Below, one piece after another: positions 1 through 62,962 of a stretch of DNA of 62,962 bases. This DNA is from an uncultured Planctomycetales bacterium (GTDB taxonomy: Bacteria; Omnitrophota; Gorgyraeia; Zapsychrales; Aceulaceae), in assembly GCA_964648665.1 (NCBI GenBank), contig CAZYOA010000010.1, forward strand, positions 1 through 62,962, in the 5' to 3' direction. Position numbers and translations under genes: made by a program. Numbering within the stretch: position 1 is the stretch's first letter; each line of letters opens with the position of its first letter. The notes beneath the pieces were generated by a model that was not told where the DNA came from, did not search any database, and saw only the letters and a program-made list of their open reading frames with translations.

Positions 1-1
1 G

Positions 2-3000
2 TCAGCTGTTGAACCTACTAAACAAGAAGCTCCTGAAGAAACTGTTGCTGAAGAAATTAAAGAGTCAGATGTCAAACCTGCCAAGCAAGATGCTCCTGAA
101 GAAACTGCTGCTGGAGTTGCCCAAATTGACATCGCAGTTGTTCAAACGGCAGCTGATGATTTCAAGACTAGAGCTGATAAGTGGGAAGAAGGTGCTCATG
201 ATGGCGATGGTATAAGTGCAGATTTAGTAGAGCTTGCAAATATGCTGAAGGATGTGGTAAATACAGAAAACGGAAAGGGACAAAAGATAGCATCTTCTAT
301 TCTTGGTAGTTTTCTTGAAAGAATGAAGAAAGAGTTGTCGTTAACAAAAGAGACAATTCAGCCACAAGCTTTAGTTGTTCAAGATAAAGAAGAAATAGTT
401 CAATCTGGCAAGCCAAAAGAGAGTAACGGTGTTAAGAAGAAGAAAGCTGATCCTAAAAAAACTAATCTTAAAAAATCTGATCCTGAAGAAGTCATACCAG
501 CAAATATGCGCATTTCTTTTCTTGAGTCAGATAATAAAATCGTTGAGATGTTTGTCTTGTTTAAAAAACAGGCAATTAAGAATTATCAAATATATATAAC
601 GAGGACGCAGCAACATAATGAGTTAGAGAAAAGCGTGCAAGTTCAGATTCTAGCATTTAAAAAAGTTATTGAGAACGCAAAGAATGAAATGAAAAAAAGT
701 ATTGAGAAAATTGGGTCTGACAATCAAGCTTTCTCGAAAGATTTAGAGAGAATACAAGAGCTGATTGCCTTGCTAGATGATGGTCTTCAAGAACAAATAG
801 AGAGAAGCCAGCAGCTTAAAAAGCAGGCTCAAGAGTATAGACAAGAAGCTGTTGAAGCGTATCAGGCGTATTTTCTTCAGCTTAACGAGCTTTATGAAAA
901 AGTTCAAGAAGCTCAAGGAAAAGAAAAAGAGGGGCAAGCGCGTGTTGAGGATCTGTTGAGAAGAATTGCACAAGTAGAACAAAGAATTGAAAACCTTAAG
1001 AGTAAAGAAGAGAGCTTGGAAAGTGAAGTCTTTGATAGCTCTTTTCAAGTTGATGAAGATGCATCTTGGATTGCAGCATTCTTAGACTATCAGCAAATGG
1101 GTGACGCTTTATCAAAAGAACTTCAACAAAAAATTGATAGCGCAAAACAAAAAGTAGAAAAGAATAACCCTGAGCAAAAAGAAAAAGAGCGAAAAGAGCT
1201 AAGAAAAATGATTGATGCTCTTATTGAGAGCTTTAAAGGATATTTAGAAGCATTAAAAACATCTTGGCAGAATGTGATTGCACAGCAGGAAGTTATAGGA
1301 ACAGCTGAAGCCGATATCCTAATGACAGGAAGAAACAAAACAAAGGTAATTAAAGAAAAAGCAAAGCTAGAAAGACAACTTGTTACGGAAGAAAATCGTC
1401 TTTTGGCTCTTGTGTCACAGCGGGAATCGAACGAGATACAAATGAATAAATCTTCTGATGATGTATCTGCAAAGCTTGCCACCGTTGATAATATAAAGAA
1501 AAAAATAAAGCAGCTGGGAATCAAAATTTTGAGAGTACAAAAACTTTTGGTAGACGAAGAAGATCAAGAAAAAGTCATTCAGCAAGAAATAAATCAAAGA
1601 AGCCAAAATGTTAAGAATTTAGAAAAACAAATAGAGATTATAGAGAAGAAAATTAAAGATCTTCAGCAAAAAATTGATGCGTCGATCGGTAAAATTAAAT
1701 GCCAAGGAGTAAAAGCTGATAAATTCTTTGCTATAGAGGAAAGCGCAAGAGAGGAAGTAGAAGAAGCTAAGGAGGCGCTAGAGGAAGACTCGCTTAATGG
1801 TTCTTTGCCAGAATCTGATTTGCAGTTGGTTATTATTCAGAATCAAGACAAAAAAGAAGAGTTGCAAGATTTAGCGGATCAACTGGAGGCTAACTTAAGG
1901 CTTTTGATGAATGAGGTCAATCTTTCTAATTTATCAGAACGTATCGATAAGATCAAAAAAGCATTAAAAGATATGAGGATTAAAATAAAGGAATATATTG
2001 AAAGCGAAAAATCAAATCAACAAACAATGAATATGCTTGTAAAGTCAAAACTTACGGTTATTAGCGACATTATCGAGATATCTCCTCGGCATGCTCTTTT
2101 AAAAGATTTGATAGAAAAAAACAAGGTTGAGATTGAAAAACTTATTTCGGAAATCAAACAGAAAAGAAAATTAAAGAAAGAGCAAGAAGCAAGACGCGAA
2201 CAGCTGGAAAAGAAAATTCGAGAGCAAACAACTGCTATGCAACACGCAAAAAATCAAAAAGAAATTCATCAAAAGACGATTAAAAGAGAGCAAATTTTTC
2301 TTAAAATTGATCAAGAGCAGATGGTTAAGCTGGGTAATTTCTTTGATTCTTTAAAAAGTCAGCTTGATCAAATTCTTAAATCTGCTGAGAGTATTCAAGG
2401 AGAGGTTTTGCTGAGTCGTCGTGTATTAAAGGTTTTAAAGTCTGCAAAGGAGAGGCGTGTTAAGAATTTACCTAAAATAAGAGAAGAATATCTTGAGCTA
2501 AATGCGGATTATCAGGATCTTGAGATGAATGAGAAAAAACTATTTCGACAGATCGAACAGCTAAAAAAGAAAATTATTGGTATTGAAAAGCAAAAACAAA
2601 TTCTTGAAGAACGGGAAGCTCAATTTGATATAACGCTTAAATATAATTTAGAAAAGATAACTGAGGCAGAAAAGGCAGAGCGTCGTTCTTCTAAGGAAAT
2701 AGAAGCTCTTAATATAAATTTAGAAGAATCGGGAAGAAAGATAGAAGCTGGGTGGATATTATCAAAAGAATCTTCCGAGCAAACAGGATTGGCACAAGGG
2801 AGCCAAGATGCTTCATTGCAAATTCTTGAAAGTTTTTCAAGGATCTATGCTCAAATTAGAAAAAGATTGAATGCTCTTGAGACCGAATTTGGAAGGCATC
2901 AAATAGGAACAGGAAAGAAGAAAAAAGATGATCTTAATCTAGCATCTGCTTTGAAGGAAGTTTCTAAAAAATTAGCAGAGAATCAAGAAACTCTTTCTCA

Positions 3001-6000
3001 AGAAAATTTATTTTATGGTCAGGCATCTAAAGATTTACAAGATGCAGGGCAAAAAGCAAGAGATTGGGAAAAAGTTTTAAATGGTATTCAGGGGTATTCA
3101 GTACAAGGCCAGGAAGCTTTACGAGATATTCCAGAATTGCTTGAGAAGCGAAGAGCTTCTTCTTCGCAAAAGAATACCGCTGCTCAAAAGCAAGCTGATT
3201 TTCTTTTAAGAACTTTGCGTGATTGTTTTGAGAACCACTCTCTTTTTATCAACACCTGGAAAGCTGTTAAAGAAAAAAGGGATGAGTATCTAGGCCAAAA
3301 GGCAAAGTTAGAGGTTTTATTGAATGAGGCAAAAAGAGTCTATCGCGAAATAAAAGCAGACACACTTAGCAAAGATTTACCTTCAAAGATAAAAAAGATA
3401 CAGCAACTTATTAATTCTGTTGATTTCAAATTGTCTGAGAAATCAAAAGAAGTAGAGCAGTTGAGAAAGCTTGCTCAAGGATATAAAATGAAATCTCAGA
3501 CATTGTATATTCAGTATCGAAATAAAGCTAAAGAGTTTGAGAATAAATATCAGGCGGCTAAAACGACAGGAGATAAGGCTCAAGCGGAAATTGATGAAAA
3601 GCAGCAGAAAGAATCAACATGGCAAGAAAATCTTAAAACATTAAGAAGCAGGATAAAAGAAATTGAGAAATCGCTAAGATTTAATGCGAGCACTCAAGAA
3701 GCACAAGAAATTATTATTAAGAATGTTGATGAAATAATTGCACAGATTAAGGCCGACATTCAAGCTTTTGAAAAAGAAGAAAAAGATTTTAAGAAAATTC
3801 TAAAAGAAACTAATCTACAGCTTGAGAAAGCCCAAGCCGTTGTTAAAAATACAGCAGCAGAAATTCAGAAACAGGAAGATGTAACAAAGAATGCAGGCAT
3901 GAAGAAAAGAGGGGCAGTTGAGTCTATGATACAAAAAGATCATGCTATTGATTGGAATGCATCTGATAAAGAAGAAATGATGGGAGAAGAGAGCGTTTTA
4001 ATTTCAGAAAAAGAAAAAGCTGAGAAAAGTTTTAAACAAGCAAAGCAAGAATTGTTGTCTTTAGGTGAAAGCATTCCACTCGTTTTAAGTCAGATAAACA
4101 AGAGATTTCCTGATGGAGCAGTAATAATGCGTCAATTGTATAAATTTGTTAATCCTCGGGCAATGGCAGAAAGAATTTTTAGCATTCAAAAGAAATTACT
4201 TGAAGAATTAGAAAATCGACGAGTGCTTCATCAGCTTAAATTTGATAATTTTAAAGAAGAAAAAGAAAAGCTTAGCGAAAAAGTCACGCGCTGGCGCTAT
4301 TTTGTGCGCCTAACTAAACAGCGTTTAAAAAGGGCTTGGCAGAATAAAGAAAAGACTCAAGATCAGCAATCAGAAGTAAGGCGAACGCAACAAAGGGCCA
4401 CCGATCAAATCGAAACAATAAAATCCAGACAGATGTCTCTTGCCCGGGTTATTGGTTCACTTAAAAAGCAGAGAGATAATATTGCTACAATGAAAGGTCT
4501 TGTAGAGTCCGAATTAAGAATACTAACAGATGAAATAGCAGCAATCGTTGCGGAGATTAAGAATTATCAGAAAACTCTTAAAGAAGCGGACGATATTGTA
4601 AAGAAAAATAAGCCTGAGATTGATAAACTTCAGAAAGAAGAAGAGACTTTATTGATACAGATAGACGCGATTGAGAAAAGCATGGAAAGATTACACGAGG
4701 GAACAGCAAAAGCAAACGGAAAAGCGTTCTCTGGTAATAATTTCAAGCAAGAGATAGGCGATGAAATTAAAAATAAAAATGGGTTTGATAGTCAATCCGA
4801 AGATTTAAAGCAGAAGAAAGTTGAGCTAATGAGTGTTCAGCAGGCTTTGGAGAAACTGCAAAAAGATTTCTCTTATGCGGAAAACAGATCTTTCTCATTT
4901 AAGCTGAGACTGGCTTTAAAGCTAGCCCGCCAATTTACTTTGGAGCCTAAAATTGAAACTTTGCAGTTCGAACTAGAAGAATCTCGAAAACAGGGAGAAT
5001 ATATCCAGAAAAGCTTAAATAAGCAAATAGATTTGCTGGGACAATGCGATCAAGAACTTATTCAAGAGCAAAAGAATCTTAAAGAAGCCGAGAGAGAAGA
5101 GAGTAAGCTAGAAGATAGCATGACTGCTCAGAAGAACGCATTAAAAATATATCAAGTTCGATTAGAGAATTCTTTAGAGAACTTGGAAGAAGAAGAAAAG
5201 AAGAAACAAGATATTGGAGACTTCCTAGCTTATCATCGAGCGGAGTTAGACAAAATTACAAAGGAGAAGGCTGCGGCTACAAAAGTTTTTGATTCGGCAG
5301 AAAAACAAAAGAATGCGCTGGCAGAAAAACAGGGTTCTTATAAGCAATATGAAGAGTGGAAAAGAGAAATGGATGATCTTTATGCGCGCTATGCAAAACT
5401 GAAAGGCAAGGAAGCGGATGCTTCTCTTATGTTAGAACAAGGCAAGGCAGGCGAGGTTCTTTTATGGGAGGCTGAAATATATATATATCGAGCAATAGAA
5501 AAGAAACGACAAAAGTTGCAAGCTATTGAAGAAGAAGAAAATAAAGAGCTTGAGAGTTTATCTGGTTTGAGAGAGGAATTTGAAGAAAACGAAATGAAGC
5601 TGAAAGCTGTTCGTTCTAAATATAAGGAATGGCAGCAGAAAGCGGAAGGATTCTCTCAAGGGATAGAGGATGCTAAGGTGGCATTAGAAAAGAATGCAAG
5701 AGAGCGCCAGAAACTTCAAGAGTTTTATGACGAAGCAGCAAAGCAGAAAATCGAGGCTGAAAGAATTCTAAGAGAGAAGCAGGGTGAGGATGTACCACTA
5801 AGCAAAGAAAAAGAAGAGGCTAAAAAAGCGTCTGAGAAAATAGAAATAACAATTGAGAAGCTTTTTATTGGTATTGATAAAATAAAGCAAAGACAGCTAA
5901 ATGCGCAGAAAAGAACAGAAATGTATGAGGATAGTCTTGCAGAGGTTCAGAAGGAATATCTTCCTCGAGTATCTTCTTGGCGAGAAATTGAACAGTGGAT

Positions 6001-6050
6001 AGTCGAAAGTGCGAAAGGCGAGGACGATGCTGAACTTCAAGGCCTAAAAA
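2..6050 (+). other. N-terminal coiled-coil region of the giant protein (~2,000 aa)
   Basis: E/K/Q/L/A-rich sequence, almost no Pro, continuous heptad-like pattern. It ends at SSAVARSASSS and is followed by a hydrophobic helix (LWAIGLGVAGGIGVIGVIVFGWFLI, ~6150-6230). Confidence 0.85.
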
Positions 6051-9000
6051 AAATCTCTTCTGCGGTTGCTCGATCTGCAAGCTCAAGTGTTGTTTTAAGC
6101 CAGCTTGGGTCGGAATTCTCTGCAATATTGTGTCTCAATGTTTTTTCTTCGTCTCTTTGGGCAATAGGCCTAGGGGTTGCTGGAGGTATTGGCGTCATCG
6201 GTGTCATTGTTTTTGGGTGGTTTTTGATAAAGCGTCATATGGTGTTGCATCTAAATGTTCCATCTTCTTCTCCAGAGGTTGAGAATTATTTGTTGAAAGA
6301 ATTTGATGAGCTGGATAAATCATTATTAAGTAAAAGAAAAAGATTTTCTTATTTTCTAAACAAAAGACTGCTCGTGTCCATTATTCGTGCTTATAGCAAA
6401 AGAATAAGAAATGATTTCTCAGAGGATCAAGGTGATCTGGAAGAACGTTTTATTTCTAAGGATGATGAAATAAGTCCTCTTATTAATCGAATAGCTGAGG
6501 TATTGGGTGTTCAAAAGATTAAAGAGGAAGACATGAAGTTGTTCGAAAAATTCACTAAAAAACCAGAAATAAATCTTAATACTCTTCTAAAACCACTAGA
6601 TTGTCATACGGTGTCAATGCTTGGACGATTTGACTTAGCACTTTTAAGAGCGATTAATTTTGATTCTTCTGAAAATCGCTCAGAGGCTTTAATACAGTTT
6701 AGAAAGAATCAACGTTTAAGCATACGGCAAGCGGCTCAAAGATCTGTTATTTCAAAGAAGGAATACGAAGAGATAGAACGTTCAGGAGTTATTTCATCTA
6801 AGAAAGGAAAAGAGGTTTCAGGCGATGAACAGGTGGCAGAAGAATTATTCTTTGAGCCGGAACCGAAAAAAGTTTCAGAGGGTCAAGGTCAGCTTATTAG
6901 CTATTTGACTTTAAGCATAGCTAAAGCTGAAAAAGGAGTTACCAACGCTTTTAGAAGAAAGATTGCAGAGTGCATCGAGGCGTTAACTTCTTTTGCTAAA
7001 AAGAATAATTTGATTATTAATTTTGATATTAATAAAACTTTGAAAACGATTCTTCCGATTGCTGTTCATCAGGTAGCAAAGCGGATTTCTCCTAATCCAG
7101 AAAAAACTTTAAAGGTTGTTCTTAATCATTTGCCTGAAAATGGTGCTATTGCTTTTGAAGTGGATGGGCCTTATTTGACATCGACGGGATGTGTTATTTT
7201 TCAGCTCAAGGAAGCAAGAAGTCGCACTAAAAAAGATAAGTTAATGAGGTTAAGGGCAGCGGCACGGAATGAAATCGATCAGCGAGAGGAATATTTAAAA
7301 CTTGAGGTTCTTCTTGGTCTTTTCCCTGAGGCTAATCTTGCTGTTTTGAAAGCGGTATTGAATGAAATCGATCAGAGAGAGGAATCTCTAAAGGCTGATG
7401 TTCTTCTTGGTCTTTTCCCTGAGGCTGATCTTGCTGTTTTGAAAACGGCATTAACGAAAATTAAAAAGATTAAACAGAGAGCGAATGGCCAGAAAAGTGG
7501 AGTTGTTCATCGCAATGAAGTTGTGGTGGCTGACGTTTCTCATTTGACAGAAGCACAAGCGCAGAAGCTATATAAATTAATTGAAGATTTAAGGAATCGA
7601 AAGGGTTTTAGTTTCGCTTTCGAAGGTTCTTTTACGGTTGCATTTCAGAGCAACATTTTGGAAGTGGCAATTCTTAGAGATAAGAAATGGCAACAGATAG
7701 AAAGATACGAGTTTAAAAGTTCATCAGCGATTGTCTCGCCGGTTGCACCTGCTTCGAGTGCTCCTGTTTCCATGCCAATTCAACATAATTCCTTTGTTAT
7801 GCCGACTGTACCGCTTGCATCACCTTTGATATCTAGCGCGATATTCTTGCTTAGTCAGAATGGATCAGGTCATCAAGCAGGTAAAGCAAGAGGTGAGTCA
7901 TCAGGTCTTGGTATTCTTTCTGATTTATCTTTTATGGCTTGGATTTCTAAGAAGCAAAGCGCTCCAAATGTTTCTTCTTCATATATATTGACTTCACAGT
8001 CGCTATCAAGAAAATCAACTTCCTTAGACGGAACGATTTCGATAGCGACTTTTTTATTTAAATATCTTGCCGGTTTTCGCTCACTCTTTCTACCGTGGCT
8101 GGGAGAAGATTTCGATGCCGGCATTTCTTTATCAGTGGCGAGTTCAATACTTAATCTTTCTACAAGAGCTTCATCTGTAGCGGTTCTTCTAAGTATTGAG
8201 ATTTTGTCATACGGGAGCAAGAAGCTTACTTATTTTTCTCATTCCAACATACCGTTTCCTAGCGAACTAGCGAGAGGGGAAGTATATTTTATTCCTGAAG
8301 CTGAGGTTTTCTTGGCGAGCAAGATAGTTTGTAATTCAAAGATGACTCGTCATCATGGCCCTTTTCTTTTTGTGCACGGAAAAGGAAAATTTGGTCAGCT
8401 TTGCCTGGAAGGAACGGATGTTCCAGTTTCCGAATATCTATTTCTTCTTCAGAGGGAATTTCAGGTAAGCCAGATAGTCGTTCTTTGCTGTAACGAGGGA
8501 AATAATAATATAGATGTTCCTGAGGGGATGACAATTATATATCCTACGAGCGATGTTAGCGACTTAAGCAGGGCTCTTGATATGGATTCTTTGACAGGTA
8601 CTAATGATTTAGAAATGTTTTTTCAGGCGCATTTTTCTGAAATGTCTACGAGTGAGTTTCAAGGAATTCAGAATTTTTATCAAGCAGATTCATGGATATC
8701 AAAATCTGGTTCAAGTTCTTTAAGAAAGACTTTAGCGGCCTCTTTCTCACCTATCAATACTTTTGATCGCAACAAAAGATCTTTTTCAAATCACGCGATA
8801 AATCGAAGAAAATTTATTAAGATGAGTGCTGGTGGTGCAGGAGCACTTGGTTTCTTCGCAGCGTTTGGATTTATTCCTAAAGAAGGTAAAGCGCAAGCCG
8901 AGGTTGCTGATGGCGCAACAACTTTAAACAAATTACGAGAATGGAAAATCCTTTTTGTTACGGGTGACAAAGATGATTTTGGTGAAGCTAACAGTTTATT

Positions 9001-12000
9001 TGTTATGAGCGCAGATGGTTCAGATAAGAAAATTCTGCTAGAAGGCGATGATGTTTGGGTTGATTCAGCATCTTGGTCTCCTGATGGGCAGATGATTGCA
9101 TGCATCAATGGTGGAGATTTGATTATTTTTAATCGAGATGGAAACGTTTTGATTGAATCTGTTAAAGAATATGAACATCAGCAGTTATTTATAGAAAGTT
9201 TTTCTTGGAATCCTGACGGCAAATCGATATTTTATGCACAAGATGGCGTTGGAATCTTTGAGTTTACGATTGAAATAAGCAAAACGATTCAAGTCTTAAG
9301 GACAAGTAGGCAGGCTGTTGATCATTACCCTATTTTATCTTCTGATGGAATGGATTTAGTTTTTATTCATAATGAATTTGCTACAAATTTTTATATTAAT
9401 TGTATTAGGCCATATGGTTCTTATGAGAGCTTAAATGAAGATGAATATATGGAAAATCATTTTAATAAAAAAAATCAGAACCATTTTATAAATGAAAATA
9501 TAGATGTTCTGTTTCGGGGGAAGTCTTGGGGCTGGAATGTCGATCATTTTATTCAATGGGTTCCAAATAGCGATAAGATTATTTTTTCTGACAGAGGGGG
9601 AATTCAGAAAGTTTATGCTCTTGATTCTTGGACAAAAGAGTCGGAAGAGATTTTTAGTTCAGAGTCAATGCGCTATATGCGGCTTTCGCCTAACGGGAAG
9701 ACCTTGGCTTATATTGAAGATGCCCCGAAAGAAATTGTTGTTTGGGCTATCGAGGTTAATGGGAAAAATAAGCGCAAGATGAGTGCGTTTCCAACTAACG
9801 AATGGCTAAGCGGAATGAAAGTATTAAGCTGGTCTCCTGATAGCGAGTATCTCGGTGTCGCGGTAAACACAAATACATATATTTTAAATAAAGATGGTGA
9901 AATTGTTCATCTGATTAATCATAAAGTTGATTCTATAAAACATCTAGATTGGTCACCGAAGAAATCGTCTTCATCGCTTTTTCTTGCAATTCTAGATTTC
10001 GGAAATTCTTCTCAAGCTGATATCTTTGGTTATTCTATTATTGCTCTTCTTGTTGCTTGGGGTGTTTTTTATATTTACCCAATGCTTTTTGGATCGTCAA
10101 TTAATTATCAAGATCTTGATTGGAATGATTTTTCTATTAAAAAGAAGAAAAAGGGCATTAAAGCGTTTGAGAGATTTATTAAGAATGTTCAAGATCCAAA
10201 TAGTTCTGAAACTTTTGTTCTTGCTCGAGATGTTGAAACCGCTATGGAATGCATTAATAGTCGAGTTGGGCTTATCGATCAATATGGTATAAATTTTGCA
10301 GCTTTATATAAAGAGTTGCTTGAAGAGTTTAACGGCAGACAAAATTTTTATGAGTTTGAAGTTTTAGCATTCGCGAAAGAGCTTTTAGAAAGAAAAGAAA
10401 AAGAACTTATTTCCGAAAAGCTTAAAGTTAAAACGAACAAAAGATCTTCTTCGAATCTTTCTGTAAAATTCAATTACACAAAAAGTGAAGAGCTTTCTTC
10501 CCCAGCAGTATCTGCTTCAAAGGCTTCGTCTGCGGCTAAGCAAAATAAAAATAAGAACACTTTTCTCTATCATTGCTTTTTTGACATTTTAGGTATGCCA
10601 AGGTATTTCCCTGAGAATCAGGAGCCACATAATATTATAGATTATATGAATTATACCGTTCAGGCCTTGTGTACGACGAAGAAGTTTAAGGATAACGTTA
10701 CTAAAATTCTTGATTTATTAAAGAAAGCTTCAGGAGAATCATTGGATTATCTTGAAACTGTGGCCAAGGATATTTATGCACCTTTAGCTAATCGTGTTGG
10801 TTTTTTAGAAATCGCTGGAGAGCTTGTAGATGCTGTTTTTAAAGCTCGTTTTCCAGAGCAATGGGCGACGGCTGAAAATGAGATTCTTCGGGCTTTAGGA
10901 GGGATGACACGCGGCCAAGCAAATCGTTATCTTTTAGGAGTTAGCGCAAAAATTAAATCTAAGCTAGAGGACACAGGTATTGAAGTTGAAGCAATTTATT
11001 TGAGAGTTAAGGGGGCGAGTGCTGCTTTTGAAAAAGTCAAAAACAAGAGGGGCGACAAGACTTCGTATGCAAAGATTGGAACATTGCAAGATTTGCTTGG
11101 CCTTCATATTGTTTTAAAAAATAATGATGATTATTGGAAAGCTGTTGGGCTTTTAGCAGGCTGGGACAGTATTTTTGCCTCATATCAAGATCTAGGAGGA
11201 GAGCTAGATGAGGAACAAACGGAACAAAAAAGTCGTTTTAAAAAGGATAAATATGATGCACAACATTTTGGCATTAATATTCCTGTGCCTTCAAAGGTTA
11301 ACGGTGAGACAGCGTTTGTCATGATGGAGATAAAACTTTTTGATCCTGATAAATATATGTATTTTCGATACAGCCAAGAAGTTGCTTCGTGGATTTATGA
11401 GTTAAAAAGACGCTATCCGAATCAAGAATTTTCCTTAGGTGGATTAACCACCATGTCAAGTGATCCAGAGACAACCTTTGAGGATCTTTATTCTTATCTT
11501 CAGAATTGGACTTATTTCTTCTTTGTTCAGGACAATGATTTTGACGAGTGCTGCACTCTAAAACCTGTAGGACTTAAAGCAGGCGTTATTATGGCGGATG
11601 TTTTGAGTTTACCTGGAGTCGATAAGTTCTTGGCTCGTACGCAGACTAACGCTAAATTGCTGGAAGGGATGAACAGCCGTGATCATGCATTGGTTTATGG
11701 CTTTAGCTTTGGAACAACGAGTCAAAGAAAGAAGGAGCCAGCAGTCAAGAGATCTGGTAAGACTGTCATCGAAAAACTTAAGGAGGGTGATTTTATTCTG
11801 GTTGATTCAACAAAAAGGGCAAAGCTTACTGTTCAAGAAAAAGAGAAAATAATGAGCGAAGCAGGACGGTTGATGACTCTTCTGAGGCTTCAGCTTAAGC
11901 CTGGAGATTTTTATAATATGTCCTTGGAGGATGAAAACGCGAGAAAGATATCGTCCCGTGGCACAAAAAAGTTAATCTTGGCAGACTCGACCGGAGGAGT

Positions 12001-15000
12001 ACGAAGATTTTTGGAGAAAAATGAAATTGCGCGAGGTATAGATTTTGAAAACGCGCTCCATATGTGCGCTGTTCTTGGTCTCTGTGAAGTTTCTATAACG
12101 GCTGAAGTTGCTGAGCAGGCGATTGATGGAAAGTCATGGCTTACTTATCGGGTTGTGACTATTAAGGTAAAAAAGGGTGGACAACGAGCTAAGAAGACTT
12201 TTGTGGAGTTGACGCTAAGCCTTGATTATGAGCGTCCTGAACTAATGAAAGATATTGTTAAAGCTATTGCTCGAGTTGGAGCCCAGATTTTCAACAGTCA
12301 ATATTTTGAAAAAAAGGCTAAGCTGACGATATCAATTTTTGAAGGAAATATTCTAAAATTAAAAGATCTTTTAGGCGAAATTAAAGCGCTGGATAAAGAA
12401 CCTAAGAAGAAGGACGAGAATTTTGTCACAAAAGCAATACACGTTTTTGCAGATCTTGGTAAAGGCCGCAAGAGTTTTGAGCTTACGCTTATTAGTATTT
12501 TGTCAGTATTTGAAGATTTAAATATTCGTCTTGATAAAAATATGAATACATGGCAACCGAGTGAACGTTTTAATGGGCCGGATAAGGAATCTGTTTGCTA
12601 CTCTTTTCAAGTTGGAATACCGGATGCTTTAGATGAGAAAAAGTTGATGGAAGAACTTTATCAAGCAACAAATGGTGGAAGCATCGCAATTCAGGTTTCT
12701 TCATCAATTCTTGCTCTTTTCTCAGCCGATAATCTTATGACCGATGAAACGCTTGCTCAGATAGTTTTAGGGATTATTGTTGTAGCATGGATTGCTAAGT
12801 GGCTTTTTCCGTTTCTTTATTACCCCTTAAGACGCGCGATGATATTTATTCCTAAGAGTAATACTTGGAGAAATTTAACTATAAAACAACGAATAAGAGG
12901 GATGAAAGATTTTATAAGATTTTTTGAACATGAAAGAACAGTATTAATTTCTAGGAATATGACTGGTAAGAAGATGGCAAAGATTCTTAACAAGCAAATA
13001 CATTTCTCTGAAAAAGGATACAAGAGAGGTTTTGCAGCTCTCTACGGTATTTTTCTAGAGAGACTTATTCCATCAGAGGGAAGTTTTAGTGCGGAGAGCA
13101 TGCCCAAGATAATAATAGAAATTATTACGGAAAATAGAAGCTTGTTAAAAGGATCGACAAAGATTTCTTTTGCATTTGCTGTTCTTAGTGGAAGCAAGAG
13201 CGAGACAATAATTAAGCCTTGGAGGGAATCTGAAAAGATTATTAAAGGTGTTCCTGCAGGATTGAGAATAAACCAAGCAAAAGCATTATCTCAAATTTCA
13301 AATCGAAGTTCTTCAAAGCTTGTTGCACATCGCGTTGAAACAATGGCTGAGGCACGCAAAGCTTTAGAGCTTGGCATGAAGGCTGTTGAAATTGATATTC
13401 AGCTTACTAGAGATGGATATTTGATTAGCTTGTGGGGAAATGTAGGGCAAGAGCGTTCAGAACTTGTTTATAATTTAGATCTTCAAAGTATTCGAGAGAT
13501 TTCAAATAAAGAAGTTTTAATTGTTAGCGAGCTTCTTGACTTGATAAAAGATAAAAATGTTGATCTTTTTGTTCATCTTCAAGATTGGGCGAAAAATATT
13601 GAAGGTTATACGGAAGCTTATCTTGAAGCGATTGCAAATTTGATTAATAAGATTGAAATTAAGGGAAGAATTTTTGTTTTAAGTTTTAATAAGGATACTT
13701 TTTTGTTAAAAAGCATCGCCTCTAGAGTTTTGCCTGGAAAAATTATTGATTGCAAAACTCATAGTAAAGCTAATGTTATTGAGGCTTTTGTGGATCTTGT
13801 TAAGTATCGAGATGCACTTATTTTTATTTATCCTGAATTCTTAAGTGAAGAATTTATTAAGAAAATGCATAAAAATAGATTGCTAGTAGCTACAAAATTA
13901 GAGGGTTTAGAGAAGAGCTTAATTCCAAGTGTTGATTTTATTTTTGTTGATGATTATCAAGGGTCAATTAAGAGGGGATCTTCAAACCTTATTAGAACTG
14001 CTAAAAATGCGAATCAGTTTCTTTTGGCGTGTGCCTTAAAGGTTAACATTCCTTGGACGTTTTTGTTTAATAATAACGAGCACGCCAAAGATATTGTGAT
14101 TGAAATTGTTAAGCGCTTTGTTGCTGAAGCATGTGACAAGAAACAAGAAAATCTTCAATTTGAAGATTATATTGCAATGGGTGATAAGCATTTTAGAGAA
14201 ACTCGTGAGTGGCTTAATAGTAAGGCTTTATCTGGATTGCTTGATTTTTATAACCGCCAAGAAAAAAGAGATGGAAAACAGATAACTATTTTTATGTTTG
14301 AACAGCTTGGTTTGATTGAGAAAACAAAAAGCGCACGAGAGATCGTTCATCTTTCCGAATTAACGGATCTTTTGAAGAAGAATATTTATAAAATTACGCC
14401 TTGGAAAATTCTCGTTCAGAAGAATTTAAATGGTAAGAAAATTATTTTAGAAATCTTAATGGAAATGGTTCGCCAAGATGCTAGAGATGTTCGAGGAGAT
14501 ATTCGAAATCTTGATGAGAGAAATTTTCGTAAAAAGAGAATTTTCTTAAATGGTGAAGCCGTAAACGGACTTTATCAGTATTATGCTGTGTATTATTTTA
14601 AGAAAGATGATCGTGATGGAAAAAGAGTTATTGATTGCATCTTAGAAGATGTGGCTTTTTTGCAAAGGCAATATTCTTTTAAGACGGTGCCGAGACTTTC
14701 TAGTTTGACAGCGATGATCATTCAGTCAAAAATTCCACAGATTGAATGGAAACAGTTAATTGAGGAAAATCCAGACGGACCAAGCATTGTCGTTGAAATT
14801 GTTGATGCAATACCTGGCGTTACGGTTAATCGTGCAACAGGCGAAGTCGCTGGTCTCTCCAAAAAGATTGTTTATGAGCAAGCTGTTCCTGCCTTAGGGG
14901 GACAAAATATTTTTGGACTGTATCAACATTTTTCATATCAAGGCGTTACAGGACGAAACAACCTTCTTAAAGCTATTCGTGATTTTGTTAAAAAAGAAAT

Positions 15001-18000
15001 ATTGCAACAAAATAAAGCAAAGAAAGCTTCTTCGAATCTTTCTAAAAAAGAAAAAGCAAATATTTGCAAAACACTTAATAAAATATCTGAGATTACAGAA
15101 GTAAATTTGCAGGAAAATATTAATAGTGTTAAATTTCACGATATTTTAAATAATGCTAGAAAAGCTAGTGAGATTGCGAGGGCTAATAAAGTAGTAGAAG
15201 CTTTGTCGATTTTGATGCGCATTGCCAAATACAGCGTATTAGATCGATTTGGATATTTATTTCTTCGGCCTCATTATGTTGATGCTATTTTTCAGATAGA
15301 TAATTCTTCTAAGAAATCAGAGGAATTTTTTGCAGGCCTCCTTATTCTAGATACTGGTAAGAAAAATTTTGATGATTATGTGAAGTGCCAGGCAGCAAGA
15401 TGTTTGTTAAGTATGGAAGTTCTTGAGTATTTGCCTGAAACGCTAAAAGCTTTAATGATAAATTCATCTGTTCAAAACAGCTGGGTGTCTGGTGCTTGTG
15501 GCGATGCTTTACAAAGATTTTCTGTTAAGAATAGGAATGTTAGAATTTCTTCAAATATTCTTTTTATTTCTTCTAAAAAGAAAGCGCTTTCTTCTTCACC
15601 GTTGTTGTTTTTTCCAGGTGTTCCTCTTGAAAGAATTATTCCTTGGATTTCTTCGGAATATTGGATTTCATTATTTTCTGCTTTTGATGGATGGATTGCG
15701 GTAGCAATATTTTTAGGACTTGTTATATCGCTGAGAGTTATTCATAGAAGACAGGGTGATAGATTTGTAAAGCGGCTTAGGATGCAGCTATTGGATAATA
15801 ATACACGTAGAGCAGAGCGCCTTATTGATAATTTTAGAAATATATTTATTCGAAAATCAATGCTTAAGCCGTTAGCCGAGGTTTATCTTGATGAAAGAAT
15901 CGACCATGAAGTAAACAAAGTTGTTGTGAAGAAGATTATTTTGCTTCTAGAGCGCATAAGGCAACGAAGGGTTTTTAAGATTTGGGTCAAGAGTATTTTG
16001 ACAAGCTTGATGTTGGACGAACACATTACGCCTCAGTCTCAATCTGAGTATTTCTTTAAGTATGATGGATTCACTGAAAGTGTTAAAGGCTATATTATTC
16101 CTCATATAAAAAGTATTTTAAATTATAAAAATAGAAATGAACAAGTGCGGATACTTTCAGCTGAAGGGGTATCTATTTTTAATGATGGATCTAAGTTTCT
16201 TGATGCCATTCAAGCGGCAACGTTCTGTCTTGAAGCAGGCATTCGTCCAGAAGAAATTAAAATTGTTGTTGTCGCAAGAAATCCAATTTCTTTGTGGCAA
16301 GGGTCTAGAGGTTATTTCTCTTTAAATTGGTTTTCTGATAATGAGTGTAGCCTTACAGGAGACAATAAGAATTTTATTCATAAATATTTTTATGTTACAG
16401 ATAAAGGGAGCTTGAAAGTAAAAGATTTTGTTTTAGATATGATTGAAGTGCAGTGTTCTTCATTGAAAGATTTTAGAGTTCGCAAGAGTCTGGATCGATT
16501 TGATATTATTATGGGATTTCTTTATGAGTACAAAGAAGAGTTGCGACAGGAGAAGGGTGATAAAAGCGATCTTCTTACAACAAATATTATTGCGGCTAAT
16601 CATTATCATAATTTGAATTCAGCAGGACTTCTTGCGGTGACTACAGAAAAGTGGATTAGAAATATTTTTACTTATAATCAAATTGTAGGTGGACCTGGCT
16701 TGCCGCAAGTTTCCATTGTGACAACAAGGTATAAAAATCTTAAGTTGAGGGGAAAAGTATCAATTTATAAAAAGAGTATAGATAGGATAACTGTTGACGT
16801 TGTAGATGGACAGTTTTATGCGCTGGCTAGCTGTATTACAAAGACTGGTTTTCAAAAGAATTCTGGTCAGGAAGAGAAGATTTTGAGGCGAGCATATAAG
16901 CTTGCGAAGAAAATTCATGCAAAGCAAAAGCGATCAAACGGAGAGCCGTATATCATTCATCCTTTTTCTGTATTTTGGTCATTGTTCGAAGATTTCAAGA
17001 TTTCGGGACACTTTTGTATTCCTGAATTGTCTTCATCGGGGTATAGCGCAGAGATTATTATTGCTGTGTTAGCGCTGCTGCATGATGTTTTAGAAGATTA
17101 TAAAAAAGATGTCAGAAGCTTAACATTAATTAAAAAAAGACAAGAAGCTGTTAATCTTGTGAGCGCGTATTTGTTGGAATTTGTAGAAGATAAGCGTGTT
17201 GTTGATTTCATCATGAAAGGATTAGATTTCTTATCAAAAAGAATTTGTGAAAAGGGAGTTGTTCAATCTGAAGAAGATGAAGTCGATTATGAAAATAGGC
17301 TTGTTAAGGCTCCAGACTCTGTAAAAATTGTTAAGATTGTTGATCGATTAGCTAATGTGAAAACTCCACGATACAAACGTACTATAAAAGGAATTTTAAA
17401 GTATCGAGAAGAGGCAAAAAATCTTGTTAAGAGATTTAACTCTCCTGCTTTAGCTCAATTTGCAAATATATTCTTTGAAGAAGTTGTGCATCTTGATTCG
17501 CCAGAGATCCGCAAGAATTCGTTTCCCTCTAGAGCTAAAAAACCAAAATTCAAGAATAAGAATTTTTCTAAATTTTCTATGCAGAGAATTGTTCAGAATT
17601 TTTTCTATATTTTTGCAAGCCACCAATTAAGCCAAAGAGAAATAATACCTTTAGAAGAGAATGTATTTCCTGGAGATGGTAGAAAGAATGAAGAGTGGGA
17701 TATTCAGGACACTCACCGGATTCGAAGAGTGCTTGCGATCGCAGTCGTTAAGTGTGTTAATTGGCTTCTATTTTTTAATGATATTTATAAAGGACGAAAA
17801 ATAACTCGATTATTTTCTATTCTTTCTTTTCTTGCGGGAATTCTTTTTTCTATTAGCTTGTTTCTTATGGAAAAAGATTTCTCAATTCAAGAAGAGAATG
17901 ATTTAAGTTATGATTATCGTGTTCGAGGACCGACACAAGATCTTAAAGATCCTGCTTTAACCCTTCCGCCGTTTTCAAAAACACATGCCTCTTCCAGTGT

Positions 18001-21000
18001 TGTTATTAATCAAGATATAAAAAAGAAAATAGAAAAAAGATATGGAATACATAAAGTTTTAGATTCTTTAAGAGTCGATCGCTTTTTGATTCAAGAGAAA
18101 GGCGGCAATCTTGCGAGTTTTAAAAAAGAGCTTCAAGATTTGTTGGATCAAATTGGGGGCATGTCAAATCGATCTATTCCTTTTGATTTTTCATGGCAAA
18201 TTGTTTTAACAAGTGATGATCATCAAGCCTATGGCATGTCTGATCAGTTGTCGTATGTTATTTATAAGGGAAACACTGCAGAGGTAGAAATTATTTATGT
18301 TCATATGGCGTTTTTTGAACAATTGGAATGGTTTGAAAAGTTTAGCATTTTATCAGATCTTTATTTAGAAATATTAGAAGATTATCTAGAGCGGTATGCA
18401 GAAGTTCGGCAACAAGAACAAATTCATTATCAAGAGTGTTTAAGAAAAGAAACTCCAGATAGATTTTCTTATGAGGTGTTCAAAGAGAGATATTCTCATT
18501 TATCGTGTCGAAAACTTCAGGAAATTTTTGGAAACTTTAAACAAAATAAGTCTAGTTCATCAATTAGTGTTGGTATAATAGAATTGCCGCATCAAGAAGT
18601 TGTTATAAATCGTCTTACCTCGTCCGTGGCTGGTGGGGGTCGATTTTTCTTGGTGCGGCAACGCTTATCTTCTCCTATCAAATCATCTTCAAATCTTAAT
18701 CGATACAGTGCCAAGCAATTGCAAATCCTGAAATCTTCTTTAGCGAGAATTCAGACCGATATTAGAGAAACCGGAAATCCGATAGTCGCATTTGATTCTT
18801 TTTATAATTACATCAAGGGCTTAAATTTTAAGGGATTAGTTAGTACGGTTGATTTGTTTGTTGATAACTATACGCCTGAGTTGTGTAAAATTGTGATTGA
18901 ATATTCATCTGAACAGCTATCTTCGAGAAATGTTGTTATTCAGAAAGTTTTAAGATCTTATTTTGAAGTTAAAAAAGATAATTTCTTTGAATCTTGGGAT
19001 TTATTAAGAGCTTGCATTATTGATATTGTTGAAGAAGATGAGCATTTAGCTTCTTTTTGTTTAACATTGTCTGCTGACATGTTGTACTCAGATGAGCTTG
19101 AAAGGGGCGTTGAGAATTTTACTCAGAAAATTGATCAGCTTGCAAAACAAGTTGATTTTGGAAAGAAAACAACAGAGAATTCAATTTATATTAATGTCTT
19201 TGAAATGATTCGAAGACGGTTACAGAATGATATCAAGGAGAATCAGCGAAATGATAAAGAAAATGATTTTATGCCGTTTATTGTCATCGCTGAAAAAGAA
19301 GCTTGGCTTTATGACAATAATGCTTTTGGAGCAATTAAGCCTGAGGTAAGAGCGCAAGTTGCTTTTCTTTTCAACCAAATAGCTCAGGCATACTGGGAGA
19401 TGGGTGCTTTTAATTATGATTATATTTTAAAAGCAAGAGTGCATATTAGGAAATCTTTAGAGATTGTTCCAGGTTTTGAAGAATATCGCCATCATTTGAT
19501 TCATTCTTATCTTTTAGCTATGAGTTATTTCTTAAATCTTTCTGATATGAAATCTGCAAAAAAAGAGCATGCTGAGGCTAAAAAAATTAATGATGAATTG
19601 ATTGCTGAGGATAAGGTTTCAATGGTGGATTATGTTAGTTTTTATTCTGCAGTTTTTATGCTTGCTGAAAACAATTTAGTGGGAGCAAAAAGAGCGCTTG
19701 TGACGTATGTTCTTCCGTATATTAGTCGTGAAAGAATGTTTGATTGTTTTGATCAAATATTTTATGAGGTTGGTTCTGATCTGGAAGAAAGAGTTTTAGA
19801 TTTCTTTATTTCCCTTTTAGATGATAAACATCTTTTCAAGACACAAAGAATGCTCATTGTATCGCTTTTAGTTTCTTTAGATGAAGAAGATTTGATATTT
19901 GCTTTTGTTGGTCGCAAATTTATTGAAATTTCTTTGATGATTGATCAGTGCCAATATGGTAAAGCACAGGGCGAGATTGAAATTGTTTGGGAGGCAAAGC
20001 CTGGGGATAAGAGAACTGTGGAGCAAAGAGAAAAAATCTCTGATTTAATTAAGTTTTATGATTTAGCTGAAAAAGCTCTTGAGCGAGAAAATGTTGAGTT
20101 GGCATTATCTCATTTCTTGGAGATCTCTAAGCTTAATCCAAAAGATGAAAATGCTAAGAAGCAAATTGAGATTTTAAAGATTAAAAAGGAAGCTGCAAAT
20201 AAGACGAATAAATTTATACAGCAAATTCGGGAGTTTTTAAGATTAGCTAGAAACCAGACAGTAAGCAAGAAAAAAGATAGAGCTGTTGGAAATCTTCAAA
20301 AAGCTCAAGATTTATTGGATTTATTGCCAGCTTCCAAAGAAAAGAAGCTTGTTCAGGCTGAATTTGATCGAACAGCTAAACTTGTTGAGGAGTTTAAGGC
20401 TGATGAAAAAGAAGATATTGTTGTGTCAAAAAAGAAAAGGGAAAAGAAGCTGAAAGTTGTTGCTGCAGAAGAGAAAATTGGCGAGGAGATTGTTCAAGCT
20501 GATAAGCCGGTGCAAATTTACTTTACAAAACAAATGAATGATGATTTTGAGAAAGAGTTTTTTGCTGATCAAGAAAGATTTAAGTTAGCAATTCTTAATA
20601 AAATTGGACGTGTTCGTTTGGGCGAAAATCATGTGTTGGTTGCTTATGTTACGGGATCTGAGCGCGTTTTTCGTGTGCGCAGTAAGAAGGATAGATTAAT
20701 TTATACATTTTTCTATGATGCACAAAGTGAATCTGAAGTTTGGTTGTTTTTTCATTTTGATAGTAAAGGTGGGAATGTTTATAAAACTTTAATCGATAAG
20801 ATTAAACACGCGTTAAGTAATGTTGATAAAGCTTTAAACGAAGGTACGAAAATTATGAACATTGACTCTTCTTCAAAACAGAAGAAAACATCCAGTTCAA
20901 TTGTTGATTCTCTAAATAAAGTAAAGCTAAAATCTTCCTTAAACATTGAAGCTGGACGAAAATTTCCTAAAAATGTTGCCAGTAGCTACATGTCAGTAGA

Positions 21001-24000
21001 ATTTGCATATCAGAGATATTGTGCAAGTCAAAATGGGCGTTTTCAGGCTCGCTTGCCGAATTATATAAGCGTTCAAGCCGATATTGTGTTCCCACTGTTT
21101 TTTGTGTGGAATAAACCCGTCAGTATTTTTGACGGGTTTATTGTTTGGTGGGAACAAAATGTGATGATTGATATAATTCAAGAAATTTCAGAAAGAGATC
21201 GGTCAAAGATTTCTGTTGTGTTTATTGAAAATAATTTTGCCAGTTCTAATATTTTAAGAATTTCAAACGAGGGATCAGCCGTTCTTCAAAAAAGAGACGG
21301 GGGATATCTAATTGACGAAAAAACACAAAGCGTTCTTTATAATCCTGAACAAACTAAGAATTTCTTAGAGACAGTCAATGTATTCTTCGGAGAGACGCAG
21401 ATTTTAGTTTTAGATGGCGGATCTGTTTGCTTGAAAAAAGATAATGACGAGTTTCAGATGTCGAATCCAGGCGCGATTATTATTAAACCTAATGCGAGCG
21501 TTAAAGTTTATCCTAAAGGGGCCGTTTGGATGATCGTCTCTCTTTTAGAGCCGCATTGGTATGAACGTTTTGACCCCTGTGGAAAAGATAATTCCGGAAT
21601 CATCTGGGAGAGGCAAGGCGTTACAGCTCTTTCTCATCCTGATCGTCGAAATTTTTGGAGTCCAGAAGAAAGATCAGAGTGGATGTCTGATTCGGTCTCG
21701 ACGACTTCTCCTGCTGCTGGGGTTTCTCGCGTTCATTATCCAGAAGACCAAGGAGCGGTTCCTTTCCGCCTTCTTAGACCGGCGGAAAAACCGCATAAAC
21801 ATCCGGTCCGAGATGGGGTTAAATCTCAAATTGAAATCTATACGGTTTCGCAGGGCATAGGATGCCTTGTTTATTTTATTAATTCAAAAGTTCATAAATT
21901 ATTTGTTCAGAGAAATGATATTATTGCTATTTTGCCGGAAGTTGTTCATGAAATCATTGCTATGAAGACTCCGTATGAACACCTGGTTCTTCAGACTCCA
22001 TCGACATTTCAATATGGACTTTGGTTCAAAGAAGAAGTTTCTTATGAAAGCTTAGGGCTCAGTTTGCAAGATGTAGATTTATTAATTCAAGAGATATTAG
22101 AAGATATAAATAAAATAAAAAAAGAGAGTTCTTCTTGCCTGTTGAATGTGCGACTTGTTTCTTTGGCGCAAAGATTAAGCGTTTTGAATAAGGGTACAAA
22201 GAACCGAGATAAGAACCTGCTTGCTTTTAATTATCTAACAGCTTTTGGTGGTACTGTTACTTGCATTCTTCACTCTTTTTCTAGTGGTGTTAGCTTTGCG
22301 TTTTGTGATGAGCAAGCTTTTAGATCAGATGTTCGATTTATTTTTTTGGGTCAAGGAAAAAAAGCTTCAAGTAATTTTAAAATTTGCAATAAGCCAACAG
22401 CCGATCATACATTTTCTAATAGATCTAAGTCTTTAAATGCATACATAAAAGCTTTGGTAGAACGAGATAGAGATGTATCTGTAGTTGCAGATTTTGGCAT
22501 TGGAGATAAGTGCTGCAAAAGCTCAATCCAGTCTCCTGTTTTCTTTGAGCTAAGAGATATTTTACTAGAACGTATTTGTTTGGTGGGATTTGATTACAAG
22601 AGCGAAATTGTTAACAACGTTCAGCTGTGTATTAAACAGAAAAGGTTGTGCCACAACACGAGCATTGTTTGCGGAGGTTTTGAGGCGCCGTCAATTTTGT
22701 ATCCTGAAAAGATAAATATTATGCGCTTGCAAAATGTGTGGATGTATTATTCTTTTAATGAACGTACTAGACAGCGTCAGCTTTTAGCAAAGTCTCTTGC
22801 TCCTTTAGGCTTTCTTCTTGGCGGTAACGGTCCAGTGTCTATCGTTTATCAAAAAATAAAGAATGTTTTGGTGCCGATAGAATTAAATATTTTTGTTGAG
22901 TTCTTGCCTGATTTCTCAGATCGCGATGAATTAGAGTTAGCGTTTCATTTGGTAGATGTTGATTTTAATGGCAGAAGGCAACTTTGCATAAATCTTGCCA
23001 CAATGAACTATAGTTATTTGAACGGAGCACTGTCTACAGGTGAGAAAGTTAGGCAGCTTAGCAAATTTTTAAGATTTCATAATTATGAAGTTGTAGATTA
23101 CGGCCTTCCGACGATAAGTCTGAAATTAAATGGTGATGGAAAATTACGTTTAACAAAACGTCATCGTTTGGTTTGTGCATCTTCTTCTCAACTAAAAAGT
23201 ATATTTCCTCTGCGTGTTTTATTTGATGATCGATTGCTACAAGTTGGGGATAAACAAGGAAAAATCAGGCCTATGTATTATGACTTGTCTTTACTTAAGA
23301 GTAAGTGGGAGCAAGATCTTGAGAATTTGCAAAAACATTCTGGCATGACGAGCGATATAAGCCTAATTCTTCAAATTATAGCGCGAGATGAATTTGAATC
23401 TATTATTCAGGCAGGAGTGGTGCAGCGCGGTAAAGCTTTGGTTAGATTTTTGCAGGATATTTATTCAGGTACATGGAAAGTAGTTAAAGAAGGAATCGTG
23501 CCTGAAAGTGTGGTTATAAAAGCTCTTGCAACTCAAGGATATAAAGAGTTGGTTGGCTACTTGCCTGAATCTAGCATAGCGATTACCTATGGTCCGGATT
23601 TAAGCTATCATAACAATTTTGTTCTTGAAGACAACATCGGATCACTAGGGGGCAGAGATACTATTTTTGTTTTAACAAGAGCTATTCTTGATTCTTTTCC
23701 GATGTTGTCGCTAGCAAGCTATAGAGATTTAGTGATTAATTATTTTAAGAAATTAAAGCAGGCGCTTCCAGAAGGTGAAGGAGAGATTGCATTTTGGGCT
23801 GATACTGTATTTGATCAAGATGCTAAATTTCCTTTTGATAACAACCTTATTGAAGAGCTGGGATTTTTCTTTGTTGGGACGGGAAAAGATGGGGAAAATA
23901 AGTTTGAGGTTGTCGATGGAGAAGGATTGTTTGTGATTACTCCTAAGGGTGCAAGAAAAAGAATTCAATATTTAATTTATAATGAATATGATATTAATTT

Positions 24001-27000
24001 AGATCCAGATGCTCTTATTTTTGCTAAAAGAATGAAAGATTTAGAATATGTCAAATTAAGCGATGGAATTCCGGGTATTGCCAAATTGGCTCAAGAGGGA
24101 AAAATACTTTTAAGCCATCATATTGGATGTTGTCTTGCAGATTCAAAATTGATCTATCCTTTTGTAGATAAGTTTATTCGATTTTACTTAAAGGAAAAAC
24201 CGATTTTAAAGTCGACAAAGACCTATTCTTTGTGTTCTGAATATGGATTGAGTCCGATAAAAGCTCAAGAGGCTATAAGAAAAAAAGACTTTTTGGTTCT
24301 TAAGCCGATTAGAGGAGACGGAGGAAACGGGGTTGTTGTAGGTGTTCATAACAATTTTAGGGTGTGGAAGAGAGCTTTGGAGGAGGCTTTTGATAGTCCT
24401 CAAGATTTCTTGTTATTTGAATATGTTAAACCTTTAATTATAAATAATCGCATTACAAGTCATCGCTTGATTGTTGATGTCATGCCAGATCTTAAATGGG
24501 TGACTATGCCAGGTATATATTTGAGAGAGGTTAGTTCTTTAGGAAGCGGCGTTATGAATAGAGGAGAATACATGACGCATTATATGATTGCTTTAGTAGA
24601 GGGAATATCAGAATCTTCAAGTGCGCTTTCTGTTTCTAAGCATCAGATACAAAGGACAATCTTCTCGTCATCTTCTATTATCGTTAAAGCTGATCCAAGA
24701 GTTTGGAAGAAAGCAAAAGATCTTCATCTAGAAGAGACTTTGGGCGAGGCGATTAAACATATTCAAGATGGTTCTGGAAGAATTAAGAAGTTAGGATGGC
24801 ATCATTTGAATCTAGGCCTTTCTAATAAAATAATAGAAATGGTTAGCATGTGTCAGCTCTTTTATAATCAGTATAATTTTTTATATTTTATTTTGCCAGA
24901 TCAGTCTATTTGTGTAATCGAAATGGTTAGCGTTACTGCTGCTTGGAAGGATCGTCAATGGCGGGAGAGTCTGAAGCGTGCTATTGAGCGTGTTTTAAGG
25001 CCTTTTATTGAGGATGAGAAAAGACACAAAAGCTCTGTGGATATGTTGAAAATATTTGTGAACAAAAATCCTGAGAATGTGAGTCTTGCAATGTTGAAAG
25101 AAAGGCCTTTTGTGGTAGTTAATTTCCCTGTTGATTCTACAGGTTCGTTAAAGGAACTTCTTGAGAAAGATGTAGTGAGGTTCGAGGACGTTAAAGGTAG
25201 CGATCAATTTGATGCTTTTGGGAAAGAAAATCCGCATTGTCGCGTTGGCATCGATATGGAGAAAGGTAAAATATTTTTCTCACCTTCATCTTTTAAAGGT
25301 GAGTCGGCGTCTTTCGATGCTTGGTTTACTGTTTGCTTGATAAAGCGATTTCTAGAAAAAAAGAATGCCTCTTCTTTATTGTTGATTAAATCGCATAAGA
25401 ATTTTAATTTAAAAGTAAGCTCGTTGATATTGCAAGGAGCGGCAGAAGCTAGTCTTTTTGGAGAAGAACAGCTGATTCGCAAATGCGAGGATTTGGCGCA
25501 AAGAGGATATTCTAGAGCTTCGATTGGTCTTGAGATAGAGATTGATCGTCCGCTAAGTTTTTGTTCTGAGAAAAGAATAAAAGAGATTATTCAGAATTCT
25601 CAAGACTGGGAAGCAATGCAATATATTAAATTTAGCCCTGATTGGCTTTGTGGCCTTCCTGAATTTGCTTTTGGTCCATCGTGGAGTTTTTCAACGCAAA
25701 TGTATTTGTGGGAAAAAATGAAGGAAATTTTTGGCCTTAACGATAGTGATGTTAATTCTGTGCAGATTAATGTTGGTCTTCCAGCGAATACACTTAGAAA
25801 ATGTTCTAAGATGGGATTTTTAAAAGATTCTAGGTTTTTGATGTTAGCTATTGTCGTAGCTTTTGTTAGCAGCAAGCGAGTAGAAAGAAAAAAGACAAAG
25901 AAAGTTGCTAACGTCGATATAGATGCTATTTCCATTGATGGTAAGAAGCAAGTGCGTATCGAATACGGCTTCGGAGATATTGAAAACTTATCGAAAAGTG
26001 GTTTTATTCTTCATCGTGTTCACTCTGCAATTGAAGAATATTACAGAATTTATCAGCCTAAGAAATATGATATTTTTGAATCTGATCAAGCGTTTCCTTT
26101 GGCTGCGGTTTGGCAGGGAAAAGGCATGCTAGAGTTTAAACCATTGTTGCAAGAATGTGTTTTAAATGGAATTCCAGGTCTAAATTTTAGAAATGCGCAT
26201 ACATTTGAAAAGCTTATTCCTTGGCGTCGAAAGCACCCAATCCTTGTTAACGAAATTCGAGAATTATTATTATCTATGCTGAGCGATTGCCAGCGAGTTG
26301 ACTTAGATTTTGCTGGCAAAGAAAAAGTTTTGTTAGATCCACCTTTTGATTTTGTTAATGTTCGTGCAAGCTCGTTGATATTAACAGAAAAAGATATAGC
26401 GTTATCAAGGCAGCATGGACTTGGCATTCGCTACGTTAGTCCTGTTGGTGGAGAAATTGTTGAAGAAAATGTGCGTGTTGTTGAAATTTTATATCGGGAA
26501 CACCCAAATTATCTTACCGAAAAGATTAATTTTATTGTTTTAACCGAGCAAAGAGCCAAAAAGTTCTTCAAGGATTCTAAGATGATTAGAGTAGCCTTTA
26601 GTGGTCATCTATCTCATGGAAGACAATTGTTTTATCCATTAAAAAATACGATAGATGATATTTATTTATATTTAGGCGTTAAAGGAGCCGGCGATTTAAT
26701 TTCAAAGTGTCTGACATATTCTATTTCAAGATATAGAAATACAGGATTAGCTTATTTGGATGATTTTCAGAATGCAAAGAATTTCACGGATATTCTTAGA
26801 GCGAAAGGTGCTCGCGTTCCTTTACATGTAGCCGCAGGCAAGATGAACCATGTTATTGATCAAGATGGCAATATTGTAGAATTTGATGACAGCATGAGAA
26901 GCTCTACGGCAGATCACGAAGCTGGATTTCAGCGAGATCCAAGTTTGCATTTTATTCTTTATGATTATTATGACAGATTAGGGTATTTAAAAGATGTTGT

Positions 27001-30000
27001 GAAGAAGGATCCAGAGCTTTTAAGAATCAGGGGGCAGCTTGGAAATTTATCGCAAGAACAATACTTTCTCCATATTATTAAAGAATTAGCTTATACCGAG
27101 GCTAAGAAAGTAGAATTAGGAGTTGCAAAAGTTTCATTTCATGAAAATGATATTACGCTTGCTGGAATGGAAGTAGATTGGGATGAGGCGGCTTATATAA
27201 AAGATGTTGATTTTGGTAGTCCATATTCTTCTTTAACAAAAAATATGCAGGAAAAGAAGTTTTATGAGAAACATGGATTTATTTTATTTGATTACAACAG
27301 AAAAATAGAGATCTTGCAAAGATTTCAGATTTCTTTAAAAAAGTACGCCTTGTTTGAAATTTCTAATATCAGTGTGCAGCAAGAATTTTATCGTACATTT
27401 CTAGATAGCTTAAGTCTAGATATGCGTCGCAAGGTTATTGCTGCCACTTCATCAAATATTAAAATAAAAACTGCTATAGCTAGTGATATCTCATCCATTC
27501 TATCTCAATTCAGAGCTTTAGAAGGACAGACTTATAATCACATGGACGATGAATTGTCCGCGTTGTATGCCGTTAGATCTGAATATGAGCTTGTTGATGC
27601 TGATCAAGGTCTTTTAAGAAATCCACTTAAAATCAGAGATAGCAAATTGAACGCTTGCGTGCTGTCTGATTCGACTGTTTCACAGGCTGTTGCTTATGGA
27701 GCGATTGATGGAGAACATATTCTTCACTATCAAGGATTGCATAGAATTTTATGGACTTATTTTAAAGAAAAACAAGAAATTGTGATTTCTCTTCGGGGGC
27801 AAAAAGGAGGGCACGCTATTAGATGGAGTGCAAAAGAGAATTCTGTTGAGATTCTTTTTGCGAGCGAGCGCCACGACAGAGGTGAACAAGGTTTTTATTT
27901 CGGCGATAGCATTCTTAAAGTTGAAGGTCAAGACGTTGTATTTAATATGACTACTTTTCTTGCTCGGCCAAAAGATGCATTAGATAAGTTCCAGCTTAGT
28001 AAATATGGTTTGAAAGAAATGCAAATCGTTCAGGTTTTAGTTCCTGACGAAATTCTTTGGAAAGAGGTGTTGGTTAATTGTTGGAGTGGATTGCTTCCAT
28101 TTTTACAAATGAGAATCCAGGTTGTTTCTCCATCTATTATTAATAGAAATCCACAGAATTATCCTTATTTTGTAGATTCGCCTATTTCATCGCCTCTTCG
28201 ACGCTCTTCCTTAATGATAATTCTAAAAGAAACATCTTCACAAAAGATTTCAGAAATCCTTAAAGCTTGGTATTCAAAGCCGCGAGAGCTTTCGCTTATG
28301 CCATCTGAAGCACCACAGCATCTTTATTATGTTGTCGAGGAAAAAGAAATTGTTGCTATTTTAATAGCAGCGTATCCGAACGACGCGACGTGGTCTGCTT
28401 TAAGAATGTTTACTGTTGATTTATTAAAAGACGGTTTTTATATTGATTGCATTGAAACAGATGAATCTGTGAAGGGCAAAAGATGCGGAGAGTTGTTGTT
28501 GCGTGAATTTGTTTATGATTATAAGAAACATGATATGCTTGGAGACGGCGGAGAATCTGGAGCGCGCTGGCAATCGGTTTGGGAGGACCTTAAATTTCAT
28601 GAGACCATACCAGGATTTTTCGTCCGAAAAGGTGGTGTGAGTTCATCAAACTTAGGATGTAGTTATACAAATAGAAAAGTAAAACGTCATCGCATGCTTT
28701 GGTTGATTAGAGCAATCTCCGATTATGATAAATCATTATTTGACGAAATCAAAACTTTATTTCGAGGGGATAAGAAGAAGCAAAATATTTTAAATGTGAT
28801 TAATGATCATCGAGATATCGGTATTACAAGATTGTATCAGCGTGTTGATGGAGTAAGTTCTGCAAGGAAATTGAATCAACTGTTTGATAAGATGATTGAA
28901 GGCATTTTAAGGGGGCGCCCTAAAGCAAAAGAATTGTATTTAGAGGCTGGTGCGCTCTTCGAAGGTGGATATGAGCATGTTGAGCAAATAACAAAAGAGG
29001 ATGTGTTTAATATTATTTGGGTTTTGTATCAAATTGGAATTGAAAAAGAGAAAGAGCTTGATCGATTAATTATGCTATTTCCAGCGGCGATTAACCAGGC
29101 TCGATACAATCATGAGGCAGGAATTATTTCGGAAATAGGAGGCATTGTTCGAAAAGCCTCTCTTGGGATATCTCTAGCTGATATCATTGATCAAAGACAG
29201 AAATCGAACAAGAACTTATCTTTAGCGACGAATAGCAGGCAAGTCTTTGCTTATCTTTTGCATTTCGCACAGATTCCTTGTGTTGCTCAAAAGGTTTCTG
29301 AGTATCGCGAACAAAGCAAAGAAGTTGACGGGATTGTCAAGGAAAGCCCTCGAATTGCGCTTTCAAAGGTAAGAGGAATTATTCAGAATTTCTATTCTTT
29401 AGATCCGAAATCTTGGAGACGTCTTAAGAAAGATTTCTTTCATCTTCCTTCGATGCAAAAGTTGTCTAGAGGTAGGGGTATCTTTAAGAAGAAATTAGGT
29501 GAAAGATGGTCTGCTCTAGAGTATCAGGTTCAAGGTGGAGACCGTAGCCGTGAGGTTGTAACTTTAAGAGAAGATTTCAAGCTAGAAGATATACAGGTTA
29601 GCCTTAAGCAGGTACTTGAGCACCCTCTTGTTCAGTCTGAAATTTTGAATAAAGAAAAATATCCTACAGGTAAAGAACGTCGCCGTATCCTTAGAAGTAT
29701 TCGAGGCTACATGGAACACGCGCAAAAGCATGTAAAAAAAGAATCGTATCCACAAGCACTTGACTTTTATCAGAAGGCTAAAGATTTGATAAAAGGGTTA
29801 GGCTTTGATGCTAGAGCCGTTCGATCTTTAAGTGAACGCATTGATAGTGGGTGGGCAGAAGTAGAACGCTTAAGAATTGAACAAGAGATGCATAATTTTC
29901 GGTTAGATGTAGTTGTTGTGAATGAATCTTCTGTAAATGAATTTTTCTCTCCCCTTAGTCCGCATTTTGAATTGTTTTCTTCCTTCCCAAAAAATCAATG

Positions 30001-33000
30001 GAAAAATATCATTAATAAAGATATACAGGAAAATACTTTTGGTGTTATTGCAGGGTTTAAAAATGCGAAGAATCAGTTTGTAGCTTTAATGTATTATCAC
30101 AAAAAAACATATTCTTTCTTAGACGAAAAGTTTTATGTAGGCTCTCCGGAATGTGTACCTAAAGAAATATTTAATATTGTTTTTGCTGAAACTTTAAAAT
30201 CATTTGATCGGTCAAAAGAATTTATTGAATTATTAATTCAAGAAGCTATAAATCTTAGCCTGCAAGACATATCTTTAGATTTAAAGTTTCAAGGTGCTAT
30301 AACTTTTGATTATGTAACTTGTGGGACAGAAGCAATCTCTGAAAAAAGTATGAAAGAGTTTTTAAAAGGTTTAGGATTTCAAGCAGTATTGCTGGAGAGA
30401 CCTGTAGGGCTTTTTGAAACAGCAAAAAGTGAAGCTGGTTTTATGTTTTTGGCTAAAGACGCAAATGAGTCTCAAAATCAGAATAAAGATCTTAGTCAGC
30501 GTAAGAGCAGCTTATCATTACAGCTAAAGAAAGTAGCTTCTTCTAGCCTTGATCGACTTATTGTAAAACTCAAAGTTATAAATGAAAAAGAATTTTCAAG
30601 ACGACCAGAAATTATTAGCCATCATGGACTTCCTCATTCTTTAGCTGTTTGGAATGCGTGTAAAGCAGTTGCCGGTGAATTTGGTGCAGATCTTGAGGTT
30701 TTAGCTGTCGGAGCATTCTTACACGATATTGGCATTGCTTATACCGATGACATGCGTCATGGTCGTGTAAGTGTTAGAAGGGCAAGGCCTCTCTTAGAAA
30801 GCATCGGATTCGTACGAGAAAAAATTGATCTAGCTATAAGAATTATTGATGAACATGATGATTATAAGGTCTATAGAGAAAGTATAGAAAGCCAGATTCT
30901 TTTTTATGCAGACACAAGGGCTGCTTTTGGGGCTCGAGGAGCGCAAAGATATATCGACATTTATAAGGAGCGGGGTATTCAAGAATCAGACATTCCAAGT
31001 CTTGCTTTAAAAAACATGAAGAAAAGATATGATTTGGTTCTAAATTTGGATTTTAAAGCAAAGCTCAAAGTTCCTTATAGTCGCGGTCAGAAGTTTTTGC
31101 AAGACATCGTCGATGGTAACCATAGATCTAAAGTTTCTAAACTTAAGACGCCAAGATTTTATATCTTGGATCATGCTTTTTGGATTTCACCGTATCTTTT
31201 GAAGCAAACACAAAGGCGCCACCGAGGTAAGAATGAAAGATATGAAGTTACGCTAATTGATCAAACGTCTGGTCTTTGGATTAAGTTTCTTTATAAAAAG
31301 AGTGAAAATTGTTTTGTTATTAAAATTCCTGAATTTTGTTGGCATAAAAAAGTTTTTCCACTTTTGCTAGAAAGAATTTACCTTAAAGATATTTTTAAGA
31401 AAAGCGTAAAACTTTTAAATTACAGAATTGTATTTCAGTTTGTATTGCGCATGATGATAGCTCGACATCCTTTTGTTTCGGTCGACAAGGCTGTTTTTGA
31501 AGAAGTTGAAGCTTTTGGTCAAAGAAAAGAGATAAATAAAACGCTCACACAGAAGTATGTTGATTTTGTAGGATTTCATATGATTGGTATTTTAGAGGGA
31601 ATTCAGGGTCATGTTAATCGTTATCGAGATAGCGACAAACAAACTGCGTTATTTTTTATTCTTTCAGATAAAAATGATTCTTCTATTTTTATCGTTGTCT
31701 GTCGTATTGGAGAAAAGATTTATATTCTCAATTCTGATATTTCTTTTGATGAGCTTTTTCCTAAAAAGAACGGCAAGCTTTTAACTAAGCGCATTGATCT
31801 TAAGCAGAACAAAAGCTTTGCTAAATTTTTATCGAAGATGAACGTTAGGTATAGAGAAGGAAAAGAACGTAAATTTAAAGAAAATGAAAAAGTTCTCTTT
31901 TATTTTAATAAAACAGCGGTCAAGGCAAGAGCGAATCAGCCTGTGGACGCGGTTAAGATAAAAGATCCATTAATTAAAAAAGGTATTTTGGGTGGTCAGG
32001 TTGATATCTTAAGCAGAAAGAACGGAGAGCTTTTGTGTCGAGTTATCCACGTCTTAGAAGATAAAGAACAAGGTGTTATTTTTACGATTGAAGGTCTTGA
32101 GCTTGAAAATGGCCAACTTCTTCGTGTTGCTGTGCAAAGTACAGTTATTCATCTTAATCGAGTTTTTACGCTTTTTAATCTTATCCGAAATGTCTTAAAG
32201 CCTTCTGCGCAAAAACAATTGGATGTTTTATCTGAAACGTTTTCTTTTGCATGTATTGCAAAATCAAATTACCAAGTTCCTTATCAAATAGATTCTGAAT
32301 TAGGACAAATTACATTCTTAAAGACGACTGGTGAATCAAAAAAGAAAAATTCATCTAATATTATTCTGCTGGATTTATCAATAAATAAAAAGATTCGTAA
32401 GAGTTCTTCAAATATTGACTTAGGAAAAGACTCTGGGAAAGAAGCTGGATCTCTGTGGCAGCAATTTAGGTTGGCTGATCATATTATTGAGAGTGAATCG
32501 AAAGAGCTTAGATGGCTTAAGAAATCATATAAGATGATTAATTATATTCGAAGAATGTTAGCAAAGATTGCTTTGAATCAAGAGAATGTAGCTCTTCGAG
32601 AAGATGAAATTGATCAGATTAGAGATGTTTTAAAGTCCTTAATTGATGAGGGAGAACAAGAAGCTGGCATGAAGCGTCCCATCAAAAAGGTGAAGATACA
32701 AATTAAAGAACGATTAGAGTTTGCTTTGGAATATGTCGAAACGCAAAAGTCGGCAGCTTTTGCAATTTTTTTAAGTGATACCTTAAGGCTCATGGTTCAA
32801 AGAGGAAAAGCAATTAGAAATATTATAAATTCTATATATAATTGTCAAATTTTAGGCTTAGAGAAGGAGTCTAGTTCTAAAAGCTTTGAATTCTTAAGAT
32901 ACATAATTAATATCGAGCAAGAAATTAACGTTGGTGGACTTAATGCTGCTTATAAATTAATTCAGAAGCTTAAAAACGCAGAACATTTAAGCTGTTGTTT

Positions 33001-36000
33001 TGATAATCCTGATTTTCGGCGTGCTCGACAATCATTAAGCTTTGCAGGCTGGCTGATAAGAACCAAGGGTGACTTAGACATTGCTAAAAGACAAATACAA
33101 TCTATCAAGTTTGCAACCTCTAGATCTCAGTATTTAAACTCATTTATGCATATATTTCGAAAGAGTTATATTTTAGATAAACTTGATGGTGAAGGGTTTC
33201 CAAAAAAGAGAATTTTTAATTTTGCTTATAAAAAGTTTATGTTGGAAAATAAAATGTCGTTAACGTGTGTACAGGCGAACATGTTACATGTTCTTTTTTA
33301 CTCTTGCGTGTTTATTCCTTTTAAGATTGATTCACTGAAGAAAAAAGGAAAACGAATTAAAAATCCTTTATTTTCAGCTTTTTTATCTTTCATGGAAATC
33401 CAACAGCTTGCTTCTTTTAATTATCTTCGTAAGGACACAAGAAAGAAAATTCCCGCAACTTCAGCATGGATAGATCAATTTATAAAAATGGGCAAAGAAA
33501 ATTTTTATTGTTTATCTCAAAGAGAACGAATGAATATTATTGATGCTTTAGTTGAAGATTATGCGTTAACAAAAGAAGACCGTTCTCATATTGTTTTTTC
33601 ATCAATCTCAAAAGAAAGACATGAAAAATATTTATTTGATAAAGCTTTTCAAGTTGTTAAATCAATTGAAAGCTTGTGTCAGGAAAATAAATTTGATTGG
33701 TTTGATGAAAGAATCAAAGAAAAAATAGAAAACTTGATTTTCGAAATTCGTCAGAATCTAGAAATTGAGAGAGGTATTGTTTCTGAAAAGATTATTGAGA
33801 TTTTGCAGATGGTTATTCTAGAGTCATTTATCCCTGAGTACGACACAAATATTTTAAAGATTCTTTATGAACTTGTTTTGTACCAAGACATGTATCTAGG
33901 GCCAGAGTGGAGCAACTATATTGTGTCGTTGTTAAGCCGACAACAGGAATTCTCACCTGATTATGAAGATGTTGTAAGAATGGCTATGGTTGTTTCAACG
34001 CAAAATCTTAAAAGAAAACCAGATAATAAAAGAAATAAAAAAAGTAGTTCACAAATTTCATCTTTAACGTCGGTAAAGCTCCTTGGTTTTACATTTAAAA
34101 TAGATGATAAGAGCGCGGCATGCGAAGGAACTCAAGGAATTAAGCTTATTGCTGAATGGAATGATGAAAAAAAAGCTGGCATATCGGATATTTATATTTA
34201 TAGTCAATTTTATAAAAATGGAGGCCGGTCTTTAAGAGGTGTTTATATTGATTCTCAGTTTCAGGGTCTTGGTTTTGTTTATCCTGTTTTATCGATGTTT
34301 TTTAGTATATTTAAAGATGTTCGATCAACACATCCTCTGTTGGTTTTTCCGGGATTTCTAACTCTTTTAAGAAATGAATACGGATTTTCTCCTGAAAGAA
34401 ATGAGGAGCAAAATGCTGTTTTTAGCCGAAGTTTAGATGAAGGAAAGCATTTAATTTTCTTTTTTGATCAAGATGTCGAGATGCTTTTTACTGATCGAGG
34501 AGCTCAAGTTTTACATAAATATCGAATAGTTAGGAATGTTAATCAGGTTAGAAATCCAATTCCATTGTTTTTAGGAAATCCACTTGTTGTAAAAAAGGAA
34601 CAAAAGTTTCAAGATTCTATTTCGCGATATCCATTCGAAATGGTTTCAGGAAAACCAGAAGATCTAGCATTTGGTGTTTCGAAAAGTTCTTCATTGATAA
34701 AATATGATTTTCTTACGCGTCTTAAGCAGTTTGATGGCATGGTGATTGAAATCAACGATTATTATGGGGCGCCAAATATACAAAAACAAGCCATGCTTTT
34801 AAGAAGAGCTGTTCAGGTTCAAAGGCTTCGGCGCACTTGTAAGCAAGAATCCTTTTTTGTAAATAAAGATGACTGCTTTAATGATACTTTGATAAAACCT
34901 GGCGATCGCATTCAATGGCTTTTGTTTGGTGGCCTTTTGCGGGCTTGCCTTGTGGATATGTTAAAAAAGATTCTCAAGCATGAGAAAGCTTTAACAAGCG
35001 AAGCGAACTTAGTTTTTGCGTTACCGCTTTTTGCTATTAATACGCGTTATCGATTCTACAGGGCAAATGATATAGGTGAATTTCGAGACTATCCGCATCC
35101 TCAAAAAATTCCGCAACTTCTTGCCGAGCATTCCACGCGAGGAGAATTGACAACAGGAAAAGAAGACGATGTGCTGTATGGCAAAGATTATTTCACGTTA
35201 GATTATCCTAAACAATATACAGCTGTGATTCGTAATAATGGTCAAATTTTGCGTGTGATTCCCGCTCAAGGTAAATTAACTTTTACCTTGGATTTTTTTA
35301 CATCGTTTGAATCTATGGAAGAACATGCTTTTCAGGCACTTGCTTCATCTGCGATGATTTTGTCTTTCGGTTTGAGAAGCCCTATGGGAAAGTTACTGCT
35401 TGTTTCTTCATCGGCAAAGAGAGTGAGCTCGTTTTGTCTTGAAGGTGGGCAGGGGTCTTCAACTATTCAGGTTGCGTCTTCAGGCCAAAGTTCCTATCCT
35501 GCTAGGTCTAGTGTAGAAATTATGAAACCGCAAGTTTCTTTAGCGGACATTAGAGCTTCCTCAACGGTTGGTAATCAATTAAATTTTAGAACTTCTGAAG
35601 GGGTATTGTTATCCGAAGAGCCTCGAAAGCTTCCAAGCCATATTCGCCAAAGCGTGCTACCAAAAGGTAAAACGATTGTTGTCATGGGGAAAAATGTTGA
35701 GCGCGACGCGGGGCAGACAATTGAAATGTTAATGAAGCACAACACTGTCATTTTGATACTAGCTGACAAATCTATCGAAACGGAGAAGGCGCTCATTGAA
35801 GCAAACCCAGATATTATTATTGCCCCAGATAGAGACAGCGTGTCTGAAGCGCTTATTCAGGAGTATTGCAACAAGCAAAAAAGAGAAGTCAATGTTCTTT
35901 ATTATTGGAATCTGGCAGCCATGTTGCAAGGAAACCACATAGATGTTTCTCAAAAACCAAACTTAAGTGTGGCCGGTGAGCATATTCGCCTTGTAGTAGA

Positions 36001-39000
36001 ATCGATACAGGCTCATGGTACACAAGTTCCTCGTAAGGATTTTCTTTATAGGACAGCTTATGACCGAGGCGTTGAATATATATCCAAAGCCTCAGCCATG
36101 ATCGCAGAGCTTTTAGGGCTTAATTTTACGTCTGGAAAACACGCAAATAATTTTGTTGTAACTAAAATAACAAAGAGAGGCAAGCTTCTCGCGCCGGATT
36201 CATTCAAGAGATATCAAATTGTTTTTAACGGAGAAAAAGAAAAAGACGGGTTTGAAATTATTGATATGTATACAGGGCAGCCAGTCTTATTTATTTCTCC
36301 CCATCCAGATGACCCTGAAATCTCTGCAGGATTCTTGCTCATTTTTCTTCTAATTCAGGGTGCTTCGATTCACAATATTATTTATTCATCTGGAAAGAAT
36401 GGTGTTGTTGATGATGATCCTCTGCTAAAAGAGCTTCGCGAGAAGTTTAGTTTTGAGCCGGAAATGGCCAAGGCTATAATAAGAACGTTTGAGGCTGGGC
36501 AATCAGCTATGTTTTTACGTTCGGCTTTATTGGCTTTGGGAAAACTTAAAGGTGACATTGAGGTCTTGAGCTTAACGGCAGATCAGATATTTTCTAATGG
36601 CAAAGAAAAAGATACTCGTCTTTATAAAAGGTTTTCGGCAGTCTTACAGAATCATCTTAGGTTTAGAGCAAGCTCGAAAGAAGGAATCAACAAGCCAGAT
36701 CTACCATTTGTTGTTGCGCTTACTCATCCGGTTGACAGGCATCCAACGCATATTGATGCCTACAAGAGGAGCATTAAGGTTCTTCATCAGTTAGCCGTAA
36801 AGTATAATATTGAAATTCAGATTATCTATTATATGCCGCCATGGCAAGGGGATTATGACACGTATTTTCAATCTTCATCTAAACAAAAAATAGAGGACGT
36901 TGCTCGTTTAAGCAAAGAGGATCAGATTACAGCATTGATGTCTCAGGGAATGGCTTATTTTACTGCAGAACTCACTATGAAGGCGTTTGGAGCTAAGGTT
37001 CCTTTCCTTAAGGATATGGGCGGAGAACGTGTTGAGCGGTTTAGAAGAGGTGTGGTTAGAGCGTCTTCCTCAGCAATCGATTGTAAGTTTTTAATACATT
37101 TTTCCAAGGTCAGAAAGTCGCTTTCAATTTATTCTTGGGAAGGCGGCTCTTTGGAGCAAAAAGAAAGAATTGAACGCTTGCTTTCTGGTTTAAGCCAAGT
37201 TATTCCTAAAAAACATTGTGAGTATTTAAAATATATCCACCTACGCTCTGGTTTTGTTTGGAATAAATTTACGGGTCTCTTTACTCGAGCGGGGGGAGGT
37301 ATGGTGCGTGATAAGCATGGGATTATTTTTTATAATATAGATTTGCTTTCAGATTATGAGCTAAAAGAAAAAATATTCCACGAGATTGGTCATTTGGTTC
37401 AGCGTCATCTAGATAAAAAGACGAGAAGAAGTTGGCCAGTTAGTATGATTACTCACCTTGACGTCTATGCTCCCAGGGCCCTTGTTACATCTCTCATAGC
37501 TTTATTAATAATGGTTAACATGTTCGGCATGCACGTTTCTTATCATGTTCCAATTGCCCTGTTTATTTTCTATTATTATTATTGGTTTTTTGCGCGTCGA
37601 ACCATGCGGAAAATCTTATCATTACAAGGAAGTTATGTTTCCGATTACGCCACTCATAATTGTAGCGAAGATTTTGCAGAAAGTTACAGGTATTATTTTC
37701 TTTATCGCAATGAATTTTTCAGTAAGGCTAAAAAGAATGACATATTGAATGTTAAATTCAAGATACTGCAAGAAGAAGAGGAAAATGCCATTTCCTCGCC
37801 GGTAGTTTCTTTGGGAACAACAATAGCTATTGTTGGCCTTGGTAGATGGGGTCAAATTTTGGTAAAAGTGTTAGATGATTTTCTAGAATATAATATTATT
37901 GGAATTGCTCGCAGTAATTATGAAGAGCTAAAGAAAAGAGGGCCTCTTGGTGTAAATGTCAAAATACTTAGTCATAAAGATTATCAAGTGCAAGTATTAA
38001 ATAATCCTGATATAAAAATAGTCGTTATTGCTACTCAGCCTTCCAGTCATTATCAATTAACCAAAGATGCTCTTTTAGCAGGGAAGAATGTTCTTGTTGA
38101 AAAACCATTTGTACAGAGCTTGGAAGAAGCGCAAGAGTTAATAGGGCTTGCCAATAGGAATAATCAAGTTTTGGCTGTTGGGTATGAGCTTATGCATGAT
38201 TATTATATTAATTTGCTCAAAGATATTATAGAAAACAAAGCTATTGGGCGTGTTATCGGAGCCGAGATTAATATTATGAATTTGTCTTTAGAAGAAAAAT
38301 TGAACATAAGCGTTAATGTTGTAGAAGAATTGGGTGTGCATGCTTTTAGCATTGTTCAAGTTCTTTTTGGGGTGAGAGAAACGACGGAACTTTGTGCTCT
38401 TGTAAAAGAAAATAAAGCTCAGGTTGGATTTATTCATGATGGCATAAAGGTAATGATAAATGTTTCAACAGAAGCTCAATATAAAAAAAGAACAATTATT
38501 GTCAAGGGAGACAACGGGACAATTGAATTAGATTATGCTATTGGCAGTTTTATAGCGAAAGATAATTATGGAAATATGATTAGTAAAGATGATCTAGGGC
38601 TTTCAGAGCAGTTGTTGGCTAAAAAAAGAAATTCACCTTCAACGTTGGAGGCCGAATTTAAATTGGTTTTAAAAGCAATCGAGACAGGTAGTGAACTTAT
38701 TAATAGTGCTGAGAATGTTTTGTGGATAACAGCTCTAACTAGCCAGATTAATCATCTTGTCTTGGCAGAGAATGGAGTGTTGCCTGCAAGTTTTTATGAT
38801 ATAGATATTAGCAAGAATATGCCTCAAGGGAAAGCAGAGGCTTTTATTAGAGGAGAATATACAGAGTATCCATTTAAGGTTGAATTTTATGTTGGAACAC
38901 ATTGCCCCGGAAATTGTATATTTTGCCCAAGAAATGTTGATGGGGAGATGTGTAATTATGATACGGAGGCAGAAGCTGGCTTGGTTAAGCTTTCACCCGA

Positions 39001-42000
39001 ACAATACACTAGATTGGTTTATGATTGTGCTGACAACGGAACAAAAGAAATTGAAATAACCGGAGGGCTCGAGCCGCTTACTGATGTTTCTGCTGTGATT
39101 GCAATAATTAAGGCTGCAATAAAAAAAGATTTAATAGTTTATATTTATACTTCAGGAATTCCAAGGCAATTTCAGGTAGGTATGCCTTGGTTACTTAAGA
39201 CAAGTAAGGTGAGGATAAGCTTGCATGCTGCAACGTCAGGGACATATCATAAGGTTGTTCGGCCGAGCACTAAGGAGGAACAATCTAAGAGAATATTTCT
39301 TTCGGTTTTAGAAAATCTGCGTTTACTCGTTGAAAAAAGAAATAGTGATCCAATATCCAAGACTTGCCTGGGGATTAATATTGTTTTAACTGAGTTTAAT
39401 TATCATGAAATTGTTTTGATAGCTGATTTGGCTTATGATTTGGGATTAGATTTCTTGGATATTCGTTTAGATTTTCAAGATAGTGAATATTTTACACAAG
39501 AGCAAGAAGCAGAGCTTGTAGGTCTTATGGGAAAGCTTCGTAGAAATACGAGTGAAAAGAAATATGGAGATTTAAGGATCAGTTTTCCTGTTTGCTTTCT
39601 TCCTTTTGATGGTTATTTTATCAAATGGCAAGATTATCCAGAAGACGTAGATACATATTCTGAGTTTGGAACATACCCCTTTGAAATTATAATTGATCCT
39701 TTTGGAGGTGTATTTTTTACTTCTACATCTGCAATGCCAGGTAATCGTCATCTTGACATTCTTGAAAACAAAGAATTAGGTGTCGTAACAGGTAATGCTG
39801 ATGAAGAAATTAAGATGATATTAAAAAAAAATATAGAAAAAAGAAGAAAATTTAAATTTACTGCAAAAGAATTGAATGTTTTTACTAGAAAAATGTTGCT
39901 TGATTTAAAAGCGATAGAAAAATCAACAGGTAGCAGTGTTTTGATTGCTCAAGAAGTTCTTAATAATTTTTTTAATAGAGGAATCGTTTTGGAAATAGTC
40001 GATTATGAGCATAGTGCGAATGCTCCGCCGCAAGGCGTTATCTCCTCGCCTGTGAAATTTATACTTGTTGCAAAGCTGGATTCTTATTGTTTTGACTATG
40101 ATTTTGAAGATACAATGTATGTCTTAGAAGCTCTTCCATCAGATAAAAATTTGAAGAGTTTTCTTGATAATCAAGACATGGAATTTGCCTTTGTGATGAT
40201 GATCACAAATCAAGGTCCAAAGTTGTTTATGATTAAGGGGCGAACAAGTAGGCAGGCTGTGCATATTCAAAAATTAATTAGGAGCGTGTTGAGTAGTTAT
40301 AAAGGAAAGATATTATTTGCATTACATAATCATCCTATTGGTGCAGGTTACTTTCCGAGTAGAGGTGATTTTATGGGAATGATTGTGGAGTATGATGATC
40401 TAGTTGAATTGGTTGAGAAATTTTACCTGTACAGTCCTTTTCATAGAGCGTACATAGAATATAGCAATAAGAAAGAAGTAGAAGATGAAGTTCTTCGATT
40501 TAAAGTAGAGTTTTCAGATGGGAATTCTGATGAGTTTCATTTTGAAGAAACTTATAGCTATTTCTTTAATTATCCTTTTGATCCAAGAAAGGAGATTAAG
40601 CTAGATAATTCCGCTGTTAACGAGGAGTATATTAGGTTTGTTGAGAAATTAGAAGAAAGACGAGTAATGTTTTTAGGATGGGTATTAGATGGGGCAAAAA
40701 AAATAATCATAGAATCGTGTATTGGAAATGTGGCTATTTGGCATAAAGATCTTAACCTTCTTAATGATTTCGCGCTCAATGTCAATAATGATTCAAGATC
40801 ATATTTGCGAAAAGTAAGCTTGGTGATTGATAGATTTGATTTAAGTTTTTTAACTTATTTTTCGAATAAATCTTTTCTTTCGTCGGTAAAGAAGACAAAT
40901 CTGTTTTGTTTTCGAGGCGGACAAGAGCCTCCAACTGTCCAGGCTGTGTCTTCAAGTATTGCTTTAACTTATATGATAGGCTCTGGCTGCTTGACGTTTG
41001 CGGCAGAGTTTTTAGGAAATTATTTTGCTACTAAGAAATTTGATCTTAAGCATGCTTTGCCATTTTTTGTTTTTGGCGCGTTGGCAGGATATGAGTTTAT
41101 TTCATTAACGGATTTTGTTTATGTTCAGATACCTTTGCTTAGCTTTGGAGTGAATGATATTTTTAGGGCTGTATCGCTTATGGTGATAGGAGGATTCATT
41201 GGAGTTCAGTATTTATTATTTAATCATTTATTGCACAAGATCTTTCTTAGAGACAAAGACCTGACCGACGAGGCAGAGCTTGATTTTAATCTTAAGAATC
41301 AAATGAGAAAGATCGTTAAAGTGTCCCCTGTTTTAGGTCTCATCATTTTCTTAAAATATTTTCTTATTCAGCGTTTTTTGCCAGAATTGTTACAGCCAGC
41401 TGTGCTTATGTTTTGGGGCTCTTTAACGCTTGTTGTAGCTAGTTGGGCTGCTAACTCTGAGAAAGTCGTAGTTTACAAGGAGTTGCTAGATAAGGTTAAG
41501 GGGCGGATAGGAATGAGTTCTAAAAAGCATAATTTAAAAAAGTCTTCTAGCTCGCTCCTGGTTTCGAGCAATATGCGAAATCCTTCATCTAGTCTTCGTC
41601 GTCATCGGATGGTTTGGTTAATAAGGTCTATTTCTGATCACCTTCCAGAAGTATTTCAGAAAATTGAGAATAAATTTAATGAAAATTCTGATTATGTGAA
41701 TATTTTAAAAAGTCTTAATGATCTTCGAGATATTAGAATTTCTGTTATTCACACGCATATTCATATGGACACACATAGATTTGATCGGCTTTGGGATAAA
41801 ATGATTGATGTTGTTTTAGAATCCATTGATGAAGTAAGAAGTCTTTATGTTGAGGCGGAAACACTTTTTATCGATGAAAGCGACTCTGTTGATAAGAATT
41901 TCAAGGGGGAAGATTGGAGTGATATTGTATGGGTTTTGTATTCGATGAGCATTAACGAAAAGAAAAAGCTAGAACGTTTTCTTGTTTTGTTTCCCGCAGC

Positions 42001-44062: not shown

Positions 44063-44139
44063 AATAATCCGATAGAATAATACTATTAATATTAATATTT
44101 ATAAGAAGTAAACCTACACTCTTTATTGGAGGCTGCGGT

Positions 44140-45864
44140 ATGCAGGATTGTTTAACGGTTTTTCTTAAAAAATATTTTTGTAAGCTGATTTTGTCTTGCA
44201 AATTATTTTTTAAATCAAGATTAATAGAATTTAGATCTCAATATAAAATTTGGGCTAAAGCTTCTCTTCCGTATCTAGGCATTTTCATTGCTTTAGCGGC
44301 TTGCTACAACACTGTTTTTCGTTATGGCTATGCGCATCACGATGAAGTCAATTTCTTTCTTTATGGAAAAACTTATATTCTTCACTCTGTAAGACTTTTT
44401 GTCTTGTCTATGGGGCGCTTCATTGGCGCTTATATTGCTACGGGTTTAAATTATCTTGTAAATTCTTTATTTGATCTTAAGGTGACACGCTTTTTTATGA
44501 TTGTTCAGCTTTGGATTTCTGCTTGTATTTTGATGCGATGGCTTAAAAGTCATTTTTTATCAAAGCGAGATGCATTTCTTTTTAGTGTCGCACTTTTTAC
44601 GCTTCCTTCTTTTGAGATTATGGCGTCTTTTGCGGCAGGATTTAATAATTCAACTGGCGTTTGGATGGGGCTTTTGTCTGGAGTTCTTGCCTTTGGCATG
44701 TCGATTGAAGGTACAATTTTATCCCGTATCAAATCAAAGTCGTTTATTTTCTCTGTCATATTCTTTATTTTAGGTCTCATGGCTTATCAGCCTTCAGCTG
44801 TGATATTTTGGATTATTCCAGCACTAGTTATTTTGTTTTCATCTTTAGATAAGTTTGAAGAAACAAAACAGCGCTTGATTAATATTTTTGTATCTGGTTT
44901 TTTTGCGTTAGGGATTTATTTTCTTATTCTTCAGGTTTTCAAAAAAATGCTCTCGCAAATTGCAGGAGGGTATAACCCATATAGTCTTTCGACTGATTAT
45001 TTTGGAAAAATATATTGGTTTTTCTCAGAAGCGGTTTCTAATTGTCTTAATTTCTGGAATGTCTTTCCTAAAAGTTTATATGTTGTCTTGGCATCAGTTT
45101 TTATAGGATTTTTAACTCTTGTTATTTTGACTTTACGAATCAAGAGAGCGCAAGAGTCTAAAGAGGTAAAGAGCATCAGCATTAAGATTATAATTCTTTC
45201 TTCTGTGTTTTTATCGTGCCTGTTCTTAAGTTTTTTACCAAATCTCTTATCAACAGGAAATTTTGCATTTTATCGATGTCTTTCGGGACCAGCAACAATT
45301 ATTCTTGCTTTGCTTGTTTGGGGCATTTGGCGCATGACACAAATTTTAAAATTTCAATCGCGAAATGTTTTTTCTCTTTTGCTGGCGATTTTAATGATTT
45401 TCGGACTTCTTAGGGCACATCATAACGTTTTTCGTTATATTGTTTTTCCAGGATATATTGAAATGGATGTTATGAAAAATGTCTTGAGAAATGAATTTGA
45501 AACCTATAAGCGAATTCATATTATTCATGCCGATCAAGACAAGTTGAAAACTTATTATGATGAATTTGGACTTGTATCATCGAGCATGGCACAGAATCGA
45601 TTAGGCTTGGTTTCAGGCGGATATACTGAGATTTTTAAGCAAGATAATATGTTTCTTTATGGCATTCTTTTTGATTTTGATTTGCAAGAAGCAGAATTTT
45701 TATTTGTTCGCAATGACGATAGAGAAAGTGGTTTAGCATTTAAAAAAATTATTACAAGTTCAGCAAAAAAGCTTAAAACACCTTTTGATGAGCCAACTCT
45801 TGTTATAGACATGACGCGCCTTTATAAGACGGGTGCTCCTCTAGAATATCTTTTAATCCCATGA
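44140..45864 (+). CDS. Polytopic membrane protein, GT-C / glucosyltransferase GtrII-like
   Basis: About 10-11 hydrophobic helices, an acidic HHDE loop after TM1, AYQ and FYR motifs, and a soluble C-terminal tail. GGAGG RBS near 44128. Confidence 0.6.
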   Translation: MQDCLTVFLKKYFCKLILSCKLFFKSRLIEFRSQYKIWAKASLPYLGIFIALAACYNTVFRYGYAHHDEVNFFLYGKTYILHSVRLFVLSMGRFIGAYIATGLNYLVNSLFDLKVTRFFMIVQLWISACILMRWLKSHFLSKRDAFLFSVALFTLPSFEIMASFAAGFNNSTGVWMGLLSGVLAFGMSIEGTILSRIKSKSFIFSVIFFILGLMAYQPSAVIFWIIPALVILFSSLDKFEETKQRLINIFVSGFFALGIYFLILQVFKKMLSQIAGGYNPYSLSTDYFGKIYWFFSEAVSNCLNFWNVFPKSLYVVLASVFIGFLTLVILTLRIKRAQESKEVKSISIKIIILSSVFLSCLFLSFLPNLLSTGNFAFYRCLSGPATIILALLVWGIWRMTQILKFQSRNVFSLLLAILMIFGLLRAHHNVFRYIVFPGYIEMDVMKNVLRNEFETYKRIHIIHADQDKLKTYYDEFGLVSSSMAQNRLGLVSGGYTEIFKQDNMFLYGILFDFDLQEAEFLFVRNDDRESGLAFKKIITSSAKKLKTPFDEPTLVIDMTRLYKTGAPLEYLLIP

Positions 45865-47096
45865 TCAAAGAAAAACAATTAATTCCTGAACTTGTTGCGC
45901 CGGCTGGTGATTGGCCAAGCCTTATTGCTGCTATTGAGAATGGTGCAGATGGTATATTCTTTGGTGTTAAGGGTTTGAACATGCGAAACTTGGCAAGCAA
46001 TTTTGATCTTCTAGAAATTAAAAAAGTTATGAGTTTTTTGCGTAAGCATGACAAAAAAGGATACTTAACTTTAAATATTGTCGCAAAAGATAGTGACATT
46101 GCGTTTGTTCAAAAGATTTTACAAGAAGCAAAAAAGGCAAAAGTTGATGCGGTTATTTTATGGGATATGGCTATTCTGTCTTTAACTAAAAAGATAGGAT
46201 TGGATATTCATCTGTCAACGCAGGCAAGTGTTTCGAATTTAGAATCTATTAAACTTTATGTGAGCCTTGGAGTAAAGCGTATTGTTTTGGCTCGGGAATG
46301 TACGTTAGCAGATATTAAGAAGATTATTAAAGGGATTAAGAAAGAAAAAGTTGATTGCGAGATTGAAACTTTTATCCATGGAGCGATGTGTGTTAGCATT
46401 TCAGGCCGATGTTTTATGTCTGAGCTTACTTTTGATAAATCAGCGAATCGTGGAGAATGCTTACAGCCTTGTCGACGAGAGTTTGTGATTAAAGATGTGG
46501 ATAATGAAAGCGAATATATTTTAGGTAAAGATTATGTGCTAAGTCCAAAAGACTTGTGCAGTATTGATTTTATTGATGATTTGATTAAAGCGAAAATTCA
46601 TTGTTTTAAGATTGAAGGACGCATGCGTTCGCCTGAGTATATTGGCGTGACAACATCAGTTTATCGAAAAGCAATGGATGCTTATTTTAACAAAAAATTA
46701 AATGTGGCTCTTAAAGTAAAATTTAAAAAAGAACTTCAGACGGTTTATAATCGAGGCTTTTCATCTGGATTTTATTTTGGTATGCCTTCAAAAAAAGATA
46801 TGAGCAAAGGCCTTGGTCATAGTCATGAAAAAGTTTATGTTGGGGATGTTAAGAAGTTTTATAAGAAATTAAGTGTTGCTGATATTCGTATTCGCACTAA
46901 AGAAATAAAAAAAGGGGATATCATTCTTTTTTTAGGTGCCAAGACACCAGGGTATCGTTGTAAAGTTTTAGAAATACAATCTGATCATCACTCCGTCCAA
47001 AAAGGTCAAAAGGGAGATGCCGTTGGCATCAAGCTTCCTTTTATCGTTCGGCCAAAAGATAAAGTTTTTCTTTGGAAAAAGAAGAAGAAAATCTAA
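45861..47096 (+). CDS. Peptidase U32 family protein
   Basis: PELVAPAG, ADGIFFG, STQASV, RIVLARE, ETFIHGAMCVSISGRC, NRGECLQPCR, FKIEGR, YNRG. ATGA overlap with the upstream gene. Confidence 0.93.
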   Translation: MIKEKQLIPELVAPAGDWPSLIAAIENGADGIFFGVKGLNMRNLASNFDLLEIKKVMSFLRKHDKKGYLTLNIVAKDSDIAFVQKILQEAKKAKVDAVILWDMAILSLTKKIGLDIHLSTQASVSNLESIKLYVSLGVKRIVLARECTLADIKKIIKGIKKEKVDCEIETFIHGAMCVSISGRCFMSELTFDKSANRGECLQPCRREFVIKDVDNESEYILGKDYVLSPKDLCSIDFIDDLIKAKIHCFKIEGRMRSPEYIGVTTSVYRKAMDAYFNKKLNVALKVKFKKELQTVYNRGFSSGFYFGMPSKKDMSKGLGHSHEKVYVGDVKKFYKKLSVADIRIRTKEIKKGDIILFLGAKTPGYRCKVLEIQSDHHSVQKGQKGDAVGIKLPFIVRPKDKVFLWKKKKKI

Positions 47097-47341
47097 TTAT
47101 CTTAAAGTTCTAGCAAGACCTAGAATAATCCCAGGAAGTAAAATAGCGAATGTGATACTGCTGGGATTAAACAAAAGCTTTCCGTGTTTATTCTTTTTTT
47201 TTATTATCTTTTCGATAATTATTAATGCAATGCTGGTGACAATAAAAGCAGGATAAAAAATAATTATTACGATGTAAAATAAGATTAGTCTTATAAATAT
47301 TTCGTAACTATTTAAGTAATGTACCTACTAAAACTCGACAT
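47097..47341 (-). pseudogene. Possible small two-TM membrane protein with a single frameshift near the 5' end
   Basis: GGGAG RBS then ATG at 47341 gives MSSFSRYIT*. The adjacent frame is open as ...YLNSYEIFIRLILFYIVIIIFYPAFIVTSIALIIIEKIIKKKNKHGKLLFNPSSITFAILLPGIILGLARTLR*, with TAA directly abutting the U32 stop. The 245-nt span is one base short of in-frame. Confidence 0.3.
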
Positions 47342-47361
47342 ATATAAAAATCTCCCGCCCC

Positions 47362-47389
47362 TTGTTTTTTCGCCATTATATGCTATATT
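47362..47389 (+). promoter_or_regulatory. Putative sigma70 promoter for the subtilase gene
   Basis: TTGTTT-N16-TATATT with an extended -10 TG, about 120 nt upstream of the ATG. Confidence 0.4.
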
Positions 47390-47509
47390 TTCTGTAAATC
47401 TAAACAATAAATAGGAGATCTCTTTAGGTGCTGAGTCTGTCTCGGCGTATCTGAAAAAGATGTCTATTCCATTTCATTATATTAACAGTCTACTCACGCG
47501 AGGATTAAC

Positions 47510-50500
47510 ATGAGAAATTTTTTCATAGTCAGTGTTGTCATTATATGTGTTTTTTTGAATCTTTCAATTCCACAATATGTATTTGCTGTTTCTGATGATG
47601 TGCGTCGCACTGATGTGGTTTCTAAAGGAGCAGATCCTTTGGTTGATGCTGAGTACGGTGTCGAAGTATTTACGCAGCCAGTAGATGATTTTTTGCTTCC
47701 GAATGACTATCGAAAGGATCGTATTATAATTCGCTTTAAAGAAGGCTCTGGTCTTGGTGCTGTTGCTGCTGATTTGGTGAATGAGAAGATGAAATTTGAA
47801 ACAGTTACTGGCGATTGGGCGCTTGATAGCATTAACGAAATGTATGGTGTAGTTGCAATAAAACCGTTAATTACAAGTGAACTATTTAGTTTGCAAACAA
47901 AAAAAACAACGCGTTTTTCTTCTGATATAGCACAGGCATTAGAGATTCGGAGAAATGCTCATATTGCGACGAGTATCGTAGGTATGAATGCTCGCTATCC
48001 TGACCGCGCACGGTATGCGGATAGTGCAAAACAAATTGCCATTGCGACAAAACTTTCTAATACATTCATTGTGACATTTGATGCAGATAAAGATAACCTC
48101 CAAGAAATCAAGGCGGCATATATGCAAGATTCTGCTGTCGTAGAAGCTGAGCTGATACAAGCGGTGTATGTTAATTTTGAGCCAACGGATCCGTATTATT
48201 CATCATCAGGAAGCTGGGGGCAAGATTTTTCAGATATGTATGGTTTGCGTCCAGATTTTCTTCATTGTGGTGATCCTGTTGAAGATGAAGGTGCATGGGC
48301 GCAATCAAAAGGAGAAGGAATCGTGGTTGCGGTTATTGATAGTGGTGTTGATTATAATCATCCTGATCTTGTTGATAATATGTGGCAGGATGCAGAGGGA
48401 CATTACGGATATGATTTTGCCAATGGCGATGATAATCCTATTGATGATCATGGTCATGGAACGCATTGTGCAGGGACTATTGCTGCAGTCGAGAATGGTT
48501 TTGGAGTGATTGGGGTTGCGCCATCTGCAAAGATTATGGCAATCAAAGGTCTCAAGGCTAGTGGTAGGGGATATACGGATGTACTTTCCGCAGCCATCAT
48601 GTATGCTGTTGAAAATGGTGCTGATATATTAAGTAATTCGTGGGGTGGTGGTGGCAATTCAGGTCTTCTTACAGAGGCGTTTGATTATGCACATGCAAGT
48701 GGGTGTGTGAGTGTTGCTGCAGCGGGAAACAGTGCGCGTGATGCTGCGTATTTTACGCCTGCAGGAATACAGAGTGTTATTACTGTTGCTGCAAGTGATT
48801 CAAATCACGAACGTGCAAGCTTTTCAAATATTGGTACTAAGATAGACGTGTCTGCGCCAGGTGTTGATATCCTTTCCTTAAGAGCTGCAGGGACTGATAT
48901 GTATGGTACAGGAACTCATATTGTGAATGATGATTATTATTATGCAAGTGGAACATCAATGGCGTGTCCACATGTTGCAGGTGTTCTTGCCGTAATCAAA
49001 TCTGCTAATCCTGATTACAGTAATGAGGAATTACGTTCTGCATTGCGTGCCTCAGCTACAGACTTAGGTGCGATAGGATTTGATACCCAGTTTGGTTCTG
49101 GATTAGCGAATGCAGATGCAGCACTTGACATTGTGTCACCGATTGCTGCAAACATCTTTTCAATTGAACAGATTGATAATCAAACGATTGAGGTTCGTGG
49201 TGTTGTGTATGGAGATTCATTTAGTTCGTATTTCCTTGAATACGCAGAGTCGTTAGAAGGACCATGGATGACGGCAGACAATATTGTTCCTGGAGAAAAA
49301 CAAGGGACACTTAATCCTGACGGGAACATCAGCTATCCAGTTTTGGGTACTGTTGATCCAGAGGGATTATCTGGATTCGTGTATGTGCGTTTGACTGGGT
49401 ATGATCAAAGCAATGATTCTTATCAGGATTTCATTAATACTATTATTATTGAAGAGCAGAAGTCAGGGTGGCCAGTCAATGTGTTTGACGAGGAGCAAGG
49501 TATATCCGCTTATCCTATTTTTAGCTCACCAATGGTTGCAAATATTGATAATAGTGCTGATGGTTCAGAAGAAGTTATCGTGAATGCTATCGGCGGGTTG
49601 TTTGTTTATGATGCAAATGGGACTATCCTGAGTGGCTGGCCTAAAAATTATTTATGGCCGCAAGGGAGTGGTGGTTTTTCAACACCAGCTATTGCTGATC
49701 TAGATGGTGATGGTGATATGGAAATTATTGCAATGGGATATGATGGTTCAGGCTCTGTCGGGGATTTAACTATTTTTGGCACTAATGAGCCTGTCGCAGG
49801 ACTTCATATTTGGCATCATGATGGCAGTCGTTATAATGATCAATGGCCACAAACATTGGAAAATCATTTGCCTGGGTTACTTAGATTGACGTATCTTGGG
49901 TATTCCTCTCCCAGTGTCGGCGATATTGATGCTGATGGCGCGCAGGAGATTGTTATTGCAGTACGATATGGTGCAGGAATGGGAGGAGAAACCCGCTGTG
50001 CTCTTTTGGCATTTGAACAGGATGGCAGTTTAGTTGTTGACTCACAGAATACTACACAATGGCCGCGTTTTCTTAGTGTAAATAACATTCTCAGCGGGAG
50101 ATTGTTAGAATGCTCGCCAACGCCGTTGCTTATTGATTTGAACCATGATGGTATGCTTGAAATTGTACAAGGAGTTAATTTCAGGAATCAATCTGTTATA
50201 CCGCGAGAGTATTATTCAGAAATAAAGGTGTTTGATGCGTATGGGAATACTCCCGAAAACACGCAGTGGCCTTGGATTTCTGATACAGTGACTTTGGGTA
50301 ACAAAAATTTAGTTGCAGGAGATGTTAACGGTGACGGAGACATCGAAATTATTGCGCAGACGAGTTCTGGAGCAGTAGGATACCCTACAACGAAGATATT
50401 TTCTTGTGAAGGTGACGAGATAGCAAGTATTGGTGCTTGGGCAACGCTTTCAGCTAACTTTTCTCTTGCAGATATGAACGACGATGGGACGCCTGAAATT

Positions 50501-52666
50501 ATTTATATAACCCAAAATAGGAAATTGTATGTTTCGTCGCTAGAGGGCGATCAGCTGGTGCCATTGCCAGGGTGGCCAAAAGTGTACCAGACTGCCCTTG
50601 TATTTGGGAATACCGTTCCTTCTGCAGGTCCGAGCATTGCGGATGTGGATGGAGACGGCTACGCTGATATTGTAGTGATTGCGAATGCTGGGTCTGATAA
50701 CCCGTATGCCTCATTAAAGGCTTTTGATAGGTATGGAAATCTACTCAACGGGTGGCCTAAATATGTTCAGCCTTTTGACTTGATATATTCGCAGCCAACT
50801 ATTACAGATATGGATAATGATGGGCAGGTTGATGTTTTAGTGGGGAATCTTTTTGGGCAAGTGTTAGCGTATGGGTTGGAGTACCAGTTTAACCCTGAGG
50901 CACAAGAATGGCCAATGTTTCAGAAGAATCTCAAGCATTCAGGTGTGCATGGCGAGGAACCAGTGGTTCCGAATTATGTACCGACTGCATATGCAGGGCC
51001 TGACATTACTATTGATGAAAATATAGAGGTTGTGTTAGTTGGATCAGGATATGATCCAGATGGATTTATTGTTAATTATGCATGGGAACAAATCGATGGT
51101 CCAGAAGTGACACTTGAAAATGCGAATGAAGCGACGGCATCGTTTAGTGCTCCTGCTGTGGAGGATACGACATCTATTACATTTAAGCTTACTGTCACAG
51201 ATAATGACGATGCAACAGCATCTGATGTAGTTTTTGTGACTGTCACTAATGTAAATATGGCGCCTGTAGCTGATGCTGGTGAAGACGTAGCAGCGAATGA
51301 ACTTTCAGTAGTAACTTTAGCTGGATCTGGATATGATCCAGATGGATTCATTGTTAGTTATGCATGGAAACAAATTGACGGACCAGATGTTGTTCTTGAG
51401 AATTCGAATGAAGCAACGGTATCGTTTAGTGCTCCTGCTGTGAGTGAGCTGACAGAGTTGACATTTAAACTTACTGTTACAGATGATGACGATGTGACAG
51501 CAAGCGATGAAGTCGTTGTGATTGTCAATAATATAAATGTGGTGCCTGTAGCCAACGCAGGAGTAGATCAACAAGAGGCTTTAACATTCCCTAATATATC
51601 AGCAAGCATTATTCTTGACGGTACAGCTTCAAGCGATCCAGATGGAACTATTGAAAGTTACTTATGGACCGAAGGTGATGATCAGTTAGGTACAGGGGTA
51701 ACTCCAGCTGTAGACCTTACTGTAGGCGTTCATATAATTACATTAATAGTCACTGATAACGATGGTGCAAGTGATATTGATGATGTCGAAATAATAATTA
51801 ATCAAGCTCCAATTGCAAACGCCGGAGTAGATCAACAAGAGGCTTTAACATTCCCTAATATATCAGCAAGCATTATTCTTGACGGCACAGCTTCAAGCGA
51901 TCCAGATGGAACTATTGAAAGTTACGTATGGACCGAAGGTGATGATCAATTAGGTACAGGGGTAACTCCAACGGTAGACCTTGCTGAAGGTGTTCATACA
52001 ATTACATTAACAGTTACTGATGATGATGGTGCAATTGGCACTGATGATGTCGAAATAATAATTAATCCAGCAGGTAATCAAGTTCCAATAGCTGATGCAG
52101 GAGAAGATCAAAAAGGCTATGCATGGTATCCAATGACGTTAGATGCGACGCAGTCGTATGATCCTGATAGCGGGCCAGAACTTCTTACGTATGCATGGCA
52201 ACAGATTGATGGTCCGGTGGAGGTTATGTTTGTTCTAGATCAAGAAGGTATTATTTCTTTTGAAGCACCGTTAGTACATGAAACGACAAATTTCATATTT
52301 AGGGTTACGGTGAGTGATGGGATTGATAGCAGTGAAGACACTGTCCAGGTTTTTGTTGAACCGAATACGTTGCCACAAAAAGAACAAAGCAGGATGTTGT
52401 TTTCTGTTTATGAAAATGAAAAGTTCACTTATGATTTAACTGAAAATATTTTTGATCGAGAGACAACGCCGCTGCTAGGCTATACATGGGAGCAAGTGTC
52501 TGGTGTCCCTGTGACTGAGGGAGGAGTGCACGATGGCCAAACAATGGTTTTTGCTACACCATCAGTTGCGTCGACGCAGAATTGCATGTTTCGCGTGTTG
52601 GTCCATGATGGATCAAAAGATATTTCTTATCATATTGCCATAAGAGTATTGAATGTTGATCAATGA
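47510..52666 (+). CDS. Secreted S8 subtilase with FG-GAP/VCBS repeats and PKD-like domains
   Basis: N-terminal signal peptide and propeptide. Catalytic triad VAVIDSG, HGHGTHCAG, SGTSMACPHVAG; oxyanion AAGN. Multiple DxDGDG repeats. C-terminal P.A.AG.D...DPDG.I..Y.W repeats. Confidence 0.95.
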   Translation: MRNFFIVSVVIICVFLNLSIPQYVFAVSDDVRRTDVVSKGADPLVDAEYGVEVFTQPVDDFLLPNDYRKDRIIIRFKEGSGLGAVAADLVNEKMKFETVTGDWALDSINEMYGVVAIKPLITSELFSLQTKKTTRFSSDIAQALEIRRNAHIATSIVGMNARYPDRARYADSAKQIAIATKLSNTFIVTFDADKDNLQEIKAAYMQDSAVVEAELIQAVYVNFEPTDPYYSSSGSWGQDFSDMYGLRPDFLHCGDPVEDEGAWAQSKGEGIVVAVIDSGVDYNHPDLVDNMWQDAEGHYGYDFANGDDNPIDDHGHGTHCAGTIAAVENGFGVIGVAPSAKIMAIKGLKASGRGYTDVLSAAIMYAVENGADILSNSWGGGGNSGLLTEAFDYAHASGCVSVAAAGNSARDAAYFTPAGIQSVITVAASDSNHERASFSNIGTKIDVSAPGVDILSLRAAGTDMYGTGTHIVNDDYYYASGTSMACPHVAGVLAVIKSANPDYSNEELRSALRASATDLGAIGFDTQFGSGLANADAALDIVSPIAANIFSIEQIDNQTIEVRGVVYGDSFSSYFLEYAESLEGPWMTADNIVPGEKQGTLNPDGNISYPVLGTVDPEGLSGFVYVRLTGYDQSNDSYQDFINTIIIEEQKSGWPVNVFDEEQGISAYPIFSSPMVANIDNSADGSEEVIVNAIGGLFVYDANGTILSGWPKNYLWPQGSGGFSTPAIADLDGDGDMEIIAMGYDGSGSVGDLTIFGTNEPVAGLHIWHHDGSRYNDQWPQTLENHLPGLLRLTYLGYSSPSVGDIDADGAQEIVIAVRYGAGMGGETRCALLAFEQDGSLVVDSQNTTQWPRFLSVNNILSGRLLECSPTPLLIDLNHDGMLEIVQGVNFRNQSVIPREYYSEIKVFDAYGNTPENTQWPWISDTVTLGNKNLVAGDVNGDGDIEIIAQTSSGAVGYPTTKIFSCEGDEIASIGAWATLSANFSLADMNDDGTPEIIYITQNRKLYVSSLEGDQLVPLPGWPKVYQTALVFGNTVPSAGPSIADVDGDGYADIVVIANAGSDNPYASLKAFDRYGNLLNGWPKYVQPFDLIYSQPTITDMDNDGQVDVLVGNLFGQVLAYGLEYQFNPEAQEWPMFQKNLKHSGVHGEEPVVPNYVPTAYAGPDITIDENIEVVLVGSGYDPDGFIVNYAWEQIDGPEVTLENANEATASFSAPAVEDTTSITFKLTVTDNDDATASDVVFVTVTNVNMAPVADAGEDVAANELSVVTLAGSGYDPDGFIVSYAWKQIDGPDVVLENSNEATVSFSAPAVSELTELTFKLTVTDDDDVTASDEVVVIVNNINVVPVANAGVDQQEALTFPNISASIILDGTASSDPDGTIESYLWTEGDDQLGTGVTPAVDLTVGVHIITLIVTDNDGASDIDDVEIIINQAPIANAGVDQQEALTFPNISASIILDGTASSDPDGTIESYVWTEGDDQLGTGVTPTVDLAEGVHTITLTVTDDDGAIGTDDVEIIINPAGNQVPIADAGEDQKGYAWYPMTLDATQSYDPDSGPELLTYAWQQIDGPVEVMFVLDQEGIISFEAPLVHETTNFIFRVTVSDGIDSSEDTVQVFVEPNTLPQKEQSRMLFSVYENEKFTYDLTENIFDRETTPLLGYTWEQVSGVPVTEGGVHDGQTMVFATPSVASTQNCMFRVLVHDGSKDISYHIAIRVLNVDQ
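50990..51532 (+). repeat. Tandem pair of PKD-like units, 282-bp period
   Basis: GSGYDPDGFIV.YAW.QIDGP...LENxNEAT.SFSAPAV occurs twice; GGATC anchors at 51041 and 51323. Confidence 0.8.
51551..52067 (+). repeat. Near-identical tandem pair of PKD units, 264-bp period
   Basis: ANAGVDQQEALTFPNISASIILDGTASSDPDGTIESY...DDVEIIIN at 51551-51803 and 51815-52067, with long identical DNA stretches. Confidence 0.9.
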
Positions 52667-52786
52667 TGAATCGTAAGTAATCAAGGGCAGCAGGTCCCAA
52701 CCTAAGATGGTGCTTGGAGAATATATGAAGTAAAGTGGAAGAATGGCAAGAGGTATGGGAATGGAAATATCAAAGCAAGCTTTATC

Positions 52787-52820
52787 AAGGTTGTAGATTC
52801 GAATCCTGTCCCTGCAGCCA
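52787..52820 (+). other. Decayed tRNA 3' fragment (tRNA-fMet-like), possible att-site relic
   Basis: AAGGTTGTAGATTCGAATCCTGTCCCTGCAGCCA: T-arm with a TTCGAAT loop, acceptor 3' strand and CCA. No 5' half upstream. Confidence 0.6.
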
Positions 52821-52984
52821 ATGTAATAGCGAGAGAGTCAATGATTCAGGTTATTGGCTCTTTTTGTTTATGGTGATAAAATAATAGATGCGAATGCGAT
52901 GTCGCCGGTATTAAATAAAAACTTTCCGCATCTATTCTTCTTTTCTATTATCTTTCCGATAATTATTTAAGCAACCCCTGTTTC

Positions 52985-53410
52985 TTATAAACAACTTTCT
53001 TCATATTTCTTCATTAATATTTTATATTCTTGTCGTAATTTTTCGTATTCAACTTTCGAAGCTTCATAACGCTTTCTTTCTGATTCATACCATGCTTTAT
53101 TAGCTTTATTTTCCTTTAACTGTTTATTATACTGTTTCTCATATTCTTCATATCGCCTATTATATGTTTCTAGCTGTTTATTGTATTGTTCCTTGTACTC
53201 TTTAGATTGCTTATTATATGTTTTAAGTCGTTCTTTATATTTAGAATCTTGCTCTTCTAAAATTTTGAGAATTTTGTCAATCTTTTGGTCTTGTTTTTCT
53301 ATTTTTTTGATTAACAATGAATTATCTGATGAAGCAGTGCTAGCAAAAGCTAGCGAGGGAATAAGTAAGCCGGCTACTGCTGCGAAAAGTATGATTTTAT
53401 TTTTAAACAT
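52985..53410 (-). CDS. Small secreted coiled-coil protein (141 aa, start reassigned)
   Basis: AAGGAGG RBS precedes the ATG at 53410 (MFKNKIILFAAVAGLLIPSLAFA is a signal peptide). The mature part has YKEQYNKQL/YEKQYNKQL repeats. Confidence 0.75.
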   Translation of the reverse strand: MFKNKIILFAAVAGLLIPSLAFASTASSDNSLLIKKIEKQDQKIDKILKILEEQDSKYKERLKTYNKQSKEYKEQYNKQLETYNRRYEEYEKQYNKQLKENKANKAWYESERKRYEASKVEYEKLRQEYKILMKKYEESCL

Positions 53411-53413
53411 TTC

Positions 53414-53449
53414 AACCTCCTTTTTAATTATTCTATAACATGAATCGCC
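53414..53449 (-). repeat. 36-bp upstream element (promoter + RBS), copy 1 of 2
   Basis: AACCTCCTTTTTAATTATTCTATAACAT is identical at 53414-53441 and 53905-53932. The minus strand reads ATGTTATAGAATAATTAAAAAGGAGGTT. Confidence 0.85.
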
Positions 53450-53538
53450 TAGGTTGCCCTGCGACAAGCAATTGCATCTTTTGGCGGTTAGAAGGACTTT
53501 TAATTTCTTAATGATGTACCAGATTTGTGCCAAGTCCC

Positions 53539-53901
53539 TTATTTTTCAGACGAGCCATACAAACCTTTACTATGATTAATAAGTAAATTGTTTTGGTCCA
53601 TCAAGAATACTGTTGTACATAAGATAGTAAACCCTAAAATCCAACAGAAAAGCGTGACAACAAGCATCTTTTCGACTTTTCTTGATATAATTTTATATTC
53701 TGGATTTTTTTGAGTCAACTCTCGGACTATTCTAAGCTTTTCTTTTAGAGAATAAAAAATCCAAAAAGGTGAATCTTCTTCTTTGCATACGAAAATGAAT
53801 TTTTGAAGATTATAGTATAAAAAAACTATAAAGGGCACGACAAAAACTAAAATTGCATAAGGAATAACAAATGGTGTTGGGTCTAGCGGGAATATCTCCA
53901 T
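53539..53901 (-). CDS. Small two-TM membrane protein, unknown function (120 aa, start reassigned)
   Basis: AAGGAGG RBS before the ATG at 53901 (MEIFPLD...). Two hydrophobic helices flank a basic loop. Confidence 0.75.
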   Translation of the reverse strand: MEIFPLDPTPFVIPYAILVFVVPFIVFLYYNLQKFIFVCKEEDSPFWIFYSLKEKLRIVRELTQKNPEYKIISRKVEKMLVVTLFCWILGFTILCTTVFLMDQNNLLINHSKGLYGSSEK

Positions 53902-53904
53902 CGT

Positions 53905-53940
53905 AACCTCCTTTTTAATTATTCTATAACATAAATCGTC
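53905..53940 (-). repeat. 36-bp upstream element (promoter + RBS), copy 2 of 2
   Basis: Matches 53414-53449 (28 bp identical core). Confidence 0.85.
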
Positions 53941-54277
53941 ACAGGTAAAGAAAATCCCCACTATTACCAAAAGACAATGAATAATTAAGAAATTATGAGA
54001 ATAAACAAAGGTACCCTGTAATTAACAAGATTTCTTTGCGTAGAATAAGCTAATATTTCAACAATAAACATACGGTCGTTTATTTAGTTTAAGCATCAGC
54101 GTCTAGGAACGCTTCTAAGCGTCTAGTTGTTTAAGATGTAGAAAGATATGTATGTGTCAACAGCGTGCAGCAGGACGTAACCTCAAGCGAATGAAGGCTA
54201 GTCTTTAGTGTGTTTGTCGAGGAGGATAGAGAAATAGTACATATAAAAGTAAGGGTTCCCATTGGCTCAGAGGGCTT

Positions 54278-54296
54278 CCCACCCATCCCCTGCCCC
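54278..54296 (-). other. Canonical G-quadruplex motif
   Basis: The minus strand reads GGGG-CA-GGGG-AT-GGG-T-GGG in an otherwise very AT-rich region. Confidence 0.7.
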
Positions 54297-54310
54297 TATG
54301 TATATTATAA

Positions 54311-54363
54311 ACCAACACACTGGATTAATAACATTTTTAAGGATTCAAGGTTAACCATGTTAC
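54311..54363 (-). repeat. ~54-bp intergenic array repeat, copy 1 of 4
   Basis: ACCAACACACTGGATTAATAACATTTTTAAGGATTCAAGGTTAACCATGTTAC, followed on the minus strand by TATAAT (54304-54309). Confidence 0.85.
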
Positions 54364-54735
54364 TTATAAACTCTTATTCTTAAAGCACTCGTAGCCTTTT
54401 ACAGGATTTCTACAATAATCGGAAATCCTTTCCTGTTCCATAAGAATATGCCCACGATGCACATTATTCAATCGTATGCAATTACAAACAACAAGCAGAA
54501 TTGTTATTGTCCAATAAATAAATATGAACTGAAAGTTTTTAGTTCTTTTGAAGGATACAATAATGCCAAAAAAAACTAGCGAACTACTGATAATCGCAAG
54601 CATGGAATAATTCTTTATTAATGTGTCTAAAATGTAACTACCAGAGCGTGGCGAATAAGCCATGCTTAAATAAAATGTTATCAATCCTGTTAAAATACAA
54701 AAAATAGCAATAAAGCTAGTGAGGAATTTCTTCAT
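54364..54735 (-). CDS. Small three-TM membrane protein, unknown function (probably leaderless)
   Basis: 123 aa with three hydrophobic helices and a C-terminal Cys pair. The ATG lies 6 nt after a TGaTATAAT box and there is no RBS. Confidence 0.75.
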   Translation of the reverse strand: MKKFLTSFIAIFCILTGLITFYLSMAYSPRSGSYILDTLIKNYSMLAIISSSLVFFGIIVSFKRTKNFQFIFIYWTITILLVVCNCIRLNNVHRGHILMEQERISDYCRNPVKGYECFKNKSL

Positions 54736-54748
54736 ATTTTTATTATAT

Positions 54749-54801
54749 CACCACACGCTAAATTATATATACTTTTAGAAAAGGGATGGTAACTAGTTTA
54801 C
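54749..54801 (-). repeat. ~54-bp intergenic array repeat, copy 2 of 4 (most diverged)
   Basis: CACCACACGCTAAATTATATATACTTTTAGAAAAGGGATGGTAACTAGTTTAC. It overlaps the stop of 54798..55184. Confidence 0.7.
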
Positions 54802-55184
54802 TTTGTTGCTTTGAGACGGTTATCTTTCTCAAACTCTATAATTTTAAGAATTAGATAGAGTATTCCTCCAGGGAGAAGAGCAAAGACAAAAATAATACCT
54901 TCCGTCTGAACTACTTCGTGTTGAGCAAGGTTATTCGAACATCCTATGATAACAGGAATGGCGTATCCCACTAAAGCAGCTTCTAGGGTTCGAAACCGAT
55001 ATGCTACGAAGAATGTTATTGCGATGAGAATGAGTGGAGGTATTAATATTTTTAGTAAGACTATTCCAATTCCGTCATAGATAGGAACGCTCATTTCTCT
55101 TAATAGTGGCAAAAGTTGGAGCGTAAAGATGAATGTGGAAATAAATACAAAGAGCATCTTTAGAAGCTTCTTGAAAATATTCAT
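54798..55184 (-). CDS. Small four-TM membrane protein, unknown function
   Basis: 128 aa, four hydrophobic segments, CCTAGGAGGAAA RBS. Confidence 0.75.
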   Translation of the reverse strand: MNIFKKLLKMLFVFISTFIFTLQLLPLLREMSVPIYDGIGIVLLKILIPPLILIAITFFVAYRFRTLEAALVGYAIPVIIGCSNNLAQHEVVQTEGIIFVFALLPGGILYLILKIIEFEKDNRLKATK

Positions 55185-55213
55185 TATTTCCTCCTAGGTT
55201 GCTTTTATTGTAT

Positions 55214-55267
55214 CACCCACACGCTGAATTAATAACATTTTTAAGAAACTAGAGGCAACTAGTTTAC
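55214..55267 (-). repeat. ~54-bp intergenic array repeat, copy 3 of 4
   Basis: CACCCACACGCTGAATTAATAACATTTTTAAGAAACTAGAGGCAACTAGTTTAC, followed on the minus strand by TGaTACAAT. Confidence 0.85.
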
Positions 55268-55298
55268 CCGCTCTCTAAATTATAATAACTTTATGAGA

Positions 55299-55532
55299 TT
55301 AGTCTTTTTTATCAGAAGCTTTGAACATCTCAGGGAAAACTTTCATAATAAACACTGTGATTATAAAAACTAAAAAGAAATTCGAAAAAATGAGTGTACC
55401 ACTTCTCCAGTTTGGGATTACAATGGCGAAAATGATTTTTTTAGTGAGGTGCATTAATCCTCCAATATTCAGCAGATACATTGCAAATATTGTCCACTCC
55501 TGCGTTTTCCATCTTTTCATTGGACTGGTCAT
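55299..55532 (-). CDS. Small two-TM membrane protein, unknown function
   Basis: 77 aa, with the same CCTAGGAGGAAA RBS as the neighbouring gene. Confidence 0.65.
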   Translation of the reverse strand: MTSPMKRWKTQEWTIFAMYLLNIGGLMHLTKKIIFAIVIPNWRSGTLIFSNFFLVFIITVFIMKVFPEMFKASDKKD

Positions 55533-55580
55533 GTTTCCTCCTAGGCGATGGTTAGTAATATTTTATTTTACATCAGTTTT

Positions 55581-55635
55581 AACCCACACGCTGAACTAAT
55601 AACATTTTTAAGGATTTAGAGGTTAACCATGTTAC
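55581..55635 (-). repeat. ~54-bp intergenic array repeat, copy 4 of 4
   Basis: AACCCACACGCTGAACTAATAACATTTTTAAGGATTTAGAGGTTAACCATGTTAC, nearly identical to copy 1. Confidence 0.85.
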
Positions 55636-55766
55636 TTGCCAGGAAAGGAAAAGCGACAGATGGAATAATTATTTTCCAAGATGAATTCATTATAAATTTT
55701 CCTTTAAAATCATTATAAGCTAAAGTTGTGATTAAGAAAACAATGCATTGTAAATAATTGTATTAT

Positions 55767-57293
55767 TTACCACATTCGATCTAGTGATCGATATTGAATA
55801 GCTTCAGAAATATGTTCTGGCAGGATTTCTTTTTGTTGATCTAAGTCGGCAATGGTTCGCGCTACTTTTAAGATTTTATTATGTGCTCGAGCAGATAGGC
55901 TCAATTCATCGATGGCAACTTTAAGCAGATCTTGTGATTCCTGGGAAACACAGCAGAAAGCTTTGATTTGACGATTTTGCATTTGAGCGTTGGAAAATAC
56001 TTTTGTATCAACAAATCTTTTGTTTTGAATTTCTCGCGCGGCAACAGTTCTTTTCTTGATATCAGCTGACGATTCTCTGTGCTTGTCAGAAAATAAATCT
56101 TGTGATTTTAAGGATGGAACTTCGAGATGAATATCTATGCGGTCTAAAAGAGGGCCTGAAATCTTAGATAGATATTTTTGAATTTTTTGCGGTGTGCAAT
56201 GACATTCTTTCTTGGGATCCGTATACCAGCCACACGGGCATGGGTTCATCGCAGAAACAAGCATGAATTTAGATGGAAATTTCACAGTTTTATGGGCTCT
56301 AGCGATATGAACGCAATGATCTTCAAGGGGTTGTCTGAGTGCTTCAAGGACATTTTGATTAAATTCAGGCAGTTCGTCTAGAAATAGAATGCCGTTATGT
56401 GCAAGGCTGACTTCGCCGGGCCTGGGAATAGTCCCTCCACCGACTAAAGCAGCATCACTTGCGGTGTGATGAGGACAGCGAAAAGGGCGCTTGCTAATAT
56501 TTTTTAGATTTGCATCGATTAATCCAGATGCTGAGTGAATTTGGGCGGTTTCTAAAGCTTCGGCGATAGTTAAATTTGGTAATATTGTTGCAAGTCTTTT
56601 TGCAAGCATCGTTTTTCCGCTTCCAGGTGGACCGATTAGAAGAACGTTGTGTCCACCTGCAGCAGCGACTTCTAATCCTCTTTTAACATGCGATTGGCCT
56701 TTGACTTCTTGAAAATCGATATCATATGAGCTGGATTGATTGAATATTTCTTCGATGTTTATTTTAAAAGGTTTTATAGAGCTTGGATCTTGAAGAAAAT
56801 GAACAGTTTGCTTTAATGATTGAACAGGAAAAACATCTAAATTATTGGCAAGAGCTACTTCATGAGCATTCTTTTCTGGGACAATAATACCGTCAAATTT
56901 CTTCTTGGATGCACGCATAGCAATAGAGAATGCACCTTTGACAGGCTCAATCTCACCGCCTAAAGAAAGCTCGCCTAAGATAATATATTTTTTAAGATTT
57001 GATATTGTTATTGTTTGATTTGAATTTAAGATACCAAGGGCAATGGCTAGATCAAAGAAGGGACCTTCTTTTTTGATATCACCTGGAGATAGATTAACTG
57101 TTATTCTTTGAGCGGGAAACTTATAGCCGCTATTTTTTATGGCAGAACGAACGCGTTCTTTGCTTTCTTTAACAGCTGGATCTGGAAGCCCAACAATAAT
57201 AATGCAGGGAAGACCGCGAGAAATATCAACTTCAACTCTAATAAGGGTAGCTTCTAAGCCGGAAAGACCAAAACTGTAAATTTTTGAAAGCAT
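55767..57293 (-). CDS. comM: YifB/ComM Mg-chelatase-related AAA+ ATPase
   Basis: MLSKIYSFGLSG, GLPDPAVKESKERV, NLSPGDIKKEG, GELSLGG, GPPGSGKTMLA, RCPHHTAS, GEVSLAHNGILFLDELPEF, MNPCPCG, SGPLLDRID. The start was moved to MLSK at 57293. Confidence 0.93.
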   Translation of the reverse strand: MLSKIYSFGLSGLEATLIRVEVDISRGLPCIIIVGLPDPAVKESKERVRSAIKNSGYKFPAQRITVNLSPGDIKKEGPFFDLAIALGILNSNQTITISNLKKYIILGELSLGGEIEPVKGAFSIAMRASKKKFDGIIVPEKNAHEVALANNLDVFPVQSLKQTVHFLQDPSSIKPFKINIEEIFNQSSSYDIDFQEVKGQSHVKRGLEVAAAGGHNVLLIGPPGSGKTMLAKRLATILPNLTIAEALETAQIHSASGLIDANLKNISKRPFRCPHHTASDAALVGGGTIPRPGEVSLAHNGILFLDELPEFNQNVLEALRQPLEDHCVHIARAHKTVKFPSKFMLVSAMNPCPCGWYTDPKKECHCTPQKIQKYLSKISGPLLDRIDIHLEVPSLKSQDLFSDKHRESSADIKKRTVAAREIQNKRFVDTKVFSNAQMQNRQIKAFCCVSQESQDLLKVAIDELSLSARAHNKILKVARTIADLDQQKEILPEHISEAIQYRSLDRMW

Positions 57294-57330
57294 AAACCTA
57301 TACTTTGTTTGTGGGGACGCAAGCATAAAT

Positions 57331-57360
57331 AAGGTAGCATAAAATGAATCTCTTCGTCAA
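57331..57360 (-). promoter_or_regulatory. Putative sigma70 promoter for comM
   Basis: TTGACG-N18-TACCTT with an extended -10 TG. Confidence 0.45.
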
Positions 57361-57457
57361 GCCAAAAATAAGATCGGCAAGATTTGTTTTATTAATATTA
57401 TTACTAATAAAAATAATGTATAATAATTTATAATTTAAAGGTAAATGATAAAAGATC

Positions 57458-57486
57458 TTGCTTTTTAGAGGGTCAAATTTTATAAT
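57458..57486 (+). promoter_or_regulatory. Putative sigma70 promoter for the DUF212-LDT-accA-rlmN operon
   Basis: TTGCTT-N17-TATAAT. Confidence 0.65.
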
Positions 57487-57619
57487 GGTACATTAATATT
57501 GAGTATTTGCTTGCAGGATCTTCAAGGAAGTTTTGAAGGCTTTATTTTTGGGATAAAGGCGCAGACGGCTTCATAGCCTATTTTTTATAAAACATCTGCT
57601 TATTTTAAAAGGAGAAAAT

Positions 57620-58075
57620 TTGAATACTGTTTTACAGGAATTTGTTTCTAATAAAGTTTTGATTGTTACGCTTTTAGTTTGGTTTATTGCTCAAACGATT
57701 AAGGTCATTATTGGCATTTTTAATGAAAAAAGATTTGATTTTAAATGGTTTATTGGTACCGGAGGCATGCCTTCGAGTCATGCGGCAGGTGTAACAGCTC
57801 TTGCGACAACATGTGGTATTCATCTTGGTTTTGATTCTGTGTCTTTTGCTTTGGCAGCTATTTTTGCTATGGTTACGATGTTTGATGCGCAAGGGGTTCG
57901 CTGGGCAACTGGTCAACAAGCGCAGATTCTAAATAAAATAATGGATGATATCTATTGGCGCGGCAAGGTTGAATCTGAGCATCTTAAAGAGCTTGTAGGC
58001 CATACACCAATTCAGGTTTTTGCAGGATCTCTTTTAGGGCTTGTTGTTTCAATTTTTCTTTATTATAAACTTTAA
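57620..58075 (+). CDS. Divergent PAP2 family protein (DUF212/YuiD-like)
   Basis: AQTIKV, GGMPSSHAA, MFDAQGVR, LKELVGHTP.QV.AG. TTG start with a GGAG RBS. Confidence 0.9.
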   Translation: MNTVLQEFVSNKVLIVTLLVWFIAQTIKVIIGIFNEKRFDFKWFIGTGGMPSSHAAGVTALATTCGIHLGFDSVSFALAAIFAMVTMFDAQGVRWATGQQAQILNKIMDDIYWRGKVESEHLKELVGHTPIQVFAGSLLGLVVSIFLYYKL

Positions 58076-58087
58076 TTTTTAAGCGAG

Positions 58088-58909
58088 GTGATCGTGAATA
58101 AGAAGTTATGGATTGTTGCAGGAGTTATTGTTTTTCTTGTGCTTTTAAAGGTTGTTTCAACTCCAAAGTCATCGAGTGATATTTCTAAAAAGAGTCGCGC
58201 TTCTACGCAAGAAGCTTCAGAGCTTTATGAACAGGCTATAAAGCTAGAAGAAGGCAAGGATTGGTCTGAAGCCAAAGTTGTTTATGATCAGATCATGAAT
58301 GATCATTTTGATTTTGATCAAATCGAGGATGTTCAAAAGAAATTAGAAGAGTTAAATTTGAAAATTATTTTTTCTAATATTCAGACTCCGAGTAGTGTTA
58401 TTCATATTGTTGAAAAAGGAGATTCTTTAGGTAAGGTTGGGCAAAAATATAATTGTACGATTGCGCTTATTAAGAAAAGCAATAATCTTAAAAATGATGT
58501 GATTCGTTTAAACCAAAGACTTCGTGTTTGGACAGGACAATTTAGCGCTTTGGTTGATAAGTCTCAAAATGCATTGACTTTAAAGTCTGATGACGAAATT
58601 GTTAAGGTTTATACTATTTCTACGGGAGAAAACAATTCAACTCCTGTTGGAACATTTGTGATTGAAACAAAGCTTGTTGATCCAGTTTGGTTTAAGAGTG
58701 GGGCAATTATTCCGCCGGATAGTCCAAAAAATGTCCTGGGAACACGATGGATGGGATTTGATATTCCTGGATACGGTATTCACGGGACAACAGAGCCGGA
58801 ACTTCTAGGTCAACAGGTTACTGCTGGATGTGTGCGTATGCGTAATGATGAAGTTGAAGAGCTTTATGATATTTTACCATTTGGAACCAAGATTACAGTT
58901 GTTGATTAA
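58088..58909 (+). CDS. LysM-containing L,D-transpeptidase (YkuD family)
   Basis: N-terminal anchor; LysM HIVEKGDSLGKVG...IKKSNNL; catalytic GYGIHGT...TAGCVRM. Confidence 0.92.
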   Translation: MIVNKKLWIVAGVIVFLVLLKVVSTPKSSSDISKKSRASTQEASELYEQAIKLEEGKDWSEAKVVYDQIMNDHFDFDQIEDVQKKLEELNLKIIFSNIQTPSSVIHIVEKGDSLGKVGQKYNCTIALIKKSNNLKNDVIRLNQRLRVWTGQFSALVDKSQNALTLKSDDEIVKVYTISTGENNSTPVGTFVIETKLVDPVWFKSGAIIPPDSPKNVLGTRWMGFDIPGYGIHGTTEPELLGQQVTAGCVRMRNDEVEELYDILPFGTKITVVD

Positions 58910-58934
58910 TTATTAATTTTTTTTAAGGGAAAAA

Positions 58935-59891
58935 ATGAGCAGATTAGATTTTGAAAAACCTATTTATGAATTAGAATCTAAAATTAATGAGTTAAAGAAT
59001 TTTGATTCTAAAAAAAGTGTTGATTTATCTCCAGAAGTTAAGAAGCTTCAAAACAAGCTTGAAAAGATGAAAATGGATGTTTATCAAAAGCTTTCTCCTT
59101 GGCAACGTATTCAGATCGCGCGTCATCCTGATAGGCCGTATACTCTTGATTATATAAAAATGATTGCTCAGGATTTTGTTGAGCTTCATGGTGATCGATT
59201 GTTTGCTGATGATTATGCAATGATTTCTGGGTTTGCAACGGTTGCAGATCAAAAGGTTTTGATTATCGGTCATCAAAAGGGACGTGATATTAAAGAAAAT
59301 GTAATGCGGAATTTTGGTTGTGCGCATCCAGAAGGGTATCGAAAAGCTATGCGATTGATGAAGTTGGCGGAGAAGTTTAATTTGCCAGTTTTGATTTTTA
59401 TTGATACTCCCGGAGCCTATCCAGGCATTGGTGCTGAAGAAAGAGGCCAAGCTCAAGCGATTGCGACAAATTTAATGGAAATGGCACAAATATCTGTTCC
59501 TATTGTTGCTATTGTTATTGGAGAAGGTGGTAGTGGAGGAGCGCTGGGTATTGGAGTTGCCGATAAGGTTCTTATTTTGCAACATGCGTATTATTCTGTT
59601 ATTTCTCCTGAAGGATGTGCTTCGATTCTTTGGCGCAATAGTGTGCGTGCCCCGGATGCAGCTAAAGCGCTTAAAATTATGGGCGAAGATCTATTGGAAT
59701 TTGGAATGGTTGAAGCTGTTATTGAAGAGCCTTTAGGTGGTGCTCATCGAGATCCAGAAGCTGTTGCCGAGAAGATCAAAACTCATGCGATTGAATATAT
59801 TAAAGCGCTTAAAAAGTTATCTAAAAAAGAGCTTTTAGATGAGCGTTATCAGCGTTTTCGTAAGATAGGAAGATTTACCGAAGAAAAATAA
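58935..59891 (+). CDS. accA: Acetyl-CoA carboxylase carboxyltransferase alpha subunit
   Basis: LDFEKPI, ARHPDRP, ELHGDR, IGHQKGR, PEGYRKA, IDTPGAYPGIGAEERGQ, GEGGSGGAL, YSVISPEGCASILW. Confidence 0.97.
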   Translation: MSRLDFEKPIYELESKINELKNFDSKKSVDLSPEVKKLQNKLEKMKMDVYQKLSPWQRIQIARHPDRPYTLDYIKMIAQDFVELHGDRLFADDYAMISGFATVADQKVLIIGHQKGRDIKENVMRNFGCAHPEGYRKAMRLMKLAEKFNLPVLIFIDTPGAYPGIGAEERGQAQAIATNLMEMAQISVPIVAIVIGEGGSGGALGIGVADKVLILQHAYYSVISPEGCASILWRNSVRAPDAAKALKIMGEDLLEFGMVEAVIEEPLGGAHRDPEAVAEKIKTHAIEYIKALKKLSKKELLDERYQRFRKIGRFTEEK

Positions 59892-59932
59892 ACAATGATA
59901 TTTTTGTCTGCATTTTAAACGGCTAATTATTT

Positions 59933-60997
59933 ATGAGCTGCTCTCCCACAATAAAAAAAGATCTTAAAGATATTACATATGAAGAATTAGTTTCTTATCT
60001 TAAGGAAAATGATGAGAAAGCATTTCGTTCAAATCAAATCTTTGATTGGATTTATAAAAAGAATATTGATCGCTTCGATCAAATGAAAAATGTTGCCCCT
60101 ACGCTTCTAAGGAAGCTTTCTAGCCATTTTAATTTTTTTCATTTTCATTCCTCCCAAAAGCTTGCTTCTAAAGATGGAACAATAAAATTTTTGTTTGAGG
60201 TCGATCCCGGCCAGTATATAGAAACAGTCTTAATTCCGGCAAAAGGAAGATTGACTTTGTGTGTTTCGACTCAAATTGGATGCAAATTTAAATGTTTTTT
60301 TTGTGCAAGCGGAAAGAACGGATTGATGCGCAATTTAACATGTGGTGAAATTGTTAGCCAGATTTTATGTGCACAAAAAGAATCTGGATTAGGCAAGATC
60401 ACTCATATTGTTTTTATGGGCGTCGGAGAACCTTTTGATAATTATGATAATGTTTTAAAAGCTATAAGAATTATTAATGATCCGAAAGCATTTGGCATTG
60501 CTGCACGAAAAATTACAGTGTCAACATGTGGCATTATTCCAAAGATTAAAGAATTTTCAACTTGCGGCATGCAGATTGAGCTTGCAATCTCTTTGCACGG
60601 TTCGAATAGTCAAATTCGTAGTCAGCTAATGCCGGTGAATAAGAGATATCCGCTAGAAAATCTCTTGGAAACAGCTTGCGAATACAGCAAAAAAACAAAC
60701 CGACAAATTACATTTGAGTATGTTCTAATAAAAGATTTTAATGCTAGTATGAAGCATGCCAGAGAGCTTGCAAAGCTTTTAAAGGGAATGTTGTGTAAGG
60801 TTAACTTGATTGCCTACAATCATGCTGATGTTAGTCGATGTTCATCGGTAACGCGTAAAGATATTGCTTTTTTTAAGAGTGCATTGGAAGAAAAGGGAAT
60901 CGTTGTAACAATTCGAATGCCTCGCGGAGAGGATATTGATGCTGCGTGTGGCCAGCTTCGTTATCGACATACGAAAAAAAGAAAAATACAGTCTTAG
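59933..60997 (+). CDS. rlmN: Dual-specificity 23S rRNA/tRNA A-C2 methyltransferase (radical SAM)
   Basis: DGTIKFLF, IETVLIP, CVSTQIGCKFKCFFCASG, VFMGVGEP, ITVSTCG, LAISLH, TFEYV, VNLI, RGEDIDAACGQL. Confidence 0.95.
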   Translation: MSCSPTIKKDLKDITYEELVSYLKENDEKAFRSNQIFDWIYKKNIDRFDQMKNVAPTLLRKLSSHFNFFHFHSSQKLASKDGTIKFLFEVDPGQYIETVLIPAKGRLTLCVSTQIGCKFKCFFCASGKNGLMRNLTCGEIVSQILCAQKESGLGKITHIVFMGVGEPFDNYDNVLKAIRIINDPKAFGIAARKITVSTCGIIPKIKEFSTCGMQIELAISLHGSNSQIRSQLMPVNKRYPLENLLETACEYSKKTNRQITFEYVLIKDFNASMKHARELAKLLKGMLCKVNLIAYNHADVSRCSSVTRKDIAFFKSALEEKGIVVTIRMPRGEDIDAACGQLRYRHTKKRKIQS

Positions 60998-61488
60998 CGG
61001 CCTATTGATTGGCCAGCTGATTGAATTAAACTTTGCATTTTTGGGTTCTGAAGAAGTTTTTGAAATTTTGGATTGTTTTGAATTTTTTGGAAATCTTGAG
61101 CCATAATGGCATTTGTAAGTTCAGGGTCTGATAGAACTTTTTGAATTTGCGGATCGCGTGAAATAGATTCAATTTCAGAGGCCACTTTTGGATTTCCAAG
61201 AATTTGTTGTTGATATTGAGTCATCTGCTCCTCTGATACTAGGCGAGAAGAAGGGTTGGAAGATTCAGTTAAAGGTTTGCTTGAAGATATGCTTGTAATA
61301 TTGCTATCTTCAACTTCTATTGTTCCAAAAGATGTTTTGATAAAATATGTTTCTCCATCAAGGCCAACAATATTACCTTTAATCTCAGATCCATCGTTAA
61401 GCGTAATTGTTTTTAAGTTTTGGGCGTAAGAAGTTTGGCAAATAAGAAATATGCACATGAAGATAAGGCTAAAGCTATATTTTTTCAT
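60994..61488 (-). CDS. Secreted hypothetical protein with a small N-terminal beta domain and an STI1-like helical tail
   Basis: Signal peptide ending SYA; TITLNDGSEIKGNI beta motif; DPQIQKVLSDPEL...NNPKFQKLLQNPKMQ tail; GGAG RBS. Confidence 0.7.
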   Translation of the reverse strand: MKKYSFSLIFMCIFLICQTSYAQNLKTITLNDGSEIKGNIVGLDGETYFIKTSFGTIEVEDSNITSISSSKPLTESSNPSSRLVSEEQMTQYQQQILGNPKVASEIESISRDPQIQKVLSDPELTNAIMAQDFQKIQNNPKFQKLLQNPKMQSLIQSAGQSIGR

Positions 61489-61621
61489 AAATCCTCCGAT
61501 TTCTATTTTTTATAGTATAGCTTAATTATAGGGAAAATACAATTTTGTAGGATTTAAGATAAGCTTATTTTTTTATTCTTATAGGATTTAATTTAAGGTA
61601 TAATATTTTACGTTTGGATGG

Positions 61622-62056
61622 GTGATTGAAGATAAGGAGCTCGTAAGAATGGGAACCATTGAACATCGAAAACTTTTTCGCGTTCAGACTACAATTAAGA
61701 TTTCTTATGAATCAATGCGCGATTCATCTGTTCAAGGTGATGCGTACACTGCTGATGTCAGTTCAATCGGTGCCCAAATTATTGCAAAACAACCTATAGA
61801 TGTTGGAGAAGAGCTTTCGATTAAGTTTTTTATTGAAAATCAAAAAGATCCAATTTGTTCATCTGCAAAAGTTGTTTGGCAGAAGCGATGTGGATATATT
61901 CCTGATAATCAAAAGTCGTATTATACTATGGGAATTATACTTCTGGATATGTCTTGTGATGATGCGATTTTGACATCAGATTATATTTTTGAAGTTGCTA
62001 AAAAACAGCAAATTGAGAACGAAAAGCGTATTATCGATCAACTTGAGTTAGGATAG
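61622..62056 (+). CDS. PilZ domain protein
   Basis: EHRKLFRV (RxxxR), ADVSSIG (DxSxxG), KVVWQK. GTG start. Confidence 0.8.
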   Translation: MIEDKELVRMGTIEHRKLFRVQTTIKISYESMRDSSVQGDAYTADVSSIGAQIIAKQPIDVGEELSIKFFIENQKDPICSSAKVVWQKRCGYIPDNQKSYYTMGIILLDMSCDDAILTSDYIFEVAKKQQIENEKRIIDQLELG

Positions 62057-62067
62057 TTAGCTACTTT

Positions 62068-62733
62068 ATGGACCTTTCATTTATTGTTCCTGTTTATAAT
62101 CAAAAAAATTCTATTGCTTATGCCTGCGATGCCCTTGAGCATGTTGCAAAGAATGTAAATTTAAAATGTGAAATTTTATTATGTGATGATGCTAGCCAAG
62201 ATGGTAGCACTGAGGTGGTTAGAGAAATTTCTGCTCGGCGTTGGATGATCAAGGAGATTCTGCATAAACGGCATCAGGGATTTGGTGAAACTTTTCGCGA
62301 ACTTCTTAAAGAATCTCAGGGAACAATTGTTATTTATTTAGATCCGACTTTACCGTTTGATATTGATCACTTTTCTGCTATTTTGGCTAAAATTAGAAAT
62401 CGTGATATTGTTGTTGCTTCTCGCTTCGTAGGAGATAAGAATTTGAAGAATGTAAAAATAGGATTATCGTCAAGAATCTATCAGTTCTTAAGTAAAGTTT
62501 TCTTGAATGTTGACATCCAAGATCTTGAATCTGCTATGGTTTTGATGCGCAGGGAAAAAGTAATAGATCTGACTTTAAGAGCAAAAGAAAAAGGAATTTT
62601 CCCGGAGATGTATGCTCTCGCGCGACACAAAGATTTAATTATTAAAGAAGTTACTGTTGATTTAAGGCGTAATCAAAAAATACCCCATCCATCCGTCTCG
62701 TTTAAAGACTTTATTGACCTTCTAACAACTTAA
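62068..62733 (+). CDS. Glycosyltransferase family 2 (polyprenol-phosphate hexosyltransferase-like)
   Basis: LSFIVPVYNQ, EILLCDDASQDGS, HQGFG, DIVVASRF. Confidence 0.85.
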   Translation: MDLSFIVPVYNQKNSIAYACDALEHVAKNVNLKCEILLCDDASQDGSTEVVREISARRWMIKEILHKRHQGFGETFRELLKESQGTIVIYLDPTLPFDIDHFSAILAKIRNRDIVVASRFVGDKNLKNVKIGLSSRIYQFLSKVFLNVDIQDLESAMVLMRREKVIDLTLRAKEKGIFPEMYALARHKDLIIKEVTVDLRRNQKIPHPSVSFKDFIDLLTT

Positions 62734-62782
62734 TTTGTATTTTGTGGGATTATTCTTTAGTGCTTTTCTAGAAGAAGAAAAG

Positions 62783-62866
62783 TGCTGGAGGAGGGAGTTG
62801 AACCCTCATGCCCGCGAAGACACTGGTTTTTGAGACCAGCGCGTATACCAGTTCCGCCACTCCAGC
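62783..62866 (-). tRNA. tRNA-Leu: tRNA-Leu(CAA)
   Basis: GCTGGAG acceptor, D-arm GGCGGAACTGGTATACGC, anticodon arm CTGGT-CTCAAAA-ACCAG, long variable arm, GGTTCAACTCC. CCA is not encoded. Confidence 0.95.
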
Positions 62867-62884
62867 AATGATCTTATATGTATC

Positions 62885-62960
62885 TGGTGGAGCTGGAGGG
62901 ATTTGAACCCTCGACCCCTTGCATGCCATGCAAGTACTCTCCCAGCTGAGCTACAGCCCC
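62885..62960 (-). tRNA. tRNA-Ala: tRNA-Ala(GGC)
   Basis: GGGGCTGTAGCTCAGCTGGGAGAG, anticodon arm CTTGC-ATGGCAT-GCAAG, GGTTCAAATCC, ends TCCACCA. 76 nt. Confidence 0.97.
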
Positions 62961-62962
62961 AA

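What the first reader, a model, noticed from the sequence alone, without database searches (positions are those of the whole stretch)
54304..55690. Cassette-like array: unrelated small membrane genes separated by a ~54-bp promoter-bearing repeat
Seen: four copies of the repeat; two begin at or overlap the upstream stop codon. The minus-strand core is TTAAAAATGTTATTA(A/G)T(T/C)CAG(C/T)GTGTGG, with a -10-like box at the 3' end. The 5' end has an inverted repeat in two variants, GTAAC-ATG-GTTAAC (copies 1, 4) and GTAAAC-TA-GTT(A/G)C (copies 2, 3). The intervening 77-128-aa proteins show no similarity to each other by eye. A 24-codon ORF with an RBS (55690-55616, MNSSWKIIIPSVAFPFLAS...) runs into copy 4 like a truncated cassette. 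No integrase is in the window. Inference: a non-integron gene-cassette array, possibly orphan immunity or anti-phage membrane proteins, shuffled by recombination at the repeat. It sits directly downstream of comM.
Basis: partly seen in the sequence, partly recalled or inferred. Interest (0 to 1): 0.72.

Follow-up and report, generated by a model that had tools for sequence, protein, structure and literature searches.

The report
Reused promoter module before orphan genes
Downstream of comM in an uncultivated Omnitrophota bacterium, unrelated small membrane-protein genes each carry a copy of the same ~62-base promoter-like sequence; this looks like promoter reuse, not a mobile gene-cassette system, and is only mildly unusual.

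Summary
Four copies of a ~62-nt repeat lie on the minus strand (67-83% pairwise identity; profile E 1e-15 to 1e-18; none expected by chance). They precede three unrelated small membrane ORFs (77, 128, 123 aa) and a non-coding G-rich element.

The cassette-shuffling interpretation did not hold up:
- The repeats do not fold as single strands and lack attC architecture. Genuine attC sites found here pass the same test.
- No integrase or other recombinase lies within the window or the next 10 kb.
- The locus is base-for-base identical in three independent assemblies.
- The 128- and 123-aa proteins have no homologue anywhere.
- Related Omnitrophota lack the array.

The repeat reads best as a sigma-70-type promoter module, with two possible registers. 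A fifth copy on a separate short contig, at similar depth, drives a paralogue of the G-rich element. That paralogue is conserved from the predicted transcription start.

A second 34-nt promoter/RBS repeat precedes the two further genes. One of these, the 120-aa protein, belongs to a ~25-member family. Elsewhere that family sits between canonical attC sites, so a cassette origin is plausible for that gene only.

Verdict: promoter reuse in a lineage-specific accessory gene cluster. No transcript data exist.

The parts
55572..55637 (-). Repeat copy 4, upstream of the 77-aa gene. It contains GTAACATGGTTAACC, an A-tract, TGTTATTAGT, CAGCGTGTGG and TAAAAC.
   Evidence: 61.8 bits
55205..55269 (-). 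Repeat copy 3, upstream of the 128-aa gene. It has an extended -10 TGATACAAT, then AGGAGG 6 nt before the ATG.
   Evidence: 58.1 bits
55267..55296 (-). Degenerate extra core (AAAGTTATTATAATTTAGAGAGCGG) abutting copy 3. It is a remnant of a further copy.
   Evidence: family D3, 76% to the c2 core; 5.1 bits, E 9.7; weak
54741..54803 (-). Repeat copy 2, the most diverged, upstream of the 123-aa gene. TGATATAAT ends 6 nt before the ATG, so the mRNA would be leaderless in that register.
   Evidence: 54.7 bits
54300..54365 (-). Repeat copy 1. No ORF follows it; it is followed by the G-rich element.
   Evidence: 62.6 bits
55616..55690 (-). 24-codon ORF between comM and copy 4. Its stop lies inside copy 4. 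It resembles a signal peptide. Its coding status is doubtful.
   Evidence: codon score not best in frame; 50% over 14 aa to the N-terminus of the 141-aa protein; not significant at DNA level
55299..55532 (-). 77-aa small membrane protein (one clear hydrophobic segment, possibly two TM). It has an AGGAGG RBS.
   Evidence: singleton cluster; no Pfam, PADLOC or NCBIfam hit
54798..55184 (-). 128-aa membrane protein, hydropathy suggesting about 3-4 TM. It is an ORFan.
   Evidence: only itself among 5.8e9 proteins
54364..54735 (-). 123-aa membrane protein with about 3 TM and a Cys-containing C-terminal tail. It is an ORFan.
   Evidence: only itself in 1.84e9 representatives; the other hit is a repeat artefact
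54246..54297 (-). G-rich element that starts at the predicted transcription start of copy 1. It contains the only canonical G-quadruplex motif in the window (GGGGCAGGGGATGGGTGGG, 54296-54278). A paralogue follows a fifth repeat copy on another contig.
   Evidence: loose ends TACATAGGGGCAGGACGGGGGTGGGAAGGC; no Rfam hit; no stable fold
53940..54299 (-). Stretch of about 360 nt with no credible gene between copy 1 and the next promoter repeat. The 51-codon ORF here is not conserved in the paralogue.
53905..53938 (-). Second repeat family, copy a: CGATTTATGTTATAGAATAATTAAAAAGGAGGTT. It is a promoter-like box plus RBS in front of the 120-aa gene.
   Evidence: family D5, 97%; TTTACC-17-TAGAAT
53414..53447 (-). 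Second repeat family, copy b, in front of the 141-aa gene.
53539..53901 (-). 120-aa two-TM protein. It belongs to a conserved family of about 25 members (FPxDPTPFVIPYAI ... NNLLINHSKGxY). Elsewhere this family is carried as an integron cassette.
   Evidence: attC flanks in homologue loci; AlphaFold pLDDT 88, helical hairpin
52985..53410 (-). 141-aa protein with a signal or TM segment plus a coiled coil. It is the last gene of the cluster.
   Evidence: weak sub-threshold Rz-like spanin hits
55767..57326 (-). comM (Mg-chelatase-like AAA+ protein). It is intact and forms the upstream boundary of the cluster.
   Evidence: 67-69% identity to Omnitrophota MAGs

Best explanation
The ~62-nt repeat is a reused promoter module. 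Each of three unrelated, lineage-specific small membrane-protein genes has its own copy, and so do at least two copies of a G-rich non-coding element. All are therefore transcribed from near-identical sigma-70-type promoters and are probably co-regulated.

Two promoter registers fit the sequence:
- Register (i): the 5' palindrome supplies a -35-like hexamer (TTAACC, TTGCCT or TTACCA). After 17-18 nt comes TGT-TATTAA. Transcription would start in the conserved CAGCGTGTGG. This register explains why conservation runs from about -42 to +10.
- Register (ii): a weak -35 (TTATTA), then a 15-17-nt spacer holding the conserved CAGCGTGTGG as a possible operator. Then comes a -10 box: TGATACAAT (c3) and TGATATAAT (c2) are extended -10 boxes, c1 has a plain TATAAT and c4 a weak TAAAAC. 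The palindrome GTAAC-N3-GTTAAC would then be centred near -61, the position of a class I activator site.

A second 34-nt promoter/RBS module is reused in the same way before the last two genes.

The cluster is a fixed accessory region at a synteny break downstream of comM. It is not an actively shuffling cassette array.

Shown: the repeat, its extent, the lack of hairpin or attC structure, the lack of a recombinase, the invariance across assemblies, the ORFan status of the 128- and 123-aa proteins, and the fifth copy.

Inferred: promoter activity, which register is used, co-regulation, and how the module was copied.
For: The repeat is real and confined:
- Four copies, none expected by chance.
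- They occur only in this cluster within about 73 kb of contiguous genome.

Promoter features:
- Each copy ends 15-51 nt before a start codon. Two of these have an AGGAGG RBS.
- -10 boxes with TGn are present in c2 and c3.
- Housekeeping genes of the same genome use TTGACA-N17-TAnnnT promoters. The tRNA promoter includes TGTTATATT, so the sigma-70 consensus applies here.

The fifth copy:
- It lies on a 528-nt (run X1) or 457-nt (run X2) contig. Depth is similar to the main contig: 9.5 vs 13.4 in X1, 5.7 vs 5.8 in X2.
- It has the same order: palindrome, core, TATAAT, ATACATA, GGGGCAGG. Conservation therefore continues exactly through the predicted start of a non-coding element.

The genes are unrelated:
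- No protein similarity and no DNA similarity between coding sequences.
- They differ in length and in number of hydrophobic segments.
- The annotated frame has the best codon score of the six frames.
- ORFs of this length are improbable by chance.

Precedent: highly similar upstream sequences before non-paralogous genes are documented as 'putative mobile promoters' (PMC3575422).
Against: - There is no transcript evidence at all. No RNA run holds the locus.
- The generic promoter scan flags neither register of the main repeat. The -35 hexamers are weak and c4 lacks a good downstream -10.
- The 10-nt GC-rich core is more conserved than a promoter needs. This hints at another function, such as an operator or an RNA 5' end.
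- With only about 73 kb of the genome visible, I cannot say how many copies exist or what they precede.
- How a 62-nt segment gets copied without its gene is unknown.
Confidence: 0.6

Rival explanations
1. Recombination cassette array. The repeat is the recombination site of a site-specific system, either a decayed integron (CALIN) or an unknown one. That system inserts, excises and shuffles unrelated small genes.
For: - Unrelated, co-oriented small ORFs are separated by a repeat that abuts the upstream stop codon.
- Possible footprints of loss: a degenerate extra core (family D3) and a truncated 24-codon ORF.
- The neighbouring 120-aa gene is a bona fide integron-cassette family elsewhere.
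- The repeats contain GTAAC and GTTAT motifs that resemble the R''/R' cores of some of those attC sites.
- Cassettes can land outside integrons (SALIN/attG; bioRxiv 10.1101/2022.09.11.507474; CALIN in PMC4889954).
Against: - Single-strand folds are no better than shuffles (dG -1.6 to -5.6 kcal/mol, z -1.2 to +0.7).
- An architecture scan (R box, 4-6-nt spacer, 3-bp + bulge + 5-bp L box) recovers the control attC sites at full score. In the window it gives 26 sub-maximal hits against 30-45 in shuffles. None coincides with a repeat unit.
- The best-conserved part extends 17 nt past any GTT core. A cassette boundary should not do that.
- No tyrosine or serine recombinase lies in the window or the next 10 kb.
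- The sequence is identical in three assemblies.
- The 128- and 123-aa proteins have no homologues anywhere.
- A fifth copy precedes a non-coding element at another locus.
Confidence: 0.08
2. Diverged tandem paralogues. One promoter-plus-gene unit was duplicated in tandem several times. The coding parts then diverged beyond recognition. The promoters stayed similar through purifying selection or gene conversion.
For: - The layout is tandem and co-oriented, with 367-466-nt spacing.
- All products are small hydrophobic proteins.
- Codon signal is weak and GC1 is low in the 77- and 123-aa genes, as expected for fast-evolving genes.
Against: - There is no detectable protein or DNA similarity.
- Lengths differ (77, 128, 123 aa), as do the numbers of hydrophobic segments.
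- One copy drives a non-coding element, and another copy sits at a separate locus.
- 78-83% identity in the repeat alongside saturated coding sequence needs very strong constraint or conversion.
- No profile comparison is possible because the proteins have no homologues.
Confidence: 0.15
3. RNA-level element. The cluster is one operon transcribed from upstream. The repeat would act in the RNA as an intercistronic processing, stabilising or translational-control site, not as a promoter.
For: - No terminator-like sites lie between the genes.
- The repeat sits exactly in the intercistronic spaces and overlaps stop codons.
- The conserved CAGCGUGUGG could be a protein- or RNA-binding site.
Against: - There is no stable or conserved secondary structure and no Rfam match.
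- The distance to the start codon varies from 15 to 51 nt.
- c2 leaves no room for a ribosome-binding site.
- Copy 1 and the fifth copy precede no ORF.
Confidence: 0.1

Closest known systems
Putative mobile promoters / promoter reuse (Matus-Garcia, Nijveen and van Passel 2012; PMC3575422)
   Same: Highly similar upstream non-coding segments (50 nt or more, about 80% or more identity) lie in front of non-paralogous genes of one genome. They are not associated with a known mobile element. Their mode of copying is unknown.
   Different: - Here the copies are clustered in tandem in one accessory locus, plus at least one elsewhere, not dispersed.
- They reach to within 15-51 nt of the start codon and include the -10 region.
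- One target is non-coding.
- The host is an uncultivated Omnitrophota.
Integron cassette arrays, CALIN and SALIN (PMC4889954; bioRxiv 10.1101/2022.09.11.507474)
   Same: Both are arrays of small, unrelated, co-oriented ORFs of unknown function separated by a repeat at the 3' end of each ORF. One gene of the cluster (120 aa) has homologues that are true cassettes.
   Different: - The repeats lack attC structure: no R/L boxes, no extrahelical base, no stable hairpin.
- The only R''-to-R'-like span is about 40 nt, below the 62-98-nt control attC sites.
- There is no integrase.
- Each gene appears to have its own promoter.
- Content does not vary between samples.
Promoter-carrying miniature repeats (Correia/CREE, ERIC, REPIN), as listed in PMC3575422
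   Same: These are short intergenic repeats that can supply promoters to neighbouring genes.
   Different: - The repeat here has no terminal inverted repeats and no hairpin.
- I did not look for target-site duplications.
- Copy number is low.
- All copies are in one orientation relative to the downstream gene.
Tandem type I toxin-antitoxin repeats (ldr/rdl, ibs/sib in E. coli); from general knowledge, not tested against a database
   Same: Tandem intergenic units, each encoding a small hydrophobic protein with its own conserved promoter.
   Different: - In those systems the units are paralogous throughout, the toxins are under 60 aa, and each has an antisense RNA.
- Here the coding parts are unrelated and encode 77-128 aa.
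- No antisense promoter is evident.

Membership tests
Integron / CALIN cassette array | attC sites: R''(RYYYAAC)...R'(GTTRRRY) closing stem, unpaired spacers, L box with extrahelical base, stable single-strand hairpin | tested here: not met
   - Repeat folds: dG -1.6 to -5.6 kcal/mol, z -1.2 to +0.7.
- The architecture scan finds the control attC sites in L101-L109 at full L-box score (62-98 nt, dG -7 to -22).
- In the window there are 26 sub-maximal hits against 30-45 in shuffles, and none coincides with a repeat unit.
- The Pd-Pe spacer (53493-53410) has only a weak attC-like outline.
Integron / CALIN cassette array | Integron integrase (intI) adjacent (complete integron only; not required for CALIN) | tested here: not met
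   No PF00589-type protein is among the called genes of the window or the next 10 kb.
Integron / CALIN cassette array | Cassette content varies between strains; excised circles exist | tested here: not met
   Positions 52600-57400 are identical in three assemblies. Logan contigs show no joints at the repeats. Caveat: all come from one population that is about 99.9% identical.
Integron / CALIN cassette array | Cassette genes recur in other arrays or genomes | tested here: inconclusive
   - Met for the 120-aa gene only: about 25 homologues, at least five loci flanked by attC.
- Not met for the 128- and 123-aa genes.
- The 77-aa search was uninformative. Its own entry was not returned, although it is in the collection as a singleton.
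Putative mobile promoters (PMC3575422) | Upstream sequences 80% or more identical over 50 nt or more within one genome | tested here: met
   c4-c1: 53 of 64 (83%). c3-c2: 51 of 63 (81%). c4-c3: 78%. Pairs involving c2 with c1 or c4: 67%. The second family is 97% identical but only over 34 nt.
Putative mobile promoters (PMC3575422) | Adjacent coding sequences are not paralogous | tested here: met
   blastp gives nothing better than E 0.05. DNA local alignments are no better than shuffles.
Putative mobile promoters (PMC3575422) | Sequence actually acts as a promoter | not testable with these tools
   No RNA runs hold the locus. The only evidence is consensus matches.
MITE / Correia / REP-type mobile repeat | Terminal inverted repeats or a stable palindromic hairpin, many dispersed copies | tested here: not met
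   - No terminal inverted repeats and no hairpin.
- Only 4 copies in 73 kb, all in one cluster.
- No match in IMG/VR. The JGI metagenome scan gave only chance single matches.
Known RNA family (Rfam 15) | Covariance-model match at or near the gathering score | tested here: not met
   Only two tRNAs in the window. Nothing below E 3 in 53400-55800.
Known anti-phage defence proteins (PADLOC) / phage lysis proteins (PHROGs) | Profile match of the encoded proteins | tested here: not met
   - PADLOC gives none for the four membrane proteins.
- The only hits are weak and prone to coiled-coil or TM bias. The 141-aa protein hits an Rz-like spanin (E 6e-5; NCBIfam 22.7 bits against a cutoff of 92.75). 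The 77-aa protein hits a holin at E 0.023.

The most novel reading that the evidence does not exclude
The repeat is a portable 'promoter plus junction' unit. Through it this Omnitrophota lineage would assemble or replace unrelated small membrane genes by recombination at the repeats, using an unknown recombinase or homology-driven exchange after DNA uptake. Such a system could give rise to new genes behind duplicated promoters, and could exchange material with integron cassettes, as the 120-aa family hints. It would be a cassette system different from integrons.
Probability: 0.07. Interest if true: 0.75.

Novelty: new member of a known kind. Interest (0 to 1): 0.3.

Why it matters
- Promoter handle. 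If the promoter reading is right, this is a defined, testable promoter and possible operator for Omnitrophota. The phylum has no cultures and almost no regulatory knowledge.
- Evolutionary example. It is a compact case of promoter reuse in front of species-specific ORFan membrane genes. It could serve to study how young or newly acquired genes obtain expression signals.
- New cassette family. A by-product is a previously undescribed two-TM protein family (FPxDPTPFVIPYAI ... NNLLINHSKGxY) that travels as an integron cassette in diverse metagenomes.
- Limits. None of this changes current understanding, and the practical impact is small.

Tried and rejected
- attC or integron reading of the repeat: rejected on folding and architecture.
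- Known RNA family for the repeat or the G-rich element: none. No significant fold.
- Scans for the core in JGI metagenome contigs and IMG/VR gave only single chance matches with unrelated flanks. The negative result is weak. The JGI contig that carries this very locus was not returned, so that collection does not hold this organism.
- Related Omnitrophota loci anchored on comM have no repeat and no analogous array.
- RNA-seq support: no runs.
- Strain variation: none found.
- Paralogy of the small proteins: not detectable. Profile methods are impossible because the 128- and 123-aa proteins have no homologues.
- The 382-aa hit to the 123-aa protein is an internally repetitive sequence and was dismissed.
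- Phage lysis-cassette idea (holin plus spanin): only sub-threshold hits. I saw no endolysin among the annotated neighbours and no embedded lipoprotein ORF.
- 120-aa protein: the structure search against PDB gave nothing significant; the model is a helical hairpin. No plasmid match.
- 77-aa protein: no phage match.
- The 24-codon ORF as a remnant of the 141-aa gene's signal peptide: not significant at DNA level.
- I could not retrieve the 528-nt contig holding the fifth copy. Only 30-nt loose ends are visible.
- MAFFT alignment of the control attC sites was too poor in the centre to build a covariance model.
Full report
**Observation**

The minus strand between comM (55767-57326) and the convergent 1718-aa subtilase gene carries five small genes of 77, 128, 123, 120 and 141 aa. 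Four copies of a 61-66-nt repeat lie at 55637-55572 (c4), 55269-55205 (c3), 54803-54741 (c2) and 54365-54300 (c1).
- The stated core matches c3 and c4 exactly and c1 with one mismatch. c2 differs at 7 of 28 positions from the c3 core.
- Shuffles give no match.
- A sequence-only profile scores the copies at 54.7-62.6 bits. It finds nothing else of note in 317 kb of window and fetched loci.
- Pairwise identity of the unit is 67-83%.
- The two 5' 'variants' are one 14-15-nt element: against the 15-nt form in the fifth copy they differ by three substitutions.

One is a degenerate extra core abutting c3 (55296-55267). Another is a second repeat family, 34 nt at 97% identity, containing TAGAAT and AGGAGG, in front of the 120- and 141-aa genes (family D5). 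The third is that c1 is followed by about 360 nt with no credible gene.

**Organism and context**

ComM is 69% and 67% identical to two Candidatus Omnitrophota MAGs. In those MAGs the genes on the far side of comM (DUF212, LysM-YkuD) are syntenic. The DNA downstream of comM is different and has no array or repeat. The cluster therefore sits at a synteny break.

The same locus occurs in at least nine contigs from ENA, JGI and Logan assemblies. Over 52600-57400 it is identical in three independent assemblies. The flanks are about 99.9% identical. Gene order is therefore fixed, but within a single population.

**Is it a recombination cassette system?**

- Folding. As single-stranded DNA the repeats fold no better than shuffles (dG -1.6 to -5.6 kcal/mol, z -1.2 to +0.7).
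- Positive controls. Homologues of the 120-aa protein in other metagenomes are flanked by textbook attC sites. These have R''...TAAC, a 5-nt spacer, a 3-bp + 1 bulged base + 5-bp or longer L box, then the mirror image and GTTA...R'. They are 62-98 nt long, 44-62% GC, with dG -7 to -22.
- Architecture scan. A script encoding this layout recovers those sites at full score. In the window it gives 26 sub-maximal hits against 30-45 in shuffles, and none coincides with a repeat unit.
- Boundary. Conservation in the repeat continues 17 nt past any GTT core. A cassette boundary should not do this.
- Recombinase. None is encoded in the window or in 10 kb beyond it.
- Junctions. Logan contigs show no joints at the repeats.

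The defining features of integrons and CALINs (PMC4889954) were therefore tested and not met.

**The genes**

- The 128-aa protein matches only itself among 5.8 billion proteins.
- The 123-aa protein matches only itself among 1.84 billion representatives. Its other hit is a repeat artefact.
- The 77-aa protein is a singleton cluster. Its homology search was uninformative, because its own entry was not returned.
- There are no Pfam, NCBIfam or PADLOC assignments for the four membrane proteins.
- They share no similarity with each other at protein level or DNA level.
- They are still probably real genes. The annotated frame has the best codon score of the six frames, though lower than in housekeeping genes, and GC1 is low in the 77- and 123-aa genes. 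Two have AGGAGG at the right distance. Open frames of 123-128 codons have a chance probability of about 3e-4 each.
- The 141-aa protein is a signal or TM segment plus a coiled coil. It has only sub-threshold Rz-like spanin hits.

**The 120-aa protein**

This protein is different. It belongs to a family of about 25 members, with near-invariant N-terminal FPxDPTPFVIPYAI and C-terminal NNLLINHSKGxY motifs. The family is modelled with confidence as a two-helix membrane hairpin (pLDDT 88) with no structural relative. Its homologues are integron cassettes in at least five independent loci (L101/L103, L102, L104, L107, L108/L109). Others lie beside type I restriction-modification, Fic, KAP-NTPase or PIN-PhD toxin-antitoxin genes. 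The window copy has no canonical attC. The spacer after it keeps only a faint outline (TTCTAACCGCC...GGCGATTCATGTTATAGAA). An origin as a stray cassette (SALIN-type insertion; bioRxiv 10.1101/2022.09.11.507474) is plausible for this gene but unproven.

**What the repeat most likely is**

Housekeeping genes of this genome have clear TTGACA-N17-TAnnnT promoters. The tRNA promoter reads TTGACA-N17-TATATT, with TGT immediately before the -10. The repeat fits this grammar in two registers.
- Register (i): -35-like TTAACC, TTGCCT or TTACCA within the 5' palindrome, then 17-18 nt, then TGT-TATTAA. The start would lie in CAGCGTGTGG. This register matches the extent of conservation, about -42 to +10.
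- Register (ii): TTATTA, then 15-17 nt containing CAGCGTGTGG, then a -10 box. c3 (TGATACAAT) and c2 (TGATATAAT) have extended -10 boxes, c1 has a plain TATAAT and c4 has TAAAAC. This register gives stronger -10 boxes in three copies and a leaderless mRNA for the 123-aa gene. It also places the palindrome near -61.

The generic scan flags neither register, so this remains a sequence argument.

Independent support comes from Logan contigs of two marine metagenome runs. A separate 528-nt (X1) or 457-nt (X2) contig carries a fifth copy. Its depth is similar to the main contig: 9.5 against 13.4 in X1, and 5.7 against 5.8 in X2. It reads ...GGTAAACTAGTTAACCTCTAAATC, then a 39-nt core, then TACATAGGGGCAGGACGGGGGTGGGAAGGC. 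That is the repeat followed by a paralogue of the G-rich element that follows c1. Conservation resumes at the position where register (ii) predicts the transcript to begin. The paralogue lacks the ATG of the 51-codon ORF, so the element is probably non-coding.

The window copy of the element contains the only canonical G-quadruplex motif in 63 kb (0.17 expected). It folds worse than shuffles.

**Conclusion**

The best-supported reading is promoter reuse. One promoter module is copied in front of three unrelated ORFan membrane genes and at least two copies of a G-rich element. A second module is copied in front of two further genes. This corresponds to the 'putative mobile promoter' phenomenon (PMC3575422). 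Its sequence criteria are met by some pairs of copies, and the requirement for non-paralogous neighbours is met. Promoter activity itself could not be tested because no RNA data exist.

The rivals are a cassette recombination system, diverged tandem paralogues, and an RNA-level intercistronic element. All are less likely but not excluded. About 73 kb of one population's genome is all that could be examined.

Noticed in passing
window 242-44062 (+): This is a single ORF of 14,606 aa. The segments scanned show only isolated enzyme domains (GFO_IDH_MocA, HD, a weak radical SAM). Giant genes are already described in Omnitrophota (bioRxiv 10.1101/2023.11.21.568195; PMC10066038). It is followed by a 574-aa ORF without Pfam hits, a peptidase U32 gene and a 1718-aa subtilase/PKD protein.
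   Followed up: partly
window 54296-54278 (-): GGGGCAGGGGATGGGTGGG is the only canonical G-quadruplex motif on either strand of the 63-kb, 35% GC window (0.17 expected). It sits right at the predicted transcription start of repeat copy 1. It is partly conserved in a paralogous copy on another contig.
   Followed up: partly
window 53539-53901 (-); loci L101-L109: The 120-aa protein defines an undescribed two-TM family of about 25 members, with motifs FPxDPTPFVIPYAI and NNLLINHSKGxY. In other metagenomes it is carried between canonical attC sites, or lies next to type I R-M, Fic or PIN-PhD genes. It has no Pfam entry.
   Followed up: yes
window 53905-53938 and 53414-53447 (-): This is a second reused module, 34 nt at 97% identity (CGATTYATGTTATAGAATAATTAAAAAGGAGGTT), in front of two unrelated genes. 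A related copy (60 nt, 4 mismatches) lies on a separate 4173-nt contig in run X1 at about half the depth.
   Followed up: partly
window 51551-51807 and 51815-52071 (+): A tandem 257-nt repeat at about 92% identity, with a 264-nt period, lies inside the 1718-aa subtilase/PKD gene. It corresponds to duplicated PKD-type domains.
   Followed up: no
about 400 nt beyond window 62962 (L096, L097, L111, L112): Two independent assemblies break at the same point about 400 nt past tRNA-Ala(GGC)/tRNA-Leu(CAA). A third assembly continues into a biotin gene cluster. This suggests a repeat or strain-variable junction next to the tRNAs.
   Followed up: no
L098 1278-1316 (window 53939-53977): The Logan contig from SRR8862237 differs from the window at 7 positions within 39 nt, just upstream of the second promoter repeat, and is otherwise identical. 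This is probably an assembly switch into a paralogous copy at the repeat.
   Followed up: no
window 52985-53410 (-): The 141-aa signal/TM plus coiled-coil protein gives near-full-length but sub-threshold matches to Rz-like i-spanins (PHROG 89 E 6e-5; TIGR03495 E 1e-4). I saw no endolysin among the annotated neighbours and no o-spanin partner among the embedded ORFs. Compositional bias is the likely cause.
   Followed up: partly
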